IMG/VR virus record: IMGVR_UViG_2695420540_000010
Length of the DNA: 11,545 nt
Source of the DNA: a virus
Lineage: Duplodnaviria > Heunggongvirae > Uroviricota > Caudoviricetes
Reading direction: 5' to 3' (one strand)
Part shown: piece after piece, positions 1 to 11,545 of the stretch
Layout: each line of letters opens with the position of its first letter
How positions within the stretch are numbered: position 1 is the stretch's first letter
Notes under the pieces: model-generated
Told to the model about the DNA's origin: nothing
What the model saw: only the letters and a program-made list of their open reading frames with translations
Database searches by the model: none
Program-made: the position numbers and the translations under genes

Positions 1-116
1 TGGTAGTGTCCGCTATTGCCAGTACACCTCAGGGTATAAGGGGTTATGGCCACCGGACTACCAAACGGCTGCCAGCCCTCTTTCAGTTTATGTGTCAGCT
101 TTTCCGCAAGATCTGA
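1..116 (+). pseudogene. Truncated 5' fragment of a paralog of the 76-aa ORF at 11315..11545 (start codon lies just outside the window)
   Basis: Frame 3 reads VVSAIASTPQGIRG... to a TGA at 114-116. The first 10 codons match the N-terminus MVVSAIASTP of the ORF at the opposite end, then diverge. Bases 1-31 are the exact reverse complement of 11514-11544. Confidence 0.3.
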
Positions 117-418
117 CGGCGGCGCCGCCCTGACAACATCATAGTGTTTAAATGCCATGGTTCTTTCCACCATCTGAAAAATAATTCTTTAAAATACCTG
201 ACATGTAATACAGAAAAAACACAAAACCATACCTTAAATAAAAACCTGATTATCAAGCAGATATGCATGGATAAACTACAAGACGAGATATAAACCACCC
301 TGCATTTAAATAAACAATAAACAACATCAGAAAAATAATTCTGCTCTATGGTTTACATTCAAAAATATCATTTATACTTTTCAGAACATCACCAGCAAGG
401 CATAAACAAGGAAACTAA

Positions 419-754
419 ATGAAGTGGATTGTGATTGATACAGTTATCCAGCCATCATGCGGAATATCTTTTTCAGTCATATGGAGTAAAATAAAATTAA
501 TAATCTGGTATCAATCGGATGCTTTCTTACCTCCTGAAAGTATATTTACACTGACTCACACAGGCATCATGCTCAATAACAAAGTGCTACCTGTAACCAT
601 TTACAACGTAGTACCATTCAATAAAACATTCTGGAATTCAATCAAAAATAGCCAGGAATGCCCTACAAATACAGATAACGTATTGAATGAATGCTTTAAT
701 AACCGTTGCACTCTGCAAATATGTCCTTATGGACTAAAACAACAAAGTCCATAA
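419..754 (+). CDS. Hypothetical 111-aa protein in an AT-rich island, opposite in orientation to the rest of the region; possible moron/cargo gene
   Basis: ATG start with AGGA about 8 nt upstream (acaaggaaactaaATG). Local GC roughly 32-38% by hand count of two lines, against about 50% elsewhere. Five Cys residues. No family recognised. Confidence 0.4.
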
Positions 755-790
755 GGAGTTTACTCACATCTGACAAAATCAATATAAACA

Positions 791-1010
791 GCCCCTCCGG
801 AGAGGGGCTGGAGAGTGGCGCTATGTGCCATTGCATGGTGCCGGGTGCCTCCCGGTGAATTCAGTACCAGCACCTGAATCCGCGATTATCCCATATACCT
901 ACTCGCTGATTGCCCCTCCGCACAGGGGGATTCACCATGCCAGTTTCTTTTAACAAACTCCCCGCAAACCAGACAACAGTCAACCGCCTGAATTGTGAAG
1001 TATTTAAAAA
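791..1010. repeat. Copy A of a ~220-bp repeat (near-identical to copy C at 2414..2635)
   Basis: Direct comparison: the sequence from gcccctccggagagggg through ggtgccgggtgcctcccggtgaattcag and cccctccgcacagggggattcaccatgcc to tttaaaaa recurs with only a few substitutions. Confidence 0.85.
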
Positions 1011-1201
1011 TTTCTCCCGCTAACTGATACCCGGCTAACAGTCTGGCGTTTTCTTTTTCAGCAACGGGAAAGCAACAACCACCACACCCGCCACCAGCAC
1101 ACCGTCAGCCAGCACTGACATTATCCGGCTGCTGCAATGCCATTCACAAAAACAGTAAGCAATCACTTTTTACCGTAACAGGTGATAATCCAGATATGTA
1201 T

Positions 1202-1528
1202 CTACCCCAGATGAGTAATCCGAAGTTCATCCATACCACAGGTCCTGGCTATTCTGTTGTACTCCTGAACAAGAGCAAATAATTCTGAATTAGCAACCAT
1301 GAACTCATCGCAAACCCTCTGTATAGCATCACTATTCAGAATAATAACGTCTCTTCCCGAAAGACGATCAGGAGTACAGAACAAAACTGTCAAACGGCTG
1401 AAGGCCTTTGCTCGTGCTGCATTGACTATATCAATACGCTGCCTAAGGATGAAACACCCCGACGCCTCATCAATATTCACTCTACCCACACCATATGAAT
1501 GATAAATATTTAATGCTGAAAAAACCAT
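1202..1528 (-). CDS. Hypothetical protein (108 aa from the ATG; the track ORF extends to a TTG at 1555)
   Basis: Open frame on the late-transcription strand between the tRNA-Arg copy and repeat A. No convincing Shine-Dalgarno for either start and no recognised family. Confidence 0.3.
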   Translation of the reverse strand: MVFSALNIYHSYGVGRVNIDEASGCFILRQRIDIVNAARAKAFSRLTVLFCTPDRLSGRDVIILNSDAIQRVCDEFMVANSELFALVQEYNRIARTCGMDELRITHLG

Positions 1529-1665
1529 TAGACCGTATAACAAACACTCAATCAATACTTAACAGAACTTTTATTTTTGACAAACATAAAATATTTTCAA
1601 CAATATCCTGAGCCAGGTATATTTCAGTATAAGGCTCTGCCGGAAGGAATCTGGAAGAATGAATA

Positions 1666-1742
1666 TGGCGCGCTGTACTGGATTCGAACCAGTGACCGAT
1701 TGCTTAGAAGGCAATTGCTCTGTCCGGCTGAGCTAACAACGC
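1666..1742 (-). tRNA. argO: tRNA-Arg (anticodon UCU), second copy, beside a scaffold gap
   Basis: Reverse complement folds as a 77-nt cloverleaf: acceptor GCGTTGT, D-stem GCTC/GAGC, anticodon stem ATTGC/GCAAT with loop CTTCTAA, T-arm ACTGG-TTCGAAT-CCAGT, encoded CCA. Differs from the copy at 2668..2744 by one base (1673), giving a G-U pair at 4:69. Confidence 0.8.
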
Positions 1743-1885
1743 TGAATACCGATNNNNNNNNNNNNNNNNNNNNNNNNNNNNNNNNNNNNNNNNNNNNNNN
1801 NNNNNNNNNNNNNNNNNNNNNNNNNNNNNNNNNNNNNNNNNGCCAGCTGAAATATTACTTCACGTTTTATTGTTTATTCCTTGCC

Positions 1886-1914
1886 GCCCGCGTCTCCCAG
1901 CGCGGGCTTTTTTT
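1886..1914 (+). terminator. Rho-independent terminator on the plus strand
   Basis: 7-bp GC stem gcccgcg/cgcgggc with loop tctcccag, followed by seven T (1908-1914). Confidence 0.55.
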
Positions 1915-1918
1915 GCCC

Positions 1919-1944
1919 ACAAGAAAACCCCTCCGGAGAGGGGC
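1919..1944 (-). terminator. Candidate intrinsic terminator on the minus strand (hairpin at the start of repeat copy B)
   Basis: Palindrome cccctccggagagggg (6-bp GC stem, loop cgga) followed on the minus strand by ttttcttgtg. Confidence 0.4.
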
Positions 1945-2160
1945 TAAAGCCGCGTATCTGTATCATCATGCACATGGTGCCGGGTGCCTCCCGGTGAGTT
2001 CAGCCCGGTGCCACTAAACCCGCGTCATTCTCGTTTTGATAATCAGAGATTATACCGTCACCAGTCGCCCCTCCGCTCAGGGGGATTCACCATGCGAAAT
2101 TTTTTTAACAAATGCCCAGTCTGACAGGCAACTGTCAACTTACTGAATTGTGAGCAACAT
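1927..2160. repeat. Copy B of the ~220-bp repeat (divergent)
   Basis: Shares the blocks cccctccggagagggg, ggtgccgggtgcctcccggtga, cccctccgc.cagggggattcaccatgc and ctgaattgtga in the same order as copies A and C, with many substitutions and indels. Confidence 0.7.
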
Positions 2161-2189
2161 AGCATTTAACGGGGAACCTGTTTTCTGCA

Positions 2190-2218
2190 GTAAAAAGGCC
2201 CACCGGAGCGGATGGGCC
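2190..2218 (-). terminator. Candidate intrinsic terminator on the minus strand
   Basis: Hairpin ggccca-ccggagcgga-tgggcc followed on the minus strand by TTTTT (plus-strand A-run 2192-2196). Confidence 0.4.
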
Positions 2219-2405
2219 TGGAAGGATAGCGGTCATGTGATGCCGGTTTCCCGGTAACTCAGCACCGGTATCTGAGTCAACGTTTTCTCTACTGGGTCAT
2301 TTCCGATACGCCCTGCCTGCTGACAGGCTTTCATCACATCTGAAAATATAGCACCCTGACTGATACTGTAGTACCTAAGGTTCCAGAAACTGTGATGTAT
2401 CCGGC

Positions 2406-2430
2406 ACAGAAAAGCCCCTCCGGAGAGGGC
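2406..2430 (-). terminator. Candidate intrinsic terminator on the minus strand (hairpin at the start of repeat copy C)
   Basis: Near-palindrome gcccctccggagagggc followed on the minus strand by cttttctgtg. Confidence 0.35.
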
Positions 2431-2635
2431 TGGAGAGTGGCGCTATGTGCCATTGCATGATGCCGGGTGCCTCCCGGTGAATTCAGTACCAGCACCTGAA
2501 TCCGCGATTATCCCATATACCTACTCGCTGATTGCCCCTCCGCACAGGGGGATTCACCATGCCAGTTTCTTTTAACAAACTCCCCGCAAAACAGACAACT
2601 GTCAACCGTCTGAATTGTGAGACATTTAAAAAAAA
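2414..2635. repeat. Copy C of the ~220-bp repeat, immediately downstream (minus sense) of tRNA-Arg(UCU)
   Basis: Near-identical to copy A (791..1010) by direct comparison. Confidence 0.85.
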
Positions 2636-2667
2636 GGCCCGCAAAAGCGAGCCAGGGAAAATAAGTG

Positions 2668-2744
2668 TGGCGCGTTGTACTGGATTCGAACCAGTGACCG
2701 ATTGCTTAGAAGGCAATTGCTCTGTCCGGCTGAGCTAACAACGC
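2668..2744 (-). tRNA. argO: tRNA-Arg (anticodon UCU)
   Basis: 77-nt cloverleaf on the minus strand with a fully paired acceptor stem GCGTTGT/ACAACGC, anticodon loop CTTCTAA, T-loop TTCGAAT and encoded CCA. Confidence 0.88.
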
Positions 2745-2757
2745 ATGATGCAGATAA

Positions 2758-2834
2758 TGGACCGCCATCGGGGACTTGAACCCCGCGCAGCCAGCTTCGA
2801 AGGCTGGCGCTCTTTCCTGATGAGCTAATGGCGG
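2758..2834 (-). tRNA. argN: tRNA-Arg (anticodon read as UCG)
   Basis: 77-nt cloverleaf: acceptor CCGCCAT/ATGGCGG, D-stem GCTC/GAGC, anticodon stem CCAGC/GCTGG with loop CTTCGAA, T-arm CGGGG-TTCAAGT-CCCCG, discriminator U, encoded CCA. The argN name rests on its position in an ileZ-argN-argO-type trio. Confidence 0.8.
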
Positions 2835-2841
2835 TATGTGA

Positions 2842-2917
2842 TGGTGGCCCTTGCTGGATTTGAACCAGCGACCTGGCGATTATGAGTCGCTCGCTCTCAC
2901 CACTGAGCTAAAGGGCC
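2842..2917 (-). tRNA. ileZ: tRNA with anticodon CAU, most likely tRNA-Ile2 (lysidine type) rather than tRNA-Met
   Basis: 76-nt cloverleaf GGCCCTTTAGCTCAGTGGTGAGAGCGAGCGACTCATAATCGCCAGGTCGCTGGTTCAAATCCAGCAAGGGCCACCA. Closely resembles the E. coli ileX/ileY tRNA-Ile(CAU) sequence as I recall it. Confidence 0.8.
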
Positions 2918-2957
2918 GGGAGCCGCATAATAACGACGCGTAATTAATTCTTCAATA

Positions 2958-4016
2958 TCATCCGTTCTGGCTGACTAAATCCTGTACTTCCCGAACCGTC
3001 TGCTCAAAACGTTCAGTCTCCAGCTCAACGCCAATTGCACGACGCCCGAGCGCCAGTGCCGCTTTCACTGTCGAACCCAACCCCATGAAAAAATCTGCAA
3101 TCAGGTCACCCGGACGACTGCTAGCGCTGATTATCTGCTGCAGCATTTCTGCCGGTTTTTCGCACGGATGTTTCCCGGGATAGAACTGCACCGGTTTATG
3201 CGTCCACACATCGGTATACGGCACCTGCACCGTCACGCCAAAATACCGCCGCAGATGTTTATATTCACTCAGCAGCTCCGCATACTGCCGGTTCAGTGAG
3301 GTATACGTATCCACCAGCTGGTGGTGGAGCTTTTCCAGTTCACCACGCCGATGCTTCTCTTCTGCCACCCGGGCAAACAGCGCCTGTAATTTCAGATAAT
3401 CGCTTTCATTCGGCAACTGCCACTGACCGGCACTGAACCAGTGCGACACCATGTTTTTCTTTCCTGTGGCATCTGCAATCTGTTTTGCCGTTATCCCCAG
3501 GGCAGCTCGCGCATCACGAAAGTAAGAAATCAGCGGGGCCATCACATGCTGTTTCAGTGCACTGCCCTTCGCCGCATACCCGGCATCTTTCGGACGATAC
3601 GGCCCCTGATAATGTTCCGCGAACAGAATGCGCTCTGTGGCGGGGAAATACGCCCGCAGGCTTTCCTTGTTGCATCCGTTCCAGCGTCCGGACGGCTTCG
3701 CCCAGATAATATGGTTCAGCACACTGAAGCGTTCACGCATCATGATTTCGATATCAGATGCCAGGCGATGACCACAGAACAGGTAAAGACTTCCGGCAGG
3801 TTTCAGCACCCGCCAGAACTGCGCCAGACACTGGTCCAGCCACTTCAGGTAATCATCGTCGCCCTTCCACTGGTTATCCCAGCCCTCAGGCTTCACTTTA
3901 AAGTACGGCGGGTCCGTGACTATCAGGTCAACAGAATTTTCGGGTAACGACCGGATAAATTCCAGGCAGTCGGCGTTGATTAACTCACAACTGGATATTT
4001 TTACAGTATTAAGCAT
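2958..4016 (-). CDS. DNA methyltransferase, beta-class amino-methyltransferase (N6-adenine or N4-cytosine), apparently orphan
   Basis: 352 aa. Motif IV DPPY near the N-terminus (IVTDPPYF) and the SAM-binding FxGxG motif I near the C-terminus (DFFMGLGST), the circular-permuted order of beta-class enzymes. No restriction endonuclease candidate nearby. Confidence 0.8.
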   Translation of the reverse strand: MLNTVKISSCELINADCLEFIRSLPENSVDLIVTDPPYFKVKPEGWDNQWKGDDDYLKWLDQCLAQFWRVLKPAGSLYLFCGHRLASDIEIMMRERFSVLNHIIWAKPSGRWNGCNKESLRAYFPATERILFAEHYQGPYRPKDAGYAAKGSALKQHVMAPLISYFRDARAALGITAKQIADATGKKNMVSHWFSAGQWQLPNESDYLKLQALFARVAEEKHRRGELEKLHHQLVDTYTSLNRQYAELLSEYKHLRRYFGVTVQVPYTDVWTHKPVQFYPGKHPCEKPAEMLQQIISASSRPGDLIADFFMGLGSTVKAALALGRRAIGVELETERFEQTVREVQDLVSQNG

Positions 4017-4163
4017 GGATCATTAAGCCTGTCTCTGATAGGCTCATTCTGCTTTTGCGCAAAGCAGTGGGCCTGAGGTTTGCTTGTGAACCCAACGCAT
4101 GAGCAGATGGCTGGTGGGTGNNNNNNNNNNNNNNNNNNCCCCCACCAGCCGCCCATTTACCAC

Positions 4164-4191
4164 AAATAAAAAAGCCTTCACTGCGGAAGGC
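4164..4191 (-). terminator. Candidate intrinsic terminator on the minus strand, overlapping the stop of the 65-aa ORF
   Basis: Hairpin gccttc-actgcg-gaaggc followed on the minus strand by ttttttatttg. Confidence 0.45.
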
Positions 4192-4375
4192 GTCTGTAAC
4201 AACCGAACTGATAGTCTGCCAGACCCGCCATAACCAGCTGGGTCAGTATTAACTGGCAGCGTTCGCGTGAAAGGTAAGTATTCTGCGCTATCTCCCCGAC
4301 TGTCGCCGGTTCGGTAACGCTTAATTCATTAAACACCACTCTGGCGGTTTCTGTCATATCCTGCTGTTTTAGCAT
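4178..4375 (-). CDS. Small (65 aa) putative helix-turn-helix DNA-binding protein
   Basis: ATG start with GGAAAA about 5 nt upstream. Segment TVGEIAQNTYLSRERCQLILTQL looks like a helix-turn-helix. Sits between the Q candidate and the methyltransferase. Confidence 0.5.
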   Translation of the reverse strand: MLKQQDMTETARVVFNELSVTEPATVGEIAQNTYLSRERCQLILTQLVMAGLADYQFGCYRRLPQ

Positions 4376-4495
4376 GTCTTTTCCTTTTCCGGTTAACGTG
4401 ACACACCAATAACTCTTGTCGAAAAAGCCAGCAAGCTGAAAGACAGGTATTCACCGCCACCAGCGCGTTTACTGTACTGACGCGATTTCAGTCAT

Positions 4496-4517
4496 AAAAA
4501 ACCCGCTCGGCGGCGGG
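4496..4517 (-). terminator. Intrinsic terminator about 40 bp downstream of the Q-like gene; candidate tR'-type site
   Basis: Minus strand reads cccgc-cgccga-gcggg followed by TTTTTT. Confidence 0.5.
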
Positions 4518-4558
4518 TTGTAGAAACTCTTCTAACGTCAGGCATAAAACGCCCATCG

Positions 4559-5314
4559 TTATGACGAATTTACCACAGATTCCGGAAAAATCAACCTAGT
4601 TACCTTTTTTAACTGCCGCTCAGCCCATGCTTCTTCAATATCAAACCGGGTCACCAGCGCATCATAAAATTTCTTAACTGTTTTTTCCCATGACGCGCGT
4701 GTTATCTGGTTTGTCACCTCGCATATAGCATTAAATGCCTCCGTTGATGGTAGTCTTTCATAGCCACGACCACCACAACGCTGGCAGTCTCTGATAACAG
4801 GCATACCACGTTTTACCGACTCTTCACGATGAATGGCGACACCACGCCCACGGCAATCCTTACAGGCGGTGGAAACCTCACCCTTTCCGCCACACTCCGG
4901 ACAGGCAACTTTTACCACCTCCCTGACTTTTTTCCATTCTTCCCAGTAAGACGGATACACACCTTTCGTACACTTTGCCCATACCGGCGGCTTACCATCC
5001 GGATACTGGATCTTGTTTGTAAAAACCTCGCTTTCAATAAATTTTTTTCCGTGACAGCAGGGGCACTGTTTTTTGCTCGCCGCGCTACGGGCATAATCTT
5101 CAAACGCATACGAAGCCATAATACGCATCACTGCCGGTTTTATTTCTGCCGGGAGTTTTCTTAACGCCGCCACGCGATCACACCGACTGAGTGCATATTC
5201 TGTCAGCAATTCTGTTGCCCGCTCTCTGTCATTCATACTAATGCCCATTTTCCCAAGGAACGCAGAAACCCCCATCTCAGCCCGATTCTGTGTCATGCCC
5301 TGCGCGGCCATCAC
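4559..5314 (-). CDS. Putative late-gene antiterminator Q-family protein (QuuQ/YdfT-like) with DnaJ-type CxxCxGxG zinc-finger repeats
   Basis: 251 aa (GTG at 5314, ATG at 5311). Lies downstream of rusA and upstream of a terminator and the tRNA cluster, the Q position in lambdoid phages. Contains CPCCHGKK, CPECGGKG, CKDCRGRG and CQRCGGRG. Family assignment is from context and memory. Confidence 0.5.
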   Translation of the reverse strand: MMAAQGMTQNRAEMGVSAFLGKMGISMNDRERATELLTEYALSRCDRVAALRKLPAEIKPAVMRIMASYAFEDYARSAASKKQCPCCHGKKFIESEVFTNKIQYPDGKPPVWAKCTKGVYPSYWEEWKKVREVVKVACPECGGKGEVSTACKDCRGRGVAIHREESVKRGMPVIRDCQRCGGRGYERLPSTEAFNAICEVTNQITRASWEKTVKKFYDALVTRFDIEEAWAERQLKKVTRLIFPESVVNSS

Positions 5315-5754
5315 ATCAGTGATACTCAGCGCATCTTTCGACGTTGAGGCCGATGCATCAGTCAGGCCGGGGGATTTTGGGGAGTAGTATTTCGGTAAAT
5401 CTTCNNNNNNNNNNNNNNNNNNNNNNNNNNNNNNNNNNNNNNNNNNNNNNNNNNNNNNNNNNNNNNNNNNNNNNNNNNNNNNNNNNNNNNNNNNNNNNNN
5501 NNNNNNNNNNNNNNNNNNNNNNNATGCGCATCACTACCGGTTTTATTTCTGCCGGAAGTTTTCTCAACGCCGCCACACGATCGCACCGACTGAGTGNNNN
5601 NNNNNNNNNNNNNNNNNNNNNNNNNNNNNNNNNNNNNNNNNNNNNNNNNNNNNNNNNNNNNNNNNNNNNNNNNNNNNNNNNNNNNNNNNNNNNNNNNNNN
5701 NNNNNNNNNNNNNNNNNNNNNNNNNNNNNNNNNNNNNNNNNNNNNNNNNNNNNN

Positions 5755-6097
5755 GGTAAATCTTCACCCCCAGACGTCCACCAGATACTGGCTGACCACG
5801 AACGATATTGATTTCATCAAACTGCTCATCGTCCATTAACACTCCCGCATGTGTCAGTGCATCCAGTGGTGCTTTCAGGATATTGTCCAGGTCACGACGG
5901 CGCTTATCCGGTGGCTCTGCAATAATCTTTATCGCCAGTCTTCCGGACAGGCTTAATTTCAGTCGCTGCTGACGGACAATAAGCGCCACATCCCGGCGAT
6001 AACGCTCACCGGCTTTTGATACAAAATATGTGTTGTCACGACGTCGCCAGTAAGTATTCACCGTCGGCGGATAAGGTAAAATAAACTCATGGCGCAT
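5755..6097 (-). CDS. rusA: Holliday-junction resolvase RusA (3' end lost in an N-run)
   Basis: N-terminus MRHEFILPYPPTVNTYWRRR and the motif PPDKRRRDLDN match the RusA family (E. coli RusA has PDRRRRDLDN). Start overlaps the upstream stop as TGATG. Confidence 0.75.
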
Positions 6098-6339
6098 CAG
6101 CGCAGCACCTCCTGCACCAGTTTTTCAAACTTTCCGACTCTGGTTTCCAGCTCTGCCACACAGTCCACCAGCTCATCTACTGCTTTCTGTGCGCGATGCT
6201 TCGCCTGCATCAGTTCCCGAAGCGCGGGTACCATATCTTTACGGATAGCGTCTTTTGTTATGCCCGTTTTTTCGAGTTGTTCAGCATGACGCAGCATTTC
6301 CTGCGCGTGTTTACGCAATTGTTCAGGGGTAAAAGTCAT
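6097..6339 (-). CDS. Hypothetical helical protein (80 aa from the ATG; track ORF starts at a TTG at 6354), translationally coupled to rusA
   Basis: Its stop overlaps the rusA start. Sequence is rich in E/K/R/L/A. No family recognised. Confidence 0.45.
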   Translation of the reverse strand: MTFTPEQLRKHAQEMLRHAEQLEKTGITKDAIRKDMVPALRELMQAKHRAQKAVDELVDCVAELETRVGKFEKLVQEVLR

Positions 6340-6565
6340 TGTCTGGTTGTTCAAAAGAAACGCTCCATCTTACTGCTGTCAGTTCGTTTATTACTGTATC
6401 TGCGCGGATTGCCGGGCTTCATGGGAGTGGAAAGCACCCGTGCACTTTCCTGGTCCACAGGCAGAAAATGTCCGTAGACTGGCCCCCTGAATCTCCAGAC
6501 AACCAGTATCACTTAAATAAGTGATAGTCTTAATACTAGTTTTTAGACTAGTCATTGGAGTACAG

Positions 6566-6679
6566 ATGATTGATGTCTTAGGGCCGGAGAAACGCAGACG
6601 GCGTACCACACAGGAAAAGATCGCAATTGTGTCAACGCCACGATGTTTGACCGTTATTTGCCATTTTCATGCCCGCTAA
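6566..6679 (+). pseudogene. Truncated N-terminus of an IS66-family-type transposase accessory gene (tnpA/orf1-like), interrupted after about 22 codons
   Basis: GGAG precedes the [25 protein letters not shown] fits the GPERRRRW-EEK-IV N-terminal pattern I associate with IS66-family orf1. The frame then degenerates and stops where the IS21-type sequence begins. Confidence 0.4.
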
Positions 6680-6688
6680 ATACTTTCG

Positions 6689-8245
<1,557 letters not shown>

Positions 8246-8260
8246 NNNNNNNNNNNNNNN

Positions 8261-8462
8261 GCTTATCCGGTGGTTCTGCAATAATTTTTATTGCCAACCT
8301 TCCGGACAGGCTTAATTTCAGCCGCTGCTGGCGAACAATAAGCGCCACTGCCCGGCGATAACGCTCCCCGGCTTTTGATACAAAATATGTGCTGCCACGA
8401 CGACGCCAGTAAGTGTTCACCGTCGGCGGGTAAGGTAAAACAAATTCTATGCGCTCGGTCAT
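8261..8462 (-). pseudogene. rusA: Second rusA copy, N-terminal 67 codons only, cut off by the N-run next to the IS21 element
   Basis: MTERIEFVLPYPPTVNTYWRRRGSTYFVSKAGERYRR...IIAEPPDK. Roughly 90% nucleotide identity to 5886-6097 by eye. Its ATG directly follows the upstream stop (TAAATG). Confidence 0.6.
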
Positions 8463-9521
8463 TTATGCTTTCCACTTCAGAACACCCGAATTTCTCGCGT
8501 GCATTAAAAAACGAATCAGCAACAACAGCTGACTGCCGTGTTTCTCTTCAAAATCTTTTACTCCGGCATGTAGTTCGTTACGGCATTTACGGCATAACGG
8601 AATAACAAACAAATCATCAGCCTTTGTTCCCATCCCTCCCAGTCCATGACCAATGATGTGATGCGGATCATCTGCCTGATTGCCACACGTCATGCATTTC
8701 TGCGTTTTTACCCAGCGCGTGTATACAGGCATCTCTTCCCGTTGTGATTTCTGGCGCTGGAGATACTGAGCCGGTGACTCCGGATCAACGGCAATGCTGA
8801 CCACCGTCTTTTCCTGTGGTGGGTTCTGTTGCTGGTGGACGTGAGGCAGTAACGCAATATTTTTTGTGCGCTGCTTCAGTATGCTGGTGGCTGTCTGCTC
8901 TCCCGGTATGATGTCGCTTTCACTGTACACAGAGCGAATTTTTTCCGCACGCAACCCCAGCGAACGACGTAATACCGCTTCCGGTAGCGCGTCCGCCACC
9001 TGATTGCGGACCGCCCACCAGGATAATTCAGCCAGAGATAATTCACGCTCCTGCGTACCGCTTATTGCGTGACCGATGACGTCAATCATCCATGCTGACA
9101 GGTTTTGATGAGCAAGTTGCTCGAGTGATTCGGATGTCTGGTCACGCAGCTGGTTGTCGCAGTGCCAGCACAACACCATTGCGCCGGTACCATAACGGTG
9201 AATGACGGTTTCGCTGTGATGATAATCGCCGTGTGGCCACTGGCAGGATTTAATATGGCGCAACAGCCAGTCAGACAATGCACCAGCACCACCAGCAGCA
9301 CGAATCACCCGTGCGTTACTGAAAAACGGCAGCAATGTTTTGTCTTCCACCAGCGGCTGGCGAGCGGCAGGAACGACCCCGGACGGCAGATTACGCATGC
9401 TTTTTGGTTCCGGCTCCACCAGTATTCTGCCGTTATGGAATGCTGACATTGATTCACGGCCTGGCTTAACGATAACCAGACCGAGTTCCGGTACCAGAAC
9501 AGGTCGAAGTAATACCCGCAC
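8463..9521 (-). CDS. Phage nin-region protein with a C-terminal HNH endonuclease motif (possibly YdfU/DUF968-like)
   Basis: 352 aa from a GTG with GGAGG 4 nt upstream (alternative ATG 24 codons in). C-terminus CMTCGNQADDPHHIIGH...LCRKCRNELH fits CxxC...D.HH...CxxC.N..H. The DUF968 assignment is from memory. Confidence 0.6.
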   Translation of the reverse strand: MRVLLRPVLVPELGLVIVKPGRESMSAFHNGRILVEPEPKSMRNLPSGVVPAARQPLVEDKTLLPFFSNARVIRAAGGAGALSDWLLRHIKSCQWPHGDYHHSETVIHRYGTGAMVLCWHCDNQLRDQTSESLEQLAHQNLSAWMIDVIGHAISGTQERELSLAELSWWAVRNQVADALPEAVLRRSLGLRAEKIRSVYSESDIIPGEQTATSILKQRTKNIALLPHVHQQQNPPQEKTVVSIAVDPESPAQYLQRQKSQREEMPVYTRWVKTQKCMTCGNQADDPHHIIGHGLGGMGTKADDLFVIPLCRKCRNELHAGVKDFEEKHGSQLLLLIRFLMHARNSGVLKWKA

Positions 9522-9522
9522 A

Positions 9523-9801
9523 TTACCTCCAGATCCGTTGCTGGAATGTGCGGGACGGACGCGTTGGCCGTTCGGAGTAAGGGAGCCTGACGGAGATTAT
9601 CCAGTGACGGTAGTCGAGGCTAAGGGCTTTTTTAACCTCGCATCCGCGCCTGCGGTAACACTGAATGAGCCATTCGGCCTGTTCTTCAGTGCATGGGGGA
9701 TGCTGGTACCAATCAGATTTAAATGCGTGAGAGCGCCGCCCGTGCCTGCTGGCAAAGACGGCTGAATTATCAGAATTGTGTAGTCTGGAATTTTGCGCCA
9801 T
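9523..9801 (-). CDS. Hypothetical 92-aa protein; may instead be the out-of-frame 5' part of the downstream HNH gene
   Basis: ATG with GGAG 7 nt upstream. Stop lies 1 nt before the GTG of the next gene, in a different frame. Confidence 0.4.
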   Translation of the reverse strand: MAQNSRLHNSDNSAVFASRHGRRSHAFKSDWYQHPPCTEEQAEWLIQCYRRRGCEVKKALSLDYRHWIISVRLPYSERPTRPSRTFQQRIWR

Positions 9802-9867
9802 CGGCTTTCTCCGGTGGCACAGTGTTACTCAACAGGGGTTCAGCCCTGCGCTGAATTGTAGATGAAT

Positions 9868-10128
9868 TCACTCATCTTCAAAAGCAGAAAAACCAGCCTT
9901 AATCCCAGCTTCTTTCAGAGACGGCAACGATGTGACAAATTCATTTGCACGCGAAATAAAACCATCCGTCACAAGCCCATCCACAAAATGAATTAACGCA
10001 GCTCCACTCTTCCTTTGTTGAGACTGTAAACATTTAATACGGCAGTGGCTGACAATAGCGCCATTCTCAACGCGCACAGTATAGAGGCCATCTTCACTAA
10101 AAATTTCACGTAATTCTTCGATTTTCAT
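9868..10128 (-). CDS. Hypothetical 86-aa protein
   Basis: ATG with GGAAGGA 8 nt upstream (the track ORF starts one codon earlier at a TTG). No family recognised. Confidence 0.5.
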   Translation of the reverse strand: MKIEELREIFSEDGLYTVRVENGAIVSHCRIKCLQSQQRKSGAALIHFVDGLVTDGFISRANEFVTSLPSLKEAGIKAGFSAFEDE

Positions 10129-10248
10129 CAACAGAATCCTTCCAGATAAATAGCACTCCCCTGTTCGGGGTCCATCCCTCTTCTCCCTGCGCGCTACTTA
10201 AGTATTTTTGATTCTATTCCGGCACCATCTAAAACTTCAAACGCGTTG

Positions 10249-10278
10249 AAAATAAAAACAAAAACCCGCCGAAGCGGG
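10249..10278 (-). terminator. Intrinsic terminator downstream of hok
   Basis: Minus strand reads cccgc-ttcg-gcggg followed by tttttgttttt. Confidence 0.6.
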
Positions 10279-10348
10279 TTAAGTGTGGGTGCATTGAGGA
10301 TGCCTGACCCATCAGAGGTGGCGAGGGATTTCTCCCCCGCCTGGTCTC

Positions 10349-10504
10349 TTACTCCTCAGGTTCGTAAGCTGTGAAGACAGCGACCTCCGTCTGGCCGGTT
10401 CGAATTCGTACCTCGCAGAGGTCTTTCCTCGTTACCAGTGCCGTCACTATGACGGTTAAACAGATGACGATCAGGGCGATTAACATCGCCTTTTGCTGCT
10501 TCAT
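10349..10504 (-). CDS. hokD: Hok/Gef-family type I toxin (HokD/RelF-like, 51 aa); the in-frame 70-aa extension to 10561 is a Mok-like frame
   Basis: MKQQKAMLIALIVICLTVIVTALVTRKDLCEVRIRTGQTEVAVFTAYEPEE matches the Hok family, and HokD as I recall it. AAGGAG lies 9 nt upstream. An upstream in-frame ATG at 10561 has its own GAGG. Confidence 0.85.
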   Translation of the reverse strand: MKQQKAMLIALIVICLTVIVTALVTRKDLCEVRIRTGQTEVAVFTAYEPEE

Positions 10505-10795
10505 AGCCTGCTTCTCCTTGCCTTTCGGCACGTAAGAGGCTAACCTAGATTTGCCGTTCATAGATTGAGCCTCAGATTAATGTTAAGCGTCTTGCCGGAC
10601 GCGTAATGTTAACTGGGGCTTTTCTCTATCTGCCTTTTGGTGTTCATGCCTGAGACAGATAGCCTCAAGCACCCGCTGCAATTCTACTTAACTCTCCTTT
10701 TCCCGCAAACCGTTTTTATCCCCAGCGGCAAATCGAATACACCACCAGCGCCACCGCCATCGCAATTCCTACCGTTGTTAATGCTTCAGGCCAGG

Positions 10796-11140
10796 TCATC
10801 GTAAAATATCCTCCACGCTTATCAGTCCGTTCCGCTCCAGATAACTCATCGCCTTATCCGGTAATTTGCAGTCTGGCTTCGCTTTCCTCAGTTGCCAGGT
10901 TAACTGCTTTACCAGCATGGTTAACTCATCGACCAGACGCTGATATCCCACTGGTTTGTATTCATGCAATTTACCGGCTGGCTCTGCTGCCAGCGATACC
11001 AGTGCGATTTCCAGAACAGCAATATCCATCTTATATGTGCGGATGATGTCATGGTCGATTGTGCCCGGTATGCACAGTCTCTGTGCTTCAATAGTCTCCT
11101 CTGCGTGAGCTATTAACTGCTCTCTGGTAAAAGTCGTCAT
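10796..11140 (-). CDS. Hypothetical 114-aa protein, paralogous in its N-terminal part to the upstream 55-aa ORF
   Basis: ATG overlaps the upstream stop (ATGA). Shares MTT.T.E and IAL.SL.AEP....EY with the 55-aa ORF. Confidence 0.55.
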
Positions 11141-11304
11141 GCCGTAGCCCCTTCTTGATATTTTTCAAACCAGAACACAACCGGCTCTGCTTCCAGCGAT
11201 GCCAGCGCAATCCGTGCCAGTTCCATTTGTTCACCACGGGTAAGCCCGTTTTCAAGCGGGTTTTTAATGAACAATTCAATACGTTCTTTGGTAATAGTGG
11301 TCAT
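11137..11304 (-). CDS. Hypothetical 55-aa protein (below the ORF-track length cutoff)
   Basis: Translated by hand: [61 protein letters not shown] lies 7 nt upstream of the ATG. Stop overlaps the next gene's start. Confidence 0.55.
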
Positions 11305-11314
11305 GTGTTACTCC

Positions 11315-11545
11315 TTAACCCGCAGTGCTTTCAACTGATGAGGGGAACAAAATCTTTTCATCAAACCCTGCATTCATATCATGAACAGCAACACACCAAT
11401 CCATCGACGAACGATTATCAAGAGCCTCCATGATTTCATCCATGCGGCGTAGGTCATACAGGTAAATGCTTTTATCGCCAATGGTGTAAAAGCCAATTTT
11501 TTTCGGTGATGGATGAGGTGTACTGGCAATAGCGGACACTACCAT
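11315..11545 (-). CDS. Hypothetical 76-aa protein whose start codon is the last three bases of the window
   Basis: ATG to TAA open frame, followed 10 nt later by the next gene with a strong SD. No family recognised. Confidence 0.5.
   Translation of the reverse strand: MVVSAIASTPHPSPKKIGFYTIGDKSIYLYDLRRMDEIMEALDNRSSMDWCVAVHDMNAGFDEKILFPSSVESTAG

What the first reader, a model, noticed from the sequence alone, without database searches (positions are those of the whole stretch)
1..11545. The two window ends are a perfect 31-bp inverted repeat, each the 5' end of an MVVSAIASTP ORF
Bases 1-31 equal the reverse complement of 11514-11544. On the right the repeat starts an intact 76-aa minus-strand ORF. 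On the left it starts a plus-strand frame that diverges after 10 codons and stops at 114. Both read inward. This could mark a recombination substrate for inversion, a junction created by a past inversion, or an assembly artifact such as a palindromic contig end.
Basis: seen in the sequence. Interest (0 to 1): 0.5.

Follow-up and report, generated by a model that had tools for sequence, protein, structure and literature searches.

The report
IS600 tips at scaffold ends
The matching 31-base ends are the outermost bases of two oppositely oriented copies of the common insertion sequence IS600, where a gapped Shigella sonnei draft scaffold stops, so this is an ordinary repeat boundary and not a new inversion switch.

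Summary
In detail: bases 1-31 are the exact reverse complement of 11514-11544, and shuffles give no such match. The repeat is the last 31-32 bp of the right terminal inverted repeat (IRR) of IS600, a 1264-bp IS3-family element. It occurs in 2666 of 5426 complete E. coli genomes.

Both window ends are IRR tips. Two inverted IS600 copies therefore lie just outside the window, with their IRR ends facing in.

"MVVSAIASTP" is the IS tip read outward from an ATG 32 nt from its end. On the right it replaces the first 22 codons of an 87-aa phage gene, giving the 76-aa ORF already annotated in S. sonnei. On the left it runs antisense into a truncated DUF1737 gene and is spurious.

The window is a gapped scaffold with five N runs. 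It interleaves pieces, each 100% identical to one or the other, of two paralogous lambdoid prophage remnants.

In a closed S. sonnei genome the two junctions lie 669.6 kb apart. Neither IS600 copy has the usual 3-bp target duplication. One closed genome (CP045932.1) carries the flank combination expected after recombination between these two copies.

The IS600 pair is thus a real inversion substrate, but the 11.5-kb unit is an assembly product. This is already known biology and of low interest.

The parts
1..31 (+). Last 31 bp of the right terminal inverted repeat (IRR) of an IS600 copy lying to the left of the window. The IS is oriented IRL to IRR on the + strand and ends ...CCTCA at base 31.
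   Evidence: Identical to the IRR end of full IS600 copies, L002 2501-2531 and 17 loci. In closed genomes L024-L028 this junction continues into a complete IS600.
11514..11545 (-). Last 32 bp of the IRR of a second IS600 copy lying to the right of the window, in the opposite orientation. It contains the ATG of the 76-aa ORF.
   Evidence: In L004-L013 the IS600 transposase gene (385 aa) ends 11 nt before this ATG.
11315..11545 (-). 76-aa fusion ORF. Residues 1-11 (MVVSAIASTPH) are encoded by the IS600 tip plus the junction. Residues 12-76 equal residues 23-87 of an intact 87-aa lambdoid nin-region protein.
   Evidence: BLASTP 65/65 identical to the L001 87-aa protein from residue 23. DNA homology to L001 stops at 11513. 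The exact protein is named Q3Z0Y9_SHISS, a prophage protein of Shigella sonnei, and is seen on 832 contigs.
1..116 (+). Spurious 38-codon frame whose ATG lacks its A at base 0. It is the IS600 tip read outward, antisense to the truncated DUF1737 gene, with stop TGA at 114-116.
   Evidence: Read directly. It is antisense to the DUF1737 reading frame.
32..158 (-). Truncated DUF1737 phage gene, codons 1-42, cut by IS600. In closed genomes it reads on into the IS as a 57- to 66-aa fusion.
   Evidence: Annotated DUF1737 in L001. Homology to L001 starts at 29-32. P0001 is 100% identical and named DUF1737 domain-containing protein [Shigella sonnei].
1..1753 (-). Scaffold piece from prophage remnant B: DUF1737', IraM (419-754, + strand) and tRNA-Arg(UCU) at 1666-1742.
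   Evidence: 100% identical to L024 and L028 10158-8406. Genes, tRNA.
1842..5404 (-). Two scaffold pieces (1842-4120 and 4139-5404) from prophage remnant A, next to ompW. They carry three tRNA genes, a DNA methyltransferase (2958-4016), a 65-aa ORF and the antiterminator Q gene.
   Evidence: 100% identical to L005 17029-14751. The second piece has 0 mismatches and one 8-nt gap against L005 14741-13470. Pfam families.
5524..8245 (-). Two scaffold pieces (5524-5596 and 5755-8245) from remnant B. They carry a Q fragment, rusA, an 85-aa ORF, an IS2 end fragment (6475-6634) and an IS21-family element (IstB 6689-7489, 3' part of IstA 7486-8245).
   Evidence: 100% identical to L026 7577-7505 and 7256-4766. 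Pfam IstB_IS21, rve and Mu-transpos_C_2.
8261..11513 (-). Scaffold piece from remnant A: rusA 5' part, DUF968, a 92-aa ORF, Rem, hok, a 114-aa ORF, a 55-aa ORF and the phage part of the 76-aa ORF.
   Evidence: 100% identical to L005 and L010 13285-10001. Pfam families.
1754..1841 (.). N run, an estimated scaffold gap, at a switch from remnant B to remnant A. The other N runs are 4121-4138 (within A, at a hairpin loop), 5405-5523 (A to B), 5597-5754 (within B) and 8246-8260 (B to A).
   Evidence: N lengths differ from the true lengths: 18 N against a 7-9 nt hairpin loop, and 158 N against 247 nt.

Best explanation
The 31-bp terminal inverted repeat is the outermost part of the right terminal inverted repeat (IRR) of insertion sequence IS600, a 1264-bp IS3-family element.

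The window is a short-read, N-gapped scaffold of a Shigella sonnei-type genome. At each end it stops about one k-mer (31-32 nt) inside an IS600 copy. Both ends show the same IRR end, so the two copies are inverted relative to each other with their transposase 3' ends pointing into the window.

The IS600 tip contains an ATG 32 nt from its end that reads outward as MVVSAIASTP. On the right this frame happens to be in phase with a phage gene that has lost its first 22 codons, which gives the 76-aa ORF. On the left it runs antisense into a truncated DUF1737 gene and stops after 38 codons.

The two junctions belong to two different paralogous lambdoid prophage remnants. Remnant A lies next to ompW and remnant B lies about 670 kb away in the same orientation. 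The scaffolder threaded contigs of both remnants into one 11.5-kb scaffold (inferred).

In the real chromosome the two inverted IS600 copies bound a segment of about 670 kb. They can invert it by homologous recombination, and one closed genome shows the exchanged flanks.
For: Shown:
- The 32-mer is present in 2666 of 5426 complete E. coli genomes, with up to 43 copies per genome, on chromosomes and plasmids.
- It lies at the end of elements that PGAP annotates as 'IS3-like element IS600 family transposase, programmed frameshift'.
- A full copy is 1264 bp. Its IRL is TGAGGTAGCCTGAG... and its IRR is TGAGGTGTACTGGC..., so the ends differ and both window ends are IRR.
- Homology to an uninterrupted E. 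coli prophage stops at 29-32 and at 11513.
- In 10 closed or near-closed genomes a complete IS600 precedes the 76-aa ORF. In 5 genomes a complete IS600 follows the DUF1737' fusion.
- Names from the sources are Shigella sonnei.
- The six window pieces between N runs are each 100% identical to remnant A or to remnant B. Three of the five N runs are A/B switches that are out of register, and the other two lie within one remnant.
- N lengths differ from the true lengths.
- In GCA_016613025.1 the A junction is at about 1,826,273 and the B junction at about 2,495,895, with the IRRs facing inward.
- Ordinary IS600 copies have 3-bp duplications (CGC, AAC, GGA). These two copies do not (TTT|TCC and TAG|GGG).
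- L012 (CP045932.1) equals the B outer flank plus IS600 (99.9% over 10,033 bp) joined to the A interior (99.97% over 11,463 bp).

Inferred: the scaffolder's route through collapsed paralogous sequence, and the k-mer explanation for the 31-32 nt overhang.
Against: The source assembly itself was not found. The left junction is absent from the species-representative genomes and from all complete E. coli genomes, so the reads behind the scaffold could not be inspected.

Some pieces contain exact A/B repeats of 39-343 nt. A simple de Bruijn assembler would not cross these, so the assembler must have used reads or read pairs, or the source strain lacks part of one remnant.

The overhang is 31 nt on one side and 32 nt on the other, which does not fit one simple k value.

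The inversion in CP045932.1 is inferred from one junction and from its coordinate (about 2.497 Mb). The reciprocal junction was not retrieved.
Confidence: 0.9

Rival explanations
1. The 11.5-kb mosaic is real in the source strain. In this reading, a recombinant prophage segment is bounded by two inverted IS600 copies 11.5 kb apart, forming a composite-transposon-like or IS-flanked invertible unit.
For: Closed genomes do contain a comparable real structure. In L005 and L010 a 10.1-kb stretch of remnant A lies between inverted IS600 copies with their IRRs facing inward (10002-10032 and 20108-20138). Pieces of the window cross exact A/B repeats of up to 343 nt. That would be easier if the source carried only one copy of those stretches.
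Against: All three A/B switches fall in N runs and are out of register, so both the A and the B versions of the Q and tRNA regions are present in series. N lengths do not match real sequence. No complete E. coli genome covers 80% or more of the window and none has either junction. In a closed S. sonnei genome the junctions are 669.6 kb apart. The 73-nt piece 5524-5596 looks like a leftover bubble arm of remnant B.
Confidence: 0.07
2. The repeat is a site-specific invertase switch of the Hin/Gin/Cin or shufflon type. In this reading, 31-bp inverted crossover sites exchange alternative 5' ends of an ORF.
For: The repeats are short, perfect and inverted, each starts an inward-reading frame, and the surroundings are a prophage.
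Against: The repeat is 100% the IS600 IRR and continues into full IS600 copies in every closed genome examined. No invertase gene lies in the window (and the Pfam tables). The left frame is antisense to a truncated gene and stops after 38 codons.
Confidence: 0.01
3. The repeat is a fold-back or palindromic contig-end artefact, in which the assembler copied one end of the contig in reverse onto the other.
For: The repeat sits exactly at both termini, and its length is close to a common k-mer size.
Against: Each junction exists independently in closed long-read genomes. The right junction is indexed in 795 blocks of the collection, 83 of which hold a contig longer than 1 Mb, and the left junction is on 7 contigs longer than 1 Mb. 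The repeated sequence is a known mobile-element end, not the contig's own unique sequence.
Confidence: 0.01

Closest known systems
IS600 (IS3 family insertion sequence of Shigella and E. coli)
   Same: The 31-32 nt at each window end are 100% identical to the IRR end of IS600. They start TG and end CA. In closed genomes the same junctions continue into a 1264-bp element with a frameshifted orfAB transposase.
   Different: Only the tips lie inside the window. The two copies concerned lack the 3-bp target duplication that ordinary copies show, which points to recombination between copies after insertion.
IS-mediated large chromosomal inversions in Shigella (homologous recombination between inverted IS copies)
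   Same: Two inverted IS600 copies bound a segment of about 670 kb, and one closed genome carries the exchanged flank combination. IS-flanked inversions among S. sonnei lineages are described in PMC12795559.
   Different: I did not find this particular pair named in the papers I read. The inverted state rests on one junction in one genome.
Repeat-collapse or chimeric scaffolding of paralogous lambdoid prophages in short-read assemblies
   Same: The N gaps do not match true lengths, and the switches between remnants are out of register and fall at gaps. The scaffold enters from the upstream flank of one copy and leaves by the downstream flank of the other.
   Different: The assembler and the reads are unknown. 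Some long exact repeats were crossed, so the process was not a plain unitig construction.
Phage-encoded DNA invertase switches (Gin/gix, Cin/cix, Pin, Hin/hix)
   Same: These also have short inverted repeats bounding a prophage segment, with frames reading inward.
   Different: Here there is no invertase gene, the repeat is an IS end, and there are no alternative functional gene ends.

Membership tests
IS600 / IS3 family insertion sequence | Terminal inverted repeats beginning 5'-TG and ending CA-3', with sequence identity to the IS600 ends | tested here: met
   Window 11514-11545 and the reverse complement of 1-31 equal the IRR of full IS600 copies (TGAGGTGTACTGGCAATAGCGGACACTACCAT), at 100% identity.
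IS600 / IS3 family insertion sequence | Element of about 1.2-1.5 kb encoding orfA and orfB, with a programmed -1 frameshift and a DDE (rve) transposase | tested here: met
   This was not testable inside the window, which holds only the tips. In closed genomes the same junctions continue into 1260-1265-bp elements. They carry a 385-aa (or 100 + 272 aa) transposase with HTH_Tnp_1 and rve domains, which PGAP annotates as 'IS600 family, programmed frameshift'.
IS600 / IS3 family insertion sequence | 3-bp direct target-site duplication flanking a simple insertion | tested here: not met
   Ordinary copies have one (CGC, AAC, GGA). The two copies at the window junctions do not (TTT|TCC and TAG|GGG). 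This does not argue against their identity as IS600. It indicates later recombination between copies.
Site-specific DNA inversion switch (serine invertase or shufflon type) | A recombinase gene adjacent to or within the invertible segment | tested here: not met
   No resolvase, invertase or integrase ORF lies in the window. The Pfam tables for the identical loci show none between the junctions.
Site-specific DNA inversion switch (serine invertase or shufflon type) | Short inverted crossover sites that are self-contained and not part of a longer repeat | tested here: not met
   The repeat extends outward into full 1264-bp IS600 copies in every closed genome examined.
Composite transposon (two IS copies mobilising the DNA between them) | Two complete IS copies a few kb apart that bound the same contiguous segment, with a target duplication at the outer ends | tested here: not met
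   In a closed genome the two junctions are 669.6 kb apart. The window interior is an interleaving of two loci at N gaps. The outer ends lie outside the window.
Fold-back or palindromic contig-end artefact | The terminal repeat is the contig's own unique sequence duplicated in reverse, with no independent support for the junctions | tested here: not met
   The repeat is a multicopy IS end, and both junctions are found independently in closed genomes.

The most novel reading that the evidence does not exclude
The two inverted IS600 copies whose tips end the window act as a recurrent, possibly reversible, chromosomal inversion of about 670 kb in Shigella sonnei. It runs from the ompW-side prophage remnant to a second prophage remnant. 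Both orientations would then circulate in the population and could affect replichore balance or gene expression. Nine of the ten closed genomes sampled show one flank combination and one (CP045932.1) shows the other.
Probability: 0.15. Interest if true: 0.3.

Novelty: already known. Interest (0 to 1): 0.08.

Why it matters
The main value is as a caution. A perfect inverted repeat of about one k-mer at both ends of a draft contig or scaffold signals that it stops in two inverted copies of a mobile element. ORFs that begin in such a tip are IS-derived fusions, not duplicated gene starts.

The case also shows that gapped scaffolds of IS-rich, multi-prophage genomes such as Shigella can splice two paralogous prophages into one apparent locus.

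The real biology behind it is IS600 copies without target duplications and an IS600-bounded segment of about 670 kb found in both flank configurations. This belongs to the well-documented IS-driven rearrangement of Shigella genomes and raises no new question.

Tried and rejected
1. I searched all complete E. coli genomes for each junction (90-nt queries). Neither junction is present. The single 99%-coverage hit (H41) is two pieces spread over 395 bp and is not a junction.

2. An exact scan of the species-representative genomes for the left junction found 0 matches, so the source contig was not identified.

3. A look-up of the 213-aa IstA fragment was meant to find the window's own configuration. 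It returned only generic IS21-family copies with a frameshifted IstA at unrelated loci, which was uninformative.

I reached it instead through a homology search, which gave P0001. P0001 is a 66-aa variant that probably owes its extra residues to a homopolymer-length difference in long-read assemblies, where the IS600 lengths are 1262-1263 bp.

5. I considered that the N runs were length-preserving masks over real sequence. I rejected this because 18 N stand for a 7-9 nt hairpin loop and 158 N stand for 247 nt.

6. I considered a deletion between the two directly repeated prophage remnants as a real event. I rejected it because it would remove about 660 kb of chromosome, and it would not explain the interleaved B-upstream piece (5755-8245).

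7. I tried to fit a single de Bruijn k to all piece boundaries. The overhangs are inconsistent (31, 32 and 35 nt), so the assembler remains unidentified.
Full report
**Observation**

Bases 1-31 (TGGTAGTGTCCGCTATTGCCAGTACACCTCA) are the exact reverse complement of 11514-11544. With up to three mismatches the 31-mer occurs only at these two places, and 200 dinucleotide-preserving shuffles gave no match. The minus-strand ORF 11315-11545 (76 aa) starts with the ATG formed by the last three window bases. The plus-strand frame at the left end lacks the A of its ATG and reaches TGA at 114-116.

**What the repeat is**

The whole window matches lambdoid prophages of E. coli. In the best matches, homology runs from base 29 to base 11513, so it stops at the inner edge of each repeat arm.

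The 32-mer itself is found in 2666 of 5426 complete E. coli genomes. The median is 1 copy per genome and the maximum 43, on chromosomes and plasmids, which is the signature of a mobile element. At two such places the 32-mer is the end of an element annotated 'IS3-like element IS600 family transposase, programmed frameshift'.

A complete copy (L002 2501-3764) is 1264 bp long and is flanked by a 3-bp duplication. The end next to the transposase stop codon (IRR) reads TGAGGTGTACTGGCAATAGCGGACACTACC. The other end (IRL) reads TGAGGTAGCCTGAGTTTAACGGACACTCC. The two ends differ within the first 31 nt, so both window ends are IRR ends. Two IS600 copies therefore lie just outside the window in opposite orientations, each with its IRR facing inward. 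IS600 is an IS3-family member that is amplified in Shigella and several STEC lineages (PMC9397093).

**The 'MVVSAIASTP' frames**

The IS600 tip contains an ATG 32 nt from its end, 11 nt after the transposase stop codon. Read outward it encodes MVVSAIASTP.

On the right this frame is in phase with a phage gene that has lost its 5' end. Residues 12-76 of the 76-aa ORF are 65/65 identical to residues 23-87 of the intact 87-aa protein of the reference prophage. The exact 76-aa protein is already in databases as a prophage protein of S. sonnei (UniRef Q3Z0Y9_SHISS) and is seen on 832 contigs.

On the left the same tip reads antisense into a DUF1737 gene that IS600 cut after codon 42. That frame stops after 38 codons and is spurious. 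The sense-strand product of the left junction, DUF1737 residues 1-42 fused to IS600-encoded residues, is also in databases as a S. sonnei protein (P0001).

**Both junctions are real, but they belong to different loci**

The exact 76-aa ORF is indexed in 795 blocks of the collection, 83 of which hold a contig longer than 1 Mb. In all ten places shown, a complete IS600 lies immediately upstream. I call this prophage remnant A. In most of these genomes it lies beside ompW.

The left fusion is carried by seven contigs longer than 1 Mb, again followed by a complete IS600. This is a second remnant, B, with the order IS2, IS21, an 85-aa gene, rusA, Q, IraM, DUF1737'.

In GCA_016613025.1 both junctions are on one 4.88-Mb contig. 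The A junction is at about 1,826,273 and the B junction at about 2,495,895. The two remnants have the same orientation, and the two IS600 copies are inverted with their IRRs facing inward. They bound 669.6 kb.

**The window is a chimeric, gapped scaffold**

I cut the window at its N runs and compared the pieces with the closed loci.

| Window piece | Source remnant | Identity |
|---|---|---|
| 1-1753 | B | 100% |
| 1842-4120 | A | 100% |
| 4139-5404 | A | 0 mismatches, one 8-nt gap |
| 5524-5596 | B | 100% |
| 5755-8245 | B | 100% |
| 8261-11545 | A | 100% |

Three of the five N runs are switches between A and B (1754-1841, 5405-5523, 8246-8260), and these switches are out of register. As a result, the A and B versions of the Q region (5121-5193 against 5524-5596) and of the tRNA region (805-1023 against 2427-2645, and two tRNA-Arg(UCU) genes) both appear in series.

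The N runs are not length-preserving masks. Eighteen N stand for the 7-9-nt loop of a 12-bp hairpin, and 158 N stand for 247 nt of remnant B.

Read on the minus strand, the scaffold enters from the unique upstream flank of A and leaves by the unique downstream flank of B, in the same order and orientation as in the chromosome. This is what one expects when an assembler collapses two directly repeated paralogous prophages and a scaffolder lines up the leftover pieces. That step is my inference. The assembler is unknown, and some pieces cross exact A/B repeats of 39-343 nt, so reads or read pairs must have been used.

No complete E. coli genome covers 80% or more of the window. None has either junction.

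**Mechanism and the inversion question**

Ordinary IS600 insertions in the fetched loci have 3-bp target duplications: CGC, AAC, and GGA for the extra copy present in L004-type genomes at window 2223-2227. The copy next to the 76-aa ORF has flanks TTT|TCC and the copy next to DUF1737' has TAG|GGG. Both copies have therefore exchanged flanks with other IS600 copies since insertion.

One closed genome gives direct evidence for exchange between these two copies. L012 (CP045932.1) consists of the outer flank of B plus IS600 (99.9% over 10,033 bp) joined to the interior of A (99.97% over 11,463 bp). It lies at about 2.497 Mb, where other genomes have the B junction. That is the product expected from homologous recombination between the inverted copies, which would invert the ~670-kb segment. 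I did not retrieve the reciprocal junction.

IS-flanked inversions that distinguish S. sonnei lineages are described in PMC12795559. It does not hold for a 31-bp site and an 11.5-kb segment.

**Alternatives**

- Site-specific invertase switch. This is excluded because the repeat is an IS end that continues into full IS copies and no recombinase gene is present.
- Fold-back contig artefact. This is excluded because both junctions occur independently in closed genomes.
- A real 11.5-kb IS600-bounded mosaic. This cannot be excluded completely without the source reads. Closed genomes L005 and L010 do contain a real 10.1-kb stretch of remnant A between inverted IS600 copies. However, this reading would need three non-homologous, out-of-register joints and two indels, each hidden exactly under an N run. 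I give it about 7%.

**Comparison with known systems and verdict**

The feature is the IRR of IS600, seen twice because a draft scaffold ends in two inverted copies. Everything about it falls under known kinds: the IS identity, gene truncation with an IS-derived start codon, loss of target duplications through recombination between IS copies, IS-bounded inversion, and mis-scaffolding of paralogous prophages. Novelty is 'already known' and interest is low (0.08).

The most novel reading left open is that this IS600 pair drives a recurrent ~670-kb inversion polymorphism in S. sonnei. I put its probability at about 0.15, with modest interest if true.

Noticed in passing
window 4109-4150: A GC-rich 12-bp stem hairpin (GGCTGGTGGGTG ... 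CACCCACCAGCC) lies between Q and the methyltransferase gene. Its loop is replaced by 18 N, whereas closed genomes have a 7-nt loop (CCCCTAA). The base next to the gap also differs (CC against CA). It looks like a de Bruijn-graph break at a palindrome.
   Followed up: partly
window 4559-4600 (L005 about 14270-14300): The window has one copy of an 8-nt tandem repeat (GTTACCT-) where closed S. sonnei genomes have two. The missing copy removes the stop codon of the Q antiterminator gene and extends it by 11 codons (VTR* becomes VTRLIFPESVVNSS*). This could be a strain variant or an assembly collapse.
   Followed up: partly
window 2223-2227; L004 16398-17661: This is an empty IS600 target site in the window. 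Most closed S. sonnei genomes examined (L004, L006-L009, L011-L013) carry an extra IS600 here with a clean GGA duplication, while L005 and L010 (CP032523.1, CP060117.1) do not. On this marker the source strain resembles the latter two.
   Followed up: partly
window 9791-10040: A 250-bp stretch carrying most of a Rem-family ORF (9868-10131, minus strand) is present in the window and in L005 and L010, but deleted in L004-type genomes.
   Followed up: no
window 6475-8245: A 160-bp IS2 end fragment (6475-6634) and an IS21-family element (IstB 6689-7489, 3' part of IstA 7486-8245) lie upstream of the 85-aa and rusA genes of remnant B. The scaffold piece ends inside IstA at a 16-nt palindrome (GCAAAGTTAACTTTGC). 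The same element occurs at many unrelated loci, often with a frameshifted IstA (177 + 213 aa).
   Followed up: partly
window 1666-1742, 2668-2744, 2758-2834, 2842-2917: There are four phage tRNA genes: Arg(UCU) twice, once from each remnant, then Arg(UCG) and a CAT-anticodon tRNA. ARAGORN calls the last one Met, while PGAP annotates a tRNA-Ile next to tRNA-Arg in the corresponding region of the reference prophage. This is the usual tRNA cluster between Q and the lysis genes of lambdoid and Stx-type phages.
   Followed up: no
L012 (CP045932.1 2487061-2507291) against L004 and L024: One closed S. sonnei genome has the outer flank of the remnant-B IS600 joined through IS600 to the interior of remnant A. 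This is the configuration expected after inversion of the ~670-kb segment between the two IS600 copies whose tips end the window.
   Followed up: partly
L005 10002-10032 and 20108-20138: In two closed genomes (L005, L010) a real 10.1-kb stretch of remnant A, running from the 76-aa gene to past the holin and DUF1327 genes, lies between inverted IS600 copies with their IRRs facing inward. A short-read contig of it would show the same terminal 31-bp inverted repeat as the window.
   Followed up: no
IS600 3' end (L002 2501-2545; window 11514-11545): The outward-reading ATG of the IS600 tip lies 11 nt after the transposase stop codon (TAAAAAAAGAACAAATG). The tip also contains TTGCCA, a -35-like hexamer facing outward. 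Any IS600 insertion could therefore supply a start codon, and possibly read-through or coupled translation, to a truncated downstream gene. No expression evidence was sought.
   Followed up: no
L024-L028 IS600 copies; P0001: IS600 copies in several long-read assemblies are 1260-1263 or 1265 bp instead of 1264 bp. The 66-aa form of the DUF1737'::IS600 fusion differs from the 57 aa predicted from a canonical IS600. These are most likely homopolymer-length errors in those assemblies.
   Followed up: no

Follow-up and report, generated by a model that had tools for sequence, protein, structure and literature searches.

A stx-free lambdoid late-gene slot with iraL, STnc100-family units and phage tRNA genes, most likely two Shigella sonnei prophage slots joined across a scaffold gap

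The closest described counterparts of the locus considered here are found in Stx2-converting phages and in iraL-bearing prophages of Escherichia coli. In the Stx2 phage Lyz12581Vzw (NC_049917; locus L003 of our comparison) the genes run in the order tRNA trio, stx2AB, STnc100 and nanS-p, and a further Stx2-converting phage, 933W, reportedly has the same stx2-locus frame. In GenBank records of Stx phages, argN, argO and ileZ are annotated under the matching region. A predicted STnc100 copy is located 3′ of stx2B, where it partly overlaps EcOnc27/sRNA103 (PMC12370729, PMC12711010), an Stx2-phage RNA reported to bind Hfq (PMC12711010), and a PasD/STnc100-esterase-holin arrangement has also been described (bioRxiv 10.64898/2026.05.13.724894). 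The gene iraL was named and experimentally tested in 2014 (Hryckowian et al. 2014, PMC4045071). [quoted passage not shown] A stx-free tRNA slot, iraL and STnc100 have all been described before.

The DNA analysed here, referred to as the window, is the whole stretch of 11,545 nucleotides of the virus record IMGVR_UViG_2695420540_000010. It is considered highly probable that it holds a stx-free lambdoid slot with iraL, STnc100 units and tRNA genes, in which two S. sonnei slots have been joined across a gap. The features of the slot and its upstream flank, in window coordinates, are as follows.

1-158, minus strand: 5′ remnant of a nanS-p esterase gene (DUF1737 N-terminus, ATG at 158), assigned by similarity to SASA/NanS-p genes
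419-754, plus strand: iraL, for an IraM-family RssB anti-adaptor of 111 aa, AT-rich at 35% GC (NCBIfam NF007393, PDB 8twd)
780-969, minus strand: STnc100 copy A (Rfam RF02076, 132.4 bits), with an intrinsic terminator hairpin at 789-810
1035-1166, minus strand: DUF3927 small hydrophobic protein of 43 aa (Pfam PF13064, 95.6 bits; phrog_1470)
1202-1555, minus strand: phrog_2873 conserved prophage protein (phrog_2873 HMM, E=3.8e-70)
1666-1742, minus strand: second argO-type tRNA-Arg(UCU), argO′, of prophage B (ARAGORN; Rfam tRNA, 68 bits)
1754-1841: N run of 88 bases (scaffold gap), prophage B to its left and prophage A to its right by the matches on either side
1915-2124, minus strand: STnc100 copy B (RF02076, 161 bits), followed by a bidirectional terminator hairpin at 1886-1907
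2190-2363, minus strand: degenerate STnc100-like unit (RF02076, 30.1 bits, E=5e-4), hairpin at 2196-2219
2402-2591, minus strand: STnc100 copy C (RF02076, 123.6 bits)
2636-2653: terminator hairpin between copy C and the tRNAs (terminator scan)
2668-2744, minus strand: argO-type tRNA-Arg(UCU) (ARAGORN and Rfam tRNA)
2758-2834, minus strand: argN-type tRNA-Arg(UCG) (ARAGORN and Rfam tRNA)
2842-2917, minus strand: ileZ-type tRNA-Ile2(CAU) (ARAGORN and Rfam tRNA)
2958-4016, minus strand: orphan N6/N4 DNA methyltransferase of 352 aa (Pfam N6_N4_Mtase, 144 bits; PADLOC MTase_II, 540 bits)
4178-4375: 65-aa ORF between Q and the tRNAs
4500-4519: tR′-like terminator by Q (terminator scan)
4559-5314, minus strand: Q antiterminator of the phage-82 type with a zinc ribbon (Pfam Antiterm, 162 bits; phrog_127)

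A first-pass annotation had placed the tRNA trio in the position it occupies in Stx phages, with a cargo slot devoid of stx, and the synteny comparison bears out both points. Window 2627-3068, containing the tRNAs and their flanks, is 91.7% identical to the Stx2 phage, and 1842-2153, containing STnc100 copy B and its downstream flank, is 85% identical to positions 5258-5560 of the same phage, between stxB and nanS-p; in place of the intervening window 2154-2626 the phage carries stx2AB and its upstream region (~1.34 kb). When Stx2A and Stx2B of Lyz12581Vzw were searched by tblastn against the whole window, the best match had E=0.44, and neither stx nor Stx remnants were found. Of the elements of the stx-locus architecture, the upstream Q, an ileZ-argN-argO trio before the cargo and a downstream STnc100/EcOnc27 and nanS-p are all present, and the stxA and stxB genes are absent. 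Judged from this homology, the region is the site that holds stxAB in Stx phages, here in the common stx-free form; this late-regulatory ‘moron slot’ lies, in lambdoid prophages, between Q and the genes for nanS-p and lysis. In the phages compared, the frame of tRNA-Arg(UCU), cargo and STnc100 holds stx2AB, phrog_2873 with DUF3927, an AraC-like regulator (together with phrog_2873), TolA-like genes or nothing. Parts of window 1-2960 were matched in 3338 of 5426 complete E. coli genomes, and the slot content is among the most frequent prophage layouts of E. coli and Shigella.

Q does lie upstream of the trio as had been proposed, on the same strand and in the late-gene orientation, but the two are not adjacent, being separated by the 65-aa ORF and the methyltransferase. 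In S. sonnei locus A (L032) Q encodes 273 aa at 4607-5428; the window match stops at position 4616 of that locus, and the first codons of the true 273-aa gene are lost in the N run that starts at 5405. The exact methyltransferase protein is found in S. sonnei 53G and in other complete S. sonnei genomes. The repeats and terminators said to occupy the slot could be made more specific: the terminator scan gave 18 terminator-like hairpins in 1-4700 against 4.6 ± 2.4 expected, an enrichment, and the repeats are three STnc100 genes, a degenerate copy and the second tRNA-Arg(UCU).

Isotypes CAU (Ile), UCG (Arg) and UCU (Arg) were recovered for the trio at 2668-2917 by both ARAGORN and Rfam (58-72 bits), in the transcription order ileZ-type, argN-type, argO-type; argO′, the fourth tRNA gene, had been missed. 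A single one of 77 bases distinguishes the two argO-type copies, and all 35 related loci that carry an argO-type tRNA have one copy, whereas the window has two. The CAU gene is 100% identical to the Ile2-annotated tRNA of Lyz12581Vzw and to the tRNA-Ile of CFT073, and the identical gene carries the RefSeq label tRNA-Ile. In alignment its acceptor and anticodon stems are close to those of K-12 ileX and it is distant from metT; its body has the CAU anticodon, the ileX-like stems and the C4-G69 and C5-G68 pairs, which are said to be TilS determinants. From these features it is classed as a lysidine-type tRNA-Ile2. Together the tRNAs would read the rare codons AUA, CGA and AGA/AGG; seven of the 11 Arg codons of the phrog_2873 ORF are AGA, AGG or CGA, rare codons matched by the phage tRNAs, and iraL has six AUA codons.

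Copies A, B and C match the full RF02076 model (1-206), exceed its gathering score of 47 bits and have 3′ terminator hairpins, whereas the degenerate unit at 2190-2363 falls below this threshold. Each unit would be a structured RNA of ~200 nt with its own intrinsic terminator. Copy C is 96% identical to copy A, and window 2410-2632 is likewise 96% identical to the equivalent of copy A in prophage B (L022); copy B is the window copy closest to the STnc100 just 3′ of stx2B in the Stx2 phage. A consensus scan for sigma-70 promoters of the STnc100 copies returned none that was convincing. A conserved motif, TCACAATTCAG-N3-GTTGACAGTTG, was observed upstream of the copies.

The plus-strand ORF at 419-754, the main gene of the locus, is, by homology, IraL, an already characterised stress regulator. 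It scores 162 bits against the NCBIfam model NF007393 ‘anti-adapter protein IraM’ (cut-off 121), matches IraM of PDB 8twd (E=6e-31) and is identical at 110 of 111 aa to the CFT073 potB-prophage protein WP_000871291, which lies in an identical context; it falls within the IraL subtype, defined as at least 95% identity to CFT073 iraL (PMC4045071). Window 29-1753 is 99.07% identical to the CFT073 prophage DNA. The gene is oriented opposite to the phage late genes and would be a self-contained unit, transcribed in the lysogen from its own promoter. Its product would bind the N-terminal domain of the adaptor RssB, and because of this binding RpoS would not be delivered to ClpXP and log-phase sigma-S would rise, as others have demonstrated for CFT073 and S. 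sonnei (PMC4045071). Beyond iraL lies the nanS-p remnant, of which window 29-159 is 91-92% identical to the SASA/NanS-p gene starts of two related loci (L002 and L032), and two others (L022 and L038) have a DUF1737 gene call of 57 aa at the equivalent place. An IS3-family element, represented by its last ~31 bases at the start of the window, truncates the remnant; 11514-11544 is repeated in inverted orientation at window 1-31, which adjoins IS3-family transposase genes in L022 and L032.

Both ORFs proposed as cargo are conserved: the exact IraL protein occurs in complete S. sonnei genomes, and so does the exact 108-aa phrog_2873 protein, which is very widespread in public assemblies. The candidate starts of the latter ORF are TTG at 1555 (117 aa), ATG at 1528 (108 aa) and GTG at 1480, the last of which opens a conserved core of ~92 aa (1202-1480); homologues from a profile search have 91-95 aa. 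With a dN/dS of 0.26 and 24, 22 and 44 differences at codon positions 1, 2 and 3, respectively, the ORF is a real and widespread prophage gene, under purifying selection on this substitution pattern. In the related prophage loci examined it directly follows the phage tRNA-Arg. The protein has no match in Pfam, NCBIfam or PADLOC and no informative fold match, and a profile search of 1.84 billion representatives returned only 21 relatives, none linkable to a named family; the six that were scanned match only PHROGs of unknown function. The ORF is without RefSeq annotation in the three relatives checked (CFT073, AREA_499 and strain 2D), and the DUF3927 gene is annotated by RefSeq in relatives. 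The phrog_2873 product is a helical-hairpin protein. That it is an overlooked functional factor in lysogenic conversion or in the late phase, such as a small helical hairpin that accompanies iraL and binds a host protein, is a doubtful proposition.

The ~2.6 kb that follows the trio had been taken as one slot. Its two ORFs are as described, but an 88-base N run splits it, and because the sequence on each side of this run is 100% identical to a different S. sonnei prophage locus, the stretch is probably not one contiguous locus. Window 1-1753 is 100% identical to S. sonnei prophage remnant B (L022) and 1842-4120 to remnant A (L032). Across the window, locus B is matched at 100% by 1-1753, 5524-5596 and 5755-8245, and locus A by 1842-5404 and 8261-11545, with every A/B switch falling inside an N run. 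At 5524-5596, a 73-nt piece carries the B allele of a stretch of Q whose A allele the window also contains. In the complete genomes HE616528, CP104423 and CBDDMI010000001, loci A and B are 0.67-0.78 Mb apart. The order along the window, two left arms, a shared Q and two right arms, is consistent with a scaffolder having set out a collapsed Q repeat in linear form. The N runs were also considered as length-preserving masks; this was rejected because run length and real sequence length differ: one run of 158 N replaces 248 nt, and one of 18 N (+2) replaces 9 nt. These matches make it most likely that the doubled slot arose when the draft assembly joined two distinct S. sonnei prophage remnants over a scaffold gap. 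Slot A (the 1842-2917 side) would comprise Q, the 65-aa ORF, the methyltransferase, ileZ, argN, argO and three STnc100-type units, with a full nanS-p next in complete genomes, and slot B (1-1753) argO′, phrog_2873, DUF3927, STnc100, iraL on the opposite strand and the nanS-p remnant cut by the IS.

The doubled slot could instead be real, if two resident prophages had recombined in the source strain and placed two cargo modules one after the other: argO and its STnc100 units, then argO′, phrog_2873, DUF3927, STnc100 and iraL, with the tRNA and STnc100 flanks as exchange points. Such flanks do exist, the two argO copies are nearly identical, as are STnc100 copies A and C, the frame carries different cargo in different phages, and the join itself is hidden in Ns. 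However, the B-to-A join lies outside both tRNA and STnc100, in the N run between the upstream flank of argO′ and the downstream flank of STnc100 copy B. Two further A/B switches within 11.5 kb are also in N runs, whose lengths are estimates rather than true lengths, and the 73-nt Q fragment stands isolated between such runs. The arrangement is absent from the complete genomes and from all loci compared: none of the 5426 complete E. coli genomes has at least 80% of window 1-2960 in one place. A scan of genome contigs for the B/A junction, with both flanks and a gap of 78-98 nt set around an estimated N-run length, is a weak test; it found no match and did not recover even the window, which the pattern itself matches. 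Recombination in the source strain is judged improbable.

That the ORFs at 419-754 and 1202-1528 are together uncharacterised cargo replacing stx, as had been suggested, is very improbable. The lack of database and fold matches for phrog_2873 and its missing RefSeq annotation speak for this view, but ‘uncharacterised’ is wrong for the 111-aa ORF, because IraL had been named and tested in 2014 (PMC4045071), and the slot content is a very common E. coli/Shigella prophage configuration. What is truly uncharacterised in the slot is the phrog_2873 ORF, plus the 43-aa DUF3927 protein.

Since its components are known and the double arrangement probably reflects an artefact of assembly, the locus has little discovery value. 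It nonetheless illustrates clearly how contigs of paralogous prophages become interleaved in an IS-rich Shigella draft, and such a scaffold can mimic a novel cargo locus. The comparison defines the exchange frame precisely, as tRNA-Arg(UCU), cargo and STnc100, and flags phrog_2873 as a widespread small gene under purifying selection that went unannotated in three RefSeq genomes.

Set against known systems, the window shares with Stx2 phages Q, the methyltransferase, ileZ-argN-argO, a cargo, STnc100/EcOnc27, nanS-p and the lysis genes. The methyltransferase is a remnant in Lyz12581Vzw, whereas that of the window has 352 aa. In slot A the stx2AB region is replaced by two more STnc100-type units, and slot B has phrog_2873 and DUF3927 instead of stx2AB, with iraL beyond the sRNA. 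In the K-12 chromosome, IraM (b1160, next to e14) is of the same family, 61% identical to IraL and directed at the same target, RssB. The K-12 iraM locus was also considered as a decayed copy of the slot and rejected, as the alignment (70%) is confined to the coding sequence and the flanks show no homology. The CFT073 potB-island prophage likewise has Q, tRNA-Ile/Arg/Arg, an unannotated phrog_2873 ORF, DUF3927, STnc100, iraL on the opposite strand, a DUF1737 remnant and a holin. It differs in having an IS200 between Q and the tRNAs and the full tRNA trio directly upstream, whereas this half of the window starts at a lone argO′ after the N gap and an IS3-family element truncates its nanS-p remnant. 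Segments of the window are 99.9-100% identical to the remnants at 1.32 Mb and 2.10 Mb in S. sonnei 53G (HE616528) and to their equivalents in other complete genomes; in these genomes the two loci are separate, whereas in the window they are interleaved, with an N run at each switch.

The window represents a lambdoid prophage's late-regulatory region, in which a DUF968 gene, RusA, Q, a 65-aa ORF, a methyltransferase and the tRNAs follow one another in that order along the minus strand. The stretch from Q to nanS-p and the lysis genes, here termed the slot, is the site of stxAB in Stx phages.

Features of the window
419-754, plus: iraL, 111 aa
780-969, minus: STnc100-A, full length (Rfam)
1035-1166, minus: DUF3927 gene, 43 aa, adjoining the phrog_2873 ORF
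1202-1555, minus: phrog_2873 ORF
1666-1742, minus: second tRNA-Arg-UCU, argO' (ARAGORN; Rfam)
1915-2124, minus: STnc100-B, full length (Rfam)
2190-2363, minus: degenerate fourth STnc100-like unit, 30 bits
2402-2591, minus: STnc100-C, full length (Rfam)
2668-2744, minus: tRNA-Arg-UCU (ARAGORN; Rfam)
2758-2834, minus: tRNA-Arg-UCG (ARAGORN; Rfam)
2842-2917, minus: tRNA CAU (ARAGORN; Rfam)
2958-4016, minus: orphan DNA methyltransferase, 352 aa, between Q and the tRNAs (PADLOC MTase_II, 540 bits)
4559-5314, minus: Q antiterminator, phage-82 type (Pfam Antiterm, 162 bits)
5564-6097: second, fuller RusA
6689-7489: complete istB (IS21-family)
7486-8127: partial istA (IS21-family)
8124-8462: RusA gene, cut short near codon 67
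10349-10674: hok/sok type I toxin-antitoxin pair, comprising a Hok-like ORF of 70 aa (10349-10561) and sok (10499-10674; Rfam, 112 bits)

All four tRNA genes score 58-72 bits against Rfam. The first-pass annotation had read the slot as Q followed by a tRNA-Ile(CAU), tRNA-Arg(UCG) and tRNA-Arg(UCU) trio, and these isotypes hold; the CAU gene is 100% identical to the annotated tRNA-Ile2 of Stx2 phage Lyz12581Vzw and to the tRNA-Ile of CFT073, and resembles K-12 ileX far more than metT, C4/C5 acceptor pairs included. Q does lie upstream of the trio but is not adjacent to it, as the 65-aa ORF and the 352-aa methyltransferase intervene. In the same place the Stx2 phage has only a 153-nt methyltransferase remnant (L003 7229-7381). 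Together, the tRNAs would supply decoders for AUA, CGA and AGA/AGG. The reported absence of stx was borne out, with Stx2A and Stx2B queries from Lyz12581Vzw finding nothing better than E=0.44 across the whole window (tblastn). Homology to the Stx2 phage extends from the methyltransferase remnant to ~40 nt beyond argO, where it stops, and resumes at STnc100-B, so that the stx2AB block (~1.34 kb) replaces window positions 2154-2626.

The slot had also been credited with repeats and terminators. Terminator-like sites are indeed enriched, with 18 in positions 1-4700 against 4.6 expected; the repeats are STnc100 sRNA genes, of which the three full-length copies reach 124-161 bits (Rfam; gathering score 47), and each unit ends in a GC-rich hairpin and T run. 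In Lyz12581Vzw an STnc100 element lies between stxB and nanS-p. Its position 75 nt downstream of stx2B has been published (PMC12370729), the copy by stx2B overlaps the Hfq-binding sRNA EcOnc27/sRNA103 (PMC12711010), and the element is related to PasD, which precedes the esterase gene (bioRxiv 10.64898/2026.05.13.724894). A motif, TCACAATTCAG-N3-GTTGAC(A/T)GTTG, is found just upstream of every full copy, including that 3' of stx2B (window 970-1000, 2125-2160 and 2592-2625; L003 about 5532-5570); it contains a perfect TTGACA, but no clear -10 follows at a suitable distance.

BLAST of the window against complete S. sonnei loci maps it as a mosaic of two prophages, A (the methyltransferase locus, L032, of strain 53G) and B (the iraL locus, L022), interrupted by five N runs.

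Segments of the window and their S. sonnei counterparts
1-1753: prophage B, 100%
1754-1841: N run
1842-5404: prophage A, 100% over 1842-4120 and no mismatches with one 8-nt gap over 4141-5404; N run 4121-4138 lies inside
5405-5523: N run
5524-5596: prophage B, 100%
5597-5754: N run
5755-8245: prophage B, 99.96-100%
8246-8260: N run
8261-11545: prophage A, 99.9-100%

The IS21-family element is contained within 6689-8245 and is followed by the 15-N gap and then the truncated RusA gene. Followed in the direction of the phage, the window runs from the left arm of A through the left arm of B and a shared Q to the right arms of A and then B, and the Q genes of the two prophages are 96% identical. 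A collapsed repeat laid out linearly by a scaffolder yields two left arms, the shared repeat and two right arms. The doubled slot, the only unusual feature of the locus, is very probably a scaffolding artefact, judging from the sequence. The less likely alternative is true recombination in the source strain, the joins themselves being Ns. All three A/B switches fall inside N runs, and the lengths of these runs disagree with real sequence, 158 Ns corresponding to 248 nt in prophage B and 18 Ns (+2) to 9 nt in prophage A. In this the N runs resemble gap sizes estimated by a scaffolder. Between two N runs, the 73-nt island at 5524-5596 is the prophage-B allele of a stretch of Q, the A allele of the same stretch being found at about 5121-5193, and looks like a popped-bubble contig.

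Further observations concern the ends of the window and the genomic distance between its two sources. The same ~31 bases of an IS3-family terminus occur at positions 1-31 and, inverted, at 11514-11544; contigs from Shigella typically break at such termini. These bases adjoin IS3-family transposase genes in complete S. sonnei genomes; therefore the scaffold ends at IS copies. The window has the look of a whole short-read scaffold. Prophages A and B are separated by 0.67-0.78 Mb in complete genomes (1.32 and 2.10 Mb in 53G; 2.53 and 1.86 Mb in CP104423), and no complete E. coli genome carries at least 80% of window 1-2960 in one place. One argO copy is present in 35 of 35 related argO-carrying loci, against two in the window. 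The slot is probably not one locus. Taken separately, slot A comprises ileZ, argN, argO, a terminator, STnc100-C, the degenerate unit, STnc100-B, a terminator and nanS-p, the same protein-free slot as in UPEC strain NU14, and slot B comprises (ileZ), argO', phrog_2873, DUF3927, STnc100-A, reversed iraL and a nanS-p remnant.

Two ORFs of slot B had been proposed as uncharacterised cargo, and their fates differ. The 111-aa ORF at 419-754 is iraL, a characterised gene: it scores 162 bits against the curated cut-off of 121 for NCBIfam 'anti-adapter protein IraM', hits the experimental structure of IraM (8twd) at 6e-31, shares 61% identity with K-12 IraM and is identical at 110/111 residues to a CFT073 potB-prophage protein. 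The gene for the latter was named iraL by Hryckowian et al. 2014 (PMC4045071), who reported a longer log-phase RpoS half-life with IraL. Work by others on near-identical genes shows that, in log phase, IraL sequesters RssB and thereby keeps RpoS from ClpXP. The same gene order is found in CFT073 (Q, tRNA-Ile/Arg/Arg, DUF3927, opposite-strand iraL, DUF1737 remnant, holin), with 99.07% DNA identity over window 29-1753, and the exact window protein occurs in complete S. sonnei genomes. As iraL faces against late transcription, its expression in the lysogen would depend on a promoter of its own, and the remaining slot genes would be read from PR' under Q. Precomputed Pfam hits for loci L013-L047 assign IraL to PF11183 (PmrD, another small connector protein); a Pfam-A scan of the window protein at E<=0.01 gave no match. 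IraL and PmrD may share a fold. In K-12 MG1655, iraM (L011 3414-4004) is located immediately beyond the right end annotated for cryptic prophage e14 and adjoins the icdC pseudogene; its flanks share no homology with the iraL slot.

The minus-strand ORF at 1202-1555 (108-117 aa) is a genuine, uncharacterised gene. Its phrog_2873 match has an E-value of 3.8e-70, with no match in Pfam, NCBIfam or PADLOC, and homologues of a second clade, sharing 54-60% identity, occupy this slot too, preceded by an AraC-like regulator. The two clades differ mostly at third positions (24/22/44), with a dN/dS of 0.26, whilst the other frames give ratios near 1, or stops; the gene is under purifying selection. In the second clade (L009 3969-5062, L005 2933-5360) the regulator is a 241-aa AraC-family protein (HTH_18), separated from the phrog_2873 gene by an IS3-family element in L005-L008. 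Among 1.84 billion representatives, a profile search recovered only 21 relatives, the distant ones (91-95 aa) aligning to a core that begins at GTG 1480. The start (TTG 1555, ATG 1528 or GTG 1480) is uncertain because the N-terminal residues added by starting at TTG 1555 are conserved in some members and frameshifted in others. The AlphaFold model is a two-helix hairpin (pLDDT 76), and AGA/AGG/CGA make up 7 of the 11 Arg codons. In the three genomes checked (CFT073, AREA_499 and strain 2D) the ORF is without RefSeq/PGAP annotation, with unannotated copies in complete genomes at L037 22554-23052 (CFT073), L001 7139-7637 and L002 6949-7450; other gene callers do call it, and the exact 108-aa protein occurs in 7259 index blocks of a contig collection. 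As the one uncharacterised gene of the locus, it is a modest lead.

In the fetched loci, the cargo carried between the tRNAs and the esterase/lysis genes varies: stx2AB; phrog_2873 and DUF3927, alone or accompanied by iraL; an AraC-like regulator and phrog_2873; TolA-like genes; or nothing. The first-pass annotation is confirmed in part: it was right as to position but wrong as to novelty. The locus is already known, and its variable cargo is the familiar picture of moron exchange in lambdoid phages.

Follow-up and report, generated by a model that had tools for sequence, protein, structure and literature searches.

The window (the whole stretch of DNA analysed here, 11,545 nt) comes from a lambdoid prophage and covers its nin/late region in reverse orientation. 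The order Q, tRNAs, DUF3927, reversed iraL, DUF1737, holin, lysozyme is found in CFT073, clone D i14, 042 and vB_EcoS-813R8. Because the genes from Q to the tRNAs, and holin and lysozyme in these relatives, all lie on the minus strand, iraL on the plus strand is antisense to late transcription, in agreement with the initial annotation, which had described an unnamed ORF opposing the late genes. The surroundings of iraL are as follows.

1..158, minus strand: 5' part of a late-operon gene (DUF1737) that continues past the left edge, divergent from iraL (annotation of 042, CFT073 and vB_EcoS-813R8)
832..1000: start of the flank common to phages without iraL, with the right mosaic junction at 831/832 (comparison with phage mEp460_ev081)
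1035..1166, minus strand: DUF3927/TciB-like small ORF, convergent with iraL (phrog_1470, E 8e-13)
1666-1742 and 2668-2917, minus strand: four tRNA genes (two Arg-tct, one Arg-tcg, one with a CAT anticodon)
2958-4016, minus strand: N6/N4 DNA methylase, between Q and the tRNA block (PF01555, E 8e-42)
4559-5314, minus strand: Q
5564-6097, minus strand: RusA ORF, second copy
6689-8127, minus strand: IS21-family element (IstB-like ATPase, 6689-7489; IstA/Mu-transposase-like fragment, 7486-8127)
8124-8462, minus strand: short RusA N-terminal fragment adjoining the IS21-family element
1754-1841, 4121-4138, 5405-5523, 5597-5754 and 8246-8260: masked N runs, 398 bases in total

The gene itself and the elements around it lie within or next to an AT-rich island.

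130..785: AT-rich island with the iraL cassette and the divergent intergenic region (GC 0.325; the sole N-free stretch at or below 33% GC)
307..323, minus strand: candidate PhoP box TGTTTA-TTGTT-TATTTA, at -79..-63 from the iraL start (11/12 to KGTTTA-N5-KGTTTA)
352..357, plus strand: -35 hexamer TTTACA of the iraL sigma-70 promoter (identical in CFT073; its position fits the published 5'-RACE start)
373..378, plus strand: -10 hexamer TATACT of the same promoter, after a 15-bp spacer (identical in CFT073)
386, plus strand: iraL transcription start; by 5'-RACE the mRNA begins ACATCACCAGCAAGGCATAAACAAGGAAAC (Hryckowian et al. 2014, PMC4045071), which is window 386-415
408..413, plus strand: Shine-Dalgarno sequence AAGGAA (gap of 6 nt from AGGA to the ATG at 419)
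419..754, plus strand: iraL coding sequence, ATG start, 111 aa, RssB anti-adaptor of the IraM/IraL family
659..724, plus strand: codons of the invariant C-terminal motif C81-P...C92...C97...I-C102-P-x-G (alignment of 17 sequences)
724..757, plus strand: hairpin with a perfect 12-bp stem and a loop of 10 nt, extending over the stop codon (752-754)
789..810, minus strand: GC-rich hairpin of 9 bp with a T-rich tract after it, terminator-like (kept in the Stx2-phage cassette)

The initial annotation had described a drop in GC to about a third at 300-780 against about half elsewhere, and this is what we measured: GC is 0.331 (33.1%) in that interval and 0.345 in the ORF, as compared to a mean of 0.495 (sd 0.05) for N-free windows of 481 nt, which places 300-780 at z = -3.3. 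Because the composition tool scores N as non-GC, the background was recomputed without the N runs, the GC of the window then being 0.493. In the sliding-window analysis all 481-nt windows as low as 300-780 start at 123-312, and with the N runs removed this region is the sole true AT-rich island of the window. Its true extent is about 130-785, beyond the interval first described, because the intergenic region 159-418 (260 bp, GC 0.296) belongs to it; its flanks have a GC of 0.57 (1-129) and 0.48 (786-1500). A further apparent island at 5300-5850 (apparent GC 13-27%) is an artefact of two masked N runs. An AT-rich dip at 1500-1900 (near 1750-1850) was rejected as mostly the N run at 1754-1841, and a 'duplicated tRNA-Arg with an insert' near 1500-1900 was dropped, that N run lying there.

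The Shine-Dalgarno sequence of the ORF is a good one. The reasonable ribosome-binding site and the five cysteines (positions 14, 81, 92, 97 and 102) noticed initially are all present in the ORF at 419..754, and so is the promoter-like pair at 352-378, which had been called weak. The published start lies 7 bases 3' of the -10 hexamer; because it maps to 386, the pair is placed where the iraL sigma-70 promoter is expected. Its 15-bp spacer is suboptimal, and the pair is absent from the output of a generic promoter scan that was confined to 16-18 nt spacers. Folding of the 5' leader (386-440) is unremarkable (z 0.05). IraL levels are raised in a fur mutant (PMC7157518); a Fur box scan gave a score at chance level, reached by 435 of 500 shuffles, and the rise is thus probably indirect.

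Judged by sequence, the ORF in the AT-rich island is iraL, an already characterised E. coli gene; the initial annotation had left it unnamed, the known gene being unrecognised there. Comparison with CFT073 IraL gives 110 of 111 identical residues, the sole difference being S74 here and L74 in CFT073. The comparison sequence is the potB prophage of the uropathogenic E. coli strain CFT073, in which IraL is c1429 (Hryckowian et al. 2014, mBio, PMC4045071). The published definition of iraL asks for at least 95% nucleotide identity in the coding region and at least 96% in the promoter/upstream regulatory region (PMC4045071), with a CFT073 potB prophage-type context as a third criterion. We found 334/336 identical nucleotides (99.4%) in the coding sequence, 131/133 in the promoter region (-100..+33), and the same neighbours in the same order. 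Over window 100-1000 the identity is 895/901, with six differences; base changes fall at -1 (385) and in the leader (416). CFT073 shares the DUF1737, DUF3927 and tRNA-Arg neighbours and the position between Q and holin in a lambdoid prophage, but it differs to the right of the tRNA-Arg at 1666-1742, where the window has a prophage backbone of another type, with the DNA methylase and a Q unlike that of CFT073; PPompW-like phages match this backbone at about 91% identity.

A named relative is K-12 IraM (b1160; YcgW/ElbA), with which IraL shares family, length class, all five cysteines and, as far as sequence can tell, fold. The two align over all 107 residues of IraM with no gaps (65/107 identical, E 4e-52); IraL has been described as an IraM paralogue of ~59% identity (PMC4045071). 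Like iraL, K-12 iraM is AT-rich (GC 0.34) and prophage-associated; however, it lies next to e14/icdC rather than in a lambdoid late region, its promoter is unrelated, and its expression depends strongly on PhoP and rises in Mg2+ starvation; IraL, by contrast, acts in log phase. IraL also has four C-terminal residues (QQSP) beyond those of K-12 IraM. In the PDB the sole match is to 8twd, the IraM-RssB complex, through its IraM chain (E 6e-31). The NCBIfam model NF007393 gives 162 bits against a cutoff of 121, residues 1-110 lying on profile positions 1-113/114, and phrog_4407 matches IraL over its full length with 241 bits. PF11183 was the precomputed Pfam label of all homologues (P0001-P0020), but our local Pfam-A scan of IraL, K-12 IraM and three homologues gave no match to it at E up to 10. 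The only match in these scans was Nairovirus_NSm (Pfam-A, E 0.056), which we take as chance.

Homologues fall into 20 protein clusters, all of them from Escherichia, and the frame is gapless in three lineages at 69-77% nucleotide identity; dN/dS is 0.10-0.16, a rough ratio because dS is near saturation. Such values indicate that iraL is under purifying selection. The initial annotation had named a lack of homologues with a conserved frame, or of translation, as what would speak against the gene; homologues exist, and the protein has been detected (PMC4045071, PMC7157518). The residues of IraM that contact RssB (15 listed; Brugger et al., PMC10844676) are identical in IraL at 11 of the 15 positions (I4, I6, C14, F18, W22, K26, W30, I42, I61, Y62 and P66). 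The four changes from IraM to IraL (T13S, H63N, I64V and L75I) are conservative or semi-conservative. Cluster I, which faces the RssB receiver domain, has all five of its contacts identical. The four changes are confined to clusters II and III, directed at the C-terminal domain of RssB and the linker, so that IraL may bind in a mode other than that of IraM. In the bacterial two-hybrid assay IraL contacts the N-terminal receiver domain of RssB only, whereas IraM contacts both domains (PMC4045071), and the pattern of changes, as far as residue comparison can tell, agrees with that published interaction.

The C-terminal tail is the other conserved part. Across 17 sequences, with identities as low as 53%, residues C81, P82, C92, C97, I101, C102, P103 and G105 never vary, whereas C14, an RssB-contact residue in IraM, does. 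In IraM the tail was removed from the crystal construct as proteolytically unstable, and was termed less conserved and flexible (PMC10844676); that paper makes no mention of cysteines or zinc. Our AlphaFold2 model, built on a 16-sequence alignment, has a mean pLDDT of 59.9 and values below 50 in the tail, at which the clustering of the four C-terminal cysteines is not readable. Secondary structure is predicted as seven strands followed by a helix at 69-76, which fits the description of IraM, in a model that is poor by the same pLDDT. A Foldseek search with it returned 8twd_A as the sole significant match (TM 0.37-0.46), so identity of fold rests on sequence, the model being poor and the TM score low. 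The core of IraM (residues 1-78) is a PmrD-like beta-barrel (Brugger et al., PMC10844676). PmrD, a PhoP-induced connector that protects phospho-PmrA, binds a receiver domain as IraM does, its target being PmrA where that of IraM and IraL is RssB; PmrD was not among the Foldseek matches of the low-confidence IraL model.

The limits of the cassette can be read from phages that carry other DNA at this site. Phage mEp460_ev081 is 99.7% identical from 832 rightward, and to the left of 832 has unrelated DNA with its own hairpin at the end of it. The left junction, near 305, is approximate and comes from the Stx2-phage cassette, in which the sequence in common with iraL includes the DNA upstream of the gene, from ~305 on, and the GC-rich hairpin at 789-810. 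From the mEp460_ev081 junction and the shared Stx2-phage cassette, the mobile unit is therefore about 305-831 and comprises promoter, gene and hairpins. Region 715-830 folds at -44.5 kcal/mol (z -5.9). Both strong hairpins (724-757 and 789-810) follow iraL, the T tract being present only for the latter and on the minus strand; on the plus strand no clear U tract or canonical intrinsic terminator was seen 3' of iraL. The site at 789-810 faces transcription arriving from the late-operon side.

With a length of ~0.5 kb and a site in the lambdoid late region between the Q/tRNA block and the lysis genes, the cassette has the character of a phage 'moron'. It has its own promoter (hexamers and a published start on the strand opposite the late operon), a deviating composition (GC 0.325 vs 0.503), and a presence that varies with a sharp junction, as seen in mEp460_ev081. 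Lambdoid morons such as lambda bor and lom, and stx, are likewise extra genes of the late region, with deviating GC and their own promoters, expressed in the lysogen and varying in presence among related phages. However, they are co-directional with the late operon, and iraL is antisense to it; its product targets host regulatory proteolysis, where theirs act at the cell surface or on a eukaryotic host. The initial suggestion of separately acquired DNA is supported by the replacement to the left of 831/832, and each part of the overall claim (an AT-rich acquired module with a real coding gene and its own promoter, set against late transcription) finds support.

The function of IraL has been described in CFT073, where loss of iraL (delta-iraL strain) shortens the log-phase half-life of sigma-S from ~5 min to ~2.5 min; supplying iraL under its native promoter reverses this and also raises sigma-S in K-12, and His6-IraL copurifies with CBP-RssB (PMC4045071). 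Published RNA-seq has iraL up by 1.6 log2 at 37 °C. Binding to RssB, the effect on sigma-S half-life and the transcription start were shown for the 99%-identical CFT073 protein (L74) rather than for the S74 allele carried here. For the window, the expectation is that in a lysogen iraL would be transcribed from its own sigma-70 promoter, opposite to and independent of the Q-dependent late operon, and that the 111-aa cytoplasmic protein, with the beta-barrel core of IraM, would bind the response-regulator-like adaptor RssB. RssB so bound would be unable to deliver sigma-S (RpoS) to the ClpXP protease, and the outcome would be a longer sigma-S half-life, with the general stress regulon on even in exponential growth. 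The minus-strand hairpin and T tract at 789-810 may shield iraL from antisense read-through in the lysogen, and in lytic growth the Q-modified polymerase would override this hairpin. The low GC presumably marks foreign origin and a probable target of H-NS; H-NS reportedly represses iraM. Taken as a whole, the evidence makes us highly confident that we see in this island the iraL cassette, a ~0.5-kb moron with its own promoter, whose product would block RssB and thereby stabilise sigma-S.

The closest alternative is that the ORF is IraM proper, a PhoP/PhoQ-induced anti-adaptor that stabilises sigma-S in Mg2+ starvation. The databases lean that way: the RefSeq product name of the identical protein is 'anti-adapter protein IraM', and the score exceeds the NF007393 cutoff. 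However, NF007393 is a 'subfamily' model that combines the IraM and IraL paralogues, and the published criterion parts iraL and iraM with no overlap (PMC4045071). The ORF has only 61% amino acid and 68.8% nucleotide identity to K-12 iraM, short of the iraM criterion of at least 95%, as compared to 99% to iraL; its promoter region is unrelated to that of iraM, its context is the lambdoid late region rather than the vicinity of e14/icdC, and the published iraL phenotype is one of log-phase expression. A regulatory argument for IraM is the PhoP-box-like repeat at -79..-63, a reversed direct repeat that is the only match of at least 11/12 to the PhoP-box consensus in the window (TRF finds AATAAAC x2.3 at 309-324). 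The homologous position in the Stx2 phages 1717 and EH2201 also scores 11/12, with the mismatch in the other half-site, but 5.5% of shuffles of 159-418 reach the same score. We consider the IraM reading very improbable.

The remaining alternatives concern what kind of ORF this is. A small protein with five cysteines and a hydrophobic N-terminus, encoded where phages have toxin genes such as stx as morons, could be a secreted or membrane peptide rich in cysteine (cargo such as a toxin, a bacteriocin or a lipoprotein), and a signal-peptide prediction had been proposed initially. That idea is unsupported, since Ile4 and Ile6 form a cytoplasmic binding surface in the IraM-RssB complex, so that the N-terminus would be retained with no cleaved leader; residues 1-78 of IraM form a beta-barrel, IraL copurifies with RssB in the cytoplasm, and QPSC, as we read it, is no lipobox. 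A secreted product is exceedingly improbable. We give equally little credence to an ORF that arose by chance in non-coding, AT-rich DNA separating late-operon modules, a reading that can be entertained insofar as AT-rich DNA, stop-codon rich as it is, can still contain spurious ORFs and no significant Pfam-A family was found. Against it stand the gapless frame and low dN/dS in three lineages, the 20 protein clusters, the curated NCBIfam and PDB matches, and the published protein-level data; the conservation data already refute it.

Of 5426 complete E. coli genomes, 1446 carry the iraL cassette, at one to three places each. A third lineage of the IraM/IraL family, with 74% amino acid and 77% nucleotide identity to IraL, was found in 41 phage records, mostly of Stx2c and Stx2a converting phages (in phage 1717 at locus 5115-5438, ACI43140.1; in the Stx2a phage EH2201 at locus 4115-4438, labelled 'iraM'). 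The protein has 107 aa as compared to 111 for IraL and keeps the five cysteines. Its gene, like iraL, is antisense to the late operon and lies between Q and holin, but it adjoins stx2B, directly 3' of it and upstream of nanS-p/yjhS. In many Stx2c phage records the ORF is unannotated ('none'), and a literature search on the Stx2-phage copy found nothing relevant.

Three observations thus lie beyond the literature searched: the invariant C-terminal cysteines, the PhoP-box-like repeat and the stx2B-adjacent third lineage. PhoP and Mg2+ were outside the scope of the IraL paper (PMC4045071), and iraL may not be purely constitutive, with a candidate PhoP input through the reversed box at 307-323. 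One could further speculate that the four-cysteine tail is a small zinc- or redox-sensitive knuckle controlling the stability or activity of the anti-adaptor and, separately, that iraL does receive PhoP input via 307-323, a proposal that we rate as doubtful. If it were true, a prophage cassette, including the neighbour of stx2B, would couple metal/redox and Mg2+ signals to the stability of RpoS.

Since this is a characterised gene in its usual prophage context, the feature is one already known, and the presence of iraL shows that the window derives from an iraL-carrying lambdoid prophage and nothing more. The practical value is one of annotation. RefSeq and NCBIfam say IraM, PHROGs labels phrog_4407 'unknown function', and the Stx2-phage ORF often has no label; the IraM and 'unknown function' labels hide the experimentally defined paralogue name IraL. 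Beyond this correction, two small leads on regulation are what the locus offers.

Homology is of the CFT073/042 type at 29-1753 and of the PPompW type from 1668, the switch falling inside the first tRNA-Arg (1666-1742); because homology switches there, this tRNA gene is a possible point of mosaic recombination, an uncertain one given the adjoining N run. Matches to 042 and CFT073 end at 1753 because of the N run at 1754-1841, one instance of N runs interrupting BLAST matches; they also yield false or truncated ORFs, such as 5344-5811 on the plus strand and the C-terminal end of 5564-6097 on the minus strand. The tRNA with the CAT anticodon is called Ile by RefSeq in relatives. The methylase at 2958-4016 has the position that it occupies in the Stx2a phage EH2201 and is absent from the CFT073 and 042 versions. 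The two RusA ORFs on either side of the IS21-family element suggest an IS21-family insertion into rusA or a duplication of the rusA region, and a DUF968/YdfU gene also lies on the minus strand.

Follow-up and report, generated by a model that had tools for sequence, protein, structure and literature searches.

STnc100 (Rfam RF02076), a Salmonella/enterobacterial prophage RNA, is among the most frequently annotated bacterial small RNAs (sRNAs) and adjoins Shiga-toxin genes. In E. coli O157, where it occurs downstream of stx2B, the family has already been described under the names EcOnc27 (Sakai) and sRNA103 (EDL933), and it is related to PasD1 and PasD2 of EPEC. For EDL933, eleven STnc100 loci have been listed with RNA-seq reads tabulated per locus and a Northern blot for STnc100_4 (PMC5331693), and EcOnc27 has been observed by Hfq crosslinking and by Northern blot (PMC4104026, PMC7873438). 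PasD1 and PasD2, the EcOnc13 homologues of EPEC E2348/69, have likewise been seen by Northern blot and form RIL-seq chimeras at their last ~50 nt, with UGUGAG in the linker as the predicted seed (PMC8550237), and a supplementary table of the same study shows that their RNA-seq levels barely change upon deletion of hfq (log2 fold change of +0.5 and -0.2). A shared origin of PasD and STnc100 has been proposed (bioRxiv 10.64898/2026.05.13.724894). Variants located just upstream of STnc100, or in its first bases, have a statistical link to HUS. The papers on STnc100 call its function unknown or hypothetical, with no direct target or phenotype shown for any copy, and our literature searches found no functional study of EcOnc13, EcOnc06 or EcOnc51.

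The window analyzed here, a stretch of 11,545 nt from a virus of the Caudoviricetes, contains a repeated ~220-bp element that an earlier note on this DNA did not recognise as a named one. An Rfam search identifies it as STnc100, a prophage small-RNA gene that is already known (RF02076; EcOnc27/sRNA103, related to PasD). When membership is defined as at least the gathering score of 47 bits over the full model, copies A, B and C are all members, with scores of 132.4, 161.0 and 123.6 bits, respectively, each spanning model positions 1-206 of 206. The window copies are also like the described family in sharing its fold and in being multi-copy per genome. The three copies of the earlier note are all real, but a fourth, D, had been missed (Table 1). 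Unlike the others, D remains below the gathering score at 30.1 bits (E 4e-4) and is not a member by the score criterion; it lies outside the seed and is recovered by our own core model R1 (38.4 bits, E 1.7e-6). R1, which was built from 7 sequences, scores A, B and C at 122.9, 107.9 and 120.2 bits, respectively, and also recovers PasD1 and PasD2 in EPEC. Copy D, which folds like the other copies, is a fourth and diverged family member, and the window holds four related minus-strand STnc100 copies. The possibility that D is a PasD orthologue was rejected, given an identity of 52.7%.

Regarding the relationships among the copies, A and C are indeed near-identical (94% gapless, 805-1023 vs 2427-2645; 92% over ~245 nt with gaps), and B is a diverged relative as had been proposed, with ~65% identity overall and an 88-nt block at 78-82%. 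The palindrome CCCCTCCGGAGAGGGG that each copy was said to carry is exact in A (at 792) and B (at 1928) but is one G short in C (at 2415). Read in the minus-strand sense, each palindrome makes a GC hairpin with a T-rich run behind it, as the terminator scan confirmed. The suggestion of a repeated small RNA, on the minus strand and with its own terminator, is supported.

Table 1. Features of the STnc100 region, in window coordinates.
Feature	Position	Strand	Evidence or detail
STnc100 copy A	780-969	-	core 828-945; extended -10 TGTTAAAAG 947-955; terminator 789-810
Conserved upstream block of copy A	970-1023	-	with TTGACT; repeats and alignment
43-aa DUF3927 protein, moron-type ORF	1035-1166	-	ORF list; RefSeq annotation of 99.6%-identical L003
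117-aa hypothetical protein, moron-type ORF	1202-1555	-	ORF list; RefSeq annotation of 99.6%-identical L003
Second tRNA-Arg(UCU), argO'	1666-1742	-	ARAGORN; on the other contig, which ends 11 nt on at an N-run
Scaffold gap, 88 N	1754-1841	.	between the A/argO' contig and the B-D-C contig
Convergent sRNA-like gene	1860-1915	+	faces copy B; terminator 1886-1907 plus T7
STnc100 copy B	1915-2124	-	core 1967-2100; extended -10 TGTTAAAAA 2102-2110; terminator 1926-1945
Conserved upstream block of copy B	2125-2160	-	CTCACAATTCAGTAAGTTGACAG; repeats and alignment
Family member D	2190-2363	-	core 2230-2344; extended -10 TGCTATATT 2345-2353; terminator 2196-2219
STnc100 copy C	2402-2591	-	core 2455-2562; terminator hairpin 2413-2431, palindrome one base short
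Extended -10 candidate of copy C	2569-2577	-	TGTTAAAAG; falls within the Rfam match, near its edge
Conserved upstream block of copy C	2592-2645	-	CTCACAATTCAG..TTGACA; repeat families and alignment
Intrinsic terminator right after argO	2636-2653	-	GGCTCGCTTTTGCGGGCC plus T8; parts the tRNA operon from copy C
Phage tRNA cluster	2668-2917	-	ARAGORN, Rfam tRNA, RefSeq annotation of L002
tRNA-Arg(UCU), argO	2668-2744	-	ARAGORN
tRNA-Arg(UCG)	2758-2834	-	ARAGORN
tRNA(CAT), tRNA-Ile in RefSeq relatives	2842-2917	-	ARAGORN

The window contains five N-runs, with A and argO' located on one contig (1-1753) and B, D and C on another (1842-4120). RusA, Q, argO and STnc100 A/C each occur twice, the two copies being on different contigs with at least one N-run between them, and these duplicated positions form two interleaved collinear series. 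The order of the scaffold was found in 0 of 5,426 complete E. coli genomes. A search of species-representative genomes for the exact junction (argO' flank, 72-102 N, B flank) also gave 0 matches, which carries little weight as the gap length is estimated and each species contributes one genome. Since the duplicates are on different contigs, and their order is seen in no complete genome, there are probably two loci, one with C-D-B and the other with A. The window probably interleaves pieces of two paralogous prophages in a draft scaffold, and for this reason the adjacency of A and B is probably a scaffolding artefact. The picture of three copies and a duplicated tRNA within 1.9 kb therefore holds for C, (D) and B, which are contiguous, but A and the second argO probably belong to another prophage. 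Similarly, both tRNA-Arg(UCU) genes are present, but their apparent sharing of one locus is probably a product of scaffolding. For this window the record is corrected in two respects, with an "unnamed" repeat becoming a catalogued sRNA family and its layout becoming, probably, in part a scaffolding artefact.

The N-runs, the four split and interleaved duplications, the order missing from finished E. coli genomes and the empty search across the gap could also be taken to mean that the whole cluster is an assembly artefact, in which the assembler duplicated a single element and a single argO. This is very improbable, however, as C-D-B and ileZ-argN-argO are on one gap-free contig, and the 1.1-kb C-D-B stretch is present to at least 80% in 319 records of complete E. 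coli genomes, the best of which cover all of it at 98-99% identity. The contig with A is itself collinear with 863 finished genomes at a coverage of at least 80%, and argO' is contiguous with Q'-ileZ in loci L003 and L069. Furthermore, A and C differ at ~8% of positions and argO' and argO at 11% over 101 nt (1653-1753 vs 2655-2755, 89% identity), indicating that both pairs are true paralogues. Doubt is thus limited to the adjacency across the 88-N gap, and the copies do not collapse to one, an outcome for which the earlier note had allowed: C, D and B follow one another without a break on a single contig, and do so in many finished genomes as well. Its suggestion of recombination between lambdoid prophages at the element was also upheld, as in loci L001 and L069 a single A/C copy forms the joint between a 042-type left side and an O121-type right side. 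Being near-identical and located at cassette boundaries in different prophages, the copies probably also serve as crossover points that shuffle cassettes.

All copies have the RF02076 fold, in which a long-range helix P1 closes a junction with hairpins P2, P5 and P6, and a terminator stem-loop follows. The minimum free energy (MFE) folds of A, B and D, which were obtained independently, show this same architecture; that of A equals the consensus (z -2.8), D has a z of -2.7, and in both A and D the fold leaves the linker unpaired. Covariation was assessed in alignments that were fitted to the covariance model and hence lean towards it, and in these 91.2% of pair cells are standard among 102 distinct viral-contig homologues, relative to ~45% when the 3' partners are slid. 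In this set both partners vary at 19 of the 25 pairs, and none of 500 shuffles attains the observed values. The 136 distinct species-representative homologues have 91.4% standard pairs, with 20 of the 25 pairs changing on both sides. The homologues were collected by an exact match to P6, the invariance of which consequently carries no information, and Rfam helices P3 and P4 were left out as implausible or poorly conserved. The model-fitted alignments replaced a MAFFT alignment of fixed 230-nt windows that was too divergent (median identity of 34%). Resemblances to CsrA-type GGA loops and to a tRNA-like T-arm were dropped by eye, as the motifs were either not conserved or did not fit. Variation between copies is found in the linker and not in the core. 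Conservation lies in the structured core rather than in the presumed seed, a pattern that is uncommon among base-pairing sRNAs and hints at a different activity.

The argument that the plus-strand reading frame is not conserved, and that the element is therefore not a protein gene, also stood up to analysis, and protein coding was rejected. There is a Shine-Dalgarno-like GGGAGG located 11 nt before an AUG in P1 that opens frames of 28-46 codons in A, B and C, this AUG being the first codon of ORFs 696-836 (46 aa) and 1874-1975 (33 aa), some EDL933 copies have ribosome footprints with a ribosome coverage value of up to 3.2 (PMC5331693), and PGAP places pseudo-CDSs here, on the opposite strand. 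It is nevertheless exceedingly improbable that the element encodes a small protein or a dual-function RNA, as only 10 of 136 species-representative homologues retain the AUG that follows GGGAGG, the share of 121 homologues in which any one frame stays open never exceeds 22%, a 1-nt deletion puts C out of frame with A, and the substitutions in the helices are compensatory rather than codon-like.

Each copy resembles a complete sRNA gene of its own, with an extended -10 promoter, a covarying core, a linker of ~25 nt and an intrinsic terminator. A simple sigma-70 scan of the window returned no promoter for A, B or C, and the promoter call for these copies is consequently based on the extended -10 element, on a family-wide peak and on the PasD 5' end. 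Specifically, A, B and C carry a TGnTAAAA(G/A) with its last base at -13. Among 193 distinct upstream sequences, a strict criterion finds a -10 hexamer ending 11 nt (range 10-13) before the TGAAUCC anchor in 30, which is a peak relative to the ~1 match at each of the other positions. PasD1 is reported to begin at the first base of P1. Transcripts from the window copies would likewise start at or next to this base, with predicted 5' ends of GCAUGG for A, B and C and AUGUGAUG for D, which places the putative start ~29 nt downstream of the 5' end of the RF02076 model. The CTCACAATTCAGTAAGTTGACAG block upstream of B is about the same as that found upstream of the copy in Sakai Sp5. At the other end, the terminator scan found a terminator in all four copies, and 125 of 238 homologues have a hairpin and T-run past P6, the median distance being 32 nt. 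The U-tails are short or interrupted (A UGUUUAUAUU, B UUUUCUU, C UUUUCU, D UUUUUAC), with copy A having a poor one (GCUGUUUAUAUU).

PasD1 and PasD2 are like the window copies in their first bases (GCAUGGUGAAUCC...), in having a P1-closed core (31 bits with R1), in their length of 172-173 nt with a terminator at the end, and in being located after a DUF3927 gene and before esterase or holin genes. They are unlike them in that their identity to A-D is 53-60% and that P6 is lost in PasD. Copies A-D also lack the UGUGAG linker and have only the core fold in common with PasD, and none of them is a PasD orthologue; given this difference in linker, a different set of targets is to be expected.

The window also has the convergent partner arrangement described for STnc100, here for copy B. 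In Sakai, the Sp5 copy located downstream of stx2B (208 bits) faces AsxR. The element at 1860-1915 is like the anti-sRNAs AsxR and AgvB (RF02703/RF02702), the convergent partners in the prophage sRNA dyad, in position, orientation, length (~55 nt) and a terminator that faces the STnc100 terminator, but its 3' region is unrelated in sequence to the conserved ~42-nt 3' region of those families, and it instead matches the unnamed EPEC RIL-seq candidate E2348C_1409.E2348C_1408.IGR at 49 of 52 nt. Neither AsxR nor AgvB has an Rfam match at E<=5 within 700-3000, whereas AsxR is detected at 88 bits in the Sakai control, and the assignment of the plus-strand partner to either one was rejected. A further comparison is with lambda 6S RNA and StxS, which are also short, constitutive, terminator-ended RNAs of the lambdoid late leader, StxS being Hfq-binding as well. 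These RNAs sit at pR', whereas the STnc100 copies are 1.6-3.8 kb downstream of Q in the scaffold with promoters of their own, and no sequence or model similarity between the two groups was found. A reading of the element as a pR'-tR' short transcript was rejected, as there is no Rfam match next to Q and the copies lie beyond the methylase and tRNA genes with their own promoter-like sites.

Collinearity with the annotated loci L001-L003 and with Sakai locus L004 places the copies in the lambdoid late-regulatory (moron) region between Q/pR' and the lysis genes, as in described STnc100 loci. They are co-directional with Q, methylase, tRNA, esterase and holin genes, which is the direction of the Q-dependent late operon. 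The element does not always adjoin argO: the Sakai Sp5 copy follows stx2B, and the copies in EPEC, where the DUF3927 gene also precedes PasD1 and PasD2, and in E. coli 042 follow a DUF3927 gene, whereas the window copies follow the tRNA cluster and the DUF3927 gene. Both moron-type ORFs of the window are between argO' and copy A (1035-1555). A tRNA is present within 1.5 kb upstream of 43 of 142 viral-contig copies and of 16 of 141 species-representative copies, and all tRNAs within this distance share the strand of the element.

The four copies are paralogous STnc100 genes in the late-operon leader, after the antiterminator gene Q and ahead of the lysis genes, and we consider it likely that they function as self-contained, Hfq-linked pairing sRNAs. 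Each copy would be its own minus-strand transcription unit driven by a sigma-70 promoter of the extended -10 type, and in the lysogen would make a stable RNA of 155-180 nt comprised of a core of ~110-135 nt (the P1 junction with P2, P5 and P6), a variable single-stranded linker of ~25 nt, and a GC hairpin with a U-run. By analogy with the published expression, Hfq binding and linker seed of the homologues, this RNA may associate with Hfq, with the terminator hairpin and U-tail as the Hfq module, and may pair with other RNAs through its variable 3' linker. The STnc100 terminators may also close the neighboring moron cassettes, namely the tRNA operon and ORF117/DUF3927, and during lytic growth Q-modified RNA polymerase would be expected to read through them.

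This last activity could conceivably be the main one, with the elements being cis-acting terminator or insulator modules that keep transcripts begun at moron promoters (those of tRNAs, stx and others) out of the lysis genes in a lysogen; the short RNAs would then be by-products that are inactive in trans. A GC hairpin and T-run end every copy, the copies occur at 3' cassette boundaries (after argO, DUF3927 and stx2B), tandem copies would sum to tighter termination, and terminator-like sites are strongly enriched within 700-3000 (14 found vs 2.1 expected). A terminator needs only ~30 nt, however, which leaves a covarying core of ~120 nt and its own promoter unexplained. In addition, argO has its own terminator ahead of copy C, Pantoea cores abut without a terminator between them, and Hfq binds homologues, which are also found in chimeras with mRNAs (PMC4104026, PMC8550237). 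A mainly insulating role is thus rather improbable, and the Hfq-linked pairing sRNA remains our preferred reading.

Conservation of the core raises a different alternative, which is that the core is a modular binding domain, acting as a decoy or sponge for a protein or a conserved host factor, or a cis element of the late transcript, with pairing by the linker being secondary. Among species-representative genomes, at least 120 loci across Enterobacteriaceae, Erwiniaceae and Yersiniaceae have the 20-mer TCACCGGGAGGCACCCGGCA without a mismatch, although this count was ascertained by the same motif. The helices covary while the junction and loop bases are fixed, the linker is what varies between copies, and cores can form head-to-tail arrays with a spacing of 2-11 nt. 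Against this, no partner is known, PasD is abundant and Hfq-associated without P6, D has a different P6 loop, and the arrays may have arisen by unequal crossing-over without any function. We regard such a binding domain as unlikely. There is a small but real chance that the invariant core is an autonomous binding module or cis element and that the Hfq-linked pairing of PasD/EcOnc27 is a secondary, lineage-specific add-on of the linker. If so, lambdoid prophages across the Enterobacterales would carry one to six or more copies of this module, and arrangements such as C-D-B or the abutting Pantoea cores would raise its dose.

The covariation-supported core, the family-wide promoter position, the putative start at P1 and the head-to-tail core arrays could aid work on the function of STnc100. 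Finally, the RefSeq pseudo-CDSs that run across STnc100 genes are an annotation error worth fixing.

An Rfam search assigned the repeats to RF02076, 'Gammaproteobacterial sRNA STnc100' (gathering score 47), with full-length matches to copies A, B and C and a fourth copy, D, recovered in a permissive scan (see table). As a control, the intergenic region 3' of stx2B in the O157 Sakai prophage Sp5 was identified as STnc100 at 208 bits, directly opposite AsxR on the other strand. Membership of the window repeats in this family is close to certain, and the element, which the earlier note did not recognise as a named one, is not new, being a member of a known family in a known context. Weak matches to the same model at 2624-2729 (-) in the window and at 4956-5060 (+) in the Sakai Sp5 locus extend over the 3' half of the tRNA gene argO and over its terminator (16 and 19 bits, E 1.5 and 0.35) and are probably due to chance; the sRNA does, though, contain GGUGAAUCC, which is similar to the tRNA T-arm GGUUCGAAUCC.

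The family was originally catalogued in Salmonella, for which Boutet et al. credit Sittka et al., 2008. EcOnc27, an sRNA that crosslinks to Hfq in O157 Sakai, is encoded 3' of stx2B and converges with AsxR (EcOnc02); at least eight Sakai prophages have such a convergent sRNA pair at the 'moron' insertion site downstream of pR' (PMC4104026, PMC7873438). In EDL933 the same sRNA is known as sRNA103, and its overexpression increases fimZ and espA transcripts by a mechanism that is not known (PMC7873438, PMC12711010). A table of RNA-seq reads covers each of the eleven STnc100 loci listed in EDL933; a Northern blot confirmed STnc100_4, and ribosome footprints are seen on some copies (PMC5331693). 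A 2026 preprint reports that prophage STnc100 adjoins PasA, PasC and PasD and proposes a shared origin of PasD and STnc100 (10.64898/2026.05.13.724894). The EPEC members PasD1 and PasD2 are Northern-confirmed sRNAs of 172-173 nt whose RIL-seq chimeras map to the last ~50 nt, with a predicted seed of UGUGAG (PMC8550237 and supplements). The function of STnc100 is not established in any of these works.

At the sequence level, repeat comparison, palindrome positions and ARAGORN confirmed a repeated, hairpin-bearing element accompanied by two tRNA-Arg(UCU) genes. Positions 805-1023 and 2427-2645 form an ungapped direct repeat of 94% identity, and an 88-nt block (912-999, 2067-2154 and 2534-2621) is common to A, B and C at 78-82% identity. 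With gaps allowed, identity between A and C is 92% over ~245 nt, and B is ~65% identical to each. The palindrome CCCCTCCGGAGAGGGG is present exactly at 792 and 1928 and without one G at 2415, and each reads on the minus strand as a GC hairpin followed by a T-rich run.

Coordinates of STnc100 copies, inferred RNAs, tRNAs, neighbouring genes, duplicated segments (series Y, O121-like; series X, 042/L069-like) and Pantoea arrays
Feature	Coordinates	Strand	Basis
STnc100 copy A	780-969	minus	RF02076 full-length match, 132 bits
STnc100 copy B	1915-2124	minus	RF02076 full-length match, 161 bits
STnc100 copy C	2402-2591	minus	RF02076 full-length match, 124 bits
Copy D, between C and B	2190-2363	minus	permissive Rfam scan, 30 bits, E 4e-4
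Inferred RNA of A	~940 to 786	minus	
Inferred RNA of B	~2095 to 1920	minus	
Inferred RNA of C	~2562 to 2408	minus	
Inferred RNA of D	~2339 to 2193	minus	
tRNA-Arg(UCU), argO'	1666-1742	minus	ARAGORN
tRNA-Arg(UCU), argO	2668-2744	minus	ARAGORN
tRNA-Arg(UCG)	2758-2834	minus	ARAGORN
tRNA(CAT)	2842-2917	minus	ARAGORN
DNA methyltransferase	2958-4016	minus	collinearity with annotated finished genomes
Q	4559-5404	minus	collinearity with annotated finished genomes
RusA duplicate	Y 8261-8454; X 5902-6095		
Q duplicate	Y 5121-5193; X 5524-5596		
argO duplicate	Y 2655-2755; X 1653-1753		
STnc100 A/C duplicate	Y 2427-2645; X 805-1023		
Pantoea core array, L202	4386-4759	minus	
Pantoea core array, L163	945-1993		
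Pantoea core array, L189	6396-7022		
Pantoea core array, L197	3232-3605		

A covariance model restricted to the core was built from a seed of seven sequences (A, B, C, the Sakai copy and three units of one diverged viral contig), in which helix P1 closes a junction carrying hairpins P2, P5 and P6 (118 positions, 25 pairs). This model scores A, B and C at 108-123 bits, and finds D, which was outside the seed, at 2230-2344 with 38 bits (E 1.7e-6). In EPEC it matches PasD1 and PasD2 exactly at their mapped sites (31 bits, E 6e-6), with the first base of P1 being the reported PasD 5' end. Among 102 distinct viral-contig homologues, in an alignment fitted to the model, 91.2% of pair cells hold standard pairs, a share that falls to 44-48% after sliding the 3' partners by 1-3 columns; both sides change in 19 of the 25 pairs, and none of 500 column shuffles reached the observed values. 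A second model-fitted set of 136 distinct species-representative homologues from many genera gave 91.4% standard pairs and both-side changes in 20/25 pairs. Invariance of P6 is uninformative since the homologues were gathered through an exact P6 match. Model-free minimum free energy folds of the single sequences A, B and D have identical architecture (z of -2.8, -1.3 and -2.7), which D reaches with nearly all helix sequences different. A protein-coding element is ruled out, as no more than 22% of 121 distinct homologues keep any one reading frame uninterrupted through the core and the AUG that follows a GGGAGG motif in E. coli copies is retained in only 10 of the 136 species representatives. 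Thus, covariation, folds and broken frames bear out the earlier suggestion of a repeated small RNA, and the element is an RNA and not a protein. RefSeq/PGAP places pseudo or hypothetical CDSs opposite the STnc100/PasD core in the O121-type relative (L002 6607-6732, +), the 042-type relative (L003 6526-6651, +) and L125 (2301-2699, -), with zero ncRNA annotation at these loci; the CDSs are likely spurious calls over sRNA genes.

Strict sigma-70 promoters whose -10 hexamer ends 10-13 nt (mode 11) upstream of the TGAAUCC anchor were found in 30 of 193 distinct upstream sequences, and other end positions gave about one match each. This family-wide position implies that transcription begins at the first bases of P1, consistent with PasD. 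The same strict scan of the window returned no promoter for A, B or C; these copies carry TGTTAAAA(G/A) ending at -13, and D has TGCTATATT immediately 5' of P1. Farther upstream, A, B, C and the Sakai copy have CTCACAATTCAG..TTGACA in common, which is too distant from P1 to be the -35 of its promoter. A hairpin with a T-run lies 3' of the core past a variable linker (median 32 nt after P6); 125/238 homologues passed a strict terminator test, and a terminator scan found one in all four window copies, which are likely independent transcription units. A T/C SNP at +90 and a T deletion at +103 are reported to be absent from HUS-associated stx2a phages (PMC12711010). Both map to TTTGTTAAAAAAATTTC in Sakai Sp5 (L004 6436-6451, 88-103 nt after stx2B), which we, rather than PMC12711010, read as the putative extended -10 and discriminator of the STnc100 promoter.

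The window contains five N-runs (1754-1841, 4121-4138, 5405-5523, 5597-5754 and 8246-8260). An O121 chromosome is collinear with contig 1842-4120 and its continuation to 5404; the 1.1-kb stretch of this contig with B, D, C and three tRNAs is at least 80% covered in 319 complete-genome records, the best at full coverage and 98-99% identity. E. coli 042 matches contig 1-1753 at 99.6% identity, and 863 complete genomes cover at least 80% of this contig. The full order of the scaffold was not found in any of 5,426 complete E. coli genomes. The query is covered to 87-91% in three records; in one of these (L001, H1) a single A/C copy joins the two sides as argO'-ORF117-DUF3927-[A/C]-D-B-esterase, and the matching region of the other two is only ~1.74 and ~1.79 kb long versus 2.2 kb in the window, compatible with the same collapsed layout. 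Four segments are duplicated, with the X and Y copies always on separate contigs at least one N-run apart, and the two series are interleaved, each collinear in itself. Viral contig L069 matches X pieces 5524-5596 and 5755-6538 at 100% identity and holds RusA, Q' (the second Q piece), ileZ, argO', ORF117, DUF3927 and STnc100 as one contiguous stretch. Two paralogous prophage regions have therefore probably been threaded into a single scaffold. The C-D-B tandem array is real, but the adjacency of A and argO' to this array is probably a scaffolding artefact, as is largely the clustering with a duplicated tRNA described in the earlier note; A and argO' are real paralogues that probably lie elsewhere in the genome. 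At the DNA level the A/C element also serves as a crossover site, as seen in the recombinants L001 and L069. L069, a near-identical viral contig, holds two A/C-type copies (2719-2908 and 4827-5016) and an IS600 copy (3087-4345) inserted in D just 5' of its terminator. The window ends (1-31 and 11514-11544) form a perfect 31-nt inverted repeat unlike homologous prophage sequence that matches the IS600 terminus of Shigella flexneri plasmids at 100%, indicating that the scaffold is bounded by two inverted IS600 copies and suggesting a draft from Shigella or an IS600-rich E. coli.

On the minus strand, Q is followed by a small ORF, the methyltransferase, ileZ-argN-argO, a terminator (2636-2653) and C, D and B; SASA/NanS-p esterase, holin and lysozyme come next in the O121-type relative. 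Copy A lies downstream of argO', a 117-aa ORF and a DUF3927 ORF, with an iraM-like anti-adaptor gene (419-754, +, 111 aa) convergent with it, as in E. coli 042; a DUF3927 gene is also upstream of PasD1 and PasD2. After the iraM-like gene comes an esterase gene truncated by IS600, of which the N-terminal DUF1737 part remains at 1-159. Opposite copy B is a plus-strand, sRNA-like element of ~55 nt (1860-1915; terminator 1886-1907 plus T7), identical at 49/52 nt to the unnamed EPEC RIL-seq candidate E2348C_1409.E2348C_1408.IGR (predicted seed CUUGCG). The Rfam scan ruled out AsxR and AgvB for this element, so the convergent 'dyad' layout is retained with a partner that is neither. STnc100 itself is not tied to argO, as a tRNA lies within 1.5 kb upstream of only 43/142 viral and 16/141 species-representative copies, invariably on the same strand and mostly Arg(UCU). 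Two to four motif-bearing copies fall within 700 nt in 22 clusters, and several contigs have four to six Rfam matches. In Pantoea genomes and one Pantoea plasmid, cores stand head-to-tail, some only 2-11 nt apart and terminator-free between, with an extended -10 TGCTATTAT in some units and none in others. Such an arrangement suggests an autonomous core module.

Taking the fold, promoter and terminator placement and context observed here together with expression, Hfq binding and seed location as drawn from homologues, we propose that each copy is probably an independent sRNA gene whose product would associate with Hfq and pair through its variable 3' linker. We give even chances to Hfq-linked base pairing as the main activity; against pure base pairing, the conserved part is the core, and cores can be arrayed without intervening terminators, which leaves room for a binding-module function. 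STnc100 terminators may also close neighbouring moron cassettes, and Q-modified polymerase would read through them.

Finally, the sok antitoxin RNA was matched over its full Rfam model at 10499-10674 (-, 112 bits), adjoined by a hok-type gene as in related prophages (hokD in the annotation of L001-L003).

Follow-up and report, generated by a model that had tools for sequence, protein, structure and literature searches.

The closest described relative of the methyltransferase considered here is M.EcoGII, an enzyme that is sold commercially. M.EcoGII and M.EcoGI, which originate from E. coli O104:H4 C227-11 (Fang et al. 2012; Murray et al. 2018, PMC5778455), are orphan, non-specific enzymes that form N6-methyladenine irrespective of sequence context (PMC5778455). 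Both are unexpressed in the native lysogen, their expression slows growth, and the role proposed for enzymes of this type is to defeat restriction and thereby protect phage DNA (PMC5778455). Reconstructed ancestors at ~70% identity are likewise non-specific (PMC11551740). Outside this family, com-mom of phage Mu shares with the locus described here a toxic DNA-modification gene with putative late lytic expression, a small ORF ahead of it and a stem predicted to cover the translation start. Mu Com is a zinc finger, encoded by a gene that overlaps mom, and it opens the stem that inhibits mom translation; Mom itself is not a SAM methyltransferase. The C proteins of restriction-modification systems likewise provide a small DNA-binding-type protein encoded beside a methyltransferase gene in the same orientation. 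These proteins have an Xre-type helix-turn-helix (HTH), recognise C-boxes ahead of their own gene and determine when the nuclease is expressed.

The locus studied here lies in a window of 11,545 nucleotides, which is the whole stretch of DNA that was analysed (IMG/VR virus record IMGVR_UViG_2695420540_000010). The original prediction had placed a methyltransferase gene and an upstream gene for a 65-aa HTH protein, in the same orientation, between Q and the tRNAs; its four elements were all recovered in place on the minus strand. Read along this strand, the order is Q, a terminator, the 65-aa winged-helix ORF, a terminator hairpin, a 161-nt spacer, the 352-aa methyltransferase and the tRNAs, with the following features:

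4559..5314, minus strand: Q-type late antiterminator gene (PF03589 Antiterm, E 2.6e-48; PHROG 127), context that marks the start of the putative late operon
4567..4594, minus strand: putative late promoter pR', read from the sequence as TTGATT, a 16-nt spacer and TAAATT, with TG before the latter (extended -10)
4492..4519, minus strand: first intrinsic terminator (tR'-like), AACCCGCCGCCGAGCGGGTT then TTTTTAT, from the terminator scan (site at 4519-4500)
4178..4375, minus strand: 65-aa winged helix-turn-helix protein, PHROG 331 (function unknown), from AlphaFold2 and synteny
4166..4191, minus strand: second terminator-like hairpin (4191-4174), GCCTTC..GAAGGC then TTTTTTATTT, from the terminator scan
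4017..4162, minus strand: conserved structured 5' leader of the methyltransferase, ~146 nt, from the covariance model, pair counts and conservation
4156-4150 with 4105-4099, minus strand: predicted leader helix P1
4149-4109, minus strand: predicted long leader hairpin P2, its loop masked at 4121-4138
near 4088-4078, minus strand: predicted central switch segment of the leader
roughly 4072-4042, minus strand: predicted leader hairpin P4
4027-4017, minus strand: predicted 3' strand of the leader, pairing over the start region
2958..4016, minus strand: 352-aa beta-class N6-adenine DNA methyltransferase, orthologue of M.EcoGII/M.EcoGI by Pfam match and identity
2955-2927, minus strand: promoter-like site ahead of the tRNAs, within the boundary region 2668..2955
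2917-2668, minus strand: tRNA-Met(CAT), tRNA-Arg(TCG) and tRNA-Arg(TCT), the downstream boundary of the module

The methyltransferase ORF matches Pfam PF01555 (N6_N4_Mtase) at an E value of 7.9e-42 (144.1 bits against a cut-off of 26.7), and the 221-position profile stretches across residues 29-340. DPPY occupies residues 35-38 and the sole F.G.G match, FMGLG, residues 310-314, which gives the beta-class motif order with the target-recognition region between the two motifs. Both motifs are intact, bearing out the assignment to a beta-class DNA methyltransferase with DPPY followed by FxGxG. The protein is homologous in sequence to the solved beta-class enzymes M.RsrI, CcrM, MboIIA and DpnA, and M.RsrI, CcrM and MboIIA can be aligned with it over two conserved blocks. 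Over its full length, it is identical to M.EcoGII at 324 of 353 aligned positions (~92%), a count that may contain reading errors because the reference was machine-read from a PDF (PMC11551740 Supplementary Table S1). The enzyme of phage 1720a-02, which has been named as a 'very similar' M.EcoGII homologue (PMC5778455), is closer still (333/352, 95%). M.EcoGII and the present enzyme share the beta-class motif order, a prophage location and the lack of a partner nuclease, but are separated by ~29 substitutions or indels, mostly within residues 148-278 of the target-recognition region; motif I reads FMGLG here and FMGSG in M.EcoGII, and the C-terminus here is 3 residues longer (352 vs 349 aa). 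By sequence, the methyltransferase is thus an orthologue of M.EcoGII/M.EcoGI, a prophage-encoded solitary beta-class family. It is already known, and the enzyme by itself adds nothing new. Extrapolating from relatives that differ at ~29 positions, this allele would be non-specific, and the literature on relatives suggests that the gene would be silent in the lysogen and toxic.

The original prediction also considered the methylase a phage-borne orphan, and the gene content agrees. No restriction endonuclease gene was found in the window, nor in the SfV, mEp460, phiNP or 1720a-02 contexts. The nearest nuclease-like ORFs, RusA (5564-6097) and DUF968/HNHc_6 (8463-9521), lie at least 1.5 kb from the methyltransferase and are the only ones in the window; both are ordinary lambdoid nin-region genes that are also found upstream of Q in SfV and mEp460. 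Two roles had been suggested for such an orphan, of which the protection of phage DNA matches the function proposed for the closest characterised relatives (PMC5778455). The other, in which a sequence-specific methylase works in the lysogen as an epigenetic influence on the expression of host or prophage genes, is in our judgement highly improbable. Orphan phage methyltransferases with regulatory roles do exist, and ORF17 of Vibrio phage VHML, a 47%-identical relative, was reportedly proposed as a life-cycle regulator by Bochow et al. in 2012; the clustering of the 29 differences from M.EcoGII in the target-recognition region would also fit an altered specificity. However, M.EcoGI and M.EcoGII are both non-specific and silent in their native lysogen (PMC5778455), the non-specificity extends to the reconstructed ancestors (PMC11551740), and constitutive expression is opposed here by two terminators and by a start that lacks a Shine-Dalgarno sequence and is predicted to be occluded. 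Because the family has no motif and is silent in lysogens, a lysogen-specific motif is the wrong test and would wrongly 'refute' a functional gene; a comparison of lysogen and cured-strain methylomes cannot evaluate methylase genes of this kind.

The surroundings of the gene instead point to late lytic expression. The putative pR' overlaps the 3' end of Q and scores 8/12 against the consensus, went unreported by the consensus scan, and has a promoter-like counterpart at the equivalent place in E. albertii L006 and SfV. The first terminator is conserved in SfV, where it is annotated as a rho-independent terminator, and in 1720a-02 and L006. The second terminator hairpin overlaps the stop codon of the small ORF, and many homologous loci have an equivalent hairpin, with other stem sequences, at the corresponding place; of 62 homologous spacers, a crude finder set a terminator-like flag on 32. 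No promoter-like site appeared in the scan between Q and the methyltransferase, the stretch after the small ORF included. SfV, mEp460 and phiNP have in common the order Q, small ORF, methyltransferase, holin, and in N15 and phiKO2 a late promoter and terminator annotated by the depositors stand directly before the leader and methyltransferase, with the lysis genes following. From this arrangement we infer that the methyltransferase is the first large gene of a late operon that depends on Q. In the lysogen, transcription from pR' would stop at the terminators and the toxic methylase would not be made. After induction, RNA polymerase modified by Q would read through both terminators, such that the methylase would be made late and would methylate replicating and packaged phage DNA, and the methylated progeny would escape adenine-sensitive restriction in the next host. 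We consider it likely that this explanation holds overall, combining an M.EcoGII orthologue, a late operon, gating by the leader and an accessory small protein. In the literature, we found nothing relevant on M.EcoGII in connection with antitermination, on orphan methyltransferases in lambdoid late regions or on EcOnc sRNAs with the methyltransferase.

Related phages vary this plan to differing degrees. In 1720a-02 and the Stx2a/Stx2d-converting phages (LC5678xx), the methyltransferase is 95% identical and also 352 aa long, and the order of small ORF, leader, methyltransferase and tRNA downstream of Q is shared; stx follows the tRNAs in these phages, whereas the window is devoid of stx and carries STnc100 sRNA in repeated copies. 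Phage 1720a-02 also differs from the window in its Q allele and promoter region. SfV orf47-orf48, mEp460 gp52-gp53, phage cdtI and Citrobacter phiNP carry the same gene pair with a ~150-nt spacer between Q and holin (small protein 53-94% identical, methyltransferase 79-81%), but are without the tRNAs and have lysis genes directly after the methyltransferase. More distantly, N15 gene 51-gene 52, phiKO2 gp51-gp52 and Vibrio phage VHML ORF17 include methyltransferases of 47-60% identity, and the covariance model places the same leader in all three. The annotated 75-aa winged-helix protein gp51 of phiKO2 matches the small-protein profile from end to end in hhalign (probability 59%, E 9e-5). Unlike the present locus, N15 and phiKO2 have an annotated late promoter and terminator separating gp51 from the leader, and VHML has a normal Shine-Dalgarno sequence and no detectable homologue of the small protein. 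Of 5426 complete E. coli genomes, 2332 (over 40%) carry the module. By tblastn, 95 phage records have the methyltransferase and 55 the small protein. The 254 phage records from megablast were rejected as a sign of widespread methyltransferase carriage without the small ORF, their remaining DNA matches being partial.

A terminator hairpin had been said to separate the two genes. The hairpin is there, but the spacer also holds a conserved structured leader of ~146 nt, which gives a covariance model match at 4005-4162 (115 bits, E 1e-23) even with 18 spacer bases (4121-4138) masked as N in the window. The leader is non-coding and more conserved than coding DNA, as its mean pairwise identity is 81%, whereas the codons of the catalytic domain reach 75%, the target-recognition region 65% and the 200 nt upstream 49%. 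Two mutually exclusive folds are predicted for it, each with compensatory changes in its favour. Fold A is 93.8% paired, falling to 29-42% when the partners are slid; its pairs changed on both sides number 10, whereas shuffles give 4.2 +/- 1.4. The corresponding values for fold B are 95.3% paired and 8 pairs, shuffles giving 3.0 +/- 1.1. The aligned sequences are related, however, and these controls therefore overstate significance. One position of fold B illustrates the exchange of pairs (CG 21, AU 8, UA 4, UG 3). The sequences whose minimum-free-energy structures supplied both folds were themselves part of this alignment. When applied to the raw MAFFT alignment, RNAalifold returned a partial structure with a weak covariation term (-0.58 kcal/mol), so that helices were taken from single-sequence folds and then counted, a procedure that biases towards those helices. 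The pairing cells contain 152 G-U against 21 A-C combinations, which places the structure on the mRNA-sense strand, and on this asymmetry an antisense sRNA or a DNA operator behind the conservation was rejected.

The leader runs into a start codon with no Shine-Dalgarno sequence ahead of it. In the predicted ensemble, the stretch from -13 to -2 is largely paired; a predicted helix, P3 (4088-4078 with 4027-4017), pairs this stretch and has 5 pairs changed on both sides. The P2 loop and its 5' flank are invariant in sequence, and in viral contigs the methyltransferase start lies 130-132 nt from the leader core. A model built on enterobacterial leaders finds those of phiKO2 (E 9e-11), VHML (4e-8) and N15 (1e-7), although the 3' half of the distant leaders of phiKO2 and VHML differs in detail. 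Rfam 15 gave no match in the leader at the gathering score, on which ground a known RNA family, including SAM/SAH riboswitches, was rejected. At E <= 1, with four unmasked homologues, the sole overlap was to P26 on the opposite strand (E 0.42), which we treated as chance. The leader is apparently undescribed. P1-P2 begins ATG GGC GGC TGG TGG GTG TTG TAG (MGGWWVL*), and the tandem Trp codons raised a leader peptide or Trp attenuator as a candidate. This was rejected: the ORF varies from 7 to ~33 codons and has no Shine-Dalgarno sequence ahead of it, the phiKO2 counterpart reads MGAAA*, and VHML is without the Trp pair.

These features suggest how the leader may act. The fold that pairs the 12 nt before the AUG would close the start, and the alternative fold would sequester the competing strand. 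A second layer of control on the methylase is therefore probably present in addition to the terminators, with the leader setting or gating translation. In its fullest form, the leader would be an undescribed cis-regulatory RNA switch, found from lambdoid to N15-like telomere phages and Vibrio VHML, whose two folds gate methylase translation and whose trigger could be the winged-helix protein, RNase III processing of P1-P2 or a SAM/SAH-type ligand; we advance this model tentatively and rate it at somewhat under even chances. We think it rather unlikely that the leader is kept for other reasons, as a lambdoid 'boundary' recombination sequence, an RNase III site or a set of extra terminators, with the small ORF as a hitch-hiking moron. 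In 12 of the 115 matches on viral contigs, the leader's 5' half (P1-P2, or just the first 19 nt) is attached to different cargo, as expected at a mosaic junction, and megablast homology to Stx2c phages ends in the P2 region, both of which favour a recombination boundary, while coaxial P1+P2 appears to resemble an RNase III substrate and would favour a processing site. A recombination linker, however, would show neither compensatory base changes nor a strong bias of G-U over A-C, and would not persist in N15-like and Vibrio phages, given that the proteins of the flanking genes there share only 47-60% identity. P2 has no U-tract, which led to its rejection as an intrinsic terminator and also speaks against extra terminators.

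The remaining element of the module is the 65-aa protein, whose ORF has AAGGA 7 nt upstream of its ATG. Its AlphaFold2 model (mean pLDDT 91.9) follows the order H1-strand-H2-H3-beta-hairpin of a canonical winged helix-turn-helix, in agreement with the HTH protein originally proposed. Pfam matches to TrmB, MarR_2, HTH_24 and DprA_WH are all under the curated cut-offs, the NCBI name is 'TrmB family transcriptional regulator', and Foldseek neighbours comprise the DNA-binding domains of MarR, IclR and OhrR, with a SelB-SECIS complex among the matches. A Z-alpha-like domain was rejected on reading the sequence, which lacks the Asn, Tyr and Trp positions that are key to such a domain. Of 77 loci taken from different species, 61 have a homologue immediately ahead of the methyltransferase, with identity down to ~40%, and 108 of 112 leader matches on viral contigs have one upstream, a linkage that argues against the suggestion of an unrelated regulator. 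At the same time, the protein is absent from ~20% of loci, so that any role must be non-essential, and the leader is kept in 14 of 16 loci without the small ORF. On this distribution, the small protein would be a conserved but dispensable accessory of the module that is not needed for catalysis; it most likely binds nucleic acid and tunes the module.

What that nucleic acid would be separates two more specific proposals. As a Com-like activator, the protein would bind the leader RNA, for example at P1-P2 or the terminator hairpin, and convert the closed to the open fold for late methylase translation. Such a role would suit a small gene that immediately precedes a toxic DNA-modification gene at near-constant distance, a leader with two exclusive predicted folds of which one occludes the start, and an invariant P2 loop and 5' flank, as expected of a protein-binding site; winged helices can also bind RNA hairpins, and SelB-SECIS is among the structural matches. 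We nevertheless hold it to be improbable, since the leader remains intact in the 14 loci noted above and VHML has no detectable homologue, and since the possible homologue in N15 and phiKO2 is upstream of the annotated late promoter. Com is moreover a zinc finger, whereas the small protein has 2 Cys and 0 His, and neither the 65-aa protein nor the gene layout is that of a Com-type activator overlapping the modification gene. With a winged helix, a separation of 161 nt plus a terminator, and dispensability in ~20% of loci, the likeness to Mu com-mom would be one of functional analogy only. We are also doubtful that the protein is a DNA-binding transcription factor, C-protein-like or a late-gene regulator, acting on the methyltransferase or other phage genes. 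Its fold is closest to the MarR, IclR and OhrR domains, its NCBI name points the same way, and P2 is a DNA palindrome too, but this palindrome tolerates G-U and not A-C (152 vs 21), which fits RNA pairing better than a symmetric DNA operator, and the scan gave no promoter-like site between the two genes. The original prediction of a controller-like partner fails in the restriction-modification sense: the protein is a winged helix and not an Xre-type HTH, there is no linked nuclease gene and no C-box, and no inverted repeat of at least 8 nt was found upstream of the small ORF (4370-4600).

Should the leader prove to be a real switch, it would represent a widespread phage regulatory RNA that is missing from Rfam, and it would offer a useful handle for expressing M.EcoGII-type tools under control. 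How a host-harmful methylase is held off and then switched on is a question left by the M.EcoGII papers. This locus and its relatives provide a testable architecture for that control, consisting of putative Q read-through of two terminators, a leader with two predicted, covarying folds ahead of a start that has no Shine-Dalgarno sequence, and a conserved winged-helix neighbour.

All genes relevant to the methyltransferase lie on the minus strand of the window, where their order and the intervening terminators can be read directly. The original prediction had placed an orphan beta-class methyltransferase and a small helix-turn-helix protein between Q and the tRNAs, and its coordinates and description of the locus were correct, as the order Q, 65-aa ORF, hairpin, methyltransferase and tRNAs was recovered:

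4559-5314, minus strand: Q-type antiterminator (PF03589, E 2.6e-48)
4594-4589 (TTGATT) and 4572-4567 (TAAATT, preceded by TG), 16-nt spacer, minus strand: promoter-like element read from the sequence, overlapping the end of Q
4519-4500, minus strand: first, strong intrinsic terminator
4178-4375, minus strand: 65-aa ORF with a good ribosome-binding site (AAGGA)
4191-4174, minus strand: second terminator-like hairpin, overlapping the stop codon of the 65-aa ORF
161-nt spacer, minus strand, ahead of the 352-aa ORF, with 18 bases (4121-4138) masked as N
2958-4016, minus strand: methyltransferase ORF, 352 aa
2955-2927, minus strand: sigma-70-like site (TTGAAG, 17-nt spacer, TATTAT), directly after the methyltransferase stop and before tRNA-Met
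tRNA-Met, tRNA-Arg(TCG) and tRNA-Arg(TCT), minus strand, after the 2955-2927 site, which may be their own promoter

The 352-aa ORF matches PF01555 (144 bits), with DPPY at residues 35-38 and its sole F.G.G match at residues 310-314, and the solved beta-class enzymes M.RsrI, CcrM, MboIIA and DpnA align to it in two blocks. The enzyme of phage 1720a-02, which Murray et al. named as having 'a very similar MTase' to M.EcoGII (PMC5778455), is 95% identical across the same 352 residues. M.EcoGII itself, a prophage non-specific adenine methylase, shares 324 identities in 353 columns with the window protein, although its reference sequence was machine-read from Supplementary Table S1 of PMC11551740 and misreading may account for a few of the 29 differences; the majority fall within residues 148-278, the target-recognition region. 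Sequence comparison thus indicates that the ORF is an orthologue of the known enzyme M.EcoGII, its activity assigned by homology, and the methyltransferase is an already characterised kind of enzyme. The PDB copy searched held no solved structure of the M.EcoGII family, as is likewise stated in PMC11551740. A weak HTH_3-like stretch (ITAKQIADATGKKNMVSHWF, 3432-3518, methyltransferase residues 167-195; E 0.036, below cut-off) sits within the target-recognition region.

The main reading of the original prediction, a phage orphan methylase, is right. Nuclease-like ORFs in the window are limited to the following, none of them adjacent to the methyltransferase:

5564-6097: RusA
8124-8462: RusA fragment
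8463-9521: DUF968/HNHc_6 protein

RusA and the DUF968/HNHc_6 protein belong to the usual lambdoid gene set, and SfV and mEp460 have them upstream of Q as well. Non-specific activity, lysogen silence and toxicity are taken from the literature: M.EcoGI and M.EcoGII modify adenine whatever the surrounding sequence (in vitro, up to 99% of A), accept single-stranded DNA and RNA, are silent in their native lysogen and retard growth when produced, and a switch-on at induction to defeat restriction was proposed (PMC5778455). Non-site-specificity is retained in reconstructed ancestors of the M.EcoGII clade (PMC11551740). The test originally proposed, a search for a lysogen-specific motif against a cured strain, would mislead. 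The locus is also common: megablast with the 1418-bp span of the finding hit 2332 of the 5426 complete E. coli genomes, with at least 80% of it covered in 2013 of these, in up to 9 places per genome and with an identity ceiling of 96.6%; RefSeq annotates these copies as 'DNA-methyltransferase | hypothetical protein'.

For the 65-aa protein, the original prediction had offered an unrelated regulator or a controller-like partner. Synteny, which was observed directly, speaks against the former: among 77 loci of different species, found with the methyltransferase alone as query, 61 have a homologue as the immediate upstream, same-strand neighbour. The pair also occurs in SfV (orf47-orf48), mEp460, phiNP, cdtI and Stx2c phages, and in Photorhabdus and Xenorhabdus the small protein falls to about 40% identity and the methyltransferase to about 64%. 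N15 and phiKO2 encode a 75-aa protein, gp51, annotated as winged-helix in the phiKO2 record, that aligns end-to-end with the small-protein family profile (hhalign probability 59%, E 9e-5), with no match by BLASTP between gp51 and the family. On this sequence evidence the small protein is no chance neighbour. Its AlphaFold2 model, built from a 25-sequence alignment, is a canonical winged helix-turn-helix (pLDDT 91.9) with uniformly weak Foldseek neighbours (none at or below 1e-3, best E 1.1e-3); these are the SECIS-binding winged helix of SelB and the winged-helix domains found in OhrR/MarR and IclR regulators and at the N-terminus of small-molecule O-methyltransferases. It is not a restriction-modification C protein, and the controller-like option falls with this, in view of its fold class, the absence of a nuclease and the absence of a palindrome upstream of the small ORF. 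Sequence matches to TrmB, MarR and HTH_24 lie under curated cut-offs, the protein falls in PHROG 331, a family without assigned function, and NCBI names its relatives 'TrmB family transcriptional regulator'; some long homologues carry the names 'lipoprotein' or DUF3927. Since M.EcoGII is active without a partner (PMC11551740), the small protein cannot be required for catalysis, and it is a conserved accessory of the methyltransferase module.

Side-by-side reading of spacers from many loci revealed a near-invariant element of about 146 nt (the leader), which starts GTGRAAATGGGCGGCTGGTGGGTGTTG and ends at the methyltransferase ATG. The leader is kept in 14 of 16 loci without the small ORF and therefore belongs to the methyltransferase, not the small gene. 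Its conservation was observed directly, with a mean pairwise identity of 81%, compared with 75% for the first 330 nt of the methyltransferase, 65% for the target-recognition region and 49% for the 200 nt upstream; its column identity is 0.88, the level of first codon positions and well above the 0.64 of third positions. The block from first terminator through small ORF and leader to methyltransferase is kept even where the Q allele differs, which fits a self-contained module. Strong conservation across different Q alleles also extends to the 120 nt separating the first terminator from the small ORF. In the lysogen, the putative pR' and first terminator (4500-4562, minus strand) would yield an RNA some 60 nt long, presumably placed where Stx2 phages encode the StxS sRNA.

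Single-sequence predictions of the leader recur as two mutually exclusive folds. In fold A, the long hairpin P2 lies inside helix P1 (AUGGGCG with CGCUCAU), and in a second domain GGUCAC-AAGCG pairs around hairpin P4 with CGCUU-AC-UGAUC, the bases immediately 5' of AUG. In fold B, UGGGC, also used in P1, pairs with GCCCA, and UUCGCU, which overlaps the P1 3' strand, pairs with AGCGAA, in turn overlapping the start-occluding helix on its 5' strand. Covariation was observed directly: on a 41-sequence alignment fold A is 93.8% paired with 10 pairs changed on both sides (shuffles 4.2 +/- 1.4, 0/500); fold B is 95.3% paired with 8 (3.0 +/- 1.1), where the relatedness of the sequences makes the shuffle control generous and both folds derive from members of the same alignment. 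Sliding the fold A partners left only 29-42% pairing, one fold B position reads CG 21, AU 8, UA 4 and UG 3, and RNAalifold on the raw alignment returned a partial structure only. In Providencia and Morganella the central segment ACGGA can partner CCCGU upstream or UCC downstream, and different sequences thus keep both alternative pairings. The excess of G-U over A-C cells (152 vs 21) places the structure, on alignment evidence, on the mRNA-sense strand and speaks against a symmetric DNA operator or an antisense RNA. Lambdoid leaders have no Shine-Dalgarno at the methyltransferase start (CUUACUGAUCUAUG), and the predicted ensemble shows positions -13 to -2 as largely base-paired. An E. albertii contig carries the window leader, identical outside the masked loop. 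The N run at 4121-4138 coincides with the P2 loop, and the P2 arms enclose 20 nt in the window (18 masked) vs 9 nt in E. albertii.

A covariance model built on enterobacterial leaders scores the window copy at 115 bits and also matches phiKO2 (E 9e-11), Vibrio phage VHML (4e-8), N15 (1e-7) and Photorhabdus prophages (about 1e-4 to 1e-3); N15 and phiKO2 have a depositor-annotated late promoter and terminator immediately upstream of the same leader. Rfam yields no match to the leader at gathering score, and at E <= 1 with four unmasked homologues the sole overlap is opposite-strand P26 (E 0.42), taken as chance. In viral contigs, a 19-nt leader core is followed 130-132 nt later by the methyltransferase in 103 of 115 cases and preceded by the small protein in 108 of 112. 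The 12 exceptions join only P1-P2, or only its first bases, to other cargo, which makes the 5' domain a mosaic junction as well. In viral contigs L189, L230, L258 and L279 an intact P1-P2 is followed by an unrelated 237-aa ORF (MVVVCSVIMVCSPINIFLEKDTL...) replacing the methyltransferase, and the 5' domain can therefore precede other cargo. The ORF at 1035-1166 (minus strand) ends ...VAGVVVVAFPLLKKKTPDC, and in 8 viral contigs without the methyltransferase a near-identical tail (NGRLVGVVVVAFPLLKKKTPDC) comes after the leader's first 19 nt; this ORF may be a second late-region junction remnant or a small membrane protein.

Elsewhere, the window contains:

780-969, 1915-2124 and 2402-2591, minus strand: STnc100 sRNA (RF02076), three copies, 124-161 bits
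1666-1742 and 2668-2744: duplicated tRNA-Arg(TCT)
6689-8127, minus strand: IS21-family element, intact IstB (PF01695, E 2.5e-90), IstA without its N-terminal part
10349-10674, minus strand: hok/sok type I toxin-antitoxin, Hok/Gef PF01848 (E 3e-23) and sok RNA RF01794 (112 bits)
1754-1841, 4121-4138, 5405-5523, 5597-5754 and 8246-8260: five N runs

The STnc100 copies, related to PasD sRNAs (2026 preprint, 10.64898/2026.05.13.724894), and the duplicated tRNA-Arg look like a tandemly repeated module and occupy the place where Stx phages carry stx; no toxin gene lies at that position of the window. The IS21-family element is flanked by the RusA-like ORFs 5564-6097 and 8124-8462, which have a common N-terminal sequence (PYPPTVNTYWRRR), suggesting a rearranged or duplicated nin region.

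We propose that transcription would start at pR' and, without Q, end at 4500, with the terminator at 4174 as a back-stop. Upon induction, Q-modified polymerase would read through, and translation of the methyltransferase would then be weak or gated, since its start has no Shine-Dalgarno and its start region would be base-paired in fold A and open in fold B. Progeny DNA would thereby be methylated before packaging. The leader may be flipped by the winged-helix protein, for which Mu Com-mom offers a functional analogy and not a system to which the locus belongs, by RNase III cutting the coaxial P1-P2 stem, by co-transcriptional kinetics or by a ligand. The leader RNA is a plausible undescribed cis-regulatory element, a reading to which we give somewhat less than even weight, and would be the one possibly new item at this locus.

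Follow-up and report, generated by a model that had tools for sequence, protein, structure and literature searches.

The DNA analysed here, a stretch of 11,545 nucleotides that we refer to as the window, carries on its minus strand a gene of the lambda Q antiterminator family, followed by a predicted late promoter, a pause element and an intrinsic terminator. DUF968 and RusA genes lie upstream of Q on the same strand, and a 65-aa open reading frame (ORF), a DNA methylase gene and tRNAs lie downstream; in related loci, holin and lysis genes follow further downstream, in a region outside this window. The 251-aa ORF at 4559-5314 was confirmed as real and makes up the 3' 756 nt of the complete Q gene. 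The features of the gene and its product are given below, with the cysteine motifs placed by residue number in the 251-aa ORF.

4559-5413, minus strand: complete Q antiterminator gene with its predicted start, about 284 aa (Pfam PF03589, lambda Q PDB match, open frame, homologues)
4865-5065, minus strand: extra segment relative to lambda Q, ORF residues 84-150 (split lambda match, alignment gap, AlphaFold strands)
5042-5065, minus strand: Cys motif 1, CPCCHGKK (CxxCxGxK), residue 84 (Cys pair kept in relatives)
4880-4903, minus strand: Cys motif 2, CPECGGKG, residue 138 (C/C/G invariant in 109 homologues)
4841-4864, minus strand: Cys motif 3, CKDCRGRG, residue 151 (aligned to lambda Q C118/C121)
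4763-4786, minus strand: Cys motif 4, CQRCGGRG, residue 177 (aligned to lambda Q C144/C147)
4562-4594, minus strand: 11-codon C-terminal extension, LIFPESVVNSS (alignment with E. coli TOE17 and lambda)

Upstream of 5314 the Q frame continues with no stop up to the run of Ns that begins at 5405, and is thus open through 5404. This extension, EDLPKYYSPKSP...ITDV, also given as ...EDLPKYYSPKSPGLTDASASTSKDALSITDV-MAAQGM, matches and parallels the N-terminus of lambda Q and resembles lambda residues 8-44 (the nozzle segment comprising residues 1-44), with the first three codons masked by Ns. The common E. coli homologue is a 273-aa protein that is 97% identical to the window Q and has thousands of member sequences, and homologues of this length begin with MKLEDLPKYY. 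Given the open frame, the lambda-like N-terminus and the MKLEDLPKYY start of these homologues, we place the real start near 5413, within the N-run that covers the first ~9 nt of the gene (5405-5413), for a predicted full product of ~284 aa. The same deletion allele, described below, is annotated as 284 aa in E. coli TK3889.

Family and architecture of the Q protein

An earlier note on this DNA had assigned the gene to the Q slot and proposed comparing its product with known Q proteins by profile and AlphaFold searches, and the comparison bears the assignment out. The Pfam family Antiterm (PF03589, the lambda Q family) scores 162.5 bits against a cut-off of 26.7, PHROG 127, 'anti-termination protein Q-like', matches at E 4e-95, and lambda Q structures in the PDB match at E ~1e-29. 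The last match falls into two collinear stretches, in which ORF residues 1-89 correspond to lambda residues 34-123 and ORF residues 149-240 to lambda residues 116-207. An AlphaFold model built from a 109-sequence alignment (mean pLDDT 79) matches the Q-lambda structure 7ubn_Q in Foldseek (E 4.8e-13) and has the lambda Q fold, a helical body with a helix-turn-helix and a zinc-ribbon arm. The profile and structure matches all lead to the Q family, and the assignment to an unrelated non-Q family that the note had named as evidence against its proposal therefore did not arise. Neither Q82 (PF06323) nor Q21 (PF06530) appeared among the Pfam matches at E up to 1, and we rejected membership of either family on this basis. 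In lambda Q, the helical body carries the helix-turn-helix, and the arm (residues 114-152) is a single zinc ribbon that contacts positions 11-13 of the Q-binding element (QBE) and sigma region 4 (PMC9388147).

The same note had counted four cysteine motifs in the ORF, three of them exact CxxCxGxG; the count holds, and the fourth motif is CxxCxGxK. When the protein was shuffled 200,000 times, one exact CxxCxGxG appeared in 0.19% of the shuffles and three in none. All four Cys pairs are retained in ~78 diverged Enterobacterales relatives, from Escherichia, Klebsiella, Enterobacter, Kluyvera, Pantoea, Serratia, Xenorhabdus, Yersinia and other genera. Residues C151, C154, C177 and C180 of the ORF align with the zinc-binding cysteines of the lambda arm, C118, C121, C144 and C147, all four of which are conserved. 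The alignment places motifs 3 and 4, together with the residues between them, on the lambda arm, and in the AlphaFold model this part has the strand-helix-strand pattern of that arm.

The extra segment runs from motif 1 through a long beta-hairpin, whose tip is variable, to motif 2 and a short linker. In the AlphaFold model, motifs 1 and 2 flank the predicted hairpin, whose strands span 122-133 and 156-167 in 281-aa numbering, and the length of its tip varies across relatives from ~22 to 50 residues. We interpret this segment, at the base of the Q arm, as a predicted second zinc ribbon. Judged only from secondary structure and homology, the four motifs most likely form two zinc ribbons in tandem, each with one zinc ion, motif 1 being paired with 2 and motif 3 with 4. 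Motifs 3 and 4 would most likely correspond to the lambda arm, with motifs 1 and 2 clamping the added beta-hairpin and enlarging the arm.

The earlier note had also likened the motifs to the cysteine-rich (CR) domain of DnaJ, a resemblance that is real but weak, and common to lambda Q itself. The four repeats of the DnaJ domain are present, as three exact CxxCxGxG and one CxxCxGxK, and a structure model of the arm alone matches DnaJ CR domains. The Pfam profile DnaJ_CXXCXGXG (PF00684) scores 30.7 bits, below its cut-off of 32.7, and is matched at positions 1-52 of 65 only; K-12 YdfT passes the same profile at 35.4 bits, and lambda Q scores 23.1 bits. The DnaJ equivalog TIGR02349 gives 29 bits against a cut-off of 377, and neither a J domain nor a DnaJ C-terminal domain is among the Pfam matches to the Q ORF. 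Identity as a DnaJ chaperone was rejected on the sub-threshold Pfam score, the TIGR02349 score and the missing J domain. We conclude that the resemblance to DnaJ is genuine at the level of the zinc-knuckle module and is a family trait that does not point to chaperone function. In a literature search for earlier accounts of a second, DnaJ-like zinc module in Q proteins, the one find was a passing mention that InterPro makes a DnaJ-CR call on such a protein, a lambda-Q-like one from Acinetobacter phage Loki (PMC5313236).

DNA of the Q region occurs in 3146 of the 5426 complete E. coli genomes, where it is annotated 'antitermination protein'. Among the 249 phage records holding a relative, 131 have the long form as a single collinear match; the short form is found in lambda, P22 and HK620. 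The Q of Escherichia phage mEp460 is 96% identical to the window Q and lies in the Q position, with the same promoter block and with RusA upstream. Salmonella phage ES18 has its long form, gp73, in the Q position, with nin genes on one side and lysis genes on the other, and E. coli K-12 ydfT, a putative antitermination protein Q of the Qin prophage, is a long form that is 40% identical and has the same downstream layout. Thus, from the thousands of annotated genomes, K-12 ydfT and the phage genes in the Q position, the long-arm Q gene is a kind already known and annotated. We know of no long-form Q with a solved structure or published biochemistry, and literature searches found none, nor anything on quuQ/ydfT biochemistry.

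Late promoter, pause element and terminator

Around and beyond the Q stop, the window contains the following features.

4594-4552, minus strand: lambda-like late promoter pR' with pause element (alignment to lambda pR')
4589-4594, minus strand: predicted -35, TTGATT (position equivalent to lambda TTGACT)
4573-4588, minus strand: 16-nt spacer TTTCCGGAATCTGTGG, candidate Q-binding element (spacer block conserved in 40 loci)
4567-4572, minus strand: predicted -10, TAAATT (identical to lambda pR')
4552-4560, minus strand: pause element AACGAT + GGG, AACGATGGG (identical to lambda pR' +1 to +9)
4494-4519, minus strand: intrinsic terminator tR' (terminator scan; 7-bp GC-rich stem, 6-nt loop, T6)

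The promoter layout, TTGATT, 16 nt, TAAATT, 6 nt (CGTCAT) and AACGATGGG, aligns with that of lambda pR', and the spacer TTTCCGGAATCTGTGG includes a TG at -15/-14, as in an extended -10. Lambda pR' has AACGAT at +1 to +6, followed by a discriminator-like GGG, and a sigma70-dependent pause at +16/+17 (PMC4005639), and the lambda QBE lies between the -35 and the -10 (PMC9388147). The window has each part of this cognate module of lambda Q: a candidate binding element between -35 and -10, a -10-like pause element and a terminator. Transcription is predicted to start at ~4560. We found pR' only through the alignment with lambda pR'; a generic sigma70 scan called no promoter in 3900-5450, and the predicted pR' has, by our own count, 8 of 12 consensus positions, the scan threshold being 9.

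A hairpin and T6 terminator had been reported in the earlier note at about 40 bp past the Q stop, and the terminator scan confirmed it. The tR' hairpin occupies 4519-4500, beginning 40 nt past the stop, and its T6 occupies 4499-4494; counted from the predicted +1 at ~4560, these are +42 to +61 for the hairpin and +62 to +67 for the T-run. On this numbering the hairpin is the predicted late terminator, and a start at ~4560 with termination at +42 to +67 would give a leader of ~65 nt. The leader RNA folds at -21.9 kcal/mol (z -2.4), and no Rfam family matches it at gathering thresholds. Its first ~27 nt (minus strand, 4534-4560) form a small hairpin closed by AACG...CGUU, and AACGA...UCGUU complementarity is also found in the lambda pR' leader (L002, 887-910) and in many related loci.

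A strict -10/N5-8/AAYGATGG pattern is present no more than 140 nt from the Q stop in 39 of 77 diverged loci, and 37 of these 39 have a terminator hairpin, which ends a median of 54 nt past the first base of the pause element. Because pause elements vary (AACAGT, AACACT), the strict lambda-type expression misses about half of the related loci; these remaining loci have variant pause elements, as judged by eye only. The order of promoter, pause element and terminator is identical in K-12 Qin and mEp460. Across 40 loci, the block CTATTTACTTTTCC[CG]GAA[AT]CTGTG[GT]TAATTT is 80-99% conserved, as is its spacer part TTTTCC[CG]GAA[AT]CTGTG, and conservation falls to 30-50% in the flanks; the Q proteins of these loci are only ~45-97% identical to the window Q. 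This conservation of the spacer block is as expected if the spacer contains a Q-binding element.

In most non-Escherichia long-arm Q loci (L007-L049), an AT-rich inverted repeat, AAATAGCTCAC-N7-GTGAGCTATTT, abuts the -35 (TTTACT); in L007 the repeat lies within ~50 nt after the Q stop. The repeat is absent in the window and in E. coli alleles, and could be a terminator of the upstream transcript or a protein-binding site.

The deletion allele and its prophage setting

The suggestion in the earlier note that the late promoter may overlap the 3' end of the gene was correct for this DNA. The -35, spacer and -10 all lie within the last 36 nt of the ORF, the codons for LIFPESVVNSS run through all three, and the Q stop TAA (4561-4559) overlaps the predicted +1. 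Typical E. coli alleles read ...AAGGTAACTAGGTAACAAGGTTGATT, with a TAA stop directly after ...KKVTR and the -35 5 nt later. The window lacks 8 bp, corresponding to one copy of a GGTAAC[T/A]A repeat, with the junction near 4595-4598, and because of this deletion the usual stop after ...KKVTR is lost and translation runs 11 codons longer. Of ~2440 E. coli genomes with a match, only 4 have the ungapped allele, with the 8-bp deletion. In relatives, the -35 starts at least 5 nt past the Q stop, and the pause element starts 39-77 nt past the stop in other loci, versus -2 in the window. Given the rarity of the deletion allele and a stop-to-pause distance unlike that of other loci, the overlap is therefore peculiar to this allele; it holds for the window, yet it reflects a rare deletion and not a designed overlap.

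In the AlphaFold model the extension is predicted to be disordered, with pLDDT <50 for the last residues. The C-terminal residues L202 and T206 of lambda Q contact the nozzle and are needed for antitermination (PMC9388147), and because of these contacts an 11-residue tail could impair the function of the window Q.

The prophage is clearly decayed, with an IS21-family insertion, a duplicated RusA and a partial second copy of Q. The partial copy, at 5524-5596 on the minus strand, is 92% identical to Q codons ~75-98, whose first copy lies at 5121-5193. It sits between RusA and the full Q, flanked by N-runs at 5405-5523 and 5598-5754, and its 403-nt spacing is not that of a simple tandem copy of a complete Q behind RusA; elsewhere there is a 337-aa Q'-Q fusion protein (P0001). 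The two RusA copies, at 5755-6097 and 8124-8462, are 89% identical over 194 nt, and the upstream copy is cut by an IS21-family element at 6689-8127 (IstB and the C-terminal part of IstA). The duplicated, IS-cut RusA suggests that two prophage segments were fused or rearranged.

Between tR' and the methylase gene lies the 65-aa ORF (minus strand, 4178-4375), which is conserved, hypothetical in E. coli and without a Pfam match, and which is followed by its own terminator-like hairpin at 4191-4174. Downstream of the methylase gene, tRNAs are found at 1666-1742, 2668-2744, 2758-2834 and 2842-2917, with tRNA-Arg(tct) duplicated. Three Rfam STnc100 sRNA matches lie on the minus strand at 780-969, 1915-2124 and 2402-2591, and direct repeats of 219, 101 and 88 nt in this STnc100/tRNA region indicate local duplications. 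The minus strand also carries, at 10349-10674, an ORF for a hok-type toxin together with a match to the Rfam sok antitoxin RNA (112 bits).

Interpretation and comparison with known systems

We conclude, with a probability of about 0.88, that the gene product is a late-gene antiterminator of the lambda Q family, in its common long-arm form, and that the decayed lambdoid prophage carries the gene alongside the cognate late promoter, pause site and terminator; we infer the antitermination activity of this Q by analogy with lambda Q. A different reading accepts a Q-family gene but takes this allele as a non-functional remnant, in which case the locus would yield the short leader RNA only. Such a loss of function would fit with the few E. 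coli genomes that have the deletion allele (4 of ~2440), with the requirement for L202 and T206 in lambda antitermination, with the IS21-family insertion, duplicated RusA and partial Q copy nearby, and with the existence of frameshifted relatives such as P0007 from Shigella sonnei. However, apart from the deletion the ORF is intact, with 97% identity to the common 273-aa protein, no change is seen in the core promoter, pause element or terminator, and a tail predicted to be disordered may be tolerated. We therefore regard a dead allele as unlikely, although far from negligible.

It is much harder to maintain that the hairpin and T6 at 4519-4494 end an early or Q transcript and that the true late promoter lies further downstream. 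The hairpin is indeed the first terminator past the Q stop, and the generic scan was silent throughout 3900-5450, but a lambda-like -10 and a lambda-identical pause element stand directly upstream of the hairpin, the order of promoter, pause and terminator recurs in 37 of the 39 strict-pattern loci, K-12 Qin and mEp460, and no comparable promoter-like block was found after the hairpin; we consider a downstream promoter very improbable. Even less credence, close to none, goes to the proposal that the product is no antiterminator but a zinc-finger chaperone of the DnaJ type, or some other zinc-finger protein that happens to occupy the Q slot. In its favour are the sub-threshold Pfam and TIGR DnaJ matches, the match of the arm-only model to DnaJ CR domains and a homologue (P0025) labelled 'chaperone protein DnaJ' by its source; the chaperone identity is the one rejected above.

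For a working long-arm Q, the reading that we prefer, a mechanism can be proposed by homology with lambda (PMC9388147, PMC4005639). RNA polymerase would start at pR', with the predicted +1 near 4560; sigma70 would then re-bind the -10-like AACGAT-GGG at +1 to +9, and the polymerase would pause near +16/+17. The helix-turn-helix body and zinc arm of Q would bind the element between the -35 and -10, and the modified polymerase would ignore the +42 to +67 terminator and go on to transcribe the 65-aa ORF, the methylase gene and the tRNAs beyond it. In the absence of Q, transcription would yield only the leader RNA of ~65 nt. The 11-codon tail may alter these steps in the window allele.

We also put forward, tentatively and with rather more doubt than conviction, that the second zinc ribbon and beta-hairpin of long-arm Q may be a working extension of the arm. 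It could make contacts absent in lambda Q, with promoter DNA near the -35 or with sigma region 4, the beta-flap or NusA, and would be paired with the distinct conserved binding element TTTTCC[CG]GAA[AT]CTGTG, defining a structurally different Q-loading complex. If true, the long-arm Q-loading complex would be structurally distinct and so far unstudied. The part that this second ribbon and hairpin may play in Q loading is the one point of some interest here.

Otherwise, the locus has little discovery value: it is a standard regulator of prophage late genes, and thousands of genomes, E. coli K-12 among them, already have it annotated. What is gained are exact coordinates for the predicted late promoter, the pause site and the terminator, and the observation that the long-arm form, with a second predicted zinc site and a strongly conserved candidate binding element, accounts for about half of the lambda-Q-family proteins of sequenced phages. 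The long-arm subtype is a reasonable target for structural comparison with lambda Q. Q/pR' modules control prophage late genes, including toxin genes in some E. coli relatives.

Compared with the DnaJ cysteine-rich domain (PF00684; PDB 1EXK) and with anti-TRAP, the window Q has neither a J domain nor a DnaJ C-terminal domain. Its motif spacing also differs from that of the DnaJ domain, with 46 residues between motifs 1 and 2, and its zinc pairing is predicted to be tandem (1+2, 3+4), whereas that of DnaJ is interleaved (1+4, 2+3). DnaJ acts in chaperoning, whereas the window Q would, by homology, bind DNA and RNA polymerase. YdfT/QuuQ, ES18 gp73 and mEp460 Q are built with the same arrangement of four Cys motifs, and their genes are likewise followed by a promoter and a pause element of this kind and by a terminator that would give a short leader. 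These three genes end in ...VTR with the -35 at least 5 nt past the stop, whereas the window allele, with 8 bp missing, runs 11 codons into the promoter.

Lambda Q (PF03589; PDB 4MO1, 7UBJ-7UBN) is homologous to the window Q over the four-helix body with its helix-turn-helix and the zinc-ribbon arm, and probably over the N-terminal nozzle segment, with ~40% identity over the aligned parts, and its gene has the same genome position. What sets the window Q apart is an insertion of ~65 residues at the base of the arm, which contains a beta-hairpin and two further Cys motifs. The two late promoters are identical in the -10 TAAATT and in AACGAT + GGG, but differ in the sequence of the spacer (the QBE in lambda), which is 17 nt in lambda and 16 nt in the window. 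The lambda leader is 194 nt long (6S RNA), versus a predicted ~65 nt in the window. As with the short, constitutive pR' RNAs of lysogens, namely lambda 6S RNA and the StxS of Shiga-toxin phages (PMC7547250), the promoter-proximal terminator of the window likewise predicts a short leader made whenever Q is absent.

Follow-up and report, generated by a model that had tools for sequence, protein, structure and literature searches.

The window analysed here, a stretch of 11,545 nucleotides from the IMG/VR virus record IMGVR_UViG_2695420540_000010, carries on its minus strand a Hok toxin gene, an overlapping mok reading frame with its own Shine-Dalgarno (SD) sequence upstream of hok, and a long structured leader; a candidate Sok antisense gene lies on the plus strand. 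The neighbours on the same strand as hok encode a DUF968 protein, RusA, the antiterminator Q, four tRNAs and three copies of STnc100, and these surroundings are those of a lambdoid nin region. The gene order agrees with that of the Qin-like prophage of E. coli EC332, whose toxin is named hokD in RefSeq. Neither an insertion sequence nor a frameshift occurs within 10253-10709. In the features listed below, coordinates are those of the window, and nucleotide n of the hok mRNA corresponds to window coordinate 10675-n.

10681..10709, minus strand: putative hok promoter, -10 TAGAAT (10686..10681) and a weak -35, TTGCGG or TTTGCG (10709..10703)
10253..10674, minus strand: full-length hok mRNA, ~420 nt, with a putative +1 at G10674 and the 3' end taken from the terminator
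10499..10674, minus strand: hok leader, match to Rfam RF01794 'sok' (112.4 bits, E=1.7e-25, full model 1-157)
10663..10674, minus strand: tac (translational activator) GGGUGCUUGAGG, mRNA nt 1-12, which pairs with fbi in the full-length minimum free energy (MFE) fold
10613..10620, minus strand: ucb (anti-SD of mok) AGCCCCAG, nt 55-62, which pairs with the mok SD region
10570..10573, minus strand: mok SD GAGG, 8 nt 5' of the mok AUG, read from the sequence
10349..10561, minus strand: mok reading frame, 70 aa, AUG at 10561, in frame with hok
10536..10541, minus strand: dcb (downstream complementary box) AGCCUC, nt 134-139, which pairs with GAGGCU (nt 102-107) in the open conformation
10514..10519, minus strand: hok SD AAGGAG, read from the sequence; hok AUG at 10504
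10349..10504, minus strand: hok toxin ORF, 51 aa plus stop (Pfam HOK_GEF; identity to K-12 HokD/RelF)
10320..10341, minus strand: 3' stem-loop GGCGGGGGA/UCCCUCGCC, the presumed 3' end of the processed mRNA, with covariation
10287..10299, minus strand: fbi (fold-back inhibitory element) CCUCAAUGCACCC, which forms a duplex with tac
10253..10280, minus strand: intrinsic terminator, a seven-pair GC-rich stem at 10280..10263 (AACCCGCTTCGGCGGGTT) followed by the T-run TTTGTTTTTA
10518..10546, plus strand: putative sok promoter, -35 TTGCCT (10518-10523), 17-nt spacer, -10 TAACCT (10541-10546)
10553..10623, plus strand: putative Sok antisense RNA, 71 nt (sokW-like), or extending to 10629 (sokC-like), by homology to the annotated sokW and sokC

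The hok product matches the Pfam family PF01848 (HOK_GEF) with E=3e-23 and 81.6 bits, against a cut-off of 22. Its identity is 100% to HokD/RelF of K-12, 92% to HokW of phage 933W, 82% to HokC and 39% to Hok of plasmid R1. The first-pass annotation, made from the letters of the window, had described a 51-aa Hok with an in-frame upstream ATG opening a 70-aa frame, and the ATGs at 10504 and 10561 bear this out. The likeness to MokC/HokC which it noted also holds, as the annotated mokC and hokC are in frame and end at one stop codon; the same arrangement is annotated for mokW/hokW, and in hokB the mok and hok frames stop at different codons. The GAGG motif of the mok SD is identical in R1 (PMC9841398), and in the full-length fold it is bound by ucb. 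The hok SD is also paired in that fold, and the CAAGG of its region is invariant in the 18 aligned loci described below.

Residue 47 of HokD is Tyr (codon UAC, next base G; its A is at 10365), where other Hok proteins, such as HokA and HokB, have the disulfide cysteine. In HokA and HokB this cysteine is needed for the disulfide, and A-to-I editing at the Tyr codon of the hokD mRNA has been reported to produce a Cys. Since HokD has Tyr in place of Cys and its mRNA is reported to be edited at this codon, its toxicity may depend on editing. Overexpression of the coding sequences of the studied Hok homologs leads to lysis, with the exceptions of HokB and PndA of R483.

The start of the hok mRNA was placed at G10674, where position 1 of the RF01794 model aligns. 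The spacing from the putative -10 to the GGGTGC at the 5' end is the same as that of the TATAAT of hokC and of the TAAAAT of EC332. From this putative start, the leader runs for 170 nt before the hok AUG (10674 to 10505), so the ~290 bp proposed earlier was too long. The 3' terminator, proposed at the same time, was found at 10280..10263 with its T-run, and it is the only convincing intrinsic terminator in 9400-11545 by consensus scan. The consensus scan for promoters and terminators left the hok promoter, the sok promoter and the Sok terminator uncalled, because the hexamers score below threshold and the Sok stem contains internal mismatches; for the hok promoter, the reason is its weak -35. 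Both promoters are weak matches, and that of sok agrees with the consensus at 7/12 positions. The identification of the promoters and of the Sok terminator therefore rests on homology and covariation, and homology also gives the probable positions of the hok +1, the Sok ends and the 3' processing site. The 420-nt hok mRNA has an MFE of -169.2 kcal/mol, with z = -6.8 against shuffled sequences.

A separate 27-aa hydrophobic ORF lies upstream (10799..10716, minus strand), overlapping the preceding 114-aa ORF at an ATGA and ending 41 nt 5' of the hok +1. This ORF was considered as a part of the module and rejected, as it occurs, among the loci compared, only in the window, in 933W (upstream of hokW) and in EC332.

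The folds of the hok mRNA were compared with the alternative pairings described for R1, where the full-length mRNA is closed by tac/fbi and ucb serves as the anti-SD of mok; the nascent RNA folds into a metastable hairpin, and tac/ucb and mok-SD/dcb pair in the truncated RNA (PMC9841398). In the MFE fold of the full-length mRNA, the 5' and 3' ends are joined by a tac/fbi duplex of 12 pairs with -21.1 kcal/mol; shuffles averaged -12.6 +/- 2.0, and 2/2000 dinucleotide shuffles of the 3' region matched the native energy. In the same fold, ucb holds the mok SD by pairing nt 55-58 with 104-107 and nt 60-62 with 100-102, leaving a C59/A103 mismatch; the A106G mutation of R1 closes the same C-A mismatch of the ucb/SD stem (PMC9841398). 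The dcb and the sok -10 have one base in common, the first of the -10, an overlap also described for R1 (PMC9841398).

In the predicted fold of a nascent 50-mer, tac pairs with nt 19-29, which corresponds to the metastable 5' hairpin, and nascent RNAs of 62 and 140 nt form tac/ucb and SD/dcb. Thus the binding of the mok SD by ucb, the tac/ucb and SD/dcb pairings and the metastable hairpin were all four recovered across the full-length, truncated and nascent folds. In constrained folding, the forced tac/ucb pairing raises the energy of the full-length mRNA by 11.2 kcal/mol and that of a 358-nt truncated RNA by only 1.4; the MFE structure of this truncated RNA is still the closed form, with the open form lying 1.4 kcal/mol higher. 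In these folding models, the fall of the tac/ucb cost on removal of the 3' end is the expected switch logic. The stem-loop at this 3' end (helix 17) has 90% of its cells paired across the aligned loci, with three pairs changed on both sides, and by analogy with R1 it would have a protective role (PMC9841398).

The Rfam family RF01794, named 'sok antitoxin', matches the leader over the full length of its covariance model, on the hok strand, and with 112.4 bits against a gathering score of 59 the match is far beyond chance; this comparison is the check that the first-pass annotation had suggested for Sok and the hok leader. The model consensus starts with GGGUGCUUGAGG, at the 5' end of the hok mRNA, and ends at the hok AUG. 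At hokC of K-12 and at hokW of 933W the model likewise matches the toxin strand, and the curated sokC and sokW are nested inside these matches on the opposite strand. By this comparison, the RF01794 match therefore marks the hok mRNA leader and not Sok itself, and Sok was sought antisense within it. Reading the strand of the match literally would place the antitoxin on the wrong strand.

The annotated sokW (71 nt, 933W) and sokC (59 nt, K-12) both begin with a G located 9 nt inside mok. Their 5' ends align to G10553 on the plus strand, seven nt downstream of the candidate -10, and the 3' end would be at 10623 (GGGGCUUUU, as in sokW) or at 10629 (...CUCUAU, as in sokC). Homology thus locates Sok at 10553-10623, in good agreement with the earlier expectation of a plus-strand RNA at about 10540-10620 over the mok start. 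The promoter guessed for it, TTGCCT-17-TAACCT, stands as to its hexamers, which are those of the sokW promoter, and fails as to its coordinates, 10508-10536, which are 10 nt too low. The sequence from 5' of the -35 to just beyond the -10 is equal to that upstream of sokW in 933W, and all aligned loci retain the T, A and final T of the -10 together with TTG in the -35. In work on sokW, the 'pro-less' primer YO-421 replaces TAACCTA, and the resulting construct lost antitoxin activity; sokW supplied in trans partly restored the growth of the pro-less hokW construct (PMC8621323). By homology, then, a cis-encoded antisense Sok gene with promoter and terminator is present over the mok start.

In its predicted fold (-32.9 kcal/mol, z = -5.5), Sok begins with 14 single-stranded nt at the 5' end, which are followed by a long hairpin and the U-rich tail GGGGCUUUU. 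The Sok sense is more stable than its hok-sense complement in 18/18 loci, by a mean difference of 9.7 kcal/mol. The hairpins of these loci contain 2-7 G-U pairs in the Sok sense versus 0-1 in the hok sense, and the Sok-sense G-U pairs turn into C-A mismatches on the other strand. This asymmetry is evidence that the plus strand is the carrier of the structured RNA.

Codons 2-5 of mok, which correspond to the Sok 5' tail, are the most variable part of the leader in the 17 long-type loci, and their flanks are nearly invariant. Recognition in R1 goes through the single-stranded 5' end of its Sok, and because of this the block of codons 2-5 probably sets the specificity of the antitoxin. A stricter proposal, that co-resident loci always differ in their Sok tail, was not upheld, as hokW-type and hokC-type loci share the tail and both occur in one Shigella genome.

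For the analysis of conservation, 54 loci were collected from species-representative genomes of Escherichia, Shigella, Kluyvera, Pseudocitrobacter, Pantoea, Photorhabdus and Erwinia, using a 4-sequence Hok alignment as query. To these were added hokB, hokC and hokE of K-12, the locus of 933W and that of an R1-type plasmid, represented by the intact copy L064. Another R1-type plasmid has IS150 inside the leader, and a Klebsiella one has ISKpn28.

A box complementary to tac lies 45-70 nt 3' of the stop codon in ~35 loci with an intact leader. The two partners change together, GGGUGC/GCACCC in some loci corresponding to GGGCGC/GCGCCC in others, and GAGG/CCUC to GAGA/UCUC, so that in the tac/fbi duplex U4-A becomes C4-G and G-C becomes A-U across loci. 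No fbi box was found in the broken loci, which are hokC and hokE of K-12 (IS186 adjacent) and hokD of the K-12 type. When the MFE structure of the window was imposed on an alignment of 18 loci ranging from Escherichia to Photorhabdus, 84.3% of the cells were paired versus 39-45% in slid controls, and 42 pairs were changed on both sides versus 17-21, values each reached by 0/500 shuffles, with the caveat that the tested structure was derived from one of the aligned sequences. Real conservation is nevertheless favoured by how wide this gap is and by the double changes. Column counts are less clear in the 3' half of tac/fbi, because the loci differ there by a 1-nt bulge and the 3' end of R1 is misaligned; the per-locus duplex table is the cleaner test of this duplex. 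The first-pass annotation had set beforehand the lack of conserved leader pairing, together with the lack of an antisense transcript, as grounds for giving up its reading; the covariation in these 18 loci shows that the pairing is conserved across genera, and this objection therefore falls.

The complete hokD form is common: a place covering >=80% of a 651-nt query was found in 1299/5426 complete E. coli genomes. Several coliphage records align to the locus at 97%. The whole 1.7-kb neighbourhood, searched at >=80% coverage, was found in none of the complete E. coli genomes. A recent survey has reported that hok is enriched in prophages.

Comparison with known systems indicates that hokW/mokW/sokW of the Stx2 phage 933W (Sakai prophage Sp5, AF125520) is the closest experimentally studied relative, with 91.8% DNA identity over the locus. 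Both have an in-frame mok, the same sok promoter sequence, matching Sok hairpins and terminators and a lambdoid prophage as carrier, and they share a 19-nt extension of the Sok hairpin that hokC lacks. They differ in four C-terminal residues of Hok and in location, which is the nin region here and near the end of the record in 933W. In addition, codons 2-5 of mok (the Sok 5' tail) are AACGGCAAATCT here versus CTGAACACATGT in both hokW and hokC. Experiments on hokW-sokW showed toxicity that is counteracted by a Sok RNA of 71 nt, an effect that depends partly on RNase III and Hfq (Takada et al. 2021, PMC8621323). On RecA-dependent induction, sokW RNA vanishes, HokW is made before endolysin, and phage release approximately doubles (PMC8621323).

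The hokD (relF) locus of the K-12 Qin prophage has an identical toxin, a common 3' UTR, fbi and terminator, and similar downstream neighbours (DUF968/ydfU, Q). In contrast to the window, relBE there replaces everything upstream of the hok SD: homology begins only at window position 10518, the hok SD, and relE ends 71 nt upstream, and the K-12 locus therefore lacks tac, ucb, the mok start and sok. The hokC (gef)/mokC/sokC locus resembles the window in its in-frame mok, in the Sok start 9 nt inside mok, in the tac sequence, in the leader architecture and in its Rfam match. It differs in the toxin (82% identical), in a Sok hairpin that is 19 nt shorter, in the -35 (TTGACC) and in K-12 in being disrupted downstream by IS186. 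With hok/mok/sok (parB) of plasmid R1, the paradigm of the family, the window shares the order of the elements and their alternative pairings, the position of Sok across the mok start and that of the terminator 3' of fbi. Unlike the window, R1 has a mok that is out of frame with hok, with 58 nt between the ATGs, a Hok with 39% identity, and a plasmid location, with post-segregational killing as its established role.

Taken together, the ordered elements and their alternative pairings, the covariation, the strand asymmetry and the homology to validated loci are observed at this locus, and every defining sequence feature of a hok/mok/sok type I locus that is open to an in silico test was found. 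We propose with high confidence that a complete type I toxin-antitoxin module, a hok/mok/sok of the hokD type, occupies 10253-10709 of the window, within the nin region of a Qin/lambda-like prophage. As such it is already-known biology, an ordinary RNA-controlled hok/sok module and a textbook case.

The working of the module can be proposed from R1 and hokW, which are the source for the start sites, 3' processing, the action of Sok and RNase III, mok-hok coupling, toxicity and the trigger. A weak constitutive promoter would produce the hok mRNA of ~420 nt, which the tac/fbi pairing of its ends would keep shut while ucb occupies the mok SD. By slow trimming at the 3' end the mRNA would lose fbi, and the truncated RNA could then refold to form tac/ucb and mok-SD/dcb. 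Abundant and unstable Sok would bind the refolded RNA across the mok start (nt 52-122), leading to cleavage by RNase III. The expression and instability of Sok and its neutralisation of Hok by way of RNase III have been demonstrated for sokW (PMC8621323) and for R1 (PMC9841398). Once Sok is gone, mok would be translated and would drive the translation of hok, and the 51-aa Hok would enter the inner membrane and kill or lyse the cell. The level of Sok may drop on loss of the element, on a stop of transcription or, as demonstrated for sokW, on prophage induction.

A further idea, which we consider speculative and rather improbable, is that the module is wired to induction by transcriptional interference, with early read-through shutting the sok promoter and the variable 12-nt Sok tail insulating the module from co-resident hok loci. 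What suggests the interference is that hok is co-oriented with the early-right genes in the nin region and that no convincing terminator was found upstream in the window. After induction, the sok promoter would be met head-on by antiterminated read-through that comes from an early promoter and would switch Sok off. If true, this would explain the RecA-dependent disappearance of Sok reported for hokW.

The main alternative to a working module is that the locus is intact in sequence and physiologically silent, Hok never being released, so that it is selfish or neutral cargo and no device for killing or for timing lysis. A complete sequence is no proof of activity, because the intact chromosomal hokA and hokC have been reported without post-segregational killing or activation by rifampicin, and Tyr47 at the position of the disulfide Cys also points in this direction. 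However, the hokW-sokW locus, 92% identical and with the same sok promoter sequence, is toxic and Sok-neutralised and is activated on prophage induction, where it doubles phage release (PMC8621323), and all regulatory pairings are kept here with compensatory changes. Moreover, at least 120 viral contigs of IMG/VR contain the exact 28-mer covering the mok start and Sok tail, a spread that speaks for maintained function. On balance, we regard a silent locus as unlikely.

A decayed remnant, that is, a toxin ORF without working regulation like hokD (relF), hokC or hokE of K-12, is far less probable still. The hok loci of K-12 are commonly broken: the homology of its hokD begins only at 10518, and its hokC and hokE adjoin IS186 and have no fbi partner. 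Against this reading, the window has tac, ucb, the mok SD and AUG, dcb, fbi and the terminator as well as the sok promoter, body and terminator, with the pairings of intact loci, and 10253-10709, extending to the hok -35, is free of insertion sequences and frameshifts; at the level of the sequence, the remnant reading is refuted. It is hardly credible that the Rfam match is itself Sok, as a 176-nt minus-strand RNA co-directional with hok, a view that takes the family name and match strand at face value and is opposed by the extent of the model from the hok mRNA 5' end to the hok AUG, by the curated sokC and sokW on the other strand at hokC and hokW, and by the G-U asymmetry, which indicates a hairpin optimised on the plus strand.

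With the complete hok/mok/sok module as the preferred reading, the prophage in the window carries a complete and regulated hokD, as opposed to the truncated relF version of K-12. The value of the finding is mostly in annotation, as it gives exact positions for Sok, mok and the leader elements, whose coordinates are absent from both RefSeq records examined. Since a prophage hok/sok can alter lysis timing and phage yield, as hokW does, the locus is also relevant to induction studies of the phage.

The gene content on either side of the toxin-antitoxin locus was examined together with related hok loci. Downstream of the Q antiterminator gene, three STnc100 copies are interspersed with four tRNA genes, and this stretch corresponds to the late-promoter-proximal region commonly seen in prophages of the Stx or lambdoid type. 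It is accompanied by a DNA methylase ORF.

780-969, 1915-2124 and 2402-2591, minus strand: three copies of the STnc100 sRNA family (124-161 bits)
1669-1742, 2671-2744, 2761-2834 and 2845-2917, minus strand: four tRNA genes
2958-4016: DNA methylase ORF

The nin region carries two RusA-like ORFs, one of them truncated and adjoining an IS21-family remnant. The segment 6689-8462 looks like an insertion into this region.

5564-6097: second, fuller RusA ORF
6689-8462, minus strand: IS21-family remnant and the adjoining truncated RusA-like ORF
6689-7489, minus strand: IstB ATPase of the remnant (E=2.5e-90)
7486-8127, minus strand: partial transposase of the remnant, with a Mu-transposase C-terminal domain
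8124-8462, minus strand: truncated RusA-like ORF, covering profile positions 1-63 only

Directly after the hok terminator lies a promoter-like site, ahead of an 87-aa ORF for which a Pfam search gave no match; an identical promoter-like sequence is found in the Qin prophage of K-12, after hokD and before rem. On the other side, the inferred hok +1 is located 41 nt beyond the stop of a hydrophobic 27-aa ORF, which overlaps the upstream 114-aa ORF at ATGA. The 27-aa ORF had no match in Pfam, and the inspected RefSeq records leave it unannotated. Among the hok loci compared, only hokW of phage 933W and hokD of EC332, an E. coli with a Qin-like prophage, have a similar ORF ahead of them.

9868-10131: 87-aa ORF
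10211-10240, minus strand: promoter-like site TTGAAG-18-TAGAAT (9/12 consensus)
10364-10366, minus strand: Hok Tyr47 codon UAC, followed by G (UACG), with its A at 10365
10716-10799, minus strand: 27-aa ORF
10796-11140: 114-aa ORF

Within the toxin, Tyr47 aligns with the Cys of HokA and HokB, and the UACG motif at this codon is kept in nearly all aligned hok loci (TTACGAA in the alignment). Insertion sequences interrupt the leader in two randomly chosen R1-type plasmid loci, IS150 in one and ISKpn28 in the other (L007, 1-390; L008, 1-429), which recalls how chromosomal hok loci in K-12 have been inactivated by IS elements.

Near-identical matches, 96-100% to E. coli HokD or 97% to the present locus (DNA match PP818812.1; loci L019, L029, L035 and L062 from species-representative genomes), are labelled as Actinobacillus phage, a Veillonella parvula MAG, Acinetobacter idrijaensis, Xanthomonas pisi and 'Candidatus Scatousia'. 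Several of these oddly labelled HokD-like matches are carried by very short contigs, and the most likely explanation for the records is mis-binning or contamination with DNA of E. coli or a coliphage.

What RF01794, the Rfam family called 'sok antitoxin', matches is the leader in the hok sense, beginning at the 5' end of the mRNA and running to the hok AUG. Nested within this match, but on the opposite strand, are the curated sokC and sokW features.

10499-10674, minus strand: RF01794 match in the window
1626-1800, plus strand: RF01794 match in the 933W hokW/sokW reference locus (L001)
602-754, minus strand: RF01794 match in the K-12 hokC/sokC reference locus (L002)

Annotation pipelines based on RF01794 could assign 'sok' to the wrong strand and make it about three times as long as it really is.

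Follow-up and report, generated by a model that had tools for sequence, protein, structure and literature searches.

The window, that is, the whole stretch of 11,545 nucleotides analysed here, carries near its end a block of small genes on the minus strand, followed by a hok/mok/sok toxin-antitoxin locus. The features of this region are as follows.

11315..11545, minus strand: 3′ part of an 87-aa gene (WP_000224227, phrog_1714), truncated by the end of the window
11317..11315, minus strand: TAA stop of the 87-aa gene, overlapping the Shine-Dalgarno sequence (SD) of the 55-aa ORF
11311..11316, minus strand: SD AAGGAG, with a 6-nt spacer to the ATG of the 55-aa ORF
11304..11137, minus strand: 55-aa ORF (WP_000207997.1, 'Eaa protein'), a chimera of a head module and an HNH tail
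11179..11304, minus strand: head module of the 55-aa ORF, codons 1-42
11183..11211, minus strand: direct repeat copy 1, ATTGCGCTGGCATCGCTGGAAGCAGAGCC, in the 55-aa ORF, the crossover substrate
11137..11178, minus strand: tail and stop of the 55-aa ORF, the same as the 3′ end of the 121-aa HNH gene WP_001229296
11154..11148, minus strand: SD-like GAAGGGG inside the 55-aa tail
11140-11137, minus strand: ATGA overlap of the 55-aa and 114-aa ORFs, also carried by the 55-aa tail segment
11140..10796, minus strand: 114-aa ORF (WP_000206826.1, 'Prophage protein'), consisting of a head variant, a short linker and a C-terminal module
10976..11140, minus strand: head module of the 114-aa ORF, codons 1-55, a predicted helical hairpin
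10980..11008, minus strand: direct repeat copy 2, ATCGCACTGGTATCGCTGGCAGCAGAGCC, in the 114-aa ORF
10799..10954, minus strand: C-terminal module of the 114-aa protein, residues 63-114, also present in longer Eaa/DUF551-type proteins
10814..10809, minus strand: SD GGAGGA of the 27-aa ORF
10716..10799, minus strand: 27-aa hydrophobic ORF, with an ATGA overlap with the 114-aa stop at 10799-10796
10349..10674, minus strand: hok/mok/sok toxin-antitoxin locus, downstream context outside the block
10674..10499, minus strand: Rfam sok
10561..10349, minus strand: mok/hok

A first-pass annotation had described the 55-aa and 114-aa ORFs as a translationally coupled pair of paralogous small proteins upstream of hok. 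Their coordinates (11304..11137 and 11140..10796, both on the minus strand) and their ATGA overlap were correct. The 55-aa gene, which had been called invisible, does fall under the 60-aa cut-off, but it is annotated in RefSeq as WP_000207997.1 and named in UniRef. Its ribosome binding site is not the strongest in the region, as had been claimed, because the anti-SD duplex energy of −8.7 kcal/mol is good but is surpassed by those of the 27-aa ORF (−9.3 kcal/mol) and DUF968 (−10.6 kcal/mol); the values for hok and the 114-aa ORF were −8.5 and −7.1 kcal/mol, respectively. At both ATGA junctions the SD is located within the upstream ORF (GAAGGGG at the 55/114 and GGAGGA at the 114/27 junction). 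We infer that the 87-, 55-, 114- and 27-aa genes share a single early-right (nin-type) transcript and, judging from the sequence, that they are probably translated via stop/start coupling.

The 27-aa ORF is the final gene of the mosaic block and is separated from the sok/hok leader by a 42-nt gap. It was intact in 72 of 80 IMG/VR loci, its variants comprised five synonymous and six non-synonymous ones, and in P0131 and P0149 it is fused in-frame to the 114-aa protein. On the other side of the pair, the 40 nt that precede the N-terminal module in the window were the same in 54 of the 80 loci. The total of a promoter and terminator scan of the window was not above the shuffle expectation. On the opposite strand, the ORFs spanning the 55-/114-aa pair lacked family support. 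We also rejected a plus-strand ORF at 10637..10804: despite a match to phrog_7511, it runs antisense to both the 27-aa ORF and the hok leader, and the codon-position pattern of its variants speaks against coding.

Qin/Rac-type lambdoid prophages of E. coli and phage vB_EcoS-689R5 match the region at 99-100% identity. In these relatives the region is flanked by replication genes and Ea22-like genes on one side and by DUF968-RusA-Q on the other, and the setting is the nin-type early-right region. Both ORFs have RefSeq entries (WP_000207997.1 and WP_000206826.1) under the name 'hypothetical protein', whereas UniRef uses 'Eaa protein' for the 55-aa and 'Prophage protein' for the 114-aa sequence and the record of phage vB_EcoS-689R5 names the 55-aa ORF 'EaA protein'. 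The exact 55-aa and 114-aa sequences each occur on at least 1000 contigs. Both proteins are already catalogued members of the mosaic accessory genes of lambdoid prophages.

The relationship between the two proteins had been proposed on the basis of a shared MTTxTxE start (MTTITKE in the 55-aa and MTTFTRE in the 114-aa protein), an IALxSLxAEP block present in both, and a DNA match at 25 of 29 bases, and all three observations could be reproduced. The matching segments, 11211..11183 and 11008..10980, are in equal codon phase. Given the small size of both proteins and their high content of Ala, Leu and Glu, the similarity might in principle be a matter of chance or composition, with the 55-aa ORF being no gene. 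However, the in-phase match of 25/29 exceeds everything obtained in 200 shuffles, in which the best 29-mer match ranged from 15 to 20, and both proteins have entries in RefSeq as well as in UniRef. We attach a negligible probability to a chance origin.

The homology of the shared motifs was confirmed by BLASTP, shared PHROG profiles, an alignment of 12 variants and a hidden Markov model (HMM) of the head. The N-terminal parts of the 55-aa and 114-aa proteins share 33% identity (BLASTP, E = 1e-5), and the N-termini of both match PHROG profiles 60, 660, 3323 and 5117. The matches of the 55-aa protein included phrog_3323 (1.3e-19) and phrog_60 (4.3e-18), and those of the 114-aa N-terminal part phrog_5117 (3.3e-9, residues 1-83) and phrog_60 (1.5e-7, residues 1-71). 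The match of the 114-aa protein to phrog_660 (8.2e-43) has its best stretch on the C-terminal module, which matches phrog_660, 924 and 8171. The head HMM found exactly these two starts, from residue 1 and nowhere else in the window, with values of 2.5e-20 (55-aa) and 4.5e-20 (114-aa) that are partly circular because both sequences were in the seed alignment.

According to the alignment of the 12 variants, the head module comprises approximately 42-55 residues, begins with M-T-T-x-T-K/R-E, continues through a variable middle and ends in the IALxSLxAEP block. A search of 1.84 billion proteins with the head HMM yielded 1703 cluster representatives at E <= 1e-3 and 309 at E <= 1e-10, with clusters counted at 50% identity. 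Among the best 150 matches, the head was at residue 1 in almost all, and the proteins ranged from 53 to 442 aa. Homologues match the 55-aa protein at more than 90% identity in residues 1-42 and diverge completely afterwards, continuing into DUF551, DUF550 (dATP/dGTP pyrophosphohydrolase) or unnamed sequences. A comparison across the 80 loci located this sharp break after EAEPV (codon 42); there, proteins of 53-411 aa begin with this head, and past EAEPV they continue in at least 14 unrelated ways. Conversely, the C-terminal part of the 114-aa protein is constant behind at least seven head variants, and the 55-type head and the 114-type C-terminal module form the opposite ends of two 379-aa proteins. 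Among 104 head-bearing representatives, the partner domains were DUF551 in 30, dATP/dGTP pyrophosphohydrolase in two, DUF4752 in one and Ead_Ea22 in none.

Selection acts on the head as a protein. Across 34 head alleles, pS was 0.23 and pN 0.019, which gives a pN/pS of 0.083, and frequent synonymous variants were spread through the codons of the IALxSLxAEP block. To judge from these sequence variants, the head is a protein-level unit under strong purifying selection, and the low pN/pS together with the synonymous changes inside the block speaks against a purely DNA-level element. Both ORFs are neighbouring representatives of a large family of mosaic accessory proteins encoded in the early region of lambdoid prophages. 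The 114-aa protein is a minimal member of this family, composed of a head variant and the conserved C-terminal helical module and devoid of the middle modules found in longer relatives.

The closest named relatives are the P22-type Eaa, DUF551 (PF04448) and DUF550 (PF04447) proteins of Enterobacteriaceae, whose N-termini are more than 90% identical to residues 1-42 of the 55-aa protein. The exact 55-aa sequence and its cluster bear the names 'Eaa protein' and 'DUF551 domain-containing protein, partial', and some DUF551 proteins (P0218 and the 379-aa proteins) end in the C-terminal module of the 114-aa protein. Unlike the DUF551 and DUF550 proteins, the 55-aa protein is head-only and the 114-aa protein head-plus-tail, and neither of these domains is present. 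For DUF551 (PF04448; the ...PVTPDGWISCSERMP...HWMPLPEPP region), no Pfam match with E <= 1 was found in either protein. Relatives of YfdS of CPS-53, which is another studied relative in kind (PMC4776307), are among the DUF551/DUF550-type prophage proteins.

The tail of the 55-aa ORF has a different history from its head. In E. coli W12-1 and phage ArgO145, an identical 114-aa gene is preceded by a gene for a 121-aa HNH endonuclease (WP_001229296, phrog_2118) with the same ATGA overlap. The DNA of this HNH gene is identical to that of the window from approximately 11181 downstream through the 114-aa gene, so that the last 13-14 residues of the endonuclease, as well as the SD and the ATGA junction, are shared with the 55-aa ORF at the DNA level; phrog_2118 also gave a weak match to 55-aa residues 31-54. 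The tail is native to the HNH family, since the alignment with HNH homologues of Acinetobacter, Vibrio, Caulobacter and T4-like phages, down to approximately 40% identity, extends through residues 114-120 of 121. None of the HNH catalytic region (HNH residues 1-106) is present in the 55-aa ORF, and a search for the HNH catalytic motif/zinc-finger region gave no Pfam HNH match in the 55-aa protein; its product can therefore not be a nuclease.

The 55-aa ORF is thus a recombination chimera in which codons 1-42 are the commonest head allele and codons 43-55 the HNH tail, with the join at the EAEPV/SDPV position, at the last 13-14 HNH codons. The RBS of the 114-aa ORF and the ATGA overlap were accordingly inherited from the HNH/114 junction. 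The stop/start overlap on which the claim of coupling was based is real, but because the tail comes from the HNH gene, the ATGA coupling and the SD are inherited and are not a property of a paralogue pair. Likewise, the N-terminal modules are homologous, whereas paralogy does not extend over the whole length, the tails being of different origin. The trailing EY that had been included in the shared block is present in both proteins; its similarity is coincidental because in the 55-aa protein it lies in the foreign HNH tail and is offset by one residue.

At the 80 IMG/VR loci, the ORF upstream of the 114-aa gene was head-only in 61 (57 with the 55-aa form and four with a 61-aa head variant) and an HNH gene in 19. 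The expectation that the 55-aa frame is conserved in related prophages was borne out: it is intact wherever the allele is found, that is, in 57 of the 61 head-bearing upstream loci. The chimeric origin itself nevertheless invites the view that the 55-aa ORF is a functionless scar, an HNH gene decapitated when its 5′ part was swapped for a head module, and we regard this as a real, if somewhat unlikely, alternative. On this account, to which we give the same guarded credence, the frame would be open only through recency and shortness, and any protein made from it would be inactive. The alleles are 98-100% identical, leaving little time for decay; other short head-only ORFs (53, 59, 62, 63 and 64 aa) with unrelated tails resemble truncated longer genes, and frameshifted fusions occur in some assemblies (P0121, P0122 and P0144). 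However, the ORF is intact in nearly all copies, it has retained a canonical SD and start, and three different head variants are followed by this tail (P0110, P0120 and the 61-aa forms). Its pN/pS of 0.23 is below 1, although this value derives from only 17 variants (nine synonymous and eight non-synonymous), and heads located in other genes may have contributed part of the selection signal. Finally, translation of the 55-aa ORF may still matter to the expression of the 114-aa gene. For the chimeric ORF, selective maintenance as a stand-alone gene is thus not proven by these sequence comparisons.

The two in-phase copies of the IALxSLxAEP segment are 203 bp apart and share, within the 25/29 match, an identical core of 8 nt. 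A 101-aa hybrid (P0151) was found on 13 contigs, between the same 87-aa gene and hok. Its gene equals the 55-aa gene over nt 0-111 and, at an offset of 203, the 114-aa gene from nt 104 to the end; it corresponds to the deletion of exactly 203 bp, the crossover lying inside ATCGCTGG. The repeat pair thus acts as a recombination substrate, through which the 55-/114-aa pair has collapsed into the 101-aa hybrid. Related rearrangements were seen elsewhere: in other lineages two heads are fused in one polypeptide (P0241 and P0245), and in the loci L001 and L002 a third head gene is located 716 nt further upstream.

The position of the crossover in the block raises the question of whether the block is primarily a DNA or RNA element, such as a recombination hot-spot, a Chi-like site, a terminator or a regulatory site, with the protein similarity as a by-product. 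This reading could draw on the GCTGG repeats in the block, on the great abundance of true Chi sites in the window and on a weak terminator-like hairpin at 11197..11180 in the consensus scan. However, the latter consists of only five pairs without a real T-run, and the total of the scan was within that of the shuffles. Synonymous positions vary freely among the alleles while the amino acids are kept, and the conservation spans the whole hairpin of the protein, always at residue 1. We consider a primary DNA or RNA element highly improbable. As for Chi in particular, this explanation was rejected: the repeat is not Chi (GCTGGTGG), and the nearest true Chi site is at 10749..10742.

In lambdoid phages, relaxed homologous recombination by Rad52-like phage recombinases generates mosaics of this sort (PMC3945230, PMC2327257). 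In these mosaics, short conserved stretches border the exchanged segments, and the 25/29 repeat is such a border; exchange takes place between co-resident prophages, and diverged substrates are tolerated (PMC3945230, PMC2327257). The 203-bp deletion and the swaps of heads and tails are products like those of relaxed recombination between prophages. Unlike in the described lambdoid mosaics, the border is located here within a coding sequence, at a protein-domain boundary.

The first-pass annotation had placed the pair upstream of hok. Of 79 IMG/VR loci, approximately 52 carried hok downstream of the block and 14-16 parDE, the remainder having other genes, so that the survey of co-occurrence found parDE in the place of hok and no fixed linkage to a neighbouring toxin, with hok/sok, parDE and others alternating. 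Because the boundary of the block is at 10715, directly past the stop of the 27-aa ORF, hok belongs to a separate module; with parDE in its place elsewhere, the position of the pair upstream of hok is incidental. Neither was the pair itself constant. Of 5426 complete E. coli genomes, 563 contained the 114-aa gene and 324 the pair, whereas DNA of the 55-type head occurred in 985, in up to four places per genome. Each partner is often found without the other, and the pair is not obligate.

These data bear on the view that the two proteins form a dedicated system, produced at a fixed ratio by coupling, joined head to head in a heterodimer and possibly connected with hok/sok. The ATGA overlap and the good SDs would fit such a system, association is physically plausible for homologous, hairpin-like heads, and the intact pair in 324 genomes as well as the recurrence of a head-only ORF beside another head gene elsewhere (P0241 and P0245) point in the same direction. 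However, the pair accompanies the 114-aa gene in only 324 of the 563 genomes, the identical 114-aa gene follows an HNH endonuclease with the same ATGA in 19 of the 80 loci, the pair has collapsed into a single hybrid gene in some strains, and parDE or other genes replace hok. No toxin-antitoxin or defence family match was found for the proteins of the block with PADLOC, Pfam and NCBIfam. A structural model of P0121, a natural frameshift fusion of the 55-aa and 114-aa proteins, gave no confident packing of head against head. A dedicated two-protein system is decidedly unlikely in our estimation, and we continue to treat the ORFs as neighbouring members of the mosaic family.

For the 114-aa protein, AlphaFold2 predicted the head as an antiparallel two-helix hairpin (H6-26/H30-51) with block-mean pLDDT values of 81-94 across residues 1-50; next come a disordered linker (residues 56-62) and the helices H64-87, H95-103 and H109-113. 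The P0121 model had a mean pLDDT of 52.5 and a pTM of 0.40, with almost no alignment depth in its first half, MAFFT having put the 55-aa homologues on the second head; within this model, the 55-aa head appeared as the helices H6-19 and H23-38 at low confidence. When the 55-, 114-, 27- and 87-aa proteins were scanned with Pfam, NCBIfam and PADLOC, nothing meaningful was returned, and sequence and profile searches of the PDB gave only chance matches; in one borderline case, helix 64-87 resembled designed antiparallel coiled coils (E = 0.005). A Foldseek search of the 114-aa model against the PDB and BFVD yielded nothing but generic helical hairpins of 45 residues, none of them at E <= 0.001. In the literature on Eaa, DUF551 and Ea22, we found papers on Ea22 and YfdS but no functional study of the head module.

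On the basis of the model, the head hairpin is most likely a dimerisation or docking element that would provide a common partner or oligomeric state for diverse cargo domains. Oligomerisation is deduced here from size and shape: a hairpin of approximately 40 residues is too small to form its own core, the two conserved ends come together where the hairpin is open, and the cargo domains to which it is attached are unrelated. The 55-aa product would accordingly be a free head module, which could cap or compete with other head-bearing proteins or could merely keep ribosomes on the message. A more far-reaching version holds that the head is a common association domain through which the many head-bearing proteins of co-resident prophages (DUF551, dNTP pyrophosphohydrolase, the 114-aa type and others) form mixed oligomers or dock on a shared host or phage target, with free heads tuning these assemblies by capping or competing; we consider this unlikely, but if true, it would amount to a combinatorial protein-interaction system generated by recombination and not yet in any domain database. 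Overall, we think it probable that a mosaic head-module family, a chimeric 55-aa ORF, recombining repeats and a hairpin for association together provide the best explanation of the locus.

The studied protein that most resembles this picture is Ea22 of phage lambda. Ea22 (Ead_Ea22, PF13935) belongs to the mosaic proteins of the exo-xis region (PMC10834534, PMC7093339) and is oligomeric, with interchangeable C-terminal domains that include DUF551 (PMC10834534). The head-bearing proteins are likewise products of early, non-essential and mosaic genes; they combine a short segment at the N-terminus with helical or coiled-coil parts and swappable C-terminal domains, and the Ea22 tetramer may by analogy serve as a model for the proposed role of the head. 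Ea22-like genes are located just upstream in the same prophages. Unlike Ea22, the head module is a different sequence family, and PF13935 matched neither of the two proteins nor any of the 104 head-bearing representatives. The location also differs, Ea22 being encoded between exo and xis and the head genes in the nin-type region, from the replication genes to Q.

A new kind of system is not revealed by these results; the kind, mosaic lambdoid accessory genes, is known. New details are the origin of the 55-aa ORF as a chimera, the hybrid produced by the 203-bp deletion and the extent of a head family that has no domain-database entry. The window illustrates on a small scale how accessory genes of lambdoid prophages are built and rebuilt, as it brings together a boundary motif that also acts as a recombination border, a chimera of head and tail and the deletion product of a tandem repeat. 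There is also an annotation gap, in that an N-terminal module as widespread as this (more than 1,700 clusters at 50% identity) is still without a domain-database model; neither Pfam nor NCBIfam holds one for the head. Fragments of the head module are misnamed 'DUF551, partial', and in the 55-aa cluster these names come from truncated fragments of longer proteins. As a side observation, head-only products like the 55-aa protein arise repeatedly.

Directly after the 114-aa gene lies a short hydrophobic ORF whose stop is the exact end of the mosaic block formed by the HNH-tail (the 3' part of an HNH endonuclease gene), 114-aa and 27-aa genes. This ORF is kept intact in 72 of the 80 related IMG/VR loci that hold the 114-aa gene, carries no annotation in the RefSeq record that we compared, and in some strains is joined in frame with the 114-aa protein (proteins P0131 and P0149). 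Because its variants comprise 5 synonymous and 6 non-synonymous changes, the sequence comparison indicates that the ORF is likely, though not proven, to be coding.

Features at the 27-aa ORF (window coordinates)
10716-10799, minus strand: 27-aa hydrophobic ORF; the start overlaps the 114-aa stop as ATGA; Shine-Dalgarno sequence GGAGGA
10742-10749, minus strand: Chi site within the 27-aa ORF, exact match
10637-10804, plus strand: 55-aa ORF beginning with TTG and running antisense across both the 27-aa ORF and the hok leader

The antisense ORF matches the PHROG phage protein family phrog_7511 at 2e-25. Because variants that are silent in the minus-strand frame hit second codon positions of this ORF, phrog_7511 is probably the product of mis-called ORFs.

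Throughout the 11.5-kb window, exact Chi sites (GCTGGTGG) numbered 12, compared with 0.42 expected from shuffles, with 8 on the minus and 4 on the plus strand. Lambdoid prophages dependent on host RecBCD have been described as similarly enriched in Chi.

The slot directly 3' of the mosaic block is occupied by a toxin-antitoxin module in most prophages, the type of which varies.

Modules in the downstream slot
window, 10349-10674: hok/sok
prophage/phage locus L003, 2234-2796: parD/parE
prophage/phage locus L004, 2366-2877: parD/parE

On the other side, upstream of the 55-aa ORF and just past the window end, a third gene with the head module, the N-terminal part common to the 55-aa and 114-aa ORFs, was observed at a distance of 716 nt from the 55-aa start.

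Third head-module gene in two related loci
L001, 9595-9721, minus strand: annotated as a partial pseudogene
L002, 7280-7720, minus strand: annotated as 'Ea22 protein', 146 aa

In three proteins from Logan/ENA assemblies (P0121, P0122 and P0144), a frameshift near the ATGA overlap joins the 55-aa and 114-aa ORFs; these fusions may be genuine variants or may stem from errors in assembly.

A consensus scan, in which total matches were no higher than in shuffles, returned a terminator-like hairpin within the conserved IALxSLxAEP block, which is weak, with 5 pairs and a poor T-run.

Hairpin in the conserved block
11180-11197, minus strand: GCTGGAAGCAGAGCCGGT + TGTGTTCTGG, at the head/tail junction of the 55-aa ORF

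Elsewhere, at 780-2917 on the minus strand of the window, copies of the sRNA family STnc100 are interspersed with tRNA genes, downstream of the Q-type antiterminator region.

sRNA and tRNA genes (window coordinates)
780-969, 1915-2124 and 2402-2591, minus strand: STnc100, three copies
1669-1742, 2671-2744, 2761-2834 and 2845-2917, minus strand: four tRNA genes
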